This document shows, piece after piece, positions 1 to 64,000 of a stretch of 64,000 bases of DNA. Source of the DNA: Schmidtea polychroa (Eukaryota); contig CM097885.1 in assembly GCA_044892525.1 (NCBI GenBank), positions 23,810,001-23,874,000 on the forward strand, in the 5' to 3' direction. The number at the start of each line of letters is the position of its first letter. Position 1 is the stretch's first letter. A program made the position numbers and the translations under genes. The notes below the pieces were generated by a model. It was not told the origin of the DNA. It ran no database searches and saw only the letters and a program-made list of their open reading frames with translations.

Positions 1-1354
1 AGATGTATAATTTTTTCGAAGGGGGATCCGTGGTGGATTAACATTTGTTAACAAACACTATGTAGTATCCTCCGACAATACATAACTTCTTTACATTGAT
101 ATAAATAATTTGTATGGGCGGGCCTTAAGCCAAAGAATTCCATATAAGGATTTTAAATGGGTCACCAATAGAGGAGAGTTAAATAAAATAATTTATTTTT
201 GTGAATCTGTAGATTTGGAAGTACTTCCATTTGGATTTACCTTGAAGGTTGATTTGGAAATTCCTGATGAGATTCACGACAAATTGGATAATTTTCCAGT
301 TGCCGCTGAAAAGATGTGTCCATCTGGCTCTAAAGTTGAGAAGTTGATGCTTACACATCATCCCAAGAAGAACTATGTTCTTCATTGGAGACTTTTCAAG
401 ATTTTTATTTCTCTTGGTGTAAAATTAATTCATGTACATAGGGCAATTCAATTCACAAACGATAATATTTTTAAAGATTACATCGATACCAATACCCGAC
501 TAAGGACGAAATCGAGTAATGCCTTGGATAAAAATTATTATAAGTTATTAAATAATAGCCTTTACGGGAAGACCGTAGAGAATCTGAAAAAACGTCTGAT
601 TTTGCGGCTTTGTAATTCGGCTTCTAAGCTAATTACATATACATCTAAACCAACGTTTAAAAGGACTTATGAAATTGACAATGATTTAGTATCAGTCTGC
701 TAAGATGTTTGTTTAGATAGACCCAGTTACATTGGCCAAACTGTATTGGACTTATCTAAACTTAGAATGTATCAGTTGCAGTATGAAGAGTTACAAAAAT
801 ATCGTAACGAATTCAACTGTAAAAATAATATCGTTGCAGGTGATACGGATTCATTTTCCTTCAAGTTATTAACTTTAAACTTGATGTTCTTTTACCAGTC
901 ATGATCCGTGATAATTTACTAGACACGTCTAATTATGATCCTCTTCATCCTCCTAACCCTGATAAAGTAGGGACCTTGATTCTGTCATTGAGAAGTTCAA
1001 AGACGAGAATAAAGGTCTAAAATATAAGGAATGGGTTTTTCTTAGACCTAAATGTTATAGTTTGTTAGGTGATGACGAGACAAAAAAGCTAAAGGAGTAA
1101 CATTGAAAGGTAGTGACATAAAACATCAGTCGTACCTGGATTGTTATAACACTAATCAAATTTTTTCTATACCACAAACTAAAATAACTAGCAAAAATCA
1201 TCAGCTATTAACCATAAAAAATAAAAAACTGCACTTATCAACGCAGATGATAAAAGGGTTTGGGTGGGGAAAAATAAAAGTTATGCATATGCATCCGGAT
1301 CCATCATACTCGCAACTCAAAGAATCAGCTGATGATATACCGAATGTTATTTAA
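1..1354 (+). pseudogene. Polinton/Maverick/adintovirus-type protein-primed family B DNA polymerase, C-terminal part, disrupted
   Basis: Translation gives GIRGGLTF, motif A YIDINNLYG, motif B YYKLLNNSLYGK, motif C VAGDTDS (~833-853) and KFKDE...EWVFLRPKCYS...AKGV. In-frame stops (~83, 701) and several frameshifts are present. Confidence 0.93.
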
Positions 1355-2207
1355 ATAAATCTTTGTTAAAAAATTGTTTTTATTGATTTTTTTTAGAATT
1401 AAATGTATAATAAGTTTGACTAATATATTTTTATATTTTGAACATTTTTTTCTCAGTTTTCGTAAATTAGTAAAAAGAGTATTAAGAATAACACATAAGA
1501 ATTAATTTAAATTTAAACTAAAATAAATTAGATATCAAAATTAAAAAAAACTTAATAAAGAAATAAAATTATAATAATTAATTAATTAAATAAAAAAATG
1601 AAATAAAAGGAAATAATTAATGAAAATATTTGTTAAATTCTGATTAATTATTGAGTAATAAGTGGGGTACCAAATTGCTACCGTAAGCTCATATATACCT
1701 ACTTTTACCTAATAAAAATATGAGAAGATGATGTAAATCATTACCACTCAAATTATGAAAAATAACTGGCAGGACAGGTCAAATTTTTCGAGATAAATTG
1801 CAAGTTAGACAAGAATTTATTTGATAATTAGACAATAGCACGGTGATGTTAATAATAGTAATAATGTCAACCATTTAAATAGAGACTATACACTGAAAAT
1901 ATCTCAAGTTGTTTAAAATAATATGAAAATTCGAAAATGATGCACTAAAAAAATAATTTTAAAGTGAAAAAGATGTAATCAACCTAGTAAAACAAGAATT
2001 CAATTTTTTTCATACAAGTATAAAAGATTCTTATAAAAAATCTTCCAATTCGACAAAAAATTTGTTATAGTTGAGGATTCCTTCTGGGGTGGAGTCCAAA
2101 CATATATCTCATATAGATAAAATACAACCTTAGAAAATTAATATAACATATTATTTTAAAAAAACGATTTCAAATAATTCAAATTTATAAAAACATTTAT
2201 GGAATAA

Positions 2208-3107
2208 ATGGCATGCTATTCGCATAGAATTATTTACCATTCCTTTTTGATTCTCCAAAACAAGAAATTCCATTCAAATATATTTACTGACAAATCATTT
2301 ACAAGGGTAATCCAACTTATTGAGAAGACCTGTAGATGTCGAATCAAAACGTCTTTATTGAAAATCAACTTGAAATTCCCCCTGAAGAGTAAAATAACGG
2401 ACTTATCTGGATATATGATAACTGAAATATTTTATTATGAACCCTTCAATCAACACAACATTGCCATGAAAATGATTGACCAGTTGTTTAGAATTTCAGC
2501 TTTTGAAACTCATTATTCATGCAACAGATTAGCGTACAAAACGATCACCAAAAGAGACATGCAATTCTTAAGCTTAAGAATGAATTTTGCTGCCAACAAT
2601 TTGTCTCTTGACATGCACTTGAAAAACTTAAAAGGTCCAACTGCAAGACATTCAATGAAATTGTACGTTGTAAAAAAAGTAAGTTTAGTAGATGAAGAAG
2701 AAAAGAAGGCTTCATTGATAGAATGGGTCAGAGAAAGCTCTGAGAAAAATTCTATAACCCGAACGTCTTTAAAAGAGATGGTGAAAGAGCTTTATGGAAA
2801 TGATATAATGATGAGCCCTTCAAATGAAAGTGAAGAAGAGGCTAATATAGATGTAATTAATATCAGTGATCCAAAACAGATTAATAAAATTTCATCGGAT
2901 TCATTTCAATTTAATGTCATTATTGAGCCAGAATCTTCAAATCCCAATGAAGCTTTGAGAGCCAATGAAGATTCATTAAAACAAAATGAAAAGAAAGAAA
3001 AGTATGATTTTTCATTCGAAGAACAAACTTCGCTTCATGAGCATCAAAGTGGAAGTTCTGATGATGATAATAGTTGTAAATTTTGCAGTTTCGAAACAGG
3101 CAAATAA
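2208..3107 (+). CDS. Intronless 299-aa protein of unknown function; N-terminal half weakly resembles a TBP core, acidic/Ser-rich C-terminus
   Basis: Open 900-bp ORF in very AT-rich surroundings. FTRVIQ..NLKFPL..YYEP..IAMKMI..ISAF can be aligned by eye to TBP YARVVQ..DVKFPI..SYEP..LIYRMI..LLIF. Confidence 0.55.
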   Translation: MACYSHRIIYHSFLILQNKKFHSNIFTDKSFTRVIQLIEKTCRCRIKTSLLKINLKFPLKSKITDLSGYMITEIFYYEPFNQHNIAMKMIDQLFRISAFETHYSCNRLAYKTITKRDMQFLSLRMNFAANNLSLDMHLKNLKGPTARHSMKLYVVKKVSLVDEEEKKASLIEWVRESSEKNSITRTSLKEMVKELYGNDIMMSPSNESEEEANIDVINISDPKQINKISSDSFQFNVIIEPESSNPNEALRANEDSLKQNEKKEKYDFSFEEQTSLHEHQSGSSDDDNSCKFCSFETGK

Positions 3108-4049
3108 ATAATCTGACAATAGAATTGCTGTTGCACCTTTTTTATCGCGAATTTCAAACTAAATAGCCTTTTCTTACTGAAAAATGATTTCATTCTGGCG
3201 TAGGAGTGGGCTGTCCATAAGATTGAATGAGAGATTGCCAGATTATGGGCTGTTTAATGGGTTATGAGCAAGATGACCACCTCTCCGGTTTCACCGAGAG
3301 ATCTCTGTTTTTTTCAACATATCTCAGGTCTCCGATTGGGTCAAGCCATTTCTACAGTGTTTTTATATTAATTCGTTAAAAGTGACTTAAAATATTTTAA
3401 ATCAGATATTATACATTCATTTAGGTCCATAGAGTATAATTTTTGTTTATTTTGCCCCTCTTGCAAGAAGTCAGGACTAAAAATATGCGTTTAAATTTAA
3501 TAAATAATTTTTTTATTTTAATAAATTCTTTATCCAATTATAATCTTGAATAAAATGAAAATAATATAAATAAATTATCGGTTTTTTCTCAAATTCTCTG
3601 AGTTTCTTTGAGAGACTGTGATATTCTGATACCTACATTTTAGTGGGTTACAAGTAGCTAATATCTTAGCCTTTCCTGTTGCTTCCAGCGTAACCAAGAA
3701 TACAATTGTTGTCAATTACACTATGCTCGTTGTTGCTGCTTCGAGTAGGGAAAAAACTGAGAGCATTCATGTGCACTATAATCGTCAAATATTTCAACAG
3801 CAATAAAAAGCTTTTTGTCCGTTTTTTTACTTTTTAATTTAAACAAGAAATTAAATAAAATGAAAGAAATTCAGGTCTACTGCTTTTGAATATCATATTC
3901 TTATATAAAAACTGATTTTGACACAAAGTAAATAAAGAATTTTGATCAAAATGCGTGAAATATACCATGCAAACATAGCCTTAAGTTAACTTAAAATTTA
4001 AACACGTAAAAGCACCAAATAAACATTGAAATATACGAAATGAAACTAT

Positions 4050-4277
4050 TATATCCTTCGTTGAGGTTTTTGAGTGGAATTACAATGGTTCCGGTTTTAC
4101 TTCATTTATTTGATGCAGAACAGCTCCGACTGCTAAGTTCGATACGTCAGTAGTCAAAATGATTAAAAGGTCTGATTTTATGCATGCGAGTATTTTTATT
4201 TTTAATAGTGACTCTTTAGCTCGATCATAAGAGTGCAAAGCTTTGTTGCTCCATTTAACTTTTTGATTTTTTCCCAT
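4050..4277 (-). mobile_element. Ty3/Gypsy retrotransposon RT-connection/RNase H fragment
   Basis: VKWSNKALHSYDRAKESLL...ILTTDVSNLAVGAVLHQ...EPL*FHSK matches the Gypsy W..(AF)..K..L...LxTDAS..xGAVLxQ...PIAFxSK pattern. Confidence 0.85.
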
Positions 4278-4699
4278 TTGACCGATTTGTCATTAGTCCT
4301 AAAATTTCCAATATTTTAGATATGAATTTGTGAGATTTGGTGCGTTACAGGTGGATCACATTTTACCTTTTCGAGCTGTTTCCAGCATAACCCAAGATAC
4401 AAGGATGCTTTACCACTTAATACCCAATTGAGTGATCAACGTTGGAACTGTATCAAGTGGGTGAGTACCAGCAAGAAGTGAAGAAACATTTGTACAGTAT
4501 AATTTTCAGGTACTCGAGTAGGTCCATGGACTGCCGATGGAAGGCCTGTGTCCGACTTTCGATTGGTCCCTATCATATTAACCACTTTCCTTTATGGTTC
4601 AGCTACCATTATCAATTTCCTCCTTAATGAGTAACTATTGAACTCTTTGAATAGCTAACGATATTTATTATAAACAAAAATGAGATCACGTGTAAATTA

Positions 4700-5092
4700 T
4701 TGCAAGTCAGTTGTCATCAAATTTTTTCGCTATTCTTTAGCCGGTCCCATTCGGCTTTACCGGGGCGTTTCCTTTAAAGGCCGTTGTTGGGAGATTTCTA
4801 CCTTTTCTACAACAACTGGTCAGATATGCTGGGCCACTTCCTGGTCAATATTCTGTGGATTCAGTAAGCGGACTCGCCACTGGAGTGCCTTTAGCTCCGT
4901 TCGATCTTCAGCCCTCTGAAGCTGCAACTGTTGGATCAGCCTCAGGCCCTTTTGCATCTCAGTGGGACTGAGCCAGGTGCCTTCGAGTTCCCCGCGCCGC
5001 CTCTTGAATTTGCTCACTCGATGCCGCAGATTTTCTACCTGTTTTTGCGCCTGGTCCACGACGGCTCGTAGGTTCGCCATTAATTGCAACAC
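4700..5092 (-). pseudogene. Coiled-coil/basic protein, decayed paralog of the 6758-7228 ORF
   Basis: ELEGTWLSPTEMQK...IQQLQLQRAEDRTELKALQWRVRLL vs ELQGTWFSPAEMKK...ISQLQTQAEQDQLEIRALKLQVRSL. Similarity continues past the TGA at 4820, with further stops. Confidence 0.7.
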
Positions 5093-6398
5093 TAAAGTAT
5101 GAAAATGGTTGAAGTTAAATTATTTTCATGACGATTTTTAAATAATTTCTGAGTTACAGAATTCTACCCTTGGTACCCCATCTAACTATTATCGTGTGTC
5201 GCGAAATAACCATTCTAATTACTTTTATTACTTCCTACTATTAATTGTGTCAACTTTTCGGATGTAAAATTGATTTATGTGGCCAAATCTTCGATAGAAG
5301 AAGTAATGTATTTCATGTTGTGTAAGGCGTAGCAACCAACATAAAAATTACGAATTTTAACTCAACTTTGTACTTTAAATAAGCACAGATAATTCAGCAA
5401 AGTCTCAATTAAATTACATTGCATATTCTACTCTATCAATCTTTAATTTAAGTCTAAATCTATATTATTTGTCATTATTTTTGGCCAAAAGCACTTAAAA
5501 TTTATTAGTTAAACAAATCTTTAGATATATAAAGAAAAAAAAGTAATAATATATCAAAATTATTTAAAAACTATATTTTTACGTATTTTCAAATTATTAT
5601 TTCAATATCAAAATAGCAAATTTTATATTGTTATGTTTAAATCAATTAAATACCTCATTTTTCAAGTTTTTTGATTAAAAAGCATTGAATTTTTAAAAAA
5701 AATGTTTCTGTAAATTTTGTAACAATAATCACAAATTTTAAATATTTAAGATTTATTTTTAAGTTTATTTTCCAGATAACATATTTATTTTGACATTATA
5801 TTCTACTTGAAATATTTTCAATTACATAAAATTTTTTATTTCTTATTTTTTATTTAGTTTTTTATTTAAAATAAATTTAATTTTACATAATTTAAGATTA
5901 TTGTTTACAAACATTTTAGTTTAATTCTCATATTGATCCTGATTCCAAATTGACAAATATCGAATCTGCATTTTAAGGGATTGTAACGATTAGATTAAAA
6001 ATGAGCAGAAGTAATTTATTTTAAAGATTTAGGATTAAAAAGTATAGTCTATCACTTCAAAGCATTGAACTCGGTCAATATCCAGAATTTGATGATAATG
6101 AAGATAATGAACTTGATAATATGAAAAATGAATTTGGTAGTCTTGCAAGTCTGGAAATATTCGGTAATGAATTCCAATTTATTATTTTTGTTTTATATGA
6201 CCGAGGGGTTGGGGTAATAATAAATAAATTGTGAATTTCTCTTAATGAGGAGGAGCACTATAAGTTTGAAAAACTTTAATAAATTGAATATTTTGTATTA
6301 TATTTAATAATATCGTGATCCTCATCATATCCTTTCTAGTTGTAATGAAAACTAGGAAATTGTACATTCGAATAATAAATATTTTTCATTTAGATTCC

Positions 6399-6713
6399 CT
6401 ACAAAGATTGATTATTCCCCTGTGGTGGGTTACTGGTGGTTGAATGTTTAAGTACTGTTACCAGCGTAACCCAGAGTACAACATTGTTTTTCCGCTTGGT
6501 ACCCGTTGAGCAATCAACGTTGGTACTGTACCAAGGGTTGAGTACTCGCAAAAAGTGAGCGCATCGAGGCACTATAATTGTCGAGTACTCGATGGGTTCA
6601 CGGACGCCGATAGAAGGCACGTGTCCGATTTGTTTCGGTCCCTCGTCGAGATTGTTTTCCCACACGCTTTTCTACCAATCCTTTTGGTTTAAGTCAACGC
6701 AAAGTTCGATCAT
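6399..6713 (-). pseudogene. Small ORF of unknown function with one in-frame stop; diverged copies at ~4370-4620 and ~3685-3795
   Basis: ATG at 6713 reads MIELCVDLNQKDW*KSVWENNLDEGPKQIGHVPSIG... Nucleotide blocks such as ccagcgtaacc and gcactataat recur in the other two copies. Confidence 0.45.
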
Positions 6714-6757
6714 ATATTTATTAAACAACCAGAATCATTTATTAAATTACTACTGTT

Positions 6758-7228
6758 TTACAGAGTTGGTTTATTCAGGAGGGTCGCATTCTCGAACGTC
6801 TTTTGGGAACGTGGATTGGCCCCAGCCTCTTTCAACTTCTCCTGCTCGGCCAGCCAGGCCCTTTTCAATTTGTCGCGGGTATTCCGCCCGAGCCGTTTAC
6901 GTTTCGGCTTGCCTGTCGGGGCTGGTGGGTATATTCTGGCTAGCTCCACCTGGAGAGGGCGGATCTGCTCTTGGAGGGCGTCTTGTATGAGTTTTTCATT
7001 CAATTTGCTTTCGAGAGAGCGTACTTGTAGTTTCAACGCCCGAATCTCGAGTTGGTCTTGCTCTGCCTGGGTCTGGAGTTGCGAGATGTGGGTCTTCTGT
7101 TTTTTCATCTCGGCTGGGCTGAACCAGGTACCTTGGAGTTCTCGATACTTCAGCTTGAGTTTTTCGACCCGACCTCGGAGACCCTCGGATTGTTGCTGGG
7201 CCTGTTCGCGGTCCTTTCGTAGGTACAC
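6758..7228 (-). CDS. Coiled-coil protein with basic (NLS-like) C-terminus, probably a 3' exon
   Basis: GC-rich ORF with heptad Leu/Gln/Glu pattern and KPKRKRLGR. The apparent GTG start overlaps a pyrimidine-rich acceptor (ttttcttcag). A paralog lies at 4700-5092. Confidence 0.7.
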   Translation of the reverse strand: MYLRKDREQAQQQSEGLRGRVEKLKLKYRELQGTWFSPAEMKKQKTHISQLQTQAEQDQLEIRALKLQVRSLESKLNEKLIQDALQEQIRPLQVELARIYPPAPTGKPKRKRLGRNTRDKLKRAWLAEQEKLKEAGANPRSQKTFENATLLNKPTL

Positions 7229-7495
7229 TGAAGAAAATAATAATAAATCCCCTCATTCGCCTTCTGGTGCGCAAAGTTGGTGAGAGTACATGCATGGAAT
7301 TTATAAGTGAGTGATGAGAAAAGGGTACGCCCCATTGGCTGTAAAGCCCAAAGTATAAAAAAAATAATTTATTGCATTACTACACGATAGATTATGTTTG
7401 ATAAACAAAAGAGAAATACAATTCGTTATGTTACTAAAATATCACTAAATAAGATCAGTAAAAATCGTTTTATTCAGGCCGCGATTGTCGATAAG

Positions 7496-7858
7496 TTAGG
7501 CCGGGTTCTTGCGGGGCCTCCCCCGTTTTCGTGGAGGGGCATCGGTCTCCTCCAGCTCTTCAAGTGCTATCCCCAACGTTTCGGCCTTGAGTTGGAGCTC
7601 GAGTCTCCTCAGCCGCTTTTGGGCCTCTACTACCTCATCGGCCGCTCGATCGCGGGCTTCCCGGAGCACGTTGTTAGTGGGCTCCACTTTCACCCACGCC
7701 GGGGCATCGGCCTCTGGGCCACTCCGAATGACCGGACCATAATTATCTAGGTCCAACCCCCAATTCCAATCGTGGATCCGGTACCAGATGTACCGGGTCC
7801 GGAGCCGCGTTATCATTTGCCTATATTCCGCTTCGTCGGGACCACTTGCTTGCGACAT
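7496..7858 (-). CDS. 120-aa small protein with coiled coil and C-terminal AT-hook
   Basis: GC-rich ORF ending PPRKRGRPRKNPA (canonical RGRP AT-hook core). AATAAA lies ~25 nt after the stop. Confidence 0.7.
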   Translation of the reverse strand: MSQASGPDEAEYRQMITRLRTRYIWYRIHDWNWGLDLDNYGPVIRSGPEADAPAWVKVEPTNNVLREARDRAADEVVEAQKRLRRLELQLKAETLGIALEELEETDAPPRKRGRPRKNPA

Positions 7859-9233
7859 TCTATTATTAAATGAAAATGGTTAATGTTGATTTTCTTCTTG
7901 AAATTTCATCTTTTTTATCATTCTACTAAGACGTAAAGCCGTGATTCGAGCGAATAGTTACTCCCTACTGATGATAGTGTGCCTTGTCGTGAATTAGATG
8001 ACAAATTTATAGCAAAAATGGGGAGTCGTTACTTATCATCACCCTATAGCCTCAACCTAGAAACATCGGAAGAAAACATCCTAACGAATTATTACCTGTG
8101 CAGTAAGTAACCACAAAGAGAAATATTGTACCCCGAAAATTTATATTTTGCTCGTGGTTGTTCCCAAATCGTCGAATTTTTGGTTTGGTTAACTTTTATT
8201 AGAAAAAATTAAAACAGAAATCTGGTTGTTTTATTGAATTAACATTATTACATAATTATTTACATCGTGGCATATATTCTATTTGCAATTATATTTAGGC
8301 TGGATTGTTATGATTCAGCTTATGCTATTTTGATGTAATTAGCCCTAGAGAAAGATTTCGCTGGCGAACGGGTTTATTGTGGAACTGGGTTCCAATGCTC
8401 CTTCGTTGGTGAAGCCGTTCGAGGGGTGCATACTGCTAATATATTCATAACAACTTTAGCAATTCAGGTATATGCGCTTTCAGGTTTTGACATGAAAGTG
8501 GGTCATGATTCCGACCTGTCTCCTATGGAAAGTTTCTTTAATTTTCAACGTTAACCTGCCCTCAATTCTCGTCGGCGTTTTGGAATTTTGCTTTATGGGA
8601 ATTTAGTAAGTTGTCTATTAATTTATAGACCATATTCCACTCATACGTTGTATCGTCACCATTGATTCTATAAGAGCTTAGGGTATCCTTTGTCATTACC
8701 TTATTGATGTGATTTTATAGGTTATGCTTGAACGACACCGGTTTCTAGAAACCCTATTCCTGGGGCGATCATGCTAAGATTTTTGGAAGATCCGAGTCTC
8801 AGGTCACTTTTAAACAGGCCACCACTGGAACATTGTAGGTCAATCTCTACTTTGTGTGCGAAATAATTTAACAACTGATTTTTACTCCCATAATCATTTT
8901 GATAGTCAATAGAGGTATAAATAGCTAAAACATTGTCGGGTGTTGAAACCTTAACACCCGTGATTTAGAATGTCATATTATAATACCTGATTCAGAGGTA
9001 GAACAAATTTTGACCGCATCTTATGGGTACTTGTCATTTTCCAGATTTATATCTCGGATTGCTATATTACCATTTTGCAGGGATCTTTACCATTCGTAAT
9101 ATGTATATAATGGTTCGCAATACGACTATCTATAATTGAGCTTTTTAAAGCTCGGAAATTGAGTGTAATCATTTACTGCTGTAACTAATATTCATCTATA
9201 ACTATCTTTTGGAATACCTAGATAATTTATATA

Positions 9234-9236
<3 letters not shown>

Positions 9237-9322
<86 letters not shown>
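9237..9322. repeat. (AT)n microsatellite
   Basis: Perfect dinucleotide run. Confidence 0.98.
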
Positions 9323-9324
<2 letters not shown>

Positions 9325-12300
9325 TATCATGATTTATAATTTACACCGTTTAGAATTTAAATTTTTAAGAGCCATATATTTATATAATCTACATAATTAT
9401 TTACACTTTGTACTTCATAATCAAAATATATAATTAGTTATAATTTATATTTTGTAACCAAAATTTATTCATAATTTACCTATTTAGGAATAATACACCG
9501 ATAAGTTTCATATATAATGAATTGTACTTTATATTTTACGCTCAATGTTTATATATAATTAATTACAGTTTATATTCTGGTAATCAAAATTTTATCTATA
9601 ATTAGTTGTAGTTTGGGTTTTTAGGAATAACCTACTCATGTAATTAATACATAACTATATATATACTATATTTTATGATATAATTTAGAATTCATGACCA
9701 GAATATACCTTTAATTTATACTTTCTATACAAGTTATAATTCTATTTTATAATTTATATATATCATTTTTTATAAATAATTTGTAGTTATATTTTTATCT
9801 AATCGGTACTTTATAGTTTAGTATATTTTTGATTTAGATTTTATATACAGTTTATAGTCATAATTTATAATTTAACTAATCTTTATCTTATGGTTTAATG
9901 ATTAGAGCATAATTTTGACTTATATTATATACATAATTATAATCACCTTTTGTAATTTAACCAATATATATTTAGTAGTTTAACGATCAGATTATATCTT
10001 TAATTCATGTTTTATATATAAGCTAACAAGTATACACTCATGGTTAAACGATTGCGGGAGACTCTTAGTTTAGTCCTAGTATATAAACTCAAGTAAGATT
10101 TATCCTTTATCGATAAGATCATTTACAATTTTATACGAGTTTCTCGATTGTAATTCCTAATTGAGGGATGAATTGAATAGTAAGTTAGGATCACGCATAT
10201 CTATGTTATAGTTGTGAATATAACTTTACAGTTGAATAGACATAAGTTTATAGTTGAATAGACATCCACATAAAAAGTTTTATTTACAAATTGAAAAGGT
10301 TCTATCGATAATAGTTTATAATTGGTGATATTACATTTGCTAAAATAATAATGCTTCATTGATACTGATTTATAAATGAAAAATAAAAGAAGTTATAATA
10401 TAACCCTAACTCCTGGCTGATTTGGGTATTGGCAATACTACCTTTTAATCCTGAGATAAGGATATATATTACTCGCTGGGGGTTTTATACTTGATTGAAT
10501 CTATTCCATCCTTTACGCTTGTCGAACTTCGAGATGCTATCATCATAATCAGATCCGAGAAAAATCCTTACATCTTTATAAAAAAAAAATTTTTATTTAC
10601 TAACGATGTTCGACAGACGCATAAGTGGAGAGGTCTTAACCGACTACATTAACTGAATTGTAATTGCTGTGTTTAATTTGGGTCTGAGATCTACTCAATT
10701 ATGACCTTAGTGTGAAGTAATGTATGAGATTTTTAATGTTGATTTTAAATATGTGCTGCATTGGAACTCGGGAAGAATGCTTGCTTACACGGCCCCACTG
10801 TGACCGCTACGACAAGCCCTATTGTAATGTTGGGTCGAAACATCGCTGTCGACCGATAAATAAATATATGGAGCCATAGCGGAGGGGTTTTATCGACACA
10901 ACTCCATAGTAGAACCATGAAGTGGCCGACCTCCGATGACCAAACAAAAAAAAAATTTTATATAAAATATATTGCTTGTCTGCCTGTGAATTGTCGTTTA
11001 AAATTAATGTTAAATGCAGGACTAAATAGCGACGCACTAAGACGTCGCTGATTAGTCAAAAAGGTAAAACTAAGTTAGATGAAACGTTAAGATTAATTAA
11101 ATTCATTAAAATAATTTTACATTTAAAACATAAAAATACCAATATTAATGAAAAATAATAAATACCAAAAGGGAAAACTACTTACTGCTAGTTTCCTGGA
11201 CAAAAATTTTCTTTGAACAAAAATTTATTGGCAAAAAGTGATGATTTGTGACTGAAACGTGTCAGTATATATACCTATTTTGTACACGTGTATGTATTGA
11301 TGCATTAAAACAAACTCGAATTCTTTTTATTCCAGAATTTTCTATTTTGTAATTTCGATATTTTTAATGGCAATTTTTGTGCCATAATTTTTGTTTTTAT
11401 TTTTAAAATTTTATTTTTTAATTATTTTTCGTTAATTTGACGTCCATGATGGATTTGGAACGGTTCCAGAACATTCTATTTTACTTTTAATTTAATTTTT
11501 ATTCCAACTGGTGTTTTATGAATTTCTTTTTAAGATTTATTATTTTTAATACTAATTTATTTATTTTCTAACTTTTATGGCTTTTGTGATGGTCATCGCC
11601 ATTTTAATGGAATGTTCTGGGTTTTTCTGGAATTTTTTACTGTTTTTACCATCTTTTAAGTTATTCGAGTTTGCTTTTGGTAATTCTATGTTTATTTGGT
11701 TATTTTTGAGTTAGATTTTGCATAACTTCTTGCTTTTGTATAATTTTATTTAATTTGTGTGTTTATTATTCTTGTTGTTTTCTCTGTTTAATTACCATTG
11801 TTTATTTGGTGTAGGTTTTAATATTTAATTATACTTGGTGCTTTTTTACTTGCTGTGTACCTACACATTTCAGTCACAATGTGTATTTTGGGTCTAGAAT
11901 TCAGTTCTAGCCCAACACCTGTATAGGTTCGCCAGCTATCTGACTCCAAGGATACCTCGCGTAAATAACAAAGATAACTCGTTTCACTCTTTACCTTCGT
12001 TGCGTCTAATAAATAAAACAGAATCGTAACCCCCCCCCCCCCCCCCGTTTGGTTGTTCCGCAAAGAAATCGGCTTTATCCAATCGTCCTCAGATATTTCT
12101 CAGTCGGTGAGAGCTGGATTCTTGTTGATCCACAGCTTCGATCTAAAGTGAAAGGTACAAGATGAAGGATTCATAAAAATTTACGCTATCGATTGTTACC
12201 AAGAATAGGCAGCAATGTTTCCTATATTGTTGGGATATTAATATGTTTGTCGATGGAACTAAATCTTGATCTGACTCCTCGTGTTCAGTAATCCAAGAAA

Positions 12301-13899
12301 TAGAACTCAGATCCCTACAAAATCTTTATTTTTCAAATTGTACAAACTTTTTTCTTTATAATTAGAACTGCCCAATGGGTATCGCCCTATAAGTTCAAAC
12401 ACAAATTTGCGTTTATCATTTCTTGCTAAATCGTTCTCGTTTCCCTGCTTTGAGCAACCGACACTTACTTTTACACTGTTTTTTGCTAACTGTTTTTATA
12501 GTCAATCCTTGACTCTCTTAATTCCCGGCAGCCCACTGATCTGACAATCAGTTGGGTATCTTTTGAATAATGATTATTTGTTGAAGCTTTATTTATTTGA
12601 ACTCCTGATCATTCTATGGTCATTTTTCGTCTTCAAAATCTCATTTGCTATCGATTATCATTTTTCCTTCCCGAAAATATTGGATTTTACATTTTTAATT
12701 AATTTTAATTGATTTTGATAATTTGTGAAATTTTACATTTTTATTTCGTATCTTTTGTATAACTACAACACCGGTCCATCGGACCGGAAATCGTGTTTGG
12801 AAATTAGATATGTTGAGGATACCTCAATAATAATTGATAAATAAATAAATTACCTGGGGGAAAATCGTCATGACAAACGCGACAAGCTCTATGGGAAATC
12901 GGAGAAAACGGAAGTAAAATAAATGAGAAAAATAAATCAAACAAAACAAATTTAAAACAAAGGTCATCAGTAATTATGAAGTCCAAAAAGGGGAAAAAGG
13001 AATTTCAAATTCCAAAAAACAGAAATTACATATCTCGATAGCCTGTCAGAGATAACGGATTCGAATGAAAAAGGCTGTGGTGGTTTGATATTGTACCGAT
13101 CCATTTGAAGATTTTAAATCATCAATGGTCACGGACTTCCTCTATTAACCCTGTTCTAACTGTAACCAGATATTAGCGAAATATTAGCGATAAAGATATT
13201 TTTACTTTTTCTTTTTGTGATCTTATATCATCCCTTTCATTGATATAGTTTTTAATTATTGAATTTAGATTTGCTTCATTCTTGATATGTTCACTAATCT
13301 GATTATTAATTAAAATATTAATAAAAATAAATAAAAAATAAATGCAAAATTCCTCTATTAAACTTATTACAGCACATAACTAAATAAAATTTCATGACTC
13401 GCAAATCTTTCGACCAAGTTTGTAACTGAGTTTTATTCTTGCAAATTATAATCTATAATCTTGTACTTGTAGCAACCCTCTGGCCTTCAACTGATATTTA
13501 TATAGAACACAAAATGTAATCGAGCCTTGTCACTGAATTATGTAAATAAGTCTGTTTCAATATGGCATAATAAATTTATTCTCACTTGATCAAATACTTG
13601 ACCTTATACTTATGCTGAATAAATTCTTGTAAATACAAATTACTATTTTTGTATATTTGTCGTTTTCTGTTAATCCCTGTTGGTCAATTTCTCGACACTT
13701 AAATATCTGTCTTAAATGTGTTTCAATTTATTATCTTGTACGCGTTTTGAGTACTTGGATATAGGAGCAGATTCTTGTTCATTAGTAGACTTAATTAATT
13801 TGTCATTTTCCATATATATATATATATATATATATATATTGCCAGATTACATGCCTGAATCGTTTATCGCTTCTCCTTAATCAAATAAAAAGTATCCAT

Positions 13900-14350
13900 T
13901 GTCTAAATTTAAATCACATTGCGAGTCTTCCTGAGTGAATCCTCTTTATTTTCTGCACCCTTTGATTGTTATCACTGGCAATTGTTTTTTACCTAGTCCA
14001 TGAATGTGAAGTCGTTGCTATTTTAATTCTCATTGCAATGGCTCAATCTATATATTTTCATCGTCTTCTTCAGGTTAATCATTGTTTTCTCTATCTCAGT
14101 TAGTTGATGGCCATTGTCATTATCTAGAAATTGATATTTATGGAATGCTGTTCAATCCAATTTTACCATTTCCCACTGATTTTCTACGATATCACTTTGG
14201 CGATTAATTTCGCAAGTAGTGAGTTGTGAGCCCATGGGATGTTATAATTGACATCAGATTTGATTCCTTGAAACATGACGTCAATAGTCCAGCGTGCATA
14301 TCATTCTTGAATTCAATTTCATTTATTTCATCAAAGTTTTGAATCCTTGT
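13900..14350. repeat. ~450-bp segment duplicated (direct) at ~20170-20660; decayed coding-like sequence on minus strand
   Basis: Shared blocks such as gtcttcctgagtgaatcctctttat and gagcccatgggatgttataattgacatcagatttgattccttgaaacatgacgtcaat. Confidence 0.9.
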
Positions 14351-15147
14351 CACTTAAGTTGCATTTTAATTCCTTATTGATTTGAGAAAGTAGTTTATTG
14401 ATTACAGTGGAATCTTCATTTGATAATGTGTTGTATGAATATTAAGTTTTTCTCAGTTTCATCGGAATATGTAATTCGAATTGTTTTTGAAGAAACATAC
14501 GATTCCGCAGATAAATTTTAACGTGTTTAAATTTATTTTATTTTCTTACGTTACATTTAAAAATGATGAATAGCAGAGTTCTTGGTATTTATATCTAATG
14601 ACCACTTGATTTAAACAACAATAACATACATATTTGTATTTATGCAGCACAGCCAATCAGCACTATTAATGTTTGTTTACTAATTCGTCTGTTTAAATCT
14701 ATCAAGAGAATATAATAACGAATTTTGAATAAACATTTATTATTTTCAAAATATTTTTTTCTAATTCTTCGAATACAATCTCTAATATATTTCTTTTACA
14801 TTTTCCCACAATTGTAAAGGAATATAATATCATTGACAATCTTCATAAATTTTGGCTGATCCATCCATTTATTATAAAATTTGATAAATTGGGATGCATT
14901 GAGTCCCGTAACATTAATACCTAAAAATCATTCGCTCATTGAGATCAGGGAACAGTTTTCTCAAAGCGATACTAAAATTCGTTCTATATAATAAAACATT
15001 AATAAAAAATAGAAAATATTAAATTACAATTTTTATCTTTCAATGTAAAATATATTTCAAATATATGAAATAAGAAATTATTAATAGTTTGTATACGCAT
15101 TTTATCCAATCAGAAGCATATATTCATCAAAAATATGCATTTTCTTT

Positions 15148-15500
15148 TCATTTCAGTTGTAATTCGTAAATTAAATGTTTTGCAGAAGGTTGACAATTAA
15201 ATGTTTTAGGGCTAAAATGACAACTTTGTCTTCACTGAAAACATTTACACAGAGAGTTACAAAAATTTGTATTCAATATTTGTAGTAACTGTAACTGACT
15301 CTGCTCTACAATTTTCAATTTTAAATGGTAAACCATTTGCATTGATTGATTTTTTACACTCAATAATGCGACATTTTCCTAAATTAAAGAATAAAATAGG
15401 ATATTTGCAACTTCTGTCTATTTCTACTGTCTATTTCTGTCGTTTTCTACTGGGAAATATCATTTGTTGAACATTTGCAATTGTAATTTCTTTTAGACAT
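15148..15500 (-). pseudogene. Compact TBP-like (TATA-binding protein fold) pseudogene, copy A, internally deleted
   Basis: Minus-strand translation: MIFPSRKRQK*..IDRSCKYPILFFNLGKCRIIECKK...PFKIENCRAESVTVTTNI, then a frameshift/deletion, then LCVNVFSEDKVVILALK. It is colinear with copy B at 27339-27759 and with the TBP repeat motifs LIFxSGKxVxxGxK. Confidence 0.7.
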
Positions 15501-16769
15501 TTTATGAAATATTTATGGAATATCAATTATCAAATATTAATATCTAATTTTAAAATGATTTCATTAATTAAATCAATTTAAACAATATCTATTATTTTAT
15601 AATTTGAAAATGGAATTAAGAAACGATGGGATTTTTCAAATTGTTGTTCCAAATATTAGTGTGAAAACTTTATTTGTTAGTAACTTACTTAAATGAATAA
15701 GGATTAGATTAAGAATGAAAATTATAATAAAAATGATATAAGACATTAGAATTTTCTATGAAAATGGCGAAAAATTGGTAACTCAGTATTTCTTACTTTA
15801 TTTATATATTTCTTGTAATGTGATTTTATTTATTTATTTAATTTTTATGGGATGGGACGCCATATTATCATAGAGGCAAAGACAATTTTATTAATTAAGA
15901 TATACATTTCAATAATTTACACTCAGTCAATTTACAGTTTGATTTTTCTCGCATTACTCTTGTAGTGGATAAATGTTGAGTGACACATTTTAAATAAAAC
16001 AATAATAAGTCTGTAAATATTAGGAATTAGTTGAAATGCTAATTAGCTTTGCACCAGCCTAGGACTGGATAAGGAACATATAGCTAGTGGCCAGATTTCG
16101 AAATTGCGTTAGCTGAAATTTTAGTACTTTTTTTCTGTTTTATCAATAAGTTCTTGACTTAAATACATTCCTCTACGATGCCTGGTCTATTGCTGACCAT
16201 TTTTTGTTTAAGGTTTCTTTAATATCAACTCTAAAAAGCACGATAAAGTTGCTAATTTTTGGCAAAATTAATAAATTTAGGATCAGTATTTATACGGATT
16301 TTTCTATACATAAATTAATTTAATATTTTCAACATTTAATTTAATTTAAATATTTATATTTCTTATAGATATCTATTTTTTATATTAATCAATCAAAATA
16401 TTTATATTACAATTTCTTATAAATATATTATTATGATTCTATTGCTAAAAATGCTTATATTATGAATTTTCTACTAGATTCTTTATTATAAGAAAATATT
16501 TCTTTAATTAATTATTATAAAAATTCATTATTATATTTTGATATTTTTGATAACTAATATTATTCAGTAGTTACACTAATCATGATATAAATAGTTAGAA
16601 TTATTAGTCTACCTCCATATATTTTGCTTTTATTATTCCTAAAAATAAAGTTAGCATAACACATGCGTCACAGATTGGTTAATTCTGACTGCTCGCGCTT
16701 GTGCGCACACTTCTTGCATGAGTGTAGACTCGAGTAGTTTAGTTTGGAATTTATGGGTGAATCGATTCT

Positions 16770-16990
16770 TATCGTTTTTATTGGGTCGTTGTTTTAAAGT
16801 CGGTTTCTCTGGAATTTTCGAGTTTCGGTTTCTATTCGATTTGATTTTTACTTTTCTATCTTCCTGAATTTTCGAAATTGAAAATTAAATCTTTTTTGGA
16901 GTCTTCTTATTTAAATTATGAATCAAACTCAAGTTAGTGAACATGTTAAATGGTTTAACTCAAAGAATCTATTCATTAGTTTTGTCAATA
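16770..16990. repeat. ~220-bp segment duplicated (direct) at ~18548-18770
   Basis: Near-identical tcgtttttattgggtcgttgttttaaagtcggtttctctggaattttcgagtttcgg...caagttagtgaacatgttaaatggttt. Confidence 0.9.
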
Positions 16991-17006
16991 AAAGTAATGA
17001 TAAATA

Positions 17007-17234
17007 ATGTCTATTGATTGCTTCTACAAATGCACAATGGGAATTTATGAAAGTTATGTATTACCTCATGCTATTTGCGGAATTAATTTGTCTGGAAGAG
17101 TTTTAATAAATTTCTCGATGATGACACATAATAAAATAATATTTATCAAATAAAAGAAATTTTCATATATAACAGAAATGCTGTACAAAATGATCATTAA
17201 ATATAAAAAGGAGATTATGAATAAACTTGGCTAA
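17007..17234 (+). pseudogene. Actin/actin-related gene fragment
   Basis: MSIDCFYKCTMGIYESYVLPHAICGINLSGRVLINFSMM resembles actin [40 protein letters not shown]. An in-frame stop follows. Confidence 0.55.
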
Positions 17235-17572
17235 AATAAAATAAAGATACATTGTAAGCTTAATATTGTCAAAGGATAATTAAAATAATACACAAAATAA
17301 GTTAGCATGATATTATCAGGAATAATAATAGCATTTAATAGTTATTGAATGTTTTTGAGAATACGATTAGGATTTATCCTCCACATAGATAGCCCATGTC
17401 ACCCGACACTTTTGCTGCTCGTCAAAATCACCCAAAATGTAACTATTATTTTGGGTCAGTGGTTATTTTAATTTTAAAAAAGTCTTTGAAGTAGTATGTG
17501 AAATTTAAGGCACAAACATGTCCTAAAGATCTTATTAGCCCTAAATTTCGAAAAAAATTATTTCGTTTAAAA

Positions 17573-18035
17573 TTACATAAAATCATTATTTAAAATTATT
17601 ATTAATGTCAAGGAACTAAAACAAGATTTTATATCCGCACTATTATCAATTATCATATTTGTAACGAAGTTATTGACATATTCAGAATACTTACACTTGA
17701 TATCGTTAATTATACCTAGATCTAGAGGCTGTAAGATCGATGTTGCATTAGGTGGCAAAATAACAGTTTCACGTTCGAAAATACACCAACCTCGTGGCCT
17801 TTAAAATTATCGCATAATAATAGGATCATTTCGTCATTTAAATCGTTTATATATTTCAAAAAAATATCTTTGGTAAGCCACGAAGATGTGTTGTTAGCAT
17901 ATTTTAGGTTGTAATTATCTGGTTTCTCGTTTTTAAAAGCCCTGGGGTTTTGCTTTTTCCTATGATTAATAGTGTAATTTCATCGCCGTATTTATTAAAA
18001 CATAATAAAAGCGTAATTCTTGTTTTATCGGTTTT
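17573..18035 (-). mobile_element. pogo/Tigger (Tc1/mariner, DDE_1/CENP-B-like) transposase relic
   Basis: DKTRITLLLCFN..G, IIGK..PRAF, SSWLT, DNFKGH and PPNATSILQPLDLGII..IK..Y motifs, interrupted by frameshifts. Confidence 0.88.
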
Positions 18036-20699
18036 TATACTTTTTTTTAAAAATAAAAAATAAACGAAATTAATTTATATTATTTTTGACATCATACAAA
18101 ATTTTAATGGTGAAATTCATTTCTTTCAAGATAAATGCCTTAAAAATTTAACATTTACAATCTATTTTTGTGCCCTAAATATATCACACTACTGTATTAA
18201 GAAAATAATAATATGCTTTTAAACTTTTTATATAAAAAAAAATATAATTATTATAAAGACAAACATAATTGTCAAGTTTTAGTTCATTAATTTATGAATT
18301 TTAGTTATAAAAGTTCTCTTCGTTAGCAATGGCTCCTTTGTTACTAAATTTATTACCACAATTTAGTCAAGTATTTAGTCACCTTAAGTCGAAGGACAAG
18401 AATCGGAATTGACGGTAGTTAGGCTCTTTCTGTTCTAAAATAAAATAAATTTCCTGTGAAAATATTTGCTCACATTTCTAAGTGGAAAAAAATGCAGACA
18501 AAATGGCAAACCGAATTTTTTTCAAAGATAAAAACTTCATAGGTAATGGTCGTTTTTATTGGGTCGTTGTTTTAAAGTCGGTTTCTCTGGAATTTTCGAG
18601 TTTCGGTTACTATTCGATTTGATTTTTACATTTCTGTCTTCCTGAATTTTCGAAATTGAAAAATAAATCTTTTTTGGAGTCTTCTTATTTAAATTATGAA
18701 TCGAACTCAAGTTAGTGAACATGTTAAATGGTTTCATTAGTTTAAGATTCATTAGTTTTGACAATAAAAGAATATAAATAAAGAATATGAATAAGAATAA
18801 AAATAAAATTATATTAATTAAATTATCTTAATTCGAAATATTAAAATAAATTTAAGAAGTTTGTCGATTTTATATTTATTATGACTCAAATAAGAATATT
18901 GTGAATATTCATAAAGGACAAGGCAAGTACGACATAAATAAAAATGCCGAAAATATCCATAAAAGCCACGACAATTGCAATATGTATGAAAATGATGAAA
19001 AACATCTTCAATTAGAGCCTCATCCATATGATTTGGATAATTCTCCAATGTCGCCCAGCCTATCATTAAAGACCAATTTAATACTTTCGAAAACATCAAA
19101 TCCACCACAATCCTCACCACCTTATAAGCATTATATATTTCCGAATCATGCTAAAGATATAACCTCAACTTGAATTATGAATAATGATCTAGCTGGCCAA
19201 CTTCACTCTCATTATAAAATAATGAAACTTATCGACATGATGACCAGACGAATTTCACCCGAAATATGGAAGCTGATAGAAATCAACCTTAAATATTAAT
19301 TATGGTAATTTTAAACAAAAAACTAAATAAAGAATGCCTATAAATTTAATTTGAAAGAAATATTAATAATATAATTAATATGGAAGAAAATTATGAGAAT
19401 GAAATCCTAATGTTCCTTTAATAAATGTTTTCATTAATAACACAAAAATGCTAAAATTAAATTTTTTCAAAGATAAAAACTTCATAGGTAGTGATGCCCA
19501 CAATTGATATCATGAAAATATGAGTATCTTTCGTCTTTTCTAAATATTTCCGTATTGTTTTAAACTTATCCACACAATATTGTACTTTTAAAATTAATCA
19601 TTTCTAAACTGAAATTACCAATTTTATGATATTCGAAATTCTGAAAATTTAAAATATTATTTTCGATTTCGTCGGTTTTATTATAAATACAAATATTATG
19701 CGGTCCTTCTTAAAACTCTGAAATTTACTTTTTAATTCACTTTTCATGTTTAAAATACAACTTTTGAACATGTACAGATTGCTTTCATCAATATTTTATA
19801 TTTTCATGTTTGGGTTTTAACAAAGAAAAGAACTTTTTTAGTTTTTAGGTCGGTTACAATTAATATTAATTTCTAACAAAGCTACTTATATATTTTCAAA
19901 GTTGTGTGGTTATTTTCTTGGAGTCGTAATTTGAAATCATTATAATTGTTCTTGTGAGATGAGAACCAAATTCTTAAAATCATTTTTGCCGATTTCGTAA
20001 AGAAATAAATTTTTTGAGCTTGCGGTAAATATAGAAATAGGGATAATTACCCTAATCAACCATCGAATGTCGAACTCATAAAATTCGGTCATATTCTGAA
20101 AACAGTAATTGTTGACATAAGAACTGAATTTGAATCAATATTATTTTTGTTATCAATAAAAAGTAACCGTTGCCTAAATCAAAATCACATTGTGGGTCTT
20201 CCTGAGTGAATCCTCTTTATTCTCTGCAATTTTCTTTGATTGTTATCATCGGTTTTTGTTTTTTTTCATCTCCATGAATATGAAGGCTTCATTGCTATTC
20301 ATTGACTCTTCATTAAATATTCTCAGGTTTCTGTCTCTAACAAATTTTAATTCTCGTTGCGATGGCTCGATTTATATATTTTTATCATCTTCCTTTGTTT
20401 TCTCTATCTCATTTAGTTGATGGCCATTGTCATTATCTAGAAATTGATATTTATGGAATGCTATTCAATCCAATTTTACCATTTCTCACCGATTTTCTAC
20501 CATATCACTTTGGCGATTAATTTCGCAAGTAGTGAGTTGTGAGCCCATGGGATGTTATAATTGACATCAGATTTGATTCCTTGAAACATGACGTCAATAT
20601 TCCATTGTGCATATCATTCTTGAATTCAATTTCATTTATTTCATCAAAGATTTGAATCTTTGAAAAATTCTGAATTCTCTTTTGTTATTAAACATCCAG

Positions 20700-21100
20700 C
20701 AAAAGTCCTTTAAAACTGCTCCCCGCCTTTGACTCTGAATCTTTTCTTTATTTCTGACTTAATTAGATTGTTGAAAGATTCCACAAATTTTATGTGGACA
20801 CTTGTTATTTTATCCACAAAGTTATATTTGTGGCAAACAATTAGACGAACAAACCCGAGGACATCTGAATCATCATATAATTTATGTTCAGTCTGAATCG
20901 TAGTACCACAGACAACTATTTCTAATATCGTGAATAAGATTATTGTTATCTTTTGTCTGGAGTTGTGGTAGCAAACGCTCTCGGTATTTTTGTATTGTAT
21001 TTTACAATTACAAGAGCCTAGGTTCTGTTGGCTGAAAATCTTCCTCGGTGACTTTTTATTTATAATTTAGCATAGTTTCATCGACTTGTATTTTAATTCG
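20700..21100 (-). mobile_element. Merlin/ISXO2 (IS1595-like) transposase relic
   Basis: Minus strand: IQVDETMLNYK*KSHRGR...RAFA...PDK, GTTIQTE, VCHKYNFVDKITSVHIKFVESFNNLIK. Contains stops and frameshifts. Confidence 0.8.
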
Positions 21101-21852
21101 GAAACTAAAAAATAGATTAACAATTTTTAAACTTTCCTAAATAACTCTGATAAAATTGATTACCCAAATGATTACATTTATGGTTTACATGAATTGAAAC
21201 AAATAATTTACTTTGTTTCGCCTTTTACTTAACTTTACAAAAATTTCTACTTATTAGTTGAAAAATTCAAATTTATAAAATATTATTGTTACAAAATATT
21301 ATGACAGGAAAATGTATAGCTTGTTACATATTAGTAGAAACATTCAAATTTATGAAATATTGTTACAAAATTAACAGATTTAATGTAAAAATTTACAATT
21401 AATAATCATGACAATTTTCTCGGATATCGGATGCTGTTAAAAATAAAACTATAAAATTGACTAAACAAACAATTTTTACAAAGTTAGGAAAAATAATAGT
21501 TCATTTACAAATAAAATATAATTATATTAAATTTAAAAGTAATTTAGTTAAGCTTACGTTCCCTAATCAAATTACGAAACCCAATTAAAACATTGAAATA
21601 TTTTAGTTTCCCAAGATCTTTAGATAATCTATTGAAGTGGGAATATATATTTTGTTCTATATGTGTCTATTTATGTGGCATAAATCACAGACAACCGCAT
21701 TTTGAAAAATCACACAAAAGACTAGATTTACATTGAAACATTAAATTTTACATCCATAATTTTCTAAAATTATGTTAAACCAAAGCAGAGTTAAATCATC
21801 GATACTTAAGACATAATGTGTAAAGTTCAATATAAATTTGAAATGTAGTTAC

Positions 21853-24591
21853 TAGGGCATTCAAAACCGAGAATTTTTTTGGAACCGGGTTTTCGGTGCT
21901 AGAATGTTCCAGGATCGGGTACCCGGTTCTGGAACCGGTGCTGAAAATGTAAATAAAAAATAATAAATTATAAGTAAAAAAGCATTTTTATTATAAATAA
22001 TTTTTATTATAATAAAGGAACAAACATAAAATCACAGAAATTCAATATATAAATAAACACAATTCAATTTAATAAATAAAAAGCTATTAGCTTCTCTAAA
22101 TGTCCGCTTCCGTTTTAAAATGTGTTCGTAAGAAACTTAAAATGTCTAAACTTTGATCGTTTAGTGATGATCTAATTTTTGTACAAACCATACCACAATT
22201 GGAAAATACGCGCTCTGAATCTACGCTCGTAGGTGGAATGGATAACAAGTTTTCATAACAGGTCTGGAGATTCTTTCCACGATTGCCCTCCAGTTCGAAA
22301 ATAGCCAATTCTTTTTTTATAACATTAGTTATGTCTCTAATTGTTTTTGTTGGTGGGGTAATAGTGGAATTTACATCCTTGGTAATGGCACGGTTAAGCT
22401 TTTCCTTCAACGACAATTCTATTCCAATTTCAACATCATTGTCTGAGTCCGACTCAGATGACTGCTGGCTTCCTTCGAGTGGATTTGATAGGCCAATTAT
22501 CATGTTTGCTATCGCTGACTTTGTCAAATGTTCAAAGTTTAAAACGGAGTCTGGATCCAGTTCCGCATAATCTTGTTTGCTTTTATGTAAATATTGCAGC
22601 AAACTAGCCACTTTCGTTCGTCGTTGATTTATGCGATAACAAAGCGAGTCCTTCATTTGCAGAGCAAATTCACTGCAACCTAGGTTGTTTATCATAAACA
22701 AAATTGTCGTGTCAGCTGTTAATAATGTCGCATCTCGGCGGCATAAAGCTTCTGCAGCTAATTTTATTGGTTCAAGTGTTGTTACTAAATCATTAATCAT
22801 ATTCCACTCTTCGTCTTCGAATGAAAAACTTGAATTGAGATCTATTAAAGATTTTCGAATGTTGTTTTTTAATTTACGAAATCTTTCAAGCATACTATAA
22901 AGGCTATTCCATCTTGTCTTTACATCAATTATCAATTGCAATTCCTTTTCAAATTCTTCTTTGATGTATTTTTGAAGAATTTCGTTTTTAGTTGATGATT
23001 TACGAAATAGCTTGACTACAGTTCTAATTTTGCGGATAAGATCATAAAAATTCTCACACAGTTCTGGTTCATTCGCTTCCAATTCAAGATTAAATTCTTC
23101 GTATTGATCGTCGTCACCATTACCATCACCATCTGAAATACAGTCATCGTCATCGTTACCAGCTGGAGATGGTTTAGGTTTTTGATAAAGGATATCCAAT
23201 ACTGCTAAATGAATTGCGTGAGCGAAGTAGAGTTGCTGCTTACAGGTCAATATTTTCCCAACCTTTTGTATTACAGCAGCACCGTCCGTTGTAATGCAAA
23301 TGATGTCTTCATGCAAATTCAAGCCAAATATTTGCAGCCTTTCTTCAATAAGTTTGATACAGCATTCTGCAGGCAACGATCCTCGAACTCGTACCAGTCC
23401 CAAATTCCAAAATTTACATTTAATGTGCGCATTTATGTTTAAATAGCGTCGGTTCTTACACGAAATCCACTCGTCGAAAGTGAGACTAAATAGCTTTCCT
23501 TGGGATTTCAAACCTTGTAATTCAACCTTATACTTTTCCCGAATTATTTTTCCATATTTCATTACCATGTATCGAATTGTTGTAGCTGATTTTGGAACTT
23601 CAAATCCACGCGCTATTAGCGACTTGCGCATCTCAATTGAACTAATGAAAATTCTGAATGGTAAACCATCGCCGGCTGTCATACGAGATAATACCGCTTC
23701 AAGAGTGTTGTCACGAATGATGAGGTAGTTTGTTAACGTAGAACTGTGTACATTTCTGCGCTTTTCTGGTGGTGCAGTTGATGTTGCTGCTGTACTTACA
23801 GAAGCATATCTCTTCACAGGTTTTACTATGATCTTGTGAATAGATGTAATATGTTTATGGAGGGAACTTGTTGAACCACCTGTTGTCTTCAATGGCTTAT
23901 CACATCGTTTACATTTCGCAAACTCACCAGAATTGTTGTCACGGAGAAAATACTCCCATACTGGAGTTTTTTCAATCAGCCGCTGGCTGCATTCCTCAAA
24001 TTTGATATTTTTTATAGACATGTCTAGTAGAAAAATTTGCGATAATTTTATGTTTTCTATAATAATAAAAATTTTACTTGCCTTAAAGATTAAACTGGAC
24101 ACTTTTGATTGATTTACTTCCGACCTTCCGAGTGACCAATAAAAATAACACTACATAAAAAAATACAATATATATAACCTATATAAAAACTCACATATAA
24201 AAAAAAACACAATATAACTTTAGAGTAAATTTAATACTTTCATACGACTTGTTATAGTTATAAATAAATCAAATTAAATTCAAATTTAATTATTATATTG
24301 ATGTTGTCTTAAAGAGACTGTGAATTATATTTGCAAATGTAATCAAAGGGCTTAATTTTGAACTAATCTTTTAATTCACAGTCATTATTAACGGAAATAT
24401 GTACTTGTATTATTTCGTAATGTAAATATTAAGCTGCGAACAGTATTTTGCTTATTTTAGAATATGAGAAATGCTTGCTCTCAGCACCGAAAACCGGGAA
24501 ATTTTACCAAATTCAATCTCGGTTTTCGGTTCCAGAAAATGTCCGGGTTTCACGGAAACCGGGTTTTGGAATCCCGGTTTTGGATGCCCTA
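21853..24591 (-). mobile_element. Full-length hAT DNA transposon (2739 bp)
   Basis: 17-bp TIRs TAGGGCAT(T/C)CAAAACCG with 1 mismatch. Perfect 8-bp TSD GTAGTTAC at 21845-21852 and 24592-24599. Subterminal AACCGG-type repeats. Confidence 0.97.
22096..24021 (-). CDS. hAT transposase with BED zinc finger
   Basis: VWEYF...CKRC...LHKHITSIH (BED), TFDEW, TDGAA, TRWNS, SERVFS. The likely ATG is at 24021 within the 668-aa ORF. Confidence 0.95.
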   Translation of the reverse strand: MSIKNIKFEECSQRLIEKTPVWEYFLRDNNSGEFAKCKRCDKPLKTTGGSTSSLHKHITSIHKIIVKPVKRYASVSTAATSTAPPEKRRNVHSSTLTNYLIIRDNTLEAVLSRMTAGDGLPFRIFISSIEMRKSLIARGFEVPKSATTIRYMVMKYGKIIREKYKVELQGLKSQGKLFSLTFDEWISCKNRRYLNINAHIKCKFWNLGLVRVRGSLPAECCIKLIEERLQIFGLNLHEDIICITTDGAAVIQKVGKILTCKQQLYFAHAIHLAVLDILYQKPKPSPAGNDDDDCISDGDGNGDDDQYEEFNLELEANEPELCENFYDLIRKIRTVVKLFRKSSTKNEILQKYIKEEFEKELQLIIDVKTRWNSLYSMLERFRKLKNNIRKSLIDLNSSFSFEDEEWNMINDLVTTLEPIKLAAEALCRRDATLLTADTTILFMINNLGCSEFALQMKDSLCYRINQRRTKVASLLQYLHKSKQDYAELDPDSVLNFEHLTKSAIANMIIGLSNPLEGSQQSSESDSDNDVEIGIELSLKEKLNRAITKDVNSTITPPTKTIRDITNVIKKELAIFELEGNRGKNLQTCYENLLSIPPTSVDSERVFSNCGMVCTKIRSSLNDQSLDILSFLRTHFKTEADI

Positions 24592-25689
24592 GTAGTTACC
24601 ATTACTATGACTATTACGCAAAATTTCAAATCAATAAGTTAAATTTATTTAAAATAAATTTGTAATATTCAACATTGTAACAATTTCAAAAGCAGAATTT
24701 GCATCAATTGGACCAAAAATCCATCATTTAAAATTTGAAAAGTCGATTTTCAGATAAGATTGGAATAAGTATTATATTGAAGATTATAATAAAGAATTAT
24801 TAAAGTTTTAATAATAAATTTGTGATGGAATATATAGAAAATAATGGGATATAGCTGTATTAGCTACAGTACCTCTGGTATTTATTGAATCCAAAAATGA
24901 AAATATTTTTAAAACTAAATGACAAAATTTAAATTAAATGTTTTATCAGTACAGTGTTTTAACAGTGTTTTATTCAGTACAATAATATTTAAACAAATTA
25001 TTAATTTGTTTAAGGAGTCTTTCCTAAATAAATAAGAATATCAATACAAAAGGATACATCCAACATAATTTAAAATTAGTTATTTTAAATATTTTAATAT
25101 ACCCTACTGACTTGGCCTAATCTCACGTACTCAAAGTCGATCAAATTACCTAACAAATTTGAAATCAATATATAACGTTTTAGTCAATAAAAACTGTCTA
25201 TAATGTAACAAAATAATCAATAAATTATATTATAATAAACAGAAACTTAACTTGATGTTGAAAATTCATTAGCAGTTACACCTACCAATTTATTATCAGT
25301 TTCAAAGTACAGTAGAAAAATCAATGAAACACTAACATCAAATGCAACTTCTATAATAAAATAAACATGTAAACAAGTGATAAAGTGCACCTTCTACAGT
25401 ACGCGAGTTTTAATCGCTTAAAATCACACACAGCCTTCCGTTCAATCGTGTACTTCGGCCAACGGGGTAAGGGCCTTAAGTATCTTTGTTACTCGTTTGA
25501 CCAACTTGTTTGTTGACTGAGCTCCCGACTCCTTAGATGAGCTTACCACTCTGCCATCGCCTCTAAGTGTAATACGGATGCAACTATCGTCTGCGTCCTC
25601 ATTTTCATAGGTGCATATTCATCTTCAGCTATCGAGATGGCATGTGGCGGCAAGGTTTGGGATTGGCTTCAGGTTTACAGCTCTCGTCA

Positions 25690-26556
25690 GCTGTAGTTTT
25701 CTGTGGGTTTGTAGGATCCAGCTTTTGGACGTCTAGCAACTGATTTTACTACATCTTACCGGGTGTCGGGTATGATATCGACACAAATGTCTCTTAATTG
25801 CAGGTAAATTTCTCTGATGCTTGCCAAATCATTTTCTGTTTGTAAATCTGAAAAGTGATGTGCCTCCTCTCGAGACACTTAGCGGATCCCAGTTCGCGTA
25901 TCCACGGGGATTTTCTCGTTGCATATTTACCGTATTCTCTCGACGCAATCTTCTCCATCAAACTGGCCTATAATGTATCTTTCGGTCATACCATGGGCAT
26001 GTGATTGGTAATATTTGACTTGTTGACTGAGGCTGACCCGCGTATCGAGTATTAGATCACCATTGACGTGAGTAATGGTTACCTCCACTAACGTCGACTT
26101 AAGGAACTGTCGTAATGTAGCGTAATGCGCAGCTAAATAGATGGTGAGGCTATCTTGTTTTGCACTCGATTGCTGCCGTACAAATGACTTGAAAGTATTT
26201 AAATAATTTTCGTTGACGTCATACGTCCAATTCGGTCGTGATTGTTTCTAGTGTGATAATCACTAGGAGAGAGGTTTCCAAATAGAAGAATATACATCAT
26301 TATTACCAACTTTATATCCCTGGATTGCAATTGTTATATACCAATTTTCATTTTCTTTGAAACTGATTTCGTCAAAAACATAATAAAATTTTGCATATCT
26401 GTTGTTGAACCATGCATGCTGATTACATGCTAGATTTGAATCTATCCGTTTAAAAACATCACCAATAGTTTTAACATCTATCATTGAAAGCGTGCCGCAT
26501 AAGAATTGAAATTGAGTTGGAACCGGTTGTACCATTTCTTTAGGTTTCTTGGTCAT
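25690..26556 (-). pseudogene. Decayed ~290-codon ORF of unknown function
   Basis: The frame of the 97-aa ORF continues through scattered stops (KQSRPNWTYDVNENYLNTFKSF...LASIREIYLQLRDICVDII). Higher GC than flanks. TATAAAAA lies ~30 nt upstream of the ATG and CCAATCAG at ~26609. Confidence 0.55.
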
Positions 26557-26817
26557 CGTGATGATGAAAATGAAATGTTACAGGGTTTTTATACCTTTTG
26601 CCTATCATCCAATCAGATTATAGCATGTCTTTGTTTAAATTGCATGTCATTTGCATTAATGTCGCATTAATGTTTTTATTATAAATAATGTTTTTATTAT
26701 TATTATTATTTCTAATATTATTATTACTATTATTATTTATATTTCTAATATTATTTATATTTGTATTACTATTATTATTATTTCTATTTCTATTATTATT
26801 TATATTTCTATTATTTA

Positions 26818-27265
26818 CTAAAAACAAAACAAAACAAAATAATTCAACATAAAAATAAATTTTGATACAATCTGACTCGAGTGATGATTTCTCAAAGTCT
26901 TCACCAAACACCATTCAACGTATCGTTGATAACGGAAATTGCAGCACCTGCGTCCGAAAAGGCAAGGATCCTCTGGTTTCATTTCTTTCATCACCCTTCC
27001 TATCTTGACATCCATTGGAAAGGTGTTTATTATATCGAATATCCAGATTCGTGTATGGTTGTATACCAAATCCGGAATGATAGCTGCATCTCTATCTTAT
27101 AGAATTTCATTTAATTCTGGATAATAAAAGCATAACCTTTGCAGGACAAATGATTGATATTCATCTGTAAAAAATATATATTAATGTAATAATAAAAAAT
27201 TTGAAATTACCATAATTTTCATCCTCTTTCACTGAGGTGATTGCGGAACTTTGTATGTTGTACAT
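26818..27265 (-). pseudogene. Two-exon small gene of unknown function with one premature stop
   Basis: Exon 1 (27265-27211, MYNIQSSAITSVKEDENY) and a 46-nt GT..AG intron (27210-27165) join in frame to DEYQSFVLQRLCFYYPELNEIL*DRDAAIIPDLVYNHTRIWIFD... Confidence 0.55.
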
Positions 27266-27338
27266 TTTTGTAAAAAATGATTTCTAAACAGAAAACAGAT
27301 TGTTTAAAACAAACATTAACCAATTAGAAATTACCCAA

Positions 27339-27759
27339 TTAGAAATTGACCAATGAAATTATCTCATTTTGAACATTGTCAACAAATTCCCTATACTCCA
27401 GATTTCTCAGCCCCAGCATGACAACCTTTCTACTAGCAAACACGTTGACACATATAGGGTTATATTTTAATATTTTAAACAATTCTGGTTCTAACATACA
27501 ATCACATTTATTTGACATGTTATATTGATACTATGTCCCATATCCATAGTAACGGTAATTGATTGGATTTTAATATTATTTATTCGATATTGTAATTAAG
27601 TAATATCTAAGGGTTACATCCCATGATTCTGCATTTACTTGTCTTGAAAAATATTATCGGTTATTTTCCGCTTCTATCAACAATTTGCTGTGGTTTTCCT
27701 GAGGGGAACCTCATATTCGATACATCAGAATTTCCTCGATAATTTATATTTGCTAACAT
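27339..27759 (-). pseudogene. Compact TBP-like pseudogene, copy B (near full length, ~140 codons)
   Basis: MLANINYRG...FPSGKPQQIVDRSGK*PIIFFKTSKCRIMGC, then a frameshift, then PLDIT*LQYRINNIKIQSITVTMDMGHSIN...MLEPELFKILKYNPICVNVFASRKVVMLGLRNL. KIQ, EPELF and FxSxKVVxxG match TBP repeat 2. Confidence 0.82.
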
Positions 27760-28398
27760 TATTAAATCATTTATGAAAATTAGTCTTTATATAAAAATTG
27801 AGCACGAGTTCATTAAATCACCGAATATAAACAAACAAACAAACAAACAAAAAACACACACACACACATATATATACATATAAATACATATATATACAAA
27901 TAAATAAGAACTTTGATAAAAAAAATATTAATCTAAAATGGTAAGAATTACCACTGTAGTGTTAAATGGAAAGGTAATTATTCTTTAAATCTAATTAACT
28001 TCAAGTACTTACAACTAGCTACTAACAGATAAGTGCCAACAACTAGATCCCAACAAGAAGCAATCAGCTAGGTACCAGATATCAAGTACTATCTCTTAAA
28101 CAACTGGACACACTTACAACAAGCTACTTACAACCAACTAAGTATTCTTCATTGTATTTTATCAAATGCTTTTAAATTAATTTTTTTATTTGTGTTCAAA
28201 AAATCTTTAATTACAATCAGTAGAAAAACCTGACAATTTGATTTATCAAAAACTTAATCATAAGGAATAATTTGGATTTCATGTCGCTATAAATTATTTT
28301 GATATATAAACTTTTTGATGAAGATCCAATTTCATAAAGGTGATTTATCTTTATATGGAATTTATGGTTTTTGAGACATTTTTTTGAGAGAGGAATAG

Positions 28399-30369
28399 TA
28401 GGGTGGAGCTTATTTTTGAACTTTCAAAATATTACCTTCTTACCCTCCCATTTTGTTCCTATATATGAAAGAAAAATTCAGGCAAAATATGAACACAATT
28501 GAACAATATTTAGGGGTAGCTCAAGGACAGAGAAGTTTCTGATACTCTTAAGCAGCGGCCGCCCATTTATTTACGGTACTTTACTATAGTAACTGAGAAC
28601 TAAGTAAATTGAGACTTTCTCAGACTCTGATAATCATACAACATTTCAATCCTATTTTTACAATATACAATTAACACAAATTCTTCATAGTCCAGGCATG
28701 ATCAGACTTGTTTAGTATGTTTACTGTGTGGACTGGCTATTGCAGGAGTTTGACAAATGTGTTTATAAATTTAAATTGTAAACAGTTGATAACACTACTA
28801 TTAAAGTGAGCATTAAATTGCTGGTAGGCCACTGAAGTGAAGCAAGCCTTCCTGAATCTATAGCTGCTGGTAAGTTAGTTGAATGTTATTTGAATATTGA
28901 ATATTATTTTCAATGTTTAAGTGTGAATAGTAATTAAATGAAGATATAGATTAGTTAGATAAGTAAATGTGAATTTTGTAATACAATTATTCAAATTAAC
29001 ATATCAATCCATGATTCCAAAGTCAATGCTATTTTTATAATATTCATTTCAGATTCATTTCTGTAAGAAAATGTCATCAGTTGCAAAAGCAACACGATCT
29101 CAAACTGAGTTGTATCTTCTTGGCGATTCCGTGACTCAGTTACGTGGCAGCAAGCTGCCATCTTTACGTATGGCTCTTGGACTCTTCCTACATCACCATC
29201 TGGAACTGAAAGAGACAATAAGACAATCATCGGCTGTTACCATTACAGAAGTATCGAAGTTTTGGCAGAAAGCGAGGATCCCGATGAGAGATCATCAAAA
29301 CTGCCAAACCAAGGTTGAGCATGCATTTGAAGAATGGCGTCTTCTGAAAAAGAACAAGGCACGATTATCAGCAACTCAACTAGCGAGAGAATCAGCTTTT
29401 AGTTCCAAGCTCGAAGATCTCTTTGATCTTGCTCATGCTGATGCACTGACCAGCCCCTCGGTACTACAGGAAGATAAAAATTTCTTGTTAGCCCAGAGAG
29501 AAAAAGGAAGAAGGGGGTCGATGACTGGTGCAGATGAAAAACTTGCTGCTAAGGAGAAAAGATCATTTGAACGAGATGAGCAGCGAATGGAGCAAGTGAA
29601 GCAGTTAGCAGCTTCTACCGCTGAACTGATATCGTCATCTTCTGAAACCAGCTTAGATGGTGGAAACATGAAAAGTGGAGAAAATCTGAGTGATGATGCT
29701 GCAGGAGGCAGCACATTTCGGACGCCAAAAAGAAAGAGGGGGCGAAAAACTGTTATTACTCCAGAACTTGCAGTAGCTTTAGATAGAACTAAAGTGTCAG
29801 ATCGCAAGGCTGTTTTCGTTATTGCAGAAACTGCTAAAAGCCTGGGACAGAACATCGATGAACTGCTGCAGAAACAGTTACATCTCTAAAAATTGTAAAT
29901 GACCATGCTGAGCGTGGAGTGGCCCTCATTCAGGAATACAGTGGATTAATCACCCGTGATGAAACACAACTTCAATTCTTGCTGCAAGTTGTCCAGGACC
30001 ATCGCAAAATGTATCCCGACAGCAGGAAAAAGACTCTGTCCGCCATCTCTGGGTTTACATAATAACAGTTAATTTCAAGTTTGCTGGACATTTACAGATT
30101 GTTTGTGTCAGAAGCTAAAGAAACATTTCACTATTAATGTCTATGTGTGTAACACTGAAGTTTGCAAAAAAATAAAATAAAATAGAATCAGAATTTGTTG
30201 AATTTACAAAAATTTTATCATATTTCAGGCACTTGAGCTACCTCTAAACATAAAAATTTATTGCTTAAACTTTTTATACAGTGTTTCTATACCATAAGGA
30301 AGAGATTAGGGGGGTAAGACTTTCAAAAATTATTTTTTTATTTTTTTTTATTTTTTAAGCTCCACCCTA
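28399..30369 (+). mobile_element. Internally deleted hAT-superfamily (hATm-like) DNA transposon
   Basis: 14-bp perfect TIRs TAGGGTGGAGCTTA / TAAGCTCCACCCTA. The transposase N-terminus is fused out of frame to its extreme C-terminus. No clean TSD. Confidence 0.8.
29071..30063 (+). pseudogene. Truncated transposase (N-terminal ORF 29071-29889 plus out-of-frame C-terminus)
   Basis: KLPSLRMALGLFLHH...FWQKARIP...DLFDLAH...FLLAQR...ALDRTKVSDR, then after ~29865 in another frame SLKIVNDHAERGVALIQEYSGLITRDETQLQFLLQVVQDHRK. Confidence 0.85.
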
Positions 30370-30611
30370 TTCCTGGAATAGTGCGAAGAACTCAAACTGC
30401 ACCCTGAGGGTTGCCTTGACATATCATAAGAGTATAAAAGCAAAACAAACGAATGTATACAAGCGGTGTAGTAGTAGAACTAGAATAAAACCCATGAGAT
30501 AAATATTAAATATATCGAAATCTCTCAATTGAAATCATAATTGAAACTAATTAAATAATAAAATTATATTAATTTAATGACATAATGACAAACATATCAC
30601 AAAGTTTGTTT

Positions 30612-31994
30612 CTAATTTTTGATAAGTTCTAATAACTTTGAGTATCCTGAGAATTTTAAAGATTTTCTTTTTTTCAGCATCACGTAGAGATCTCTAACAG
30701 TAATTCTTTTCTTAAAATTAAATTTCGGTTTTGCTTCAATGATCTTATTGTCTGGTTGCAATTTCACGGCTTTCCTTTTATTGAAAGCTCTCACAGCTTC
30801 TCTATTAATATTGTTGATTTGCTGCATGTTGTAGATATTTTTACAATTGTTGCGCAACATTTCACGAGCTTTCTCTCTTTCTTGCCGTTCAAAATCTTTA
30901 TCTGCTAGTTTTTCTTTGTATAATTTTTCTTTTTCTTGTCTTTCTATTTCTGAATTTTGATAATTTCTAAACATTTCTAATTTGTTTAATTGCGATCGAG
31001 TGTCAGTTGTCATTTCTAGATTGGGATTTTCTTTAGTAAATTCTTCTTGACAATTATATCGGTGGCGCGTATAATACGCTGTATGGACCAGTAATATTTC
31101 AGTGAAATGGTGAATAGCGTTTTCTAAGTAATTTAACGCATCTGAAGAACAATTTACCGAGTATTTCTCCAACATGATTTCGTACTTTTTTACATTAAGC
31201 ATATGTTCTTCTTTAATACTTTTTTCACCATTTTCTGGGGATTTTGTGATGTTGACAAATATTTTTTGACTTGGTGTTTCTTGTTCATGGTTTTTGTTTA
31301 CCAATTGGTTTTCGTTTATTTGAGTTGATTCCTTTGAAGTTTCTGTAAGCATTTCAATTTGATTTTGAAATTCGAATCTTTGAATTTTAGTTGGTTTTGG
31401 ATTGTTTTCCAATTCTGGGCATATTTTTCTATTTTTGATAGGCTTAGATACTTGAAAATGTGGTTTATGCTGATCAGGATTTGTGGAAGGATTTGATAAA
31501 ATATTTAGCACCTCTGGTTTGCTTGGAATTTGATTTGAATTAGCCAACATTTGATTAGTGGAAATAGTTTTAATTAAATTTTTACTATCATTCTGTATAA
31601 TTGGTAATATCAAAGGCTTTGAAGGGTGATTTGTCTTGATCTTTGAGATATTTATCAATTCTGGTTTGCTTATTTGTTTATTTTTCTTTGATTTTTCGGC
31701 TTTTAGTATTTTTCTTTTTATGGGACTCTGTTGTTGTGAAGGCAATTTTAGGTTGACTCCTTCTATTGAACATTTTTTATTAATCAAATCTGTCATAAAC
31801 TCATTGACATTCTTTTTTAACTTATTAACAAATGAAATTGGTAATTGAAATAATTCTAAATTTCGAAGAAATTGTTCTGGAGTTTCTCTTTTGTCGATAA
31901 AATTTTGTAAGGATCTCTTGATAGATTCTTTAAATTTAAAATTTTCATTTGTTACAATTTTCGATAAGTATATACAGGAATTTTTAGTAGTCAT
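30612..31994 (-). CDS. TAF4: Divergent intronless TAF4-like TFIID subunit (TAFH/NHR1 domain + histone fold + conserved C-terminal domain)
   Basis: N-terminal SLQNFIDKRETPEQFLRNL...LKKNV ~ TAFH (LVQNLLDGKIEAEDFTSRL...LKRSL). Histone fold SSDALNYLENAIHHFTEILL. TDTRSQLNKLE ~ SDVRAQLKFFE. NREAVRAFNKRK ~ NLTALAAIGPRKK. KRITVRDLYVML ~ TRVNLRDLIFCL. Confidence 0.82.
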   Translation of the reverse strand: MTTKNSCIYLSKIVTNENFKFKESIKRSLQNFIDKRETPEQFLRNLELFQLPISFVNKLKKNVNEFMTDLINKKCSIEGVNLKLPSQQQSPIKRKILKAEKSKKNKQISKPELINISKIKTNHPSKPLILPIIQNDSKNLIKTISTNQMLANSNQIPSKPEVLNILSNPSTNPDQHKPHFQVSKPIKNRKICPELENNPKPTKIQRFEFQNQIEMLTETSKESTQINENQLVNKNHEQETPSQKIFVNITKSPENGEKSIKEEHMLNVKKYEIMLEKYSVNCSSDALNYLENAIHHFTEILLVHTAYYTRHRYNCQEEFTKENPNLEMTTDTRSQLNKLEMFRNYQNSEIERQEKEKLYKEKLADKDFERQEREKAREMLRNNCKNIYNMQQINNINREAVRAFNKRKAVKLQPDNKIIEAKPKFNFKKRITVRDLYVMLKKRKSLKFSGYSKLLELIKN

Positions 31995-32327
31995 TTTTAT
32001 TTTTCAAAATTATTTTAAGATAAAGGAAATAATGGAAAAAGTAATTTTTAAACAATTTCTTTTTAAATTCATTGGTCAAAATTATTTTAAATTTAAATTT
32101 AAATAATAAAAGATTTTTATTGTGACAAAATATAATATATCATATATGTTGTTTATTTATTGTTTATTGTAGTTTATTTATTGTTCGTTAATGATCTTGA
32201 AAATATTTTTGATAAATTGAAATTTTATTAAGAGTTTGAATTTAATTGATTATTCAATCATTATTCATTTTTTGACCCGCTTATAAGTTTAAGTGGCTAT
32301 TTTGACTTGTAAATTTGACCTAAATTT

Positions 32328-32354
32328 CTCGACTTATACGCGAGTATATACGAT
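32328..32354. mobile_element. Orphan right terminal inverted repeat of a Tc1/mariner (pogo-type) MITE
   Basis: ctcgacttatacgcgagtatatacgata resembles the common terminus ...CGACTTATACxCGAGTATATACGG-TA. No partner end was seen. Confidence 0.55.
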
Positions 32355-33722
32355 ACATTCATAATTTTCAATCTTCATTTTTCTTTTCAATTAATTAATG
32401 AATAAAATATTGAAAGTTACAATTTAATTTTAAAAATTGTTATATTTAAATGACATTTATATTATATTAATTTAAACAAAATTACTATTAAAGAATTAAA
32501 AAGTAACATTTTATTTTATTAAAATTAATATGAGGGAAATAATTAATTGCAATATTGGAAAATAATTCTTTCGACATTTATTGATTTAAAATAAATAAAG
32601 CAAAAATTAGAAATTAATTCTTCGTCATTTTGTTAAACAAATAAAACAAAAATCAAATAAATTCCTTCGATATTCAGGTGATTTATAGTAAATAAAATCA
32701 AATAAATGGAAACTCTTTTTAAATAAACAAATGGTTAATAAATAAAAAAATAAAATAAATCAAATAAATTCATTCAAGTGATTAATTTAAAGTAAATAAA
32801 ATAATATAAATGAAAACTTTTTTAAATAAAAAAATGGTTATTAAATGGAAAAGTAAAATAAACAATTTTTAAAATCTTAAAACATTTTCACCTAATTATA
32901 AAATAATTAGATATTTATCTTTCTTAGTCATTTTTAATCAAATATTTAATATTCATAACAACAAATTAAATCTTTAAAACCTTTTAAAACTTCTTTGTGT
33001 TGGAGAAGATCTGTTTGCACATTCTCAACTCGCAATTAGTGTTTTATATCCAATGCTCACCCTACAGGAGATTTCTACTAGTCAACATTTGGTAAGTTCG
33101 TGGGTCGTTGGTAGAAATCGGCCATAAAACCACTTCCCTTGCCTCAATTTTCAATTAGTCGTGGATCGAATTGGATTTATACCATGAACAATTCTATTTA
33201 TTTGATAATAAATCAGAAAGGATTGTAATAATAAATTCGAATATATTTCGCTGTTTTTTCAAATATGTAAAACTATTTTCTTCTGATTTAAATTTTATTT
33301 GAATTTGGACAGTTTCATATTTGTGAAAAATAGGGCTGGAATAGCTGTACTGACCTCATGGAAATGTATTTTCCTTATAATTTCGTTTATAGTGTTGATT
33401 ATCATAGGAATCTATGTAATGTATTGACAACAAAAGATTGTGAAAGTAATTAAATGATAAATTATTATATTTTTACATAAATTTATGTTATTAAATTTTC
33501 TTTAGTTTGTTTTATTTTTTTATTTATTATTTTAAAATTCTTTAATTAATCTTACTCGAGGAAATCTTTAGGGGGAATTTTAATTTTAATTATTTTAATT
33601 TTTATTTGTACATCTTAACAATTTTATATCCGTTTTTTGAACCTTCCAACAAGGTTGTGACTCATGTACTTGTCATTACCATGTTAGTAATTATTATATT
33701 ATATTTTTACATAAATTTATGT

Positions 33723-33828
<106 letters not shown>

Positions 33829-35789
33829 TGCAATAACTTAGGGGAAATAGTCAGTATTCATTATTAGTTGATTGAATGTGTTGGAATATTATTGGTGTTA
33901 GTATTGAATCCTCGTGCTCTTCTTCAATTTTCAAAATAAGGCTCAAAACATTTTATTAAAGAGGTTTGATACAATAATTTTTATTTAAAATAAAAAAACC
34001 AATCAATAAAAATGCATCCAATTATCAAGAAATTAATTAAATTTATCTTAGAACTAACTTTAAATTTTTAAATATTCATTCAATCCACATGAAATTCACG
34101 AAAATGATAAAAATCCTCAAAAACCATCAACTCTAAAAAAAATTACTAATGAATAGACACCAAAATTTATCTAAATAATCTTTCAAATTATTTCATTAAA
34201 ATTGAAGACAACACGCTGGAATTGATCATTACATTCAATTAAAATTAACTAAATCAAGATATGAACTTTGATAAAAAAATATTTTTGTAAAATGATTAGA
34301 ATTAACACTAGTGTTCTTTAAATCTAATTAACTTAGTCATAATTTTCTTTAATTATTACTGCGAATTCTTATCATCTTTCAAAATTTATTAATTAATTTA
34401 AAATTGCATCCTTTAATTTTCTTAATTTTAAATTTTAGCATTTAATTTACCAAAAATAGCATTTAATTACTTTTTTTTAAATATATCTCTTATTATTATT
34501 TCATAAAAAATCTATTTAAATTTATCTTTTAAAATTATTTCAAAATATTTTGCATCTCAAATTGTCAATTCTCATCGTTGATAGTAAATTGTTGACAATA
34601 AAATATTACTGTAATTTTAAAATTTTTACTTTAATTTACTTTTTTTAAAAGTATTACTATAATTTAAAAATTTTAATTTTAATTTAATTCTAGACCATTG
34701 ATTACTCAAGTATAAAATTTTAAACCTTAATTTACCTATTTATCATTAATTTACTTTAATTTAACCCTTTATTTAATTAATTTAGCCCTTGTTTACCAAA
34801 TATAGAAGTTTAAAATATAGACCATTGATTACTTTAATTTAAAAATGTATCCCATAATTTACATAATTTCCATCTAAAATTTATTCATAAAAATATTTAT
34901 ATAAAATTGTCATAGAAAAATATTTTATAAGTTTTCATTTTAAAAATTCATTTCTCATCAGATGATAGTTATTCAAAATATCTGACAATAAATTATTAAT
35001 TTAATTTAAAATTTTACATTAATTTACTTTACTTTAAAATTTTGAACTTAATTACTTTAATTTAAAACTTAACCTTAATTCACCAATTTAATTTAATTTA
35101 CTTAATTTTAAAATTTGGTCCTTAAATTACTAATTTGAACCCTTAATTTACTTAAGTTTAAAAATTTAGAACTTAATAACTCAGTAATTGGTCTCAATAA
35201 GAATTAATTCTCAATGAGAATTAAGAAAAAGGATATTAAAGAAAGAAAGAAATGTATTTTCGGGAAGAAGATTGCAAAGTTCCAGGAGATTGACAAAGAC
35301 TATCTTATAGTCGAAAATGTTTTTTCATTAAATACATTATTTGCAGCTAATGGTTTAAATTATTACTTTATTGTTTTAAATGATATTTTGAAAATAATAA
35401 TAATAACAGTAATAATAATAGTAATAAGATCTTTGTTCTATTGGAGTCCTGTTTTATGAGTCATTGTCTTTGTTCTAAAAAAGATGAGTCATCGATGAGT
35501 CATTGTCTTTGGTAAAGTGTCTATATGTCTTTCTTTAAAAATGATGAGTCATTGACTTTGTTTTGGAGCGTTTAACTAGTACTTTATATTGTTTTATAAG
35601 TCTTGCCCTTTTATTTTGCATTCCTGTGGATGCTGCTGTGTGAGTTGTATGACTTAAATTGACAAAAAATTGATTTGAACTGCTATATTCCAAATTATCA
35701 GTCGACAAACCTACAGCGCTTCACCATGCGCAGTGCTTGTGTAGAAATATATTTACCATTTCAAGAGACCAATCGAAATCAAGGAAAGA

Positions 35790-35870
<81 letters not shown>

Positions 35871-36240
35871 TCTTTTAAAACTTAAATATATTGTACAAAC
35901 ACATTTTAAACGTTAATGTTGACTTATTTAACAAAGACATAATAAAACTAAAATTATTAAATTAAAGATGCAATAATTAAACCAAAATACATGACATACA
36001 GAATACATTAGATATTTGATGGACAAATCTACTAGAAAATTATAATTATTCATTGATGTAGTAATCAACAAAAAAACAAAATAGAGAAAAATTCAATAAT
36101 TAAAATAAAACAAGAGTGCAAATAAAATTATATATTGGATTTTTTGGACCGACTTTTATTTTAGATTTTTAAGGAAGGTGGAGGAAATTGCTACCACAGT
36201 TGTGATTTCTAGTCACTATTCTAGTCTGCGGTACAGAAAT

Positions 36241-36529
36241 CACCTGATTTGTATGATGTTCGGTGGTTTATGGATGTCCCAGGTAATTTAAACCCCTTTG
36301 CTTTAACTGTTTCCTTACTGCCTAAAAGACTATAACATTTCGGGCGTAAGAAAACCCATTCAGAATATCCTAATCCATTTCACTCATCTTTAAACTTCCC
36401 GATGACTGAGTCAAGGTTTCTATTATACAAGGGGTGTGTTGGATCATAGTTCGATGTAACCAATAAATTATCTGAGATCGTCTGAGGTAATAATATTGAT
36501 AATTTAAGATTTTTAATTTCGAGAAATGC
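36241..36529 (-). pseudogene. Polinton-type PolB C-terminal fragment (unit 1)
   Basis: LLPQTISDNLLVTSNYDPTHPLYNRNLDSVIGKFKDE*NGLGYSEWVFLRPKCYSLLGSKETVKAKG is homologous to window 885-1110. Confidence 0.88.
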
Positions 36530-37632
36530 TAAATATTTTACTCAATTACCTTTTGCTAAATATTATTTTAAATGACTAAAAATGACAAAGTTAACCAATA
36601 AATTAGTCGCTCGAAATAGGAATATTAACGAAATATATTACATAAATGGAAATATTTCTCACTAAATTACCTAAGAATTTCTAACTAATATATATGTGCC
36701 TTAATTAATATACCGTTGCGACCAATACCTTTACGACAAATACCGATAGGGGGACAAAATATCTTTGCGGATAAATATATATATATATATAAAAGAACTT
36801 ACAATATGCTATGATCTTTATTGATTAATTTGTTATATATATCAAGAGACTGATATTCATAAATTAACTAAAACTACTCAAATATATTATATTACCTAAA
36901 TGTTTTTACTTAATGATACATTAAATGATCTTGTTTTTTTAATATACCTATGAGTTAATTTCTAAAATAATCATGTTTTTTTATCATGCATTATTTGAAT
37001 ATAAATTTGCTGAATGTGAAATGAACAAGTTTCTTGTTAAATTTCGTAAGAATTTAATAATTAATGATATTTTGCAGAAAGGTATATAAAATCTCTATGA
37101 CTGTTTTCGTCAAAATAAATTAGTTCCTAAAAAACTCACAAAGAATTGCCCTATAAATTTTATTCGAAACTACCCCCAATTAAATGTTTTGTTGTTTTAT
37201 TATTTTCACAAGTTTATTATTATTATTTTTTTAAATCGGCATTAATTGAGAAGGAGATTTCGATTTCCACTTGTCTCATTGGAAAACCTTATAAAACAGG
37301 ACTACACTAGAACAAAGATGTTATTATGATTAATATTATTAATATTATTGTTATTATTACTATTATTATTATTATTTTCAAGATATTATTTATCAAAATA
37401 ATATTATCAATATTAATATTATTATTATTATTACTATTATTATTATAAAGTGATGATTTCTTGGTAGGAGCATTTATTATTTAAAACAATCATTTAAGCG
37501 TTTTGGTGCAAATAATGTATTTAATGAAAAAGATTTTCGACTTGTAGTCCTTGTCAACCTCTTGGAATTTTCTTACCGAAAATACATTTCTATCTTTCTT
37601 TTATTTTCTTTTTCCTAATTCTCATTGAGACC

Positions 37633-37816
<184 letters not shown>

Positions 37817-38273
37817 ATACCGAATTTTATGTCTGGTACAAATATTGTGGATTAAATTTATTTTAAAAATTGAGACATCCGAACTCAGACATAAGAGAAG
37901 TAAAAATTAAAAAAATATAAAACAAAAATAAAATAATATTCAGAGTAAATATAAAAGTCAAATTAAAAATCTAAATTTATTATAATTTATAACAATTAAA
38001 ATTTTGGTAAAATAGTTTTGACATTTTTGTGCAGAATCTAAGTAGAAATTATATGAATTAAAATATAACAATATAAACTTTCAATTATTTATCGTTAAAA
38101 CAAATTAAATAAAATTAAATCTGTGGCTGTTTTTTATGGGAAGTAATGAAGAAGTAATTAAAATTTTGTATTCTTAGTATAAATAAATAAAATAACAGGA
38201 AACAAATAAAATAATAATCAATGTAAATATAAAAGTCAAATTATAAATCTAAATTTATTACATTTTATAAATA

Positions 38274-39179
38274 TTAATATTTTGGTAAAATAATTTTGAC
38301 ATTTTTGTGCAGAATCTTAGAAAAGGAGGCGATATTCGATTTTGACAATCCAATTGAATCTGCTAGCAATTTTGCGTCTACGTCGACATTTTTTAAGTCA
38401 CAGACCAATTGAATGCAACATACCGCAATCAAAACGCTTCCTTTAATGCGAAATTCACTAATTTCACTTACATTTTTTACTGCTTCTTTTACAAGCTTTT
38501 CTATTTTGAAATCCGTCACGTCTAAATAATATAAAAATCTGCCAACGAGTAAATCTGGCTTGATTTCACGCGTTGGTCGTTTCAATGCAGTTTGGATAAG
38601 TTTTAATAACTTTTTGAATTTCTTTTCATCAACCAGTGGACATTCGTTTAATATTTCTTTCGGCAGTCTCGGAACTTCATTGTCTACGCAAGCCAAATAT
38701 AGACATACGCAATTCAAGGTCGCTTTGTTTCGCTTGACACAGGCCTCTGATTTTGTAATTTCATGGAGTAGAGATACAGCTCGCGAATAAACATTTCTAT
38801 CTACTTTTATTCTTTCACACAAATCTGCGATTTGTCGTTTCTGGGACGCCAATGACACTTCTTTGCTACTCTTAGTTGAAAGGAATTTAAATTTCGAATT
38901 TCCATTTTCATCTAGAAATCTGAGGTTAAAACCTGTTTGAACGGCAGTCGATGTTTGTCCATCTGTTTCTGACGTTTCCACCTCTCCGACTCGACAAGCG
39001 TCATGTCCATCCGTTCCATCGGATGCGAATGTTCTCCATTCACTAGAAGGATCAATCGCCCGTTCAACTACAACCAGACCACAAGCGGAACATATCATAT
39101 CTCCAGTTCGACAATCAGTTATTAGAACTCTATTTGGATGATATTTACAATGAACCATTTTCATATTTTCATTATTCAT
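38274..39179 (-). CDS. TFIIB: Transcription initiation factor IIB-like, intronless, copy 1
   Basis: Zn ribbon CKYHP-x-CSACGLVV, B-reader IDPSSEWRTF...DACRVG, two divergent cyclin-like repeats (CLYLAC...VPRLPKEI). Confidence 0.93.
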   Translation of the reverse strand: MNNENMKMVHCKYHPNRVLITDCRTGDMICSACGLVVVERAIDPSSEWRTFASDGTDGHDACRVGEVETSETDGQTSTAVQTGFNLRFLDENGNSKFKFLSTKSSKEVSLASQKRQIADLCERIKVDRNVYSRAVSLLHEITKSEACVKRNKATLNCVCLYLACVDNEVPRLPKEILNECPLVDEKKFKKLLKLIQTALKRPTREIKPDLLVGRFLYYLDVTDFKIEKLVKEAVKNVSEISEFRIKGSVLIAVCCIQLVCDLKNVDVDAKLLADSIGLSKSNIASFSKILHKNVKIILPKY

Positions 39180-39739
39180 TTTATTTGTTTAATAATTATA
39201 TAAATTAATTAATTAATTAAGCAAATTATTTATATATTATTATTTATTTAATTCTTCATTGGTTAAAAGTAATTGTTAATCTAAAAAATGCTAAAATATT
39301 TTTATATTTAATGTTTTGTGTAAGGTTTTCCGATGAGACAAATGAAAATCGAAACCTCCCTCTCAATTAATGCACATCTGTAATCAGCAAATGTAATAAT
39401 TGTAATAATAAATTCGAAATTATTTCGCTGTTTTTTCAAATATGTAAAACTATTTTCTTCTGATTTAAATTTTATTTGAATTTGGACAGTTTCATATTTG
39501 TGAAAAATAGGGCTGGAATAGCTGTACTGACCTCATGGAAATGTATTTTCCTTATAATTTCGTTTATAGTGTTGATTATCATAGGAATCTATGTAATGTA
39601 TTGACAAAAAAAGATTTTGAAAGTAATTAAATGATAAATTATTATATTTTTACATAAATTTATGTAATTAAATTTTCTTTAGTTTGTTTTATTTTTTTAT
39701 TTATTATTTTAAAATTCTTTAATTAATCTTACTCGAGGA

Positions 39740-40200
39740 AAACTCTCAGCACATACTATCAACATCTTTGCTGTTATTTTCTCTTTGGTGAATTCTTTAT
39801 TCTCAAACAACCTGTCAACAAGGTCCTACACTTTTTTAAAATATGTTTCAATCTCTTCGCCTCTTCTTTTATAATTCAATAAACTTTCCATATCCTTTAT
39901 TACGTCCCTTTCGTAATCAAATGCCATTCGTAACCTGGCTTGAAATCCTTCTGCTTTTTTAACTGTTTTCGCATATTTCTCCAATAGATCCTCGTCGATC
40001 ATGCATGCGGTGAATCTTTCTTGTTCTTTTTTATTGATGCCTTTAGCATCGAATTAGATCTTGGATCTTCTGATGAATTTTTCCAAGTCATCACCTTGAC
40101 AGAACACTTTTGGCAATAATCTTTCGTTAATCGCGTCGGTGTTTACCGCTGCCACCATATCAGGATTCTCATCCGTTTTTAAATCACTAAATAATTCCAT
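39740..40200 (-). pseudogene. LTR-retrotransposon Gag-like N-terminal fragment (unit 1; also 47647-48107 and 55544-56004)
   Basis: MELFSDL...LLPKVFCQGDDLEKFIRRSKI*FDAKGINKKEQERFTACMIDEDLLEKY...LRMAF...LLNYKRRGEEIETYFKKV*. Shows a PxxF..GDD.xxF Gag-like start and a major-homology-region-like segment; two stops. Confidence 0.6.
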
Positions 40201-43200
40201 AAATTTTATTTAATAAAAGATATCTCAATTCGGTAAAGTATATCTATAAAATAAAAATTTAATAAAAAAATATTATAATTTAAATGATATATTTTAATAA
40301 ATGTTTACGCAAAAATTTGCAAATCATTATTATTTATTACAATGAATATTTTCAAAATTTTATTTACTAAAAAATAAAAATTTACTAAATTAAAAATAAT
40401 AACATTTACTTAAATAAAAAATTATATTAAATTTCCTTTAAATTATAAAAAGGAATCAATACTTACATTGTAAATTTTTATTTCAATTTATTGACATAAT
40501 TTTTCTCTTTATTCGTATTACCTAAATTATCAATTAATTAAATCAATAAATTAAAAATTATGTTTACTTTTTCTTTTCAAATTTCCTTTAATCTTCGATT
40601 TCAAATTGTCTTCATTAATATTATGTAACTAAATAAATTATTTAATTAATCAATAAATTAAAATTTACCAAATTTCTGAATTTTTTTCTCGGACATTCAT
40701 AACGTTTTCTATTAGAGAATTCATTTTTAAAGTTAAATATTTGTAAAATGTGACTAATGATAGATTATTGTTTATAGACTGAAGATAATAAACAGGAACA
40801 AATTCTAACCAATCAAAATCAAGGAAAGGTAGGAAAAATATGTATATATATATATATATATTACGTTGCGGTATTTTAAAATTTAAATTTATTTTAAAAA
40901 TCCATTTTGACGCTAAAGTCGATTTATATAACAAAGACATAATATACTCATTATTTCCTACAAATATTTCACCCATCAAATACCTACCTAGAGATGATAT
41001 ATATTGATTGATCATAATAGCAAACTAAATCACAAATTTCAGTATATCTTACAATAATTTTCAAGTAAATTTGAAGTCCTTGATAAAGTTAACTGGTTTC
41101 TTAGCTTATGTATTTTTAAAAGTTCATCAATGTGTAAATGAAAATATTCATAGAAAAGTATTGAAAAGATTATTGAGTCAAGTGCAATACAAAGTCATCT
41201 AAAATTAAACCTATTACTTGATTATTAACCTAACAGTCATTAAAAAAATTAATTTTTTTTTAAAATTTAGCAAATTATCAAGAAATTCAATTAAAATCAC
41301 CATTAAAACTTTAAATATTTAATCAATCAACATGAAATTCTTAGAAATTATACAAAAAACTACTTAGTCAAATTCAATTACATTACAAAGTCATATCCTA
41401 TCACTTGATAATTAACCTAACTGTCATTAAAAATAATTTTTATTTAAAATTAAAAATCAATCAATAAAAATGCATCCAATTATCAAGAAATTAATTAAAT
41501 TTATCTTAGAACTAACTTTGAATTTTTAAATATTCATTCAATCCACATGAAATTCACGAAAATGATAAAAATTCTCAAAAACCATCAACTCTAAAAAAAT
41601 TACTAATGAATAGACACCAAAATTTATCTAAATAATCTTTCAAAATAATTCATTAAAATTGAAGACAACACGCTGGAATTTGTCATTACATTCAATTAAA
41701 ATTAACTAAATCAAGATATGAACTTTGATAAAAAATATTATTGTAAAATGGTTAGAATTAACACTGTAGTGTTCTTTAAATCTAATTAACTTAGTCATAA
41801 TTTTCTTTAATTATTACTACTAATTCTCATCATCTTTCAAAATTTATTACTTAATTTAAAATTAAATCCTTTAATTTTCTTAATTTTAAATTTTAGCATT
41901 TAATTACTTTTTTTAAATATATCTCTTATTATTATTTCATAAAAAATCTATTTAAATTTATCATTGAAAATTATTTCAAAAAGATTTGCATCTGAAATTG
42001 TCAATTCTCATCGTTGATAGTTTTTCAAAATATCTGACAATAAATTATTACTGTAATTTTAAAATTTTTACTTTAATTTACTTAATTTAAAAGTATTACT
42101 ATAATTTAAAAATTTTAATTTAATTCTAGACCTTTGAATACTCAAGTAAAAAAATTTTTAAACCTAAATTTACCTATTTATCATTAATTTACTTTAATTT
42201 AACCCTTGTTTACCAAATATAGAAGTTTAAAATATAGACCATTGATTACTTTAATTTAAAAATGTATCCCTTAATTTACATTATTTCCATCTAAAATTTA
42301 TTCATAAAAAATATTTATATAAAATTGTCATAGAAAAATATTTTATAAAAGTTTTCATTTTAAATTTTCATTTCTCATCAGATGATAGTTATTCAAAATA
42401 TCTGACAATAAATTATTAATTTAATTTAAAATTTTACATTAATTTACTTTACTTTAAAATTTTGAACTAAATTACTTTAATTTAAAACTTAACCTTAATT
42501 CACCTATTTATTTTAATTTACTTAATTTTAAAATTTGGTCCTTAAATTACTAATTTGAACCCATATTTTACTTAAGTTTAAAAATTAAGAACTTAATTTA
42601 AAATTTTCGACCATAATTAACCTATTTATCATTAATTTACTTTAGTTTAATTTTTGATCCTTGATTAATTCAATATAAAAATTTAGACCCTTAATTTAAT
42701 TTAATTGAAAATATTAGACCTTAATTTGCTTATTTATCCTTAATTTATTTAAGTTTAAAAATATAGACTTTTTTAAATTTACTTTAATTTAAAATTTAAC
42801 CATTAATTTACAAATTGAAAATTTTAGACCTTAATTTACTTAATTGAAAATTTTAGACCATAATTTTCATGTAAAAATGTCATTGAAAAAATTTATATTG
42901 TTAGATAATTTTAAATATATTGTTAGATAATTTTTAAATATATTTCTAGATAATTTTAAATATATTTTAGAATAACTCAGTAATTGGTCTCAATAAGAAT
43001 TAATTCTCAATGAGAATTAAGAAAAAGGAAATAAAAGAAAGAAAGAAATGTATTTTCGGGAAGAAGATTGCAAAGTTCCAGGAGATTGACAAAGACTATC
43101 TTATAGTCAAAATGTTTTTTCATTAAAAACATTATTTGCAGCTAAAGGTTTAAATTATCACTTTATTGTTTTAAATAATATTTTGAAAATAATAATAATA

Positions 43201-43598
43201 ACAGTAATAATAATAGTAATAAGATCTTTGTTCTATTGGAGTCCTGTTTTATGAGTCATTGTCTTTGTTCTAAAAAAGATGAGTCATCGATGAGTCATTG
43301 TCTTTGGTAAAGTGTCTATATGTCTTTCTTTAAAAATGATGAGTCATTGACTTTGTTTTGGAGCGTTTAACTAGTACTTTATATTGTTTTAGAAGTCTTG
43401 TCCTTTTTTTTTGCATTCCTGTGGATGCTGCTGTGTGAGTTGTATGACTTAAATTGACAAAAAATTGATTTGAACTGCTATATTCCAAATTATCAGTCGA
43501 CAAACCTGCACCGCTTCACCATGCGCAGTGCTTGTGTAGAAATATATTTACCATTTCAAGAGACCAATCGAAATCAAGGAAAGAATATGAAATATATG

Positions 43599-43641
<43 letters not shown>

Positions 43642-44012
43642 GTCTTTTAAAACTTAAATATATTGTACAAACACATTTTAAACGTTAATGTTGACTTATT
43701 TAACAAAGACATAATAAAACTAAAATTATTAAATTAAAGATGCAATAATTAAACCAAAATACATGACATACAGAATACATTAGATATTTGATGGACAAAT
43801 CTACTAGAAAATTATAATTATTCATTGATGTAGTAATCAACAAAAAAACAAAATAGAGAAAAATTCAATAATTAAAATAAAACAAGAGTGCAAATAAAAT
43901 TATATATTGGATTTTTTGGACCGACTTTTATTTTAGATTTTTAAGGAAGGTGGAGGAAATTGCTACCACAGTTGTGATTTCTAGTCACTATTCTAGTCTG
44001 CGGTACAGAAAT

Positions 44013-44301
44013 CACCTGATTTGTATGATGTTCGGTGGTTTATGGATGTCCCAGGTAATTTAAACCCCTTTGCTTTAACTGTTTCCTTACTGCCTAAAAG
44101 ACTATAACATTTCGGGCGTAAGAAAACCCATTCAGAATATCCTAATCCATTTCACTCATCTTTAAACTTCCCGATGACTGAGTCAAGGTTTCTATTATAC
44201 AAGGGGTGTGTTGGATCATAGTTCGATGTAACCAATAAATTATCTGAGATCGTCTGAGGTAATAATATTGATAATTTAAGATTTTTAATTTCGAGAAATG
44301 C
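44013..44301 (-). pseudogene. Polinton-type PolB C-terminal fragment (unit 2)
   Basis: Same sequence as 36241-36529. Confidence 0.88.
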
Positions 44302-45389
44302 TAAATATTTTACTCAATTACCTTTTGCTAAATATTATTTTAAATGACTAAAAATGACAAAGTTAACCAATAAATTAGTCGCTCGAAATAGGAATATTAA
44401 CGAAATATATTACATAAATGGAAATATTTCTCACTAAATTACCTAAGAATTTCTAACTAATATATATGTGCCTTAATTAATATACCGTTGCGACCAATAC
44501 CTTTACGACAAATACCGATAGGGGGACAAAATATCTTTGCGGATAAATATATATATATATATATAAAAGAACTTACAATATGCTATGATCTTTATTGATT
44601 AATTTGTTATATATATCAAGAGACTGATATTCATAAATTAACTAAAATTACTCAAATATATTATATTACCTAAATGTTTTTACTTAATGATACATTAAAT
44701 GATCTTGTTTTTTTAATATACCTATGAGTCAATTTCTAAAATAATCATGTTTTTTATCATGCATTATTTGAATATAAATTTGCTGAATGTGAAATGAACA
44801 AGTTTCTTGTTAAATTTCGTAAGAATTTAATAATTAATGATATTTTGCAGAAAGGTATATAAAATCTCTATGAATGTTTTCGTCAAAATAAATTAGTTCC
44901 TAAAAAACTCACAAAGAATTGCCCTATAAATTTTATTCGAAACTACCCCCAATTAAATGTTTTGTTGTTTTATTATTTTCACAAGTTTATTATTATTATT
45001 TTTTTAAATCGGCATTAATTGAGAAGGAGATTTCGATTTCCACTTGTCTCATTGGAAAACCTTATAAAACAGGACTACACTAGAACAAAGATGTTATTAT
45101 GATTAATATTATTAATATTATTGTTATTATTACTATTATTATTATTATTTTCAAGATATTATTTATCAAAATAATATTATCAATATTAATATTATTATTA
45201 TTATTACTATTATTATTATAAAGTGATGATTTCTTGGTAGGAGCATTTATTATTTAAAACAATCATTTAAGCGTTTTGGTGCAAATAATGTATTTAATGA
45301 AAAAGATTTTCAACCTCTTGGAATTTTCTTCCCGAAAATACATTTCTATCTTTCTTTTATTTTCTTTTTCTTAATTCTCATTGAGACCA

Positions 45390-45503
<114 letters not shown>

Positions 45504-45684
45504 GTTATTATTATCACAAAGGTACTTTTCACACCCAACATGTCTGAAAGGGTATATTATTACAAAGTATTATTAAATTCTGACCAATTAAAATCAATGA
45601 AGTGGAAGGACAAAAATAAATTACGTTGCGGTGTTTTAAAACTTAAATATATTATTAAAACATATTTTGACGCCATTTTCATCA

Positions 45685-45741
<57 letters not shown>

Positions 45742-46180
45742 CCGAATTTTATGTCTGGTACAAATATTGTGGATTAAATTTATTTTAAAAATTGAGACAT
45801 CCGAACTCAGATATAAGAGAAGTAAAAATTAAAAAAAATATAAAACAAAAATAAAATAATATTCAGAGTAAATATAAAAGTCAAATTAAAAATCTAAATT
45901 TAATATAATTTATAACAATTAAAATTTTGGTAAAATAGTTTTGACATTTTTGTGCAGATAATAAAAATAAACTTTCAAATAAACTTTCAGTTATTTATTT
46001 GTTAAAACAAATTAAATAAAATTAAATCTGTGGCTGTTTTTTATGGGAAGTAATGAAGAAGTAATTAAAATTTTGTATTCTTAGTATAAATAAATAAAAT
46101 AACAGGAAACAAATAAAATAATAATCAATGTAAATATAAAAGTCAAATTATAAATCTAAATTTATTACATTTTATAAATA

Positions 46181-47086
46181 TTAATATTTTGGTAAAATAA
46201 TTTTGACATTTTTGTGCAGAATCTTAGAAAAGGAGGCGATATTCGATTTTGACAATCCAATTGAATCTGCTAGCAATTTTGCGTCTACGTCGACATTTTT
46301 CAAGTCACAGACCAATTGAATGCAACATACCGCAATCAAAACGCTTCCTTTAATGCGAAATTCACTAATTTCACTTACATTTTTTACTGCTTCTTTTACA
46401 AGCTTTTCTATTTTGAAATCCGTCACGTCTAAATAATATAAAAATCTGCCAACGAGTAAATCTGGCTTGATTTCACGCGTTGGTCGTTTCAATGCAGTTT
46501 GGATAAGTTTTAATAACTTTTTGAATTTCTTTTCATCAACCAGTGGACATTCGTTTAATATTTCTTTCGGCAGTCTCGGAACTTCATTGTCTACGCAAGC
46601 CAAATATAGACATACGCAATTCAAGTTCGCTTTGTTTCGCTTGACACAGGCCTCTGATTTTGTAATTTCATGGAGTAGAGATACAGCTCGCGAATAAACA
46701 TTTCTATCTACTTTTATTCTTTCACACAAATCTGCGATTTGTCGTTTCTGGGACGCCAATGACACTTCTTTGCTACTCTTAGTTGAAAGGAATTTAAATT
46801 TCGAATTTCCATTTTCATCTAGAAATCTGAGGTTAAAACCTGTTTGAACGGCAGTCGATGTTTGTCCATCTGTTTCTGACGTTTCCACCTCTCCAACTCG
46901 ACAAGCGTCATGTCCATCCGTTCCATCGGATGCGAATGTTCTCCATTCACTAGAAGGATCAATCGCCCGTTCAACTACAACCAGACCACAAGCGGAACAT
47001 ATCATATCTCCAGTTCGACAATCAGTTATTAGAACTCTATTTGGATGATATTTACAATGAACCATTTTCATATTGTCATTATTCAT
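46181..47086 (-). CDS. TFIIB: Transcription initiation factor IIB-like, intronless, copy 2
   Basis: As copy 1. Differs by E4D and KATL->KANL. Confidence 0.93.
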   Translation of the reverse strand: MNNDNMKMVHCKYHPNRVLITDCRTGDMICSACGLVVVERAIDPSSEWRTFASDGTDGHDACRVGEVETSETDGQTSTAVQTGFNLRFLDENGNSKFKFLSTKSSKEVSLASQKRQIADLCERIKVDRNVYSRAVSLLHEITKSEACVKRNKANLNCVCLYLACVDNEVPRLPKEILNECPLVDEKKFKKLLKLIQTALKRPTREIKPDLLVGRFLYYLDVTDFKIEKLVKEAVKNVSEISEFRIKGSVLIAVCCIQLVCDLKNVDVDAKLLADSIGLSKSNIASFSKILHKNVKIILPKY

Positions 47087-50000
47087 TTTATTTGTTTAAT
47101 AATTATATAAATTAATTAATTAATTAAGCAAATTATTTATATATTATTATTTATTTAATTCTTCATTGGTTAAAAGTAATTGTTAATCTAAAAAATGCTA
47201 AAATATTTTTATATTTAATGTTTTGTGTAAGGTTTTCCGATGAGACAAATGAAAATCGAAACCTCCCTCTCAATTAATGCACATCTGTAATCAGCAAATG
47301 TAATAATTGTAATAATAAATTCGAAATTATTTCGCTGTTTTTTCAAATATGTAAAACTATTTTCTTCTGATTTAAATTTTATTTGAATTTGGACAGTTTC
47401 ATATTTGTGAAAAATAGGGCTGGAATAGCTGTACTGACCTCATGGAAATGTATTTTCCTTATAATTTCGTTTATAGTGTTGATTATCATAGGAATCTATG
47501 TAATGTATTGACAAAAAAAGATTTTGAAAGTAATTAAATGATAAATTATTATATTTTTACATAAATTTATGTAATTAAATTTTCTTTAGTTTGTTTTATT
47601 TTTTTATTTATTATTTTAAAATTCTTTAATTAATCTTACTCGAGGAAAACTCTCAGCACATACTATCAACATCTTTGCTGTTATTTTCTCTTTGGTGAAT
47701 TCTTTATTCTCAAACAACCTGTCAACAAGGTCCTACACTTTTTTAAAATATGTTTCAATCTCTTCGCCTCTTCTTTTATAATTCAATAAACTTTCCATAT
47801 CCTTTATTACGTCCCTTTCGTAATGAAATGCCATTCGTAACCTGGCTTGAAATCCTTCTGCTTTTTTAACTGTTTTCGCATATTTCTCCAATAGATCCTC
47901 GTCGATCATGCATGCGGTGAATCTTTCTTGTTCTTTTTTATTGATGCCTTTAGCATCGAATTAGATCTTGGATCTTCTGATGAATTTTTCCAAGTCATCA
48001 CCTTGACAGAACACTTTTGGCAATAATCTTTCGTTAATCGCGTCGGTGTTTACCGCTGCCACCATATCAGGATTCTCATCCGTTTTTAAATCACTAAATA
48101 ATTCCATAAATTTTATTTAATAAAAGATATCTCAATTCGGGTAAAGTATATCTATAAAATAAAAATTTAATAAAAAAATATTATAATTTAAATGATATAT
48201 TTTAATAAATGTTTACGCAAAAATTTGCAAATCATTATTATTTATTACAATGAATATTTTCAAAATTTTATTTACTAAAAAATAAAAATTTACTAAATTA
48301 AAAATAATAACATTTACTTAAATAAAAAATTATATTAAATTTCCTTTAAATTATAAAAAGGAATCAATACTTACATTGTAAATTTTTATTTCAATTTATT
48401 GACATAATTTTTCTCTTTATTCGTATTACCTAAATTATCAATTAATTAAATCAATAAATTAAAAATTATGTTTACTTTTTCTTTTCAAATTTCCTTTAAT
48501 CTTCGATTTCAAATTGTCTTCATTAATATTATGTAACTAAATAAATTATTTAATTAATCAATAAATTAAAATTTACCAAATTTCTGAATTTTTTTCTCGG
48601 ACATTCATAACGTTTTCTATTAGAGAATTCATTTTTAAAGTTAAATATTTGTAAAATGTGACTAATGATAGATTATTGTTTATAGACTGAAGATAATAAA
48701 CAGGAACAAATTCTAACCAATCAAAATCAAGGAAAGGTAGGAAAAATATGTATATATATATATATATATTACGTTGCGGTATTTTAAAATTTAAATTTAT
48801 TTTAAAAATCCATTTTGACGCTAAAGTCGATTTATATAACAAAGACATAATATACTCATTATTTCCTACAAATATTTCACCCATCAAATACCTACCTAGA
48901 GATGATATATATTGATTGATCATAATAGCAAACTAAATCACAAATTTCAGTATATCTTACAATAATTTTCAAGTAAATTTGAAGTCCTTGATAAAGTTAA
49001 CTGGTTTCTTAGCTTATGTATTTTTAAAAGTTCATCAATGTGTAAATGAAAATATTCATAGAAAAGTATTGAAAAGATTATTGAGTCAAGTGCAATACAA
49101 AGTCATCTAAAATTAAACCTATTACTTGATTATTAACCTAACAGTCATTAAAAAAATTAATTTTTTTTTAAAATTTAGCAAATTATCAAGAAATTCAATT
49201 AAAATCACCATTAAAACTTTAAATATTTAATCAATCAACATGAAATTCTTAGAAATTATACAAAAAACTACTTAGTCAAATTCAATTACATTACAAAGTC
49301 ATATCCTATCACTTGATAATTAACCTAACTGTCATTAAAAATAATTTTTATTTAAAATTAAAAATCAATCAATAAAAATGCATCCAATTATCAAGAAATT
49401 AATTAAATTTATCTTAGAACTAACTTTGAATTTTTAAATATTCATTCAATCCACATGAAATTCACGAAAATGATAAAAATTCTCAAAAACCATCAACTCT
49501 AAAAAAATTACTAATGAATAGACACCAAAATTTATCTAAATAATCTTTCAAAATAATTCATTAAAATTGAAGACAACACGCTGGAATTTGTCATTACATT
49601 CAATTAAAATTAACTAAATCAAGATATGAACTTTGATAAAAAATATTATTGTAAAATGGTTAGAATTAACACTGTAGTGTTCTTTAAATCTAATTAACTT
49701 AGTCATAATTTTCTTTAATTATTACTACTAATTCTCATCATCTTTCAAAATTTATTACTTAATTTAAAATTAAATCCTTTAATTTTCTTAATTTTAAATT
49801 TTAGCATTTAATTACTTTTTTTAAATATATCTCTTATTATTATTTCATAAAAAATCTATTTAAATTTATCATTGAAAATTATTTCAAAAAGATTTGCATC
49901 TGAAATTGTCAATTCTCATCGTTGATAGTTTTTCAAAATATCTGACAATAAATTATTACTGTAATTTTAAAATTTTTACTTTAATTTACTTAATTTAAAA

Positions 50001-51504
50001 GTATTACTATAATTTAAAAATTTTAATTTAATTCTAGACCTTTGAATACTCAAGTAAAAAAATTTTTAAACCTAAATTTACCTATTTATCATTAATTTAC
50101 TTTAATTTAACCCTTGTTTACCAAATATAGAAGTTTAAAATATAGACCATTGATTACTTTAATTTAAAAATGTATCCCTTAATTTACATTATTTCCATCT
50201 AAAATTTATTCATAAAAAATATTTATATAAAATTGTCATAGAAAAATATTTTATAAAAGTTTTCATTTTAAATTTTCATTTCTCATCAGATGATAGTTAT
50301 TCAAAATATCTGACAATAAATTATTAATTTAATTTAAAATTTTACATTAATTTACTTTACTTTAAAATTTTGAACTAAATTACTTTAATTTAAAACTTAA
50401 CCTTAATTCACCTATTTATTTTAATTTACTTAATTTTAAAATTTGGTCCTTAAATTACTAATTTGAACCCATATTTTACTTAAGTTTAAAAATTAAGAAC
50501 TTAATTTAAAATTTTCGACCATAATTAACCTATTTATCATTAATTTACTTTAGTTTAATTTTTGATCCTTGATTAATTCAATATAAAAATTTAGACCCTT
50601 AATTTAATTTAATTGAAAATATTAGACCTTAATTTGCTTATTTATCCTTAATTTATTTAAGTTTAAAAATATAGACTTTTTTAAATTTACTTTAATTTAA
50701 AATTTAACCATTAATTTACAAATTGAAAATTTTAGACCTTAATTTACTTAATTGAAAATTTTAGACCATAATTTTCATGTAAAAATGTCATTGAAAAAAT
50801 TTATATTGTTAGATAATTTTAAATATATTGTTAGATAATTTTTAAATATATTTCTAGATAATTTTAAATATATTTTAGAATAACTCAGTAATTGGTCTCA
50901 ATAAGAATTAATTCTCAATGAGAATTAAGAAAAAGGAAATAAAAGAAAGAAAGAAATGTATTTTCGGGAAGAAGATTGCAAAGTTCCAGGAGATTGACAA
51001 AGACTATCTTATAGTCAAAATGTTTTTTCATTAAAAACATTATTTGCAGCTAAAGGTTTAAATTATCACTTTATTGTTTTAAATAATATTTTGAAAATAA
51101 TAATAATAACAGTAATAATAATAGTAATAAGATCTTTGTTCTATTGGAGTCCTGTTTTATGAGTCATTGTCTTTGTTCTAAAAAAGATGAGTCATCGATG
51201 AGTCATTGTCTTTGGTAAAGTGTCTATATGTCTTTCTTTAAAAATGATGAGTCATTGACTTTGTTTTGGAGCGTTTAACTAGTACTTTATATTGTTTTAG
51301 AAGTCTTGTCCTTTTTTTTTGCATTCCTGTGGATGCTGCTGTGTGAGTTGTATGACTTAAATTGACAAAAAATTGATTTGAACTGCTATATTCCAAATTA
51401 TCAGTCGACAAACCTGCACCGCTTCACCATGCGCAGTGCTTGTGTAGAAATATATTTACCATTTCAAGAGACCAATCGAAATCAAGGAAAGAATATGAAA
51501 TATA

Positions 51505-51546
<42 letters not shown>

Positions 51547-51917
51547 GTCTTTTAAAACTTAAATATATTGTACAAACACATTTTAAACGTTAATGTTGAC
51601 TTATTTAACAAAGACATAATAAAACTAAAATTATTAAATTAAAGATGCAATAATTAAACCAAAATACATGACATACAGAATACATTAGATATTTGATGGA
51701 CAAATCTACTAGAAAATTATAATTATTCATTGATGTAGTAATCAACAAAAAAACAAAATAGAGAAAAATTCAATAATTAAAATAAAACAAGAGTGCAAAT
51801 AAAATTATATATTGGATTTTTTGGACCGACTTTTATTTTAGATTTTTAAGGAAGGTGGAGGAAATTGCTACCACAGTTGTGATTTCTAGTCACTATTCTA
51901 GTCTGCGGTACAGAAAT

Positions 51918-52206
51918 CACCTGATTTGTATGATGTTCGGTGGTTTATGGATGTCCCAGGTAATTTAAACCCCTTTGCTTTAACTGTTTCCTTACTGCCT
52001 AAAAGACTATAACATTTCGGGCGTAAGAAAACCCATTCAGAATATCCTAATCCATTTCACTCATCTTTAAACTTCCCGATGACTGAGTCAAGGTTTCTAT
52101 TATACAAGGGGTGTGTTGGATCATAGTTCGATGTAACCAATAAATTATCTGAGATCGTCTGAGGTAATAATATTGATAATTTAAGATTTTTAATTTCGAG
52201 AAATGC
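51918..52206 (-). pseudogene. Polinton-type PolB C-terminal fragment (unit 3)
   Basis: Same sequence as 36241-36529. Confidence 0.88.
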
Positions 52207-53292
52207 TAAATATTTTACTCAATTACCTTTTGCTAAATATTATTTTAAATGACTAAAAATGACAAAGTTAACCAATAAATTAGTCGCTCGAAATAGGAAT
52301 ATTAACGAAATATATTACATAAATGGAAATATTTCTCACTAAATTACCTAAGAATTTCTAACTAATATATATGTGCCTTAATTAATATACCGTTGCGACC
52401 AATACCTTTACGACAAATACCGATAGGGGGACAAAATATCTTTGCGGATAAATATATATATATATATAAAAGAACTTACAATATGCTATGATCTTTATTG
52501 ATTAATTTGTTATATATATCAAGAGACTGATATTCATAAATTAACTAAAATTACTCAAATATATTATATTACCTAAATGTTTTTACTTAATGATACATTA
52601 AATGATCTTGTTTTTTTAATATACCTATGAGTCAATTTCTAAAATAATCATGTTTTTTATCATGCATTATTTGAATATAAATTTGCTGAATGTGAAATGA
52701 ACAAGTTTCTTGTTAAATTTCGTAAGAATTTAATAATTAATGATATTTTGCAGAAAGGTATATAAAATCTCTATGAATGTTTTCGTCAAAATAAATTAGT
52801 TCCTAAAAAACTCACAAAGAATTGCCCTATAAATTTTATTCGAAACTACCCCCAATTAAATGTTTTGTTGTTTTATTATTTTCACAAGTTTATTATTATT
52901 ATTTTTTTAAATCGGCATTAATTGAGAAGGAGATTTCGATTTCCACTTGTCTCATTGGAAAACCTTATAAAACAGGACTACACTAGAACAAAGATGTTAT
53001 TATGATTAATATTATTAATATTATTGTTATTATTACTATTATTATTATTATTTTCAAGATATTATTTATCAAAATAATATTATCAATATTAATATTATTA
53101 TTATTATTACTATTATTATTATAAAGTGATGATTTCTTGGTAGGAGCATTTATTATTTAAAACAATCATTTAAGCGTTTTGGTGCAAATAATGTATTTAA
53201 TGAAAAAGATTTTCAACCTCTTGGAATTTTCTTCCCGAAAATACATTTCTATCTTTCTTTTATTTTCTTTTTCTTAATTCTCATTGAGACCA

Positions 53293-53406
<114 letters not shown>

Positions 53407-53587
53407 GTTATTATTATCACAAAGGTACTTTTCACACCCAACATGTCTGAAAGGGTATATTATTACAAAGTATTATTAAATTCTGACCAATTAAAATCAA
53501 TGAAGTGGAAGGACAAAAATAAATTACGTTGCGGTGTTTTAAAACTTAAATATATTATTAAAACATATTTTGACGCCATTTTCATCA

Positions 53588-53638
<51 letters not shown>

Positions 53639-54077
53639 CCGAATTTTATGTCTGGTACAAATATTGTGGATTAAATTTATTTTAAAAATTGAGACATCCG
53701 AACTCAGATATAAGAGAAGTAAAAATTAAAAAAAATATAAAACAAAAATAAAATAATATTCAGAGTAAATATAAAAGTCAAATTAAAAATCTAAATTTAA
53801 TATAATTTATAACAATTAAAATTTTGGTAAAATAGTTTTGACATTTTTGTGCAGATAATAAAAATAAACTTTCAAATAAACTTTCAGTTATTTATTTGTT
53901 AAAACAAATTAAATAAAATTAAATCTGTGGCTGTTTTTTATGGGAAGTAATGAAGAAGTAATTAAAATTTTGTATTCTTAGTATAAATAAATAAAATAAC
54001 AGGAAACAAATAAAATAATAATCAATGTAAATATAAAAGTCAAATTATAAATCTAAATTTATTACATTTTATAAATA

Positions 54078-54983
54078 TTAATATTTTGGTAAAATAATTT
54101 TGACATTTTTGTGCAGAATCTTAGAAAAGGAGGCGATATTCGATTTTGACAATCCAATTGAATCTGCTAGCAATTTTGCGTCTACGTCGACATTTTTCAA
54201 GTCACAGACCAATTGAATGCAACATACCGCAATCAAAACGCTTCCTTTAATGCGAAATTCACTAATTTCACTTACATTTTTTACTGCTTCTTTTACAAGC
54301 TTTTCTATTTTGAAATCCGTCACGTCTAAATAATATAAAAATCTGCCAACGAGTAAATCTGGCTTGATTTCACGCGTTGGTCGTTTCAATGCAGTTTGGA
54401 TAAGTTTTAATAACTTTTTGAATTTCTTTTCATCAACCAGTGGACATTCGTTTAATATTTCTTTCGGCAGTCTCGGAACTTCATTGTCTACGCAAGCCAA
54501 ATATAGACATACGCAATTCAAGTTCGCTTTGTTTCGCTTGACACAGGCCTCTGATTTTGTAATTTCATGGAGTAGAGATACAGCTCGCGAATAAACATTT
54601 CTATCTACTTTTATTCTTTCACACAAATCTGCGATTTGTCGTTTCTGGGACGCCAATGACACTTCTTTGCTACTCTTAGTTGAAAGGAATTTAAATTTCG
54701 AATTTCCATTTTCATCTAGAAATCTGAGGTTAAAACCTGTTTGAACGGCAGTCGATGTTTGTCCATCTGTTTCTGACGTTTCCACCTCTCCAACTCGACA
54801 AGCGTCATGTCCATCCGTTCCATCGGATGCGAATGTTCTCCATTCACTAGAAGGATCAATCGCCCGTTCAACTACAACCAGACCACAAGCGGAACATATC
54901 ATATCTCCAGTTCGACAATCAGTTATTAGAACTCTATTTGGATGATATTTACAATGAACCATTTTCATATTGTCATTATTCAT
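54078..54983 (-). CDS. TFIIB: Transcription initiation factor IIB-like, intronless, copy 3
   Basis: Protein identical to copy 2. Confidence 0.93.
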   Translation of the reverse strand: MNNDNMKMVHCKYHPNRVLITDCRTGDMICSACGLVVVERAIDPSSEWRTFASDGTDGHDACRVGEVETSETDGQTSTAVQTGFNLRFLDENGNSKFKFLSTKSSKEVSLASQKRQIADLCERIKVDRNVYSRAVSLLHEITKSEACVKRNKANLNCVCLYLACVDNEVPRLPKEILNECPLVDEKKFKKLLKLIQTALKRPTREIKPDLLVGRFLYYLDVTDFKIEKLVKEAVKNVSEISEFRIKGSVLIAVCCIQLVCDLKNVDVDAKLLADSIGLSKSNIASFSKILHKNVKIILPKY

Positions 54984-57900
54984 TTTATTTGTTTAATAAT
55001 TATATAAATTAATTAATTAATTAAGCAAATTATTTATATATTATTATTTATTTAATTCTTCATTGGTTAAAAGTAATTGTTAATCTAAAAAATGCTAAAA
55101 TATTTTTATATTTAATGTTTTGTGTAAGGTTTTCCGATGAGACAAATGAAAATCGAAACCTCCCTCTCAATTAATGCACATCTGTAATCAGCAAATGTAA
55201 TAATTGTAATAATAAATTCGAAATTATTTCGCTGTTTTTTCAAATATGTAAAACTATTTTCTTCTGATTTAAATTTTATTTGAATTTGGACAGTTTCATA
55301 TTTGTGAAAAATAGGGCTGGAATAGCTGTACTGACCTCATGGAAATGTATTTTCCTTATAATTTCGTTTATAGTGTTGATTATCATAGGAATCTATGTAA
55401 TGTATTGACAAAAAAAGATTTTGAAAGTAATTAAATGATAAATTATTATATTTTTACATAAATTTATGTAATTAAATTTTCTTTAGTTTGTTTTATTTTT
55501 TTATTTATTATTTTAAAATTCTTTAATTAATCTTACTCGAGGAAAACTCTCAGCACATACTATCAACATCTTTGCTGTTATTTTCTCTTTGGTGAATTCT
55601 TTATTCTCAAACAACCTGTCAACAAGGTCCTACACTTTTTTAAAATATGTTTCAATCTCTTCGCCTCTTCTTTTATAATTCAATAAACTTTCCATATCCT
55701 TTATTACGTCCCTTTCGTAATGAAATGCCATTCGTAACCTGGCTTGAAATCCTTCTGCTTTTTTAACTGTTTTCGCATATTTCTCCAATAGATCCTCGTC
55801 GATCATGCATGCGGTGAATCTTTCTTGTTCTTTTTTATTGATGCCTTTAGCATCGAATTAGATCTTGGATCTTCTGATGAATTTTTCCAAGTCATCACCT
55901 TGACAGAACACTTTTGGCAATAATCTTTCGTTAATCGCGTCGGTGTTTACCGCTGCCACCATATCAGGATTCTCATCCGTTTTTAAATCACTAAATAATT
56001 CCATAAATTTTATTTAATAAAAGATATCTCAATTCGGGTAAAGTATATCTATAAAATAAAAATTTAATAAAAAAATATTATAATTTAAATGATATATTTT
56101 AATAAATGTTTACGCAAAAATTTGCAAATCATTATTATTTATTACAATGAATATTTTCAAAATTTTATTTACTAAAAAATAAAAATTTACTAAATTAAAA
56201 ATAATAACATTTACTTAAATAAAAAATTATATTAAATTTCCTTTAAATTATAAAAAGGAATCAATACTTACATTGTAAATTTTTATTTCAATTTATTGAC
56301 ATAATTTTTCTCTTTATTCGTATTACCTAAATTATCAATTAATTAAATCAATAAATTAAAAATTATGTTTACTTTTTCTTTTCAAATTTCCTTTAATCTT
56401 CGATTTCAAATTGTCTTCATTAATATTATGTAACTAAATAAATTATTTAATTAATCAATAAATTAAAATTTACCAAATTTCTGAATTTTTTTCTCGGACA
56501 TTCATAACGTTTTCTATTAGAGAATTCATTTTTAAAGTTAAATATTTGTAAAATGTGACTAATGATAGATTATTGTTTATAGACTGAAGATAATAAACAG
56601 GAACAAATTCTAACCAATCAAAATCAAGGAAAGGTAGGAAAAATATGTATATATATATATATATATATATTACGTTGCGGTATTTTAAAATTTAAATTTA
56701 TTTTAAAAATCCATTTTGACGCTAAAGTCGATTTATATAACAAAGACATAATATACTCATTATTTCCTACAAATATTTCACCCATCAAATACCTACCTAG
56801 AGATGATATATATTGATTGATCATAATAGCAAACTAAATCACAAATTTCAGTATATCTTACAATAATTTTCAAGTAAATTTGAAGTCCTTGATAAAGTTA
56901 ACTGGTTTCTTAGCTTATGTATTTTTAAAAGTTCATCAATGTGTAAATGAAAATATTCATAGAAAAGTATTGAAAAGATTATTGAGTCAAGTGCAATACA
57001 AAGTCATCTAAAATTAAACCTATTACTTGATTATTAACCTAACAGTCATTAAAAAAATTAATTTTTTTTTAAAATTTAGCAAATTATCAAGAAATTCAAT
57101 TAAAATCACCATTAAAACTTTAAATATTTAATCAATCAACATGAAATTCTTAGAAATTATACAAAAAACTACTTAGTCAAATTCAATTACATTACAAAGT
57201 CATATCCTATCACTTGATAATTAACCTAACTGTCATTAAAAATAATTTTTATTTAAAATTAAAAATCAATCAATAAAAATGCATCCAATTATCAAGAAAT
57301 TAATTAAATTTATCTTAGAACTAACTTTGAATTTTTAAATATTCATTCAATCCACATGAAATTCACGAAAATGATAAAAATTCTCAAAAACCATAAACTC
57401 TAAAAAAATTACTAATGAATAGACACCAAAATTTATCTAAATAATCTTTCAAAATAATTCATTAAAATTGAAGACAACACGCTGGAATTTGTCATTACAT
57501 TCAATTAAAATTAACTAAATCAAGATATGAACTTTGATAAAAAATATTATTGTAAAATGGTTAGAATTAACACTGTAGTGTTCTTTAAATCTAATTAACT
57601 TAGTCATAATTTTCTTTAATTATTACTACTAATTCTCATCATCTTTCAAAATTTATTACTTAATTTAAAATTAAATCCTTTAATTTTCTTAATTTTAAAT
57701 TTTAGCATTTAATTACTTTTTTTAAATATATCTCTTATTATTATTTCATAAAAAATCTATTTAAATTTATCATTGAAAATTATTTCAAAAAGATTTGCAT
57801 CTGAAATTGTCAATTCTCATCGTTGATAGTTTTTCAAAATATCTGACAATAAATTATTACTGTAATTTTAAAATTTTTACTTTAATTTACTTAATTTAAA

Positions 57901-60900
57901 AGTATTACTATAATTTAAAAATTTTAATTTAATTCTAGACCTTTGAATACTCAAGTAAAAAAATTTTTAAACCTAAATTTACCTATTTATCATTAATTTA
58001 CTTTAATTTAACCCTTGTTTACCAAATATAGAAGTTTAAAATATAGACCATTGATTACTTTAATTTAAAAATGTATCCCTTAATTTACATTATTTCCATC
58101 TAAAATTTATTCATAAAAATATTTATATAAAATTGTCATAGAAAAATATTTTATAAAAGTTTTCATTTTAAATTTTCATTTCTCATCAGATGATAGTTAT
58201 TCAAAATATCTGACAATAAATTATTAATTTAATTTAAAATTTTACATTAATTTACTTTACTTTAAAATTTTGAACTAAATTACTTTAATTTAAAACTTAA
58301 CCTTAATTCACCTATTTATTTTAATTTACTTAATTTTAAAATTTGGTCCTTAAATTACTAATTTGAACCCATATTTTACTTAAGTTTAAAAATTTAGAAC
58401 TTAATTTAAAATTTTCGACCATAATTAACCTATTTATCATTAATTTACTTTAGTTTAATTTTTGATCCTTGATTAATTCAATATAAAAATTTAGACCCTT
58501 AATTTAATTTAATTGAAAATATTAGACCTTAATTTGCTTATTTATCCTTAATTTATTTAAGTTTAAAAATATAGACTTTTTTAAATTTACTTTAATTTAA
58601 AATTTAACCATTAATTTACAAATTGAAAATTTTAGACCTTAATTTACTTAATTGAAAATTTTAGACCATAATTTTCATGTAAAAATGTCATTGAAAAAAT
58701 TTATATTGTTAGATAATTTTAAATATATTGTTAGATAATTTTTAAATATATTTCTAGATAATTTTAAATATATTTTAGAATAACTCAGTAATTGGTCTCA
58801 ATAAGAATTAATTCTCAATGAGAATTAAGAAAAAGGAAATAAAAGAAAGAAAGAAATGTATTTTCGGGAAGAAGATTGCAAAGTTCCAGGAGATTGACAA
58901 AGACTATCTTATAGTCGAAAATGTTTTTTCATTAAATACATTATTTACAGCTAAAGGTTTAAATTATCACTTTATTGTTTTAAATAATATTTTGAAAATA
59001 ATAATAATAATAGTAATAATAACAATAATATTAATAATAATAATAATAATAGTAATAAGATCTTTGTTCTAGTGGAGTCCTGTTTTATGAGTCTGTTTCA
59101 AAAAATAGATGATGAATCGTTTGACGAGTCTTTGTTCTAAAAATAAATGATGCATTGTCTTTGTTCTAAAAAGGATAAGTCATCGATGAGTCATACAGAA
59201 AGGGGGATGTGCAAAAAAATAAAACAGTACCCACATTTAAACGATGAGTCATCGATAAGTCATTGTCTTTGGTAAAGTGTCAGCATTGGAATCGACATGG
59301 AGTTCCAATATTCATTATTATATTTAATATTACTGTTTATATTTCACATTTGTCTGTTATTGAATGAATGTAGAAAGCCTTCTTCCCTATATAGATGACT
59401 TGTTAATGAATTCCTAATTAGAAAGTTTACTCATGTCAAGAGGCTATAATTACTTTGTGAAATAGGCAAAGATTTTTTCTTCATGTTAACATAAAATTAG
59501 ATTTCAACAACTGATTAATGACAAATTGCAAATTATTGACTATTTTCAATTAATATAATCTTATTACATTTCATTAATAAATGTTTTAAGGCAGTACGAA
59601 TATTAGTAATCAATTAAAAGTTGAGCAGATATTTTGTGAATAAAAATTAGAATTCTATAGTCTTTCGTTGTTATTTTAAAATATTTGAATTATTTTCAAT
59701 TTAACGTGGTGTTTTAAAGTGTTTGAGTTGATAATTATTCATTTTTGACGAAAATCAATATTTTTGTTAAATTTAGACTTAGACAGAAAATGTTTTTCTA
59801 CTGATTGTAATTAAATATATTTTTGAATTTAATACATATAAAAGGTTAATTTATTTAAAAAGCATTTGATAAAATACAATGAAGAATATTTAGTTGATTG
59901 TAAATACCTGGTTGTAAGTCTTTAGTATCTGGTTGTTTGAGAGTTACTTAGTATTTGGTATCTGGTACCTAGTTAGTTGGTTGTTGTTGATTGTTAGTAA
60001 ATAATCTTTGAAACTAATCTGTTAGTAGCTAGTTGTTTGTTGGTTGTTAATACATGGTAGCAGCTATCTGGTTGTAAGTTCTTAGTTGTAAGTATTTGGT
60101 ACTTATTTGTTAGTACCTAGTTAAAAATCCTTAGCAGCTGATAGTTGGTATTTATTATCTGAATGTAAATAATACCTAGATAGTACATATTTGTTAGTAT
60201 TTTGGTTGTAGGTATCTGGTTGAATTTTAGATTTTGACAAGAATTTAAGAAATATTCTTCTTCCTGAATTAAGAAAAGCTTATTATAAGCAAATATATAA
60301 TGATGAATAAATTTTGTATCTTTATCACTGTCTTGTTAATTTTTATTTATTATTATAGTTATTTTTTATGTGTTGTTAATAAAGTCTTTAGTTGTTAAGT
60401 ATTTGATTGAGTTATTATTATTATTATTATTATTATTATAATTATTATTTGCGAAATTTGCATCTAAATTTTCTTTAAAAATTATTTCATAAAAACTTTC
60501 ATTAAAGATTTTCATTTCTCAAAAGCTGCCTATCATTCAAACTTTTTGATTATAAAATTAAAATTATTACTTTAATTAACTTATTTAAAAATTTACTTTA
60601 ATTTAAAATTTTTATTTATTTTACTTAATTTAAAAATATTACTTAAATTTTTAAAATCTTTGAACAATGATTACTTTTTTTAAAAATAAAAGCCCATAAT
60701 TTAATTTGATCAATTTTTAGACTCTTAATTTACTTAAAATTAAATTATTCTCATCATATTTCAAAGTTTATTACTAGTTTTTAAAATTTAGCCCTTCATT
60801 TACTTATTTACCAAATATAACCCTTGTTTACTAATATTTTTAGTAGAAGAAATTAATTGAAATTGATCTTTGAAATTAATTTAATAAAAATTTGTATTAA

Positions 60901-61954
60901 ATTTTGCCTTTGAAAATTATTTCATAAAACTTTCTATTTAAAATTATCTTACAAAATTATTTCATAAAAAATTTCATTTCTCAACAGCTTGCAATTATTC
61001 AAACTTTGTCATAATAAATTTAAAATTCTTTCTTTTATTTACTTTCAATATATAAGAAGTTATATTATACAAAGAAATTCAATAGACTGACTGTATTATG
61101 GAAACACACAAACTTACCTGAGTAGTGTGGTTATATACCCAACCAAAACAGCCCCCCAACAAAAACATGCCTCCAAATCACTTAAGCTATTAGAAAAACA
61201 ACCTAAAACTTATACTTTTATAGTATTTTAACCCTATATTTTGAAAACAACCACCCTTAATGACTCTAACTGTTTTAATCTTTAAAGCCTCAAACTCAAA
61301 AGCTTCAAACTAAAAAGAGAAGAGAAAAGAAAATGGCATTATGAAAAAGTTAGAGGGCTATTTGATCTTTATCAGATTATTGATTTTAAATTATATAAAT
61401 TAAAAAATAAATGAAAAATAGTAAAACTGCTCTGAGGGGACAGTGGTATTTTTTTTTTTTTCACTGTCCCCTCAACAGTTTTTTTTGATCCGGATCATTT
61501 TTTTTATTTATCAATCTCTTTCGTTTATCGAATCTCTTCCAATATACAAGCTGGCCAGACTCATACATCAGAATCAATCCGATAATAGCAGCACACCTTA
61601 TTATTCGCTTCTCGCTCGAATACGATTTCATCGGCGTTTTAAGTGTGCTGCTCGAAAGTACAAATGAATTCGAAAGCGAATTCGAAAGAGGTCCGAAAAC
61701 AACTGAGAAATAAATGTGCACATTAAAGAATCGATCCGGGGGTGTTCGAAAGACAGGTGGCGATAATTACCGGTTCGCCACCATCACCCGTTTCAATATT
61801 TTTTTTTTCATATTTATGTTTAAAAAATAATTAATTAATAAAAAAATAAAATAAAATAAAATAAATAAAATAAAATATACAAGTACTTTATAAATATAAG
61901 ATACCCACACTATTTTCAATATTATTTTCAAATTTTTAATATTATTTTATGTTG

Positions 61955-62038
61955 AAAAAAAAACTAACCTCAGATGTGATTTGAACCGCTAGCATTTTGA
62001 ACCACTGTGTCAGTCTAGCCCACTGCGCCATCAAGGTT
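61955..62038 (-). ncRNA. tRNA-like RNA polymerase III unit (degenerate tRNA/SINE head or VA-like RNA)
   Basis: Minus strand has an A box TGGCGCAGTGG, a B box GGTTCAAATC, partly pairing ends (AACCTTG/TGAGGTT) and a T9 terminator. The cloverleaf is imperfect. Confidence 0.55.
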
Positions 62039-62104
62039 TGGATTTTTTGTCATTTTTTAAATTTTTATTATAAAAAATGAATAATATAAATCTTAAAAAA
62101 TAAA

Positions 62105-64000
62105 ATGAAAACAGGGTATCCAATAAAAAATTTTTTTCTAAAAATGAATTGTAATATTTGCAATAAAGTTTTTAAAAATAAAACTGGATTAATTTCTCAC
62201 TTAAAATCGAAAGCTCATTTATTAAAAGAAAATAATCTTAATGATACAAATTCAAAACTTTGTCTTAAATGTAAAGGAAGATTTCTACATTCTGGATATA
62301 ATAAACATTTTGAAAATTGTATCGGGAAAAATAGAGAAATATTTACATGTCCTCATTGTAACTTTTCAACAAAACTAAATTTCTATTATTTAGAACATAT
62401 AAAAGAATGTAAAAATAAAAAACAAAATTCTGACGATGAGGAATGTCATTCAGAAGGAGAGCCTGATCATGTTGAAAGAGAAAAATATAACTGGGATAAT
62501 TTTAATCATATAGATGAATTTCAATTAAAAATTAATGGGCCTGCAACTCCTGGAGAATATATAAATAAAAATAAAAAAATTATTAAAAATTCTTTCACTG
62601 AAGCTTTAAAAAATTATAAACCGACAAGGTATAATGTTATAAAATATAAAATTATAATCAAAGCAAAATACTGGCGAGGAGCAGAAGAAAAGACAACACC
62701 CTTAGATGTTGAAATTGGAATACCTTTTAAATATTTATTTTCAATTAAAGGATTTGATAAAACCATCAAAGAAATAATTAAAGCAGCAGAAGCAAAACAA
62801 GAGGAAGTAGAAAATGAATTAGGAGATTCAAACTTAGTATTCAACTCTTTCCAAACTTTAGTGATTGATTATTGGAGAGGATTACCACCCAATCCTAAAT
62901 CTTATATTCCTACACCCTTTAAATCTAAAAATGTTATAAATGTACAGAATAATGATAACAAATGTTTCATCTGGTCAATACTTGCACATTTACATCCTCA
63001 AGCAACAAATCCCCAAAGAGTTTCAAAATACAAACAATATGAAAATGAATTAATATTTCCCAAAGGATTCAAACACCCAATGAAACTAGAAGACATTCCA
63101 GAATTTGAAAAATTAAATAATCTTAAACTTAATATTTATGAACATGTTATAGGGAAAGAAATTATTCCAATTTATATTTCAGATAGTGGAACCAAGGATA
63201 ACGGAGCACAGGACAACGAGATATATCTTTTAATCTTGGAACAAGAAAATAATCAACATTATGTTTTAATAAAAAACTTTCAAGCTTTTACATCTCCAGA
63301 GAATCCAACTAGTGGAGGAGGAACATGTAAAAGATGTCTTCATTATTCAACAACTAAAAACTCTATGATTAAACATACAAGATTTTGTGAAAAAGATGAT
63401 CCAGCTTTAATTAAAATGCCTAATAATCCCAAGATGTATTGTAAAAACTTTTCAAATTTACTACAAACAGTTGGAGTTCTTTATGGTGACTTTGAATCTA
63501 TAAACCATAAACAAGATTTGGTTTATCAATATTTAAAAATAATAGAAAAAAATAAACTCATGGATTTATGGAACTCCTCAGGAGAGAAGATGAAACCAGA
63601 GAGGATGAAAGCCTTTCTAAGAAAAAGAAATAAACCTAATAGTGTTAAAAAAACTAAACAATTACCATCTGCTTATAAATTATTATTTAAAAGTAATTAT
63701 CCTGAACTCATAGAATCTAGAGAATATTCAATTCTAGGAGGTACCCCTGAAGAAGTCTTGAATCATTTTACTAAAAATATAAATGATCTAGAACATGAAA
63801 TATTTAAAGTATTAAAAACAAACTATCCTCAAAATATTTCTAATCAACAACAACAAGAATATGAAAATACTTCCAACTGTTGGATGTGTAAACAGAATAT
63901 TCTTCCTGATGAAAAAGTTATAGATCATGATCATTTAAAAAAGGAAAATAATTATCGAGGAGCAGCTCATAAAAATTGAAATCTTAATTGCCATACTCCT
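62105..64000 (+). CDS. Polinton/Maverick-type DNA polymerase B, N-terminal part (zinc fingers, exonuclease I motif, inserted endonuclease VII/HNH domain)
   Basis: C2H2-like fingers, INVQNNDNKCFIWSILAHLHP...NPQRVSKY, HYVLIKNF, CKRCL, YGDFES, CWMCK...KVIDHDHL...YRGAAHKN*NL. The TGA at 63977 falls at the conserved Cys of AHxxCNL. Confidence 0.9.

Follow-up and report, generated by a model that had tools for sequence, protein, structure and literature searches.

What gene do two decayed sequences resembling the TATA-binding protein (TBP) in Schmidtea polychroa descend from, and what would its product do where it is still intact? Both lie in a 64,000-nucleotide stretch of contig CM097885.1 (positions 23,810,001 to 23,874,000, forward strand; the window). 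A sequence-only reading had proposed two TBP-like pseudogenes on the minus strand, and tblastn searches with the natural intact gene product recovered both. Copy 1 (27339..27759, minus strand) runs from an ATG at 27759 to a stop ending at 27339 and matches the natural intact copy at 84-90% amino acid identity in three pieces (E 1e-58). Its reading is spread over three frames: the frame changes near 27615 and again near 27521, in-frame stops interrupt it at 27663-27661 and 27598-27596, and a gap of 3 codons lies near 27476. At the DNA level, copy 1 is ~90% identical to the family copies nearest to it; these alignments contain 23-26 mismatches and 17-18 gap positions. Copy 2 lies well outside that interval (15198..15475, minus strand, read from 15475 to 15198) and aligns with residues 12-77 (46%) and 105-126 (50%) of the intact protein, with a combined E of 6e-16; it carries one stop at 15433-15431 and an internal deletion that removed ~27 codons. 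Its DNA is only 68-83% identical to other relatives in the genome, and it comes from an older, more distant subfamily than copy 1. The motifs quoted earlier as common to both copies are present, as are those of the second repeat, except that EPELF survives in copy 1 only.

The identity of the gene was assessed on the intact protein. The TBP profile PF00352 matched it in two stretches with 57.1 bits against a curated cut-off of 22.9, far beyond chance, and the structure model agrees, with a two-repeat saddle fold spanning all 145 residues of the natural protein. The TBP-like assignment made from the pseudogenes is thus upheld by a strong fold match, and the shortened first repeat and missing N-terminal extension described with it were borne out on natural intact copies. 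The family protein is ~30 residues shorter than cellular TBP, and in the model of this genome's protein the first repeat is devoid of helix H1 and the long H2. Because deeper family members are longer and, by sequence, keep these helices, the minimal form is probably derived. The second repeat is complete and includes the EPELFP stirrup. Three of the four intercalating phenylalanines are kept (F38, F97 and F113), and the column of yeast F99, which falls in an alignment region with deletions, holds proline in 93 of 94 sequences. Among the base-contacting asparagines, yeast N69 is kept in 88/94 and yeast N159 is replaced by serine in 90/94. Given the changes of F99 to proline and N159 to serine, canonical TATA bending is not assured. 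The DNA face is polar or charged. The acidic TFIIB-binding stirrup (yeast E186 and E188) is represented by E93 in 91/94 and E95 in 93/94 sequences, counts that speak for residue presence only. The recognition score in the protein atlas was below threshold (2077). The family protein belongs to the TBP fold as a diverged member and departs from canonical TBP in three respects: the phenylalanines, the asparagines and H1/H2.

To place the gene, five loci were extended to 40 kb, and three of them proved to contain the element in full, 19-20 kb long, bounded by terminal inverted repeats and flanked by a 6-bp target duplication that is exact in two copies and has one mismatch in the third. They encode a protein-primed family B polymerase (pPolB; a 1089-aa ORF, 59% identical to a window remnant with a DNA_pol_B_2 match), an integrase (rve E 1e-5, below the curated cut-off, plus a chromodomain) and an A32-like packaging ATPase (Pox_A32 30.5 bits, cut-off 22.8). 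The major capsid candidate is a 406-aa protein with a double-jelly-roll model (pLDDT 77), for which Foldseek returned iridovirus, PBCV-1 and virophage capsid proteins (E 1.7e-16). A putative minor capsid protein and a putative cysteine protease were placed by position and by weak similarity to a second Maverick family (E 2e-4 and 5e-6). The elements carrying the TBP-like gene are Maverick/Polinton elements, sharing with adintoviruses and polintoviruses pPolB, integrase, packaging ATPase, a protease-like ORF, a double-jelly-roll capsid protein, terminal inverted repeats and the 6-bp duplication. The two window sequences are dead remnants of the TBP-like gene of a Maverick/Polinton clade, and the earlier attribution to a mobile element rather than to a host gene was correct: open copies were found inside complete elements, in a conserved Maverick context.

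In the window, the remnant around copy 1 retains just the TBP-like gene and two adjoining ORFs on the minus strand, orf98 (26863..27147; tblastn 48%, E 6e-28) and orf136 (26251..26562; homology to the element); the latter belongs to no Pfam family and adjoins the TBP-like gene in 21 of 80 metagenomic loci. Next to copy 2, 23 codons from the 5' end of a packaging ATPase gene (15610..15678, plus strand; tblastn 70% over 23 aa, E 4e-5) stand head-to-head with the TBP-like gene, the same layout as in intact elements. A broken pPolB of another Maverick occupies 11-1293 (plus strand; 59% to the TBP-bearing family, DNA_pol_B_2 E 4.6e-16), and an intact-looking hAT transposase ORF 22096-24021 (minus strand). 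At the right end, an element bounded by terminal inverted repeats and devoid of the TBP-like gene extends from 61121 to beyond 64000 (window-relative 74888); considered as an independent control, it was rejected, as it belongs to the second Maverick family again. Contigs from three runs guessed to be RNA and one of unknown kind span the stretch, intergenic parts included, and are uninformative on transcription.

Several features of the intact elements were recorded alongside. Two further ORFs of the elements (L026:8200-8508 and L028:3783-4271) resemble Bcl-2, weakly (E 0.095), and a RING finger (E 1e-10). The integrase gene contains a GT..AG intron-like (ATT)n insert (L027:2815-2916), whose length in five copies ranges from 39 to 123 nt and is divisible by three in each; were it spliced, nuclear Pol II transcription with splicing would be implied. 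A Maverick located left of the window (L170; window-relative -9332 to -8937) has an ATPase and a capsid protein 96% identical to those of the main family, and its intact TBP-like protein is just 60% identical to the main family's, a pattern that suggests exchange of an early-gene module between subfamilies.

The family is abundant and intact. In its own genome, a DNA search with copy 1 gave 39 other matches 90-91% identical (40 scored of 1383 first-look candidates), and the 145-codon frame was open in 17 of 19 fetched loci. A protein search gave 150 scored matches out of 4175 candidates, all of them stop-free and 99-100% identical; neither candidate number is a copy number. The sequence-only reading had pictured multicopy, decaying cargo: the gene is indeed element-borne, but with decay confined to the two window copies, all 150 scored matches intact and purifying selection acting on it, it is not a decaying passenger. 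Beyond this genome, a homologue search gave 109 sequences out of 113 candidates, at identities of 37-97% and with lengths mostly of 144-190 aa, and a profile search yielded 61 representatives at E up to 1e-30. The metagenomic set comprises the best 80 of 182 relatives found among 381 stretches. These loci were chosen by their TBP and include near-duplicates, so that the following counts overstate independence: the ATPase is present in 26, the integrase in 18, the capsid gene in 12 and pPolB in 8. At least one Maverick core gene accompanies the TBP-like gene in 36 of the 80, most of the remainder being short contigs, and gene order differs between loci. The dN/dS ratio lies between 0.05 and 0.44 in all 70 unsaturated pairs, which are not independent of each other, and is 0.05 between two subfamilies of this genome; these ratios indicate purifying selection on the TBP-like gene across relatives.

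In a quick tree, built from 84 rows picked by hand among the loci and proteins, 71 family rows were set apart from 13 others (host TBP/TRF, other cellular and archaeal-type proteins and one giant-virus TBP) with an SH-aLRT of 99. The family does not nest among the host TBP/TRF genes, and the one giant-virus TBP tested groups with cellular TBPs rather than with the Maverick family. In scans of viral contigs, the one TBP that turned up was an ordinary giant-virus protein; neither members of the family nor relatives of the element ATPases or capsid protein were found.

What might such a protein read? An 8-bp box, YATAAACR, recurs in the regions upstream of element genes. With near-duplicates removed, it stands ahead of 21 of 22 ATPase genes (26 prior to this step), all capsid genes (6/6), all small GGF-motif genes (5/5) and 9 of 15 integrase genes. 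On the opposite strand of those regions it was found 0 times, and at most 3 times in 100 shuffles. It lies 31-49 nt before the ATPase ATG in 20 of 22 cases. The TBP-like gene behaves in the reverse manner: none of 50 is preceded by the box, and 29 are preceded by canonical TATAWAW (shuffles: mean 12.1, maximum 20). Canonical TATA was found before 0/6 capsid genes and 1/15 integrase genes. CCAAT boxes, also considered before the TBP-like gene, were not enriched (15/50; shuffles: mean 10.1, maximum 19). Across the virion modules of 19 loci, some of them near-duplicates, 105 sense and 0 antisense sites occur in 70.8 kb; pPolB has 1 box in 18.7 kb, and a few boxes do lie inside it. The protease gene of the copy examined has no box directly upstream. 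Within ORFs, the box is split evenly between both possible frames (38 and 36), and 64 sites fall outside ORFs, which identifies it as a nucleotide signal. A chance test over a whole locus, one 10-kb AT-rich stretch with 8 sites, was only marginal, as 10 of 200 shuffles reached that number; it is position and strand that carry the signal. No covariation was seen between the first base of the box (C or T) and the residues of the DNA face.

The surroundings of copy 1 preserve both kinds of signal. An ordinary TATA-type sequence, TATATAAAG (27785..27793, minus strand), begins 34 nt upstream of the TBP-like ATG and would have been a host-type early promoter. At 27826..27833 on the plus strand lies an orphaned YATAAACR box. 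Its counterpart in intact elements stands before the packaging ATPase gene; that gene is missing here, and element homology ends at 27841.

To ask whether the box goes with the TBP-like gene, elements devoid of the gene were analysed. The second Maverick family of this genome, represented by a complete copy of 15.1 kb and 27.5% GC, was not matched by the family profile run at full sensitivity, and 10 of its upstream regions were free of YATAAACR; its ATPase has 145 scored genome matches, all 99-100% identical. Five further loci were chosen by ATPase alone. One of them has a TBP-like gene; of its 5 other genes, 3 are preceded by the full box and a fourth by ATAAAC. For the other four, neither the contig nor the three genomes that were searched yielded a TBP-like match, and 19 upstream regions were free of the box; all four are partial contigs, and the high GC content of three (51-56%) makes a box by chance less likely there. 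The box thus co-occurs with the TBP-like gene, the negative controls being few, about four lineages. When this family is compared with the deep lineage, TBP is the only gene shared beyond polymerase, integrase, ATPase and capsid, and it is therefore the best element-encoded candidate for the reader of the box; orf136 was rejected for this role, as it was not detected in the deep lineage. In two Mavericks without TBP (L184:4460-9190 and L186), which come from a bacterial MAG and are probably host DNA, words resembling TATAAGAC and TAGACGACG recur before several genes and may represent a different promoter signal.

Combined, these observations lead us to propose, with a probability of roughly 70%, that the intact protein is the elements' own late-gene transcription factor, predicted to bind YATAAACR before the capsid, packaging and integrase genes. 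Early on, the TBP-like gene would be transcribed from its ordinary TATA promoter by host TBP/TFIID and Pol II, after which its product would bind the minor groove of YATAAACR. Of the two halves of the box, the TATA-like 5' one would be read by the conserved second repeat and the AAC-purine 3' one by the remodelled first repeat, an orientation that we take as an assumption. According to the available text of PMC12529657, P191 favours T at the first TATA position, hence the assignment of the 5' half to the second repeat. Through the kept acidic stirrup, the protein would recruit TFIIB and Pol II of the host, whose genome contains spliced genes for TBP and the TFIIB family. Loss of H1 and H2 from the first repeat would free the protein from the factors docking there, which are TFIIA, TAF1, BRF1 and Mot1. 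The outcome would be an early-to-late switch for the virion module, where "late" refers to gene content alone.

Other readings of the same data were weighed. A host factor, such as a forkhead protein, the host TBP or a TRF paralogue, could read the box while the TBP-like protein does another job, the co-occurrence of gene and box then reflecting shared ancestry only. TBP and box do mark one clade and could be co-inherited, the genome has divergent intronless TBP paralogues, and ATAAACA agrees with the forkhead core RYAAAYA upstream of 20 of the 22 ATPase genes. However, the last base is G in 3/22 and 4/9 sites, which breaks that core, and GTAAACA is rare (2/22); a core promoter accounts better than an enhancer site for the strictly one-sided strand distribution (105:0) and the narrow range of distances, and the Maverick family without TBP in the same host is also without the box. 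We regard a host reader as unlikely. Binding of the box or of host TFIIB as a repressor or decoy, by which integrated virion genes are silenced or host machinery is titrated, appears quite unlikely. In its favour, the TFIIB stirrup is kept while one intercalating phenylalanine and the co-activator-contacting helices are missing, and hundreds of integrated copies coexist with a living host, yet the box sits at an activating TATA distance and most virion genes have no other recognisable core promoter, so that something must activate them.

That the box is an RNA-level signal unrelated to the protein, either a poly(A) variant of the upstream gene or a translation element, is very improbable. Many sites do lie near the end of an upstream gene, and TATAAA and CATAAA are among the poly(A)-signal variants; against this, the base before ATAAAC is never A in the 22 ATPase sites, so that canonical AATAAA is avoided, the C of the box is fixed, and the box stays where the upstream gene points away, in the head-to-head layout. 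Scarcely credible is passive carriage of retrocopies or recent captures of a host TBP/TRF gene, a possibility raised from the pseudogenes themselves. The gene is intronless and the host has both spliced and intronless TBP paralogues, but identity to cellular TBPs is only ~25% against 37-97% to element-borne relatives, and the separate clade, parted from the genome's TBP/TRF by the branch with 99% SH-aLRT, the purifying selection and the fixed Maverick context refute it for this genome.

Genes resembling general transcription factors also occur in the window and elsewhere in the genome. Three near-identical intronless TFIIB-like genes of 301 aa (38274-39179, 46181-47086 and 54078-54983, minus strand; Pfam TFIIB plus zinc ribbon) are arranged in tandem, with a repeat unit of ~7.9 kb that in each case includes a 330-bp piece of Maverick pPolB, and more copies are found further along C1 and on C3. 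This tandem looks like an expansion of a host paralogue and is considered apart from the element's TBP. An intronless 460-aa ORF with a weak TAF4 match (30612-31994, minus strand; E 0.024) and the divergent intronless TBP paralogues (L135, L137 and L138) possibly belong to a second, specialised set of general transcription factors.

How does the late-factor reading compare with known systems? With cellular TBP/TRF and archaeal TBP, the Maverick protein shares the saddle fold, the complete second repeat, three phenylalanines and the first asparagine; it differs in being shorter, with a trimmed first repeat and a polar or charged DNA face, and in forming its own clade, encoded by mobile elements. 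Nucleocytoviricota, mirusviruses and nimaviruses are large viruses, many with their own RNA polymerase. Their TBP homologues match by fold at 7-20% identity; in contrast, the Maverick elements considered here measure 15-25 kb and no RNA polymerase gene was seen in them. The closest parallel is offered by the TBP mimics of beta- and gamma-herpesviruses, KSHV ORF24 and EBV BcRF1, described in the available text of PMC12529657 as having a TBP fold with a polar DNA face and acting on TATT late promoters; there, too, a variant TATA box stands before structural genes. The same text describes ORF24 as a 752-aa protein that binds Pol II directly within a six-protein complex, keeps all four phenylalanines and is devoid of the acidic TFIIB residues. 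The Maverick protein, in contrast, is a bare 145-aa core with these acidic residues, no partner gene conserved with it was detected between this family and the deep lineage, and no herpesvirus protein is among its closest fold matches. By analogy, it most likely works like the ORF24/TATT system without being a member of it.

A TBP on some Polinton-like element has already been noticed: a "TBP" label appears in the legend of Fig. 5 of PMC8502044, a paper on MELD viruses, and of its preprint, and neither "TBP" nor "TATA" was found in the supplement. The eight genes named as the vertebrate Maverick core in the accessible part of PMC8097293 do not include TBP. PMC11161782 contains no occurrence of TBP, TATA or promoter, and PMC12220804 no relevant mention, the match being to an author name. 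No description of this TBP-like family or of the box was found in the papers searched; Repbase entries or subscription papers may annotate the ORF. Viral TBPs with private late promoters are a known kind of system, of which the Maverick pair would be a new form.

It has long been asked whether the Mavericks of animals are transposons or instead viruses that pass through a real particle stage, and the literature found does not describe how their capsid genes are switched on. A conserved element-encoded TBP and an 8-bp box make a concrete, testable switch of one 145-aa protein and one oligonucleotide. The box also flags virion-module genes and their starts in unannotated elements, and a natural, pared-down TBP of altered specificity is useful for asking which parts of TBP suffice for Pol II initiation. 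On balance, and with only a little more confidence than doubt, we favour the broader view that a widespread Maverick clade runs a two-phase, virus-like programme with one tiny, self-sufficient TBP of altered specificity that recognises a private TATA variant and engages host TFIIB and Pol II directly. If this is true, it would be a one-gene counterpart of the six-gene late system of herpesviruses, and evidence at the sequence level that these "transposons" retain a regulated stage of virion formation.

Follow-up and report, generated by a model that had tools for sequence, protein, structure and literature searches.

An intronless and strongly diverged TAF4 paralog beside a TFIIB-like array in the planarian Schmidtea polychroa

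Results

Gene content of the locus

The window, by which we mean the whole 64,000-nucleotide stretch of Schmidtea polychroa DNA analysed here, carries on its minus strand an open reading frame that resembles TAF4 (Table 1). The original prediction of an intact, intronless ORF of 460 aa was borne out, since this is a single frame with neither stop nor frameshift and with an intact start context; across 2000 base shuffles of the ORF no stop-free run exceeded 116 codons. Three 301-aa TFIIB-like ORFs in 7.9-kb repeat units are found in the same window and, as claimed, on the same strand. The distance of about 2 kb given for this array is right for its longer repeat-unit block at 33973 (1,979 bases from the TAF4-like ATG, with a first repeat-unit fragment at 1,228 bases) and wrong for the nearest TFIIB-like ORF, which is 6,280 bases away.

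Mobile elements are also present. An open 641-aa hAT transposase with a BED finger lies at window 22096-24021, and a Polinton with genes for polymerase B, a packaging ATPase, a protease-like protein, an integrase and a capsid starts at window 62090-64000. A similar Polinton start follows a TFIIB-like unit at C1:24.10 Mb (L011).

Table 1. Features of the TAF4-like locus (window positions, except for the last row)
Feature	Position	Strand	Remark
TAF4-like ORF	30612..31994	-	460 aa; coding region without intron
TAFH-like five-helix domain	31749..31994	-	aa 1-82
Histone-fold domain and following helix	30762..31211	-	aa 262-411; aa 279-411 align significantly (local)
TAF4 conserved C-terminal motif	30633..30710	-	aa 429-454; weak, 22/2000 shuffles
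Absent TAFH intron site (I33/D34)	31895..31896	-	phase 0 in canonical TAF4 and ETO-like gene
CCAAT box GACCAATGA, candidate NF-Y promoter element	32069..32077	-	74 bases before TAF4-like ATG
Young high-copy DNA transposon, inverted ends, gene outside	28396..30371		inserted about 240 bases past stop codon
Partial, rearranged copy of 7.9-kb repeat unit	33222..37758	-	no TFIIB-like ORF
Intronless TFIIB-like ORF, copy 1	38274..39179	-	301 aa; CCAAT box 76 bases before ATG
Intronless TFIIB-like ORF, copy 2	46181..47086	-
Intronless TFIIB-like ORF, copy 3	54078..54983	-
Broken remnant of Polinton-type TBP-like gene	15269..15688	-	outside TAF4 locus
Second broken Polinton-type TBP-like remnant	27348..27780	-	three pieces
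L002, young 5'-truncated copy of TAF4-like gene	G000 C1:23685140-23685718

Relationship to TAF4

TAF4 (PF05236) is the sole Pfam family matched by the protein, at 14.8 bits for the whole sequence and 20.8 bits (E 3.6e-4) for its C-terminal 212 aa, both below the cut-off of 33. The TAFH profile (PF07531) scores 14.9 bits (E 0.026) on aa 1-100 and does not reach its cut-off of 27. Matches to both HMMs are thus present, both under the curated cut-off.

The canonical TAF4 of the same genome, encoded on contig C3, is a better reference. Both proteins are colinear end to end at 26% identity, with 33% in the histone fold, 32% in the C-terminal motif and 21% in the linker, and pairwise BLASTP gives an E-value of 2e-13. 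The TAFH region scores 60 against 29+-5 for shuffled sequences (0 of 2000 as high), the histone-fold region 162 against 41+-7 (0 of 500) and the C-terminal motif, found at the expected end, 39 against 23 (22 of 2000), while the alignments of the linker (50 of 500) and of aa 1-40 alone (1002 of 2000) are not significant. The linker is lysine-rich (64 K vs 38) and nothing lies N-terminal of TAFH. Of the complete TAFH, histone-fold and C-terminal architecture that had been proposed, the order of the modules is borne out by the comparison with the genome's own TAF4 and not by curated HMM scores.

A search of 1.84 billion representatives returned a single match, a TAF4 (P0001; E 5.8e-6) that is 70% identical to the canonical protein. 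Within the histone-fold block 43 of 145 columns of the TAF4-like protein equal P0001, versus 120 columns in canonical TAF4, and by this sequence comparison the TAF4-like protein is evolving fast. Atlas features place 10/10 best family matches in the family or clan of TAF4 (top 0.87), which serves as a lead only. An orthologue of the gene in other species was found neither by word-indexed protein search, in which 0 of 7,394 candidates proved a relative, nor among the 1.84 billion representatives. The C-terminal half matched none of the PDB sequences at E<=10; the C-terminal half of canonical TAF4 finds human TAF4 at E 6e-17. With Pfam scores below cut-off and no PDB match, its structure may have diverged away from a role in TFIID.

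Judged by its sequence the protein is a TAF4 by descent, although it falls under the Pfam cut-off, and we are highly confident that the gene is an intact TAF4 paralog. A standard annotation would miss so diverged a gene, leaving it absent from gene lists. In the literature searched, with subscription papers outside its reach, no flatworm TAF4 paralog is described; the available part of PMC6672047 names TAF4B and TAF4x among the duplicates of vertebrates, flatworms being left unmentioned.

Predicted structure

The N-terminal 90 aa, modelled from one sequence, are predicted to form five helices (pLDDT 89.6). With this model Foldseek ranks ETO-TAFH first (E 2.4), and upon re-alignment of 84 chains TAFH structures take three of the top four places (Z 5.3-5.6). 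Human TAF4 TAFH aligns with the model over 78 residues at an rmsd of 3.4. Sin3 PAH3 ties with the TAFH structures (Z 5.5) and such Z-scores are common among helical bundles. Each of these structural signs is weak, but joined to the sequence test they make the putative TAFH assignment reasonable. The histone fold has a pLDDT of 30-40 in the single-sequence model, and fold searches with the whole protein were uninformative, their matches being dominated by long helices.

Canonical TAF4 and the origin of the intronless copy

The assembly searched (G000, 781 Mb) contains a canonical, intron-containing TAF4 at C3:108.99 Mb (88 bits), hence the TAF4-like ORF is not the sole TAF4, and its description as a specialised paralog is supported. 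Genome searches with the TAF4-like protein and with P0001 gave only the TAF4-like gene, the canonical gene and the truncated copy L002. Canonical TAF4 is intron-poor, with one exon from mid-TAFH to the stop, a predicted 46-base GT-AG intron inside TAFH (chosen from 11 frame-keeping splice pairs), the single intron within the alignable part, and another acceptor upstream of TAFH; its first coding exon was not found in the 10 kb read upstream. In an ETO-like gene at C3:59.91 Mb the same TAFH column is interrupted by an intron of equal phase (phase-0 junctions QKYI^NKEI in canonical TAF4 and FSLL^CNRI in the ETO-like gene), which is why we consider this intron ancestral to the domain.

The TAF4-like gene reads QNFI-DKRE at this site, unbroken, and thus lacks the parental intron at the one testable position. 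Absence of an ancestral intron favours an mRNA-derived copy, and the retroposed origin that had been suggested is, on this single intron position, probable. Intron loss following DNA-level duplication is less favoured. The alignment 5' of the intron position is not significant alone, which counts against the argument for retroposition. Neither a poly-A remnant nor a target-site duplication was seen at the gene; survival of these is not expected at such divergence.

Integrity of the reading frame

When the canonical frame was subjected to simulated neutral point mutation until 30% identity was reached, 0 of 200 runs stayed stop-free and the minimum was 15 stops. Because simulated neutral decay always gave stops, selection has preserved the TAF4-like frame over the greater part of its history.

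The truncated copy L002 lies 155 kb from the TAF4-like gene and about 1.1 kb behind an intronless tetraspanin-like ORF. It is 94.5% identical to the gene, lacks the first 260 codons and has lost eight histone-fold codons. Since its sequence runs on through the point at which the young transposon subsequently landed, 240 bases beyond the stop codon of the gene, L002 is a DNA-level fragment. The shared span shows 5 synonymous and 8 replacement changes, plus two junction codons and the stop codon, which are uninformative on selection because one side is a fragment.

An open frame can also record past selection in a formerly functional gene that has recently died or become dispensable. The young transposon just behind the stop, a truncated and internally deleted copy as a sign of regional turnover, and an orthologue that was not found would all agree with a dead gene. 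It is nevertheless an improbable explanation, as all 460 codons are free of stops and frameshifts, start context and CCAAT box are intact, and the four coding differences observed in run X1 trace to the contig of the truncated copy, which stops at the duplication boundary, rather than to a broken allele.

Mobile elements around the gene

The adjacent transposon has at least 269 candidate copies in the genome, and none of the 40 scored extends into the gene's side beyond window 30387. In run X1 the flanks of the gene have single-copy depth, except for two short repeats. No TAF4-like match was found in 13 ten-kb stretches flanking TFIIB-like copies nor elsewhere in the genome search, which places the gene outside the amplified TFIIB-like unit. 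Among viral contigs no relative of the gene was confirmed (35 pattern matches), and tblastn detected no Polinton core genes in the stretch from 28 to 62 kb inside the window.

These results do not support the idea of an element-captured TAF4: there is one full copy, it lies outside the adjacent transposon and it was not co-amplified with the 13 TFIIB-like copies. A partnership with TBP paralogs of the window is likewise not supported, those sequences being broken remnants of Polinton-type TBP genes. Polinton remnants and TBP-like genes on both sides might still suggest that a Polinton or another element carries the gene as cargo, for use in element transcription together with the element's TBP-like protein. 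With one full copy and one local fragment genome-wide, flanks of single-copy depth apart from two short repeats, and neither the 40 scored transposon copies, viral contigs nor nearby Polinton core genes connecting it to an element, we regard this as extremely improbable.

A CCAAT box at a similar distance

When the upstream 300 bases were shuffled, a CCAAT box fell in the interval observed for the TAF4-like gene in 30 of 20,000 cases. Most TFIIB-like copies have AACCAATGA 75-76 bases before their ATG. CCAAT boxes are common promoter elements. The upstream region of the TAF4-like gene has a promoter likeness score of 51 with the window TFIIB-like genes, 36 with a C3 copy and 53 with an unrelated RING gene. 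Common promoter ancestry with the TFIIB-like unit was rejected; as the likeness beyond the box is unspecific, we speak of a shared promoter type rather than of demonstrated shared ancestry.

A CCAAT-to-ATG pattern has 20 matches genome-wide (reversed control 0), ten of them by construction, the pattern having been built from the TAF4-like and TFIIB-like genes. Of the other ten, two open a long frame (ferritin and a 462-aa RING protein), two lie ahead of a Bcl-2-like sequence (by eye) that soon runs into a stop and six have frames of at most 10 codons. The RING-finger ORF is intronless and has the same AT-rich CCAAT layout (L092, C2:122.516 Mb). Both Bcl-2-like copies (L097 and L098, at C4:9.03 and 10.23 Mb) stop after 27 codons.

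TFIIB-like family and further diverged factors

Genome-wide we found 13 full intronless TFIIB-like frames among 25 Pfam matches, at C1:23.85-24.19 Mb and C3:38.2-39.1 Mb. A window copy differs from one C3 copy by 14 synonymous and 13 replacement codon changes, which suggests purifying selection on the family. Canonical TFIIB lies at C3:131.48 Mb; three more intron-bearing TFIIB-like loci and two BRF1-like copies were also seen. Run X6 (presumed RNA) contains an 876-base contig over just the TFIIB-like ORF, such contigs indicating presence only. It is of the C3 type, with 17-18 of 20 listed variants in five of six C3 copies and 0-1 of 20 in the seven C1 copies, so it does not match the copies beside the TAF4-like gene. 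Contigs of runs X5, X6 and X7 (all presumed RNA) do not cover the TAF4-like ORF, which again bears on presence only.

Two TAF12 genes lie 17 kb apart at C1:257341591 and C1:257358233 (L046, L047) and have the same exon boundary; the second is 55% identical in the exon found, no further exon having been located, and apparently intron-containing. The TAF12 exon search for further protein relatives gave 0 of 2 candidates. TAF9 loci occur at C1:42.71 Mb, C2:96.54 Mb and C3:72.59 Mb (L077-L079), two of them, on different contigs, with identical translations, and the third diverged and apparently intron-containing. The TAF6 search yielded histone H4 and a CENP-S-like match (by eye), the TFIIE-beta search nothing above cut-off. 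The mitochondrial COX1 can be read cleanly with the flatworm code, a weak test given that a single AAA codon separates the codes. At another locus (L066, C433:39812-41149) a COX1 frame shows no internal stop when read in the standard way, which sets it apart from the mitochondrial copies; its contig is possibly bacterial or otherwise foreign within the assembly.

Discussion

A possible role in reproduction

Our tentative reading, which we consider quite possible by analogy with known TAF paralogs, is that the TAF4-like protein replaces TAF4 in a TFIID-like complex at a restricted reproductive stage, likeliest in oocytes or early-embryo blastomeres. Ancient reverse transcription of a TAF4 mRNA would have given an intron-free second copy that acquired an AT-rich CCAAT promoter of the NF-Y type. 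The histone fold would pair with one of the two TAF12 proteins and the re-shaped TAFH surface would bind activators other than those of canonical TAF4, so that the protein could take the place of TAF4 in a variant TFIID of that restricted state, being expressed in the same cells as the adjoining intronless TFIIB-like family. Joint action with the TFIIB paralogs is plausible from the genes' adjacency, their common lack of introns and a CCAAT box at like distance.

Oocyte and early embryo are preferred over testis because a published planarian table has early-embryo transcripts for TFIIB, TFIIE-beta and TBP-like factors. The available part of PMC5293490 defines 1,048 early-embryo-enriched transcripts in S. 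mediterranea, and its table contains two TFIIB-like, one TFIIE-beta-like and three TBP-family entries, the majority almost silent in adults, compared here by annotation and not as established orthologues of S. polychroa genes. One TFIIB-like transcript reaches an RPKM of 19.9 at stage 2, compared with 0 in each of the two adult samples. RING genes occur often in the table; a TAF entry is missing from the part available, where a protein this diverged could have escaped annotation. The accessible text of PMC12751228 mentions neither TAF, TFII nor TBP.

A less likely competitor is a testis TAF role, exerted in male germ cells as known from Drosophila Nht with its partner Rye. Retrogenes are frequently testis-expressed, and the genome has a second TAF12 that could act as partner. 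According to the available text of PMC3469439 the Nht (TAF4L)/Rye (TAF12L) heterodimer drives spermatid differentiation genes, and planarian NF-YB is described as male-germline-specific (PMC4909293, in part), which could be connected to the CCAAT box of the TAF4-like gene. The same excerpt reports a somatic NF-YB2, so the box gives no pointer to testis. Moreover, TFIIB-like transcripts of S. mediterranea have RPKM 0 in sexual adults (PMC5293490, available table); if the TAF4-like gene follows its TFIIB-like neighbours, it would not be testicular. A function outside TFIID, be it the titration of TAF12 or of activators or a part in some special transcription route, for example at heterochromatic or piRNA-source loci, would suit its very fast divergence in the columns compared with P0001, its lysine-rich linker and its location in a region rich in Polintons and transposons. 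A precedent is the TFIIA-L paralog Moonshiner, which acts at piRNA clusters in Drosophila. We assign this role a low probability, since all three TAF4 modules appear to be kept in order and identity is highest in the histone fold and the C-terminal motif, as expected for incorporation into TFIID.

Replacement of TAF4 in a reproductive TFIID might be part of a wider arrangement, rather unlikely as a whole, in which the yolk-dispersed early blastomeres use a second Pol II initiation machinery, retroposed in part and under a common CCAAT promoter, that is switched off as blastomeres become adult stem cells. Its members would be the TAF4-like protein as TFIID core subunit, clustered with the TFIIB-like array, TAF12- and TAF9-like proteins, the amplified TFIIB-like family, and TFIIE-beta- and TBP-like factors.

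Comparison with known systems

Like TAF4 (PF05236 and PF07531) the protein has a TAFH-like domain, a low-complexity linker, a histone fold, a long helix and a putative C-terminal motif in order, and the gene would derive from this genome's own TAF4. It differs by its 26% identity, its scores under the Pfam cut-offs, the lack of any sequence before TAFH and the missing ancestral intron. As with Drosophila Nht, we see a lineage-specific diverged second TAF4, and the genome here also has a diverged TAF12 and TAF9. Nht is not known to have a TAFH; the TAF4-like protein keeps a TAFH-like domain. Their origins are separate, and Nht is testis-specific with Rye as partner (PMC3469439, as excerpted).

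By architecture and evolutionary pattern the gene would resemble Nht or TAF4b. Vertebrate TAF4B, which retains its introns, and fish TAF4x are likewise TAF4 paralogs with full architecture. TAF4B stems from whole-genome duplication (PMC6672047, available part), unlike the intronless and far more diverged TAF4-like gene. TAF4b is required in gonads, according to mouse work cited in the accessible part of PMC4909293. Vertebrate oocyte TBPL2/TFIIA is a precedent for an exchange of the initiation machinery at the oocyte and zygote stages (PMC8589422, in part), but works without TAFs, whereas in our case it is a TAF that varies, and TFIIB variants adjoin it.

Lineage-specific TAF4 paralogs are already known and by itself the gene is a further example. 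What lifts it is its company, since diverged TFIIB copies are unusual in animals: the available text of PMC2180226 gives TFIIB as single-copy in fly, worm, yeast and human, and compared with the single Drosophila gene the TFIIB-like family is multiplied here. The early-embryo TFIIB, TFIIE-beta and TBP-like transcripts in the published planarian time course passed unremarked in the accessible part of PMC5293490. If the TAF4-like gene indeed belongs to this early-embryo set, the basal transcription machinery would be exchanged when blastomeres turn into neoblasts.
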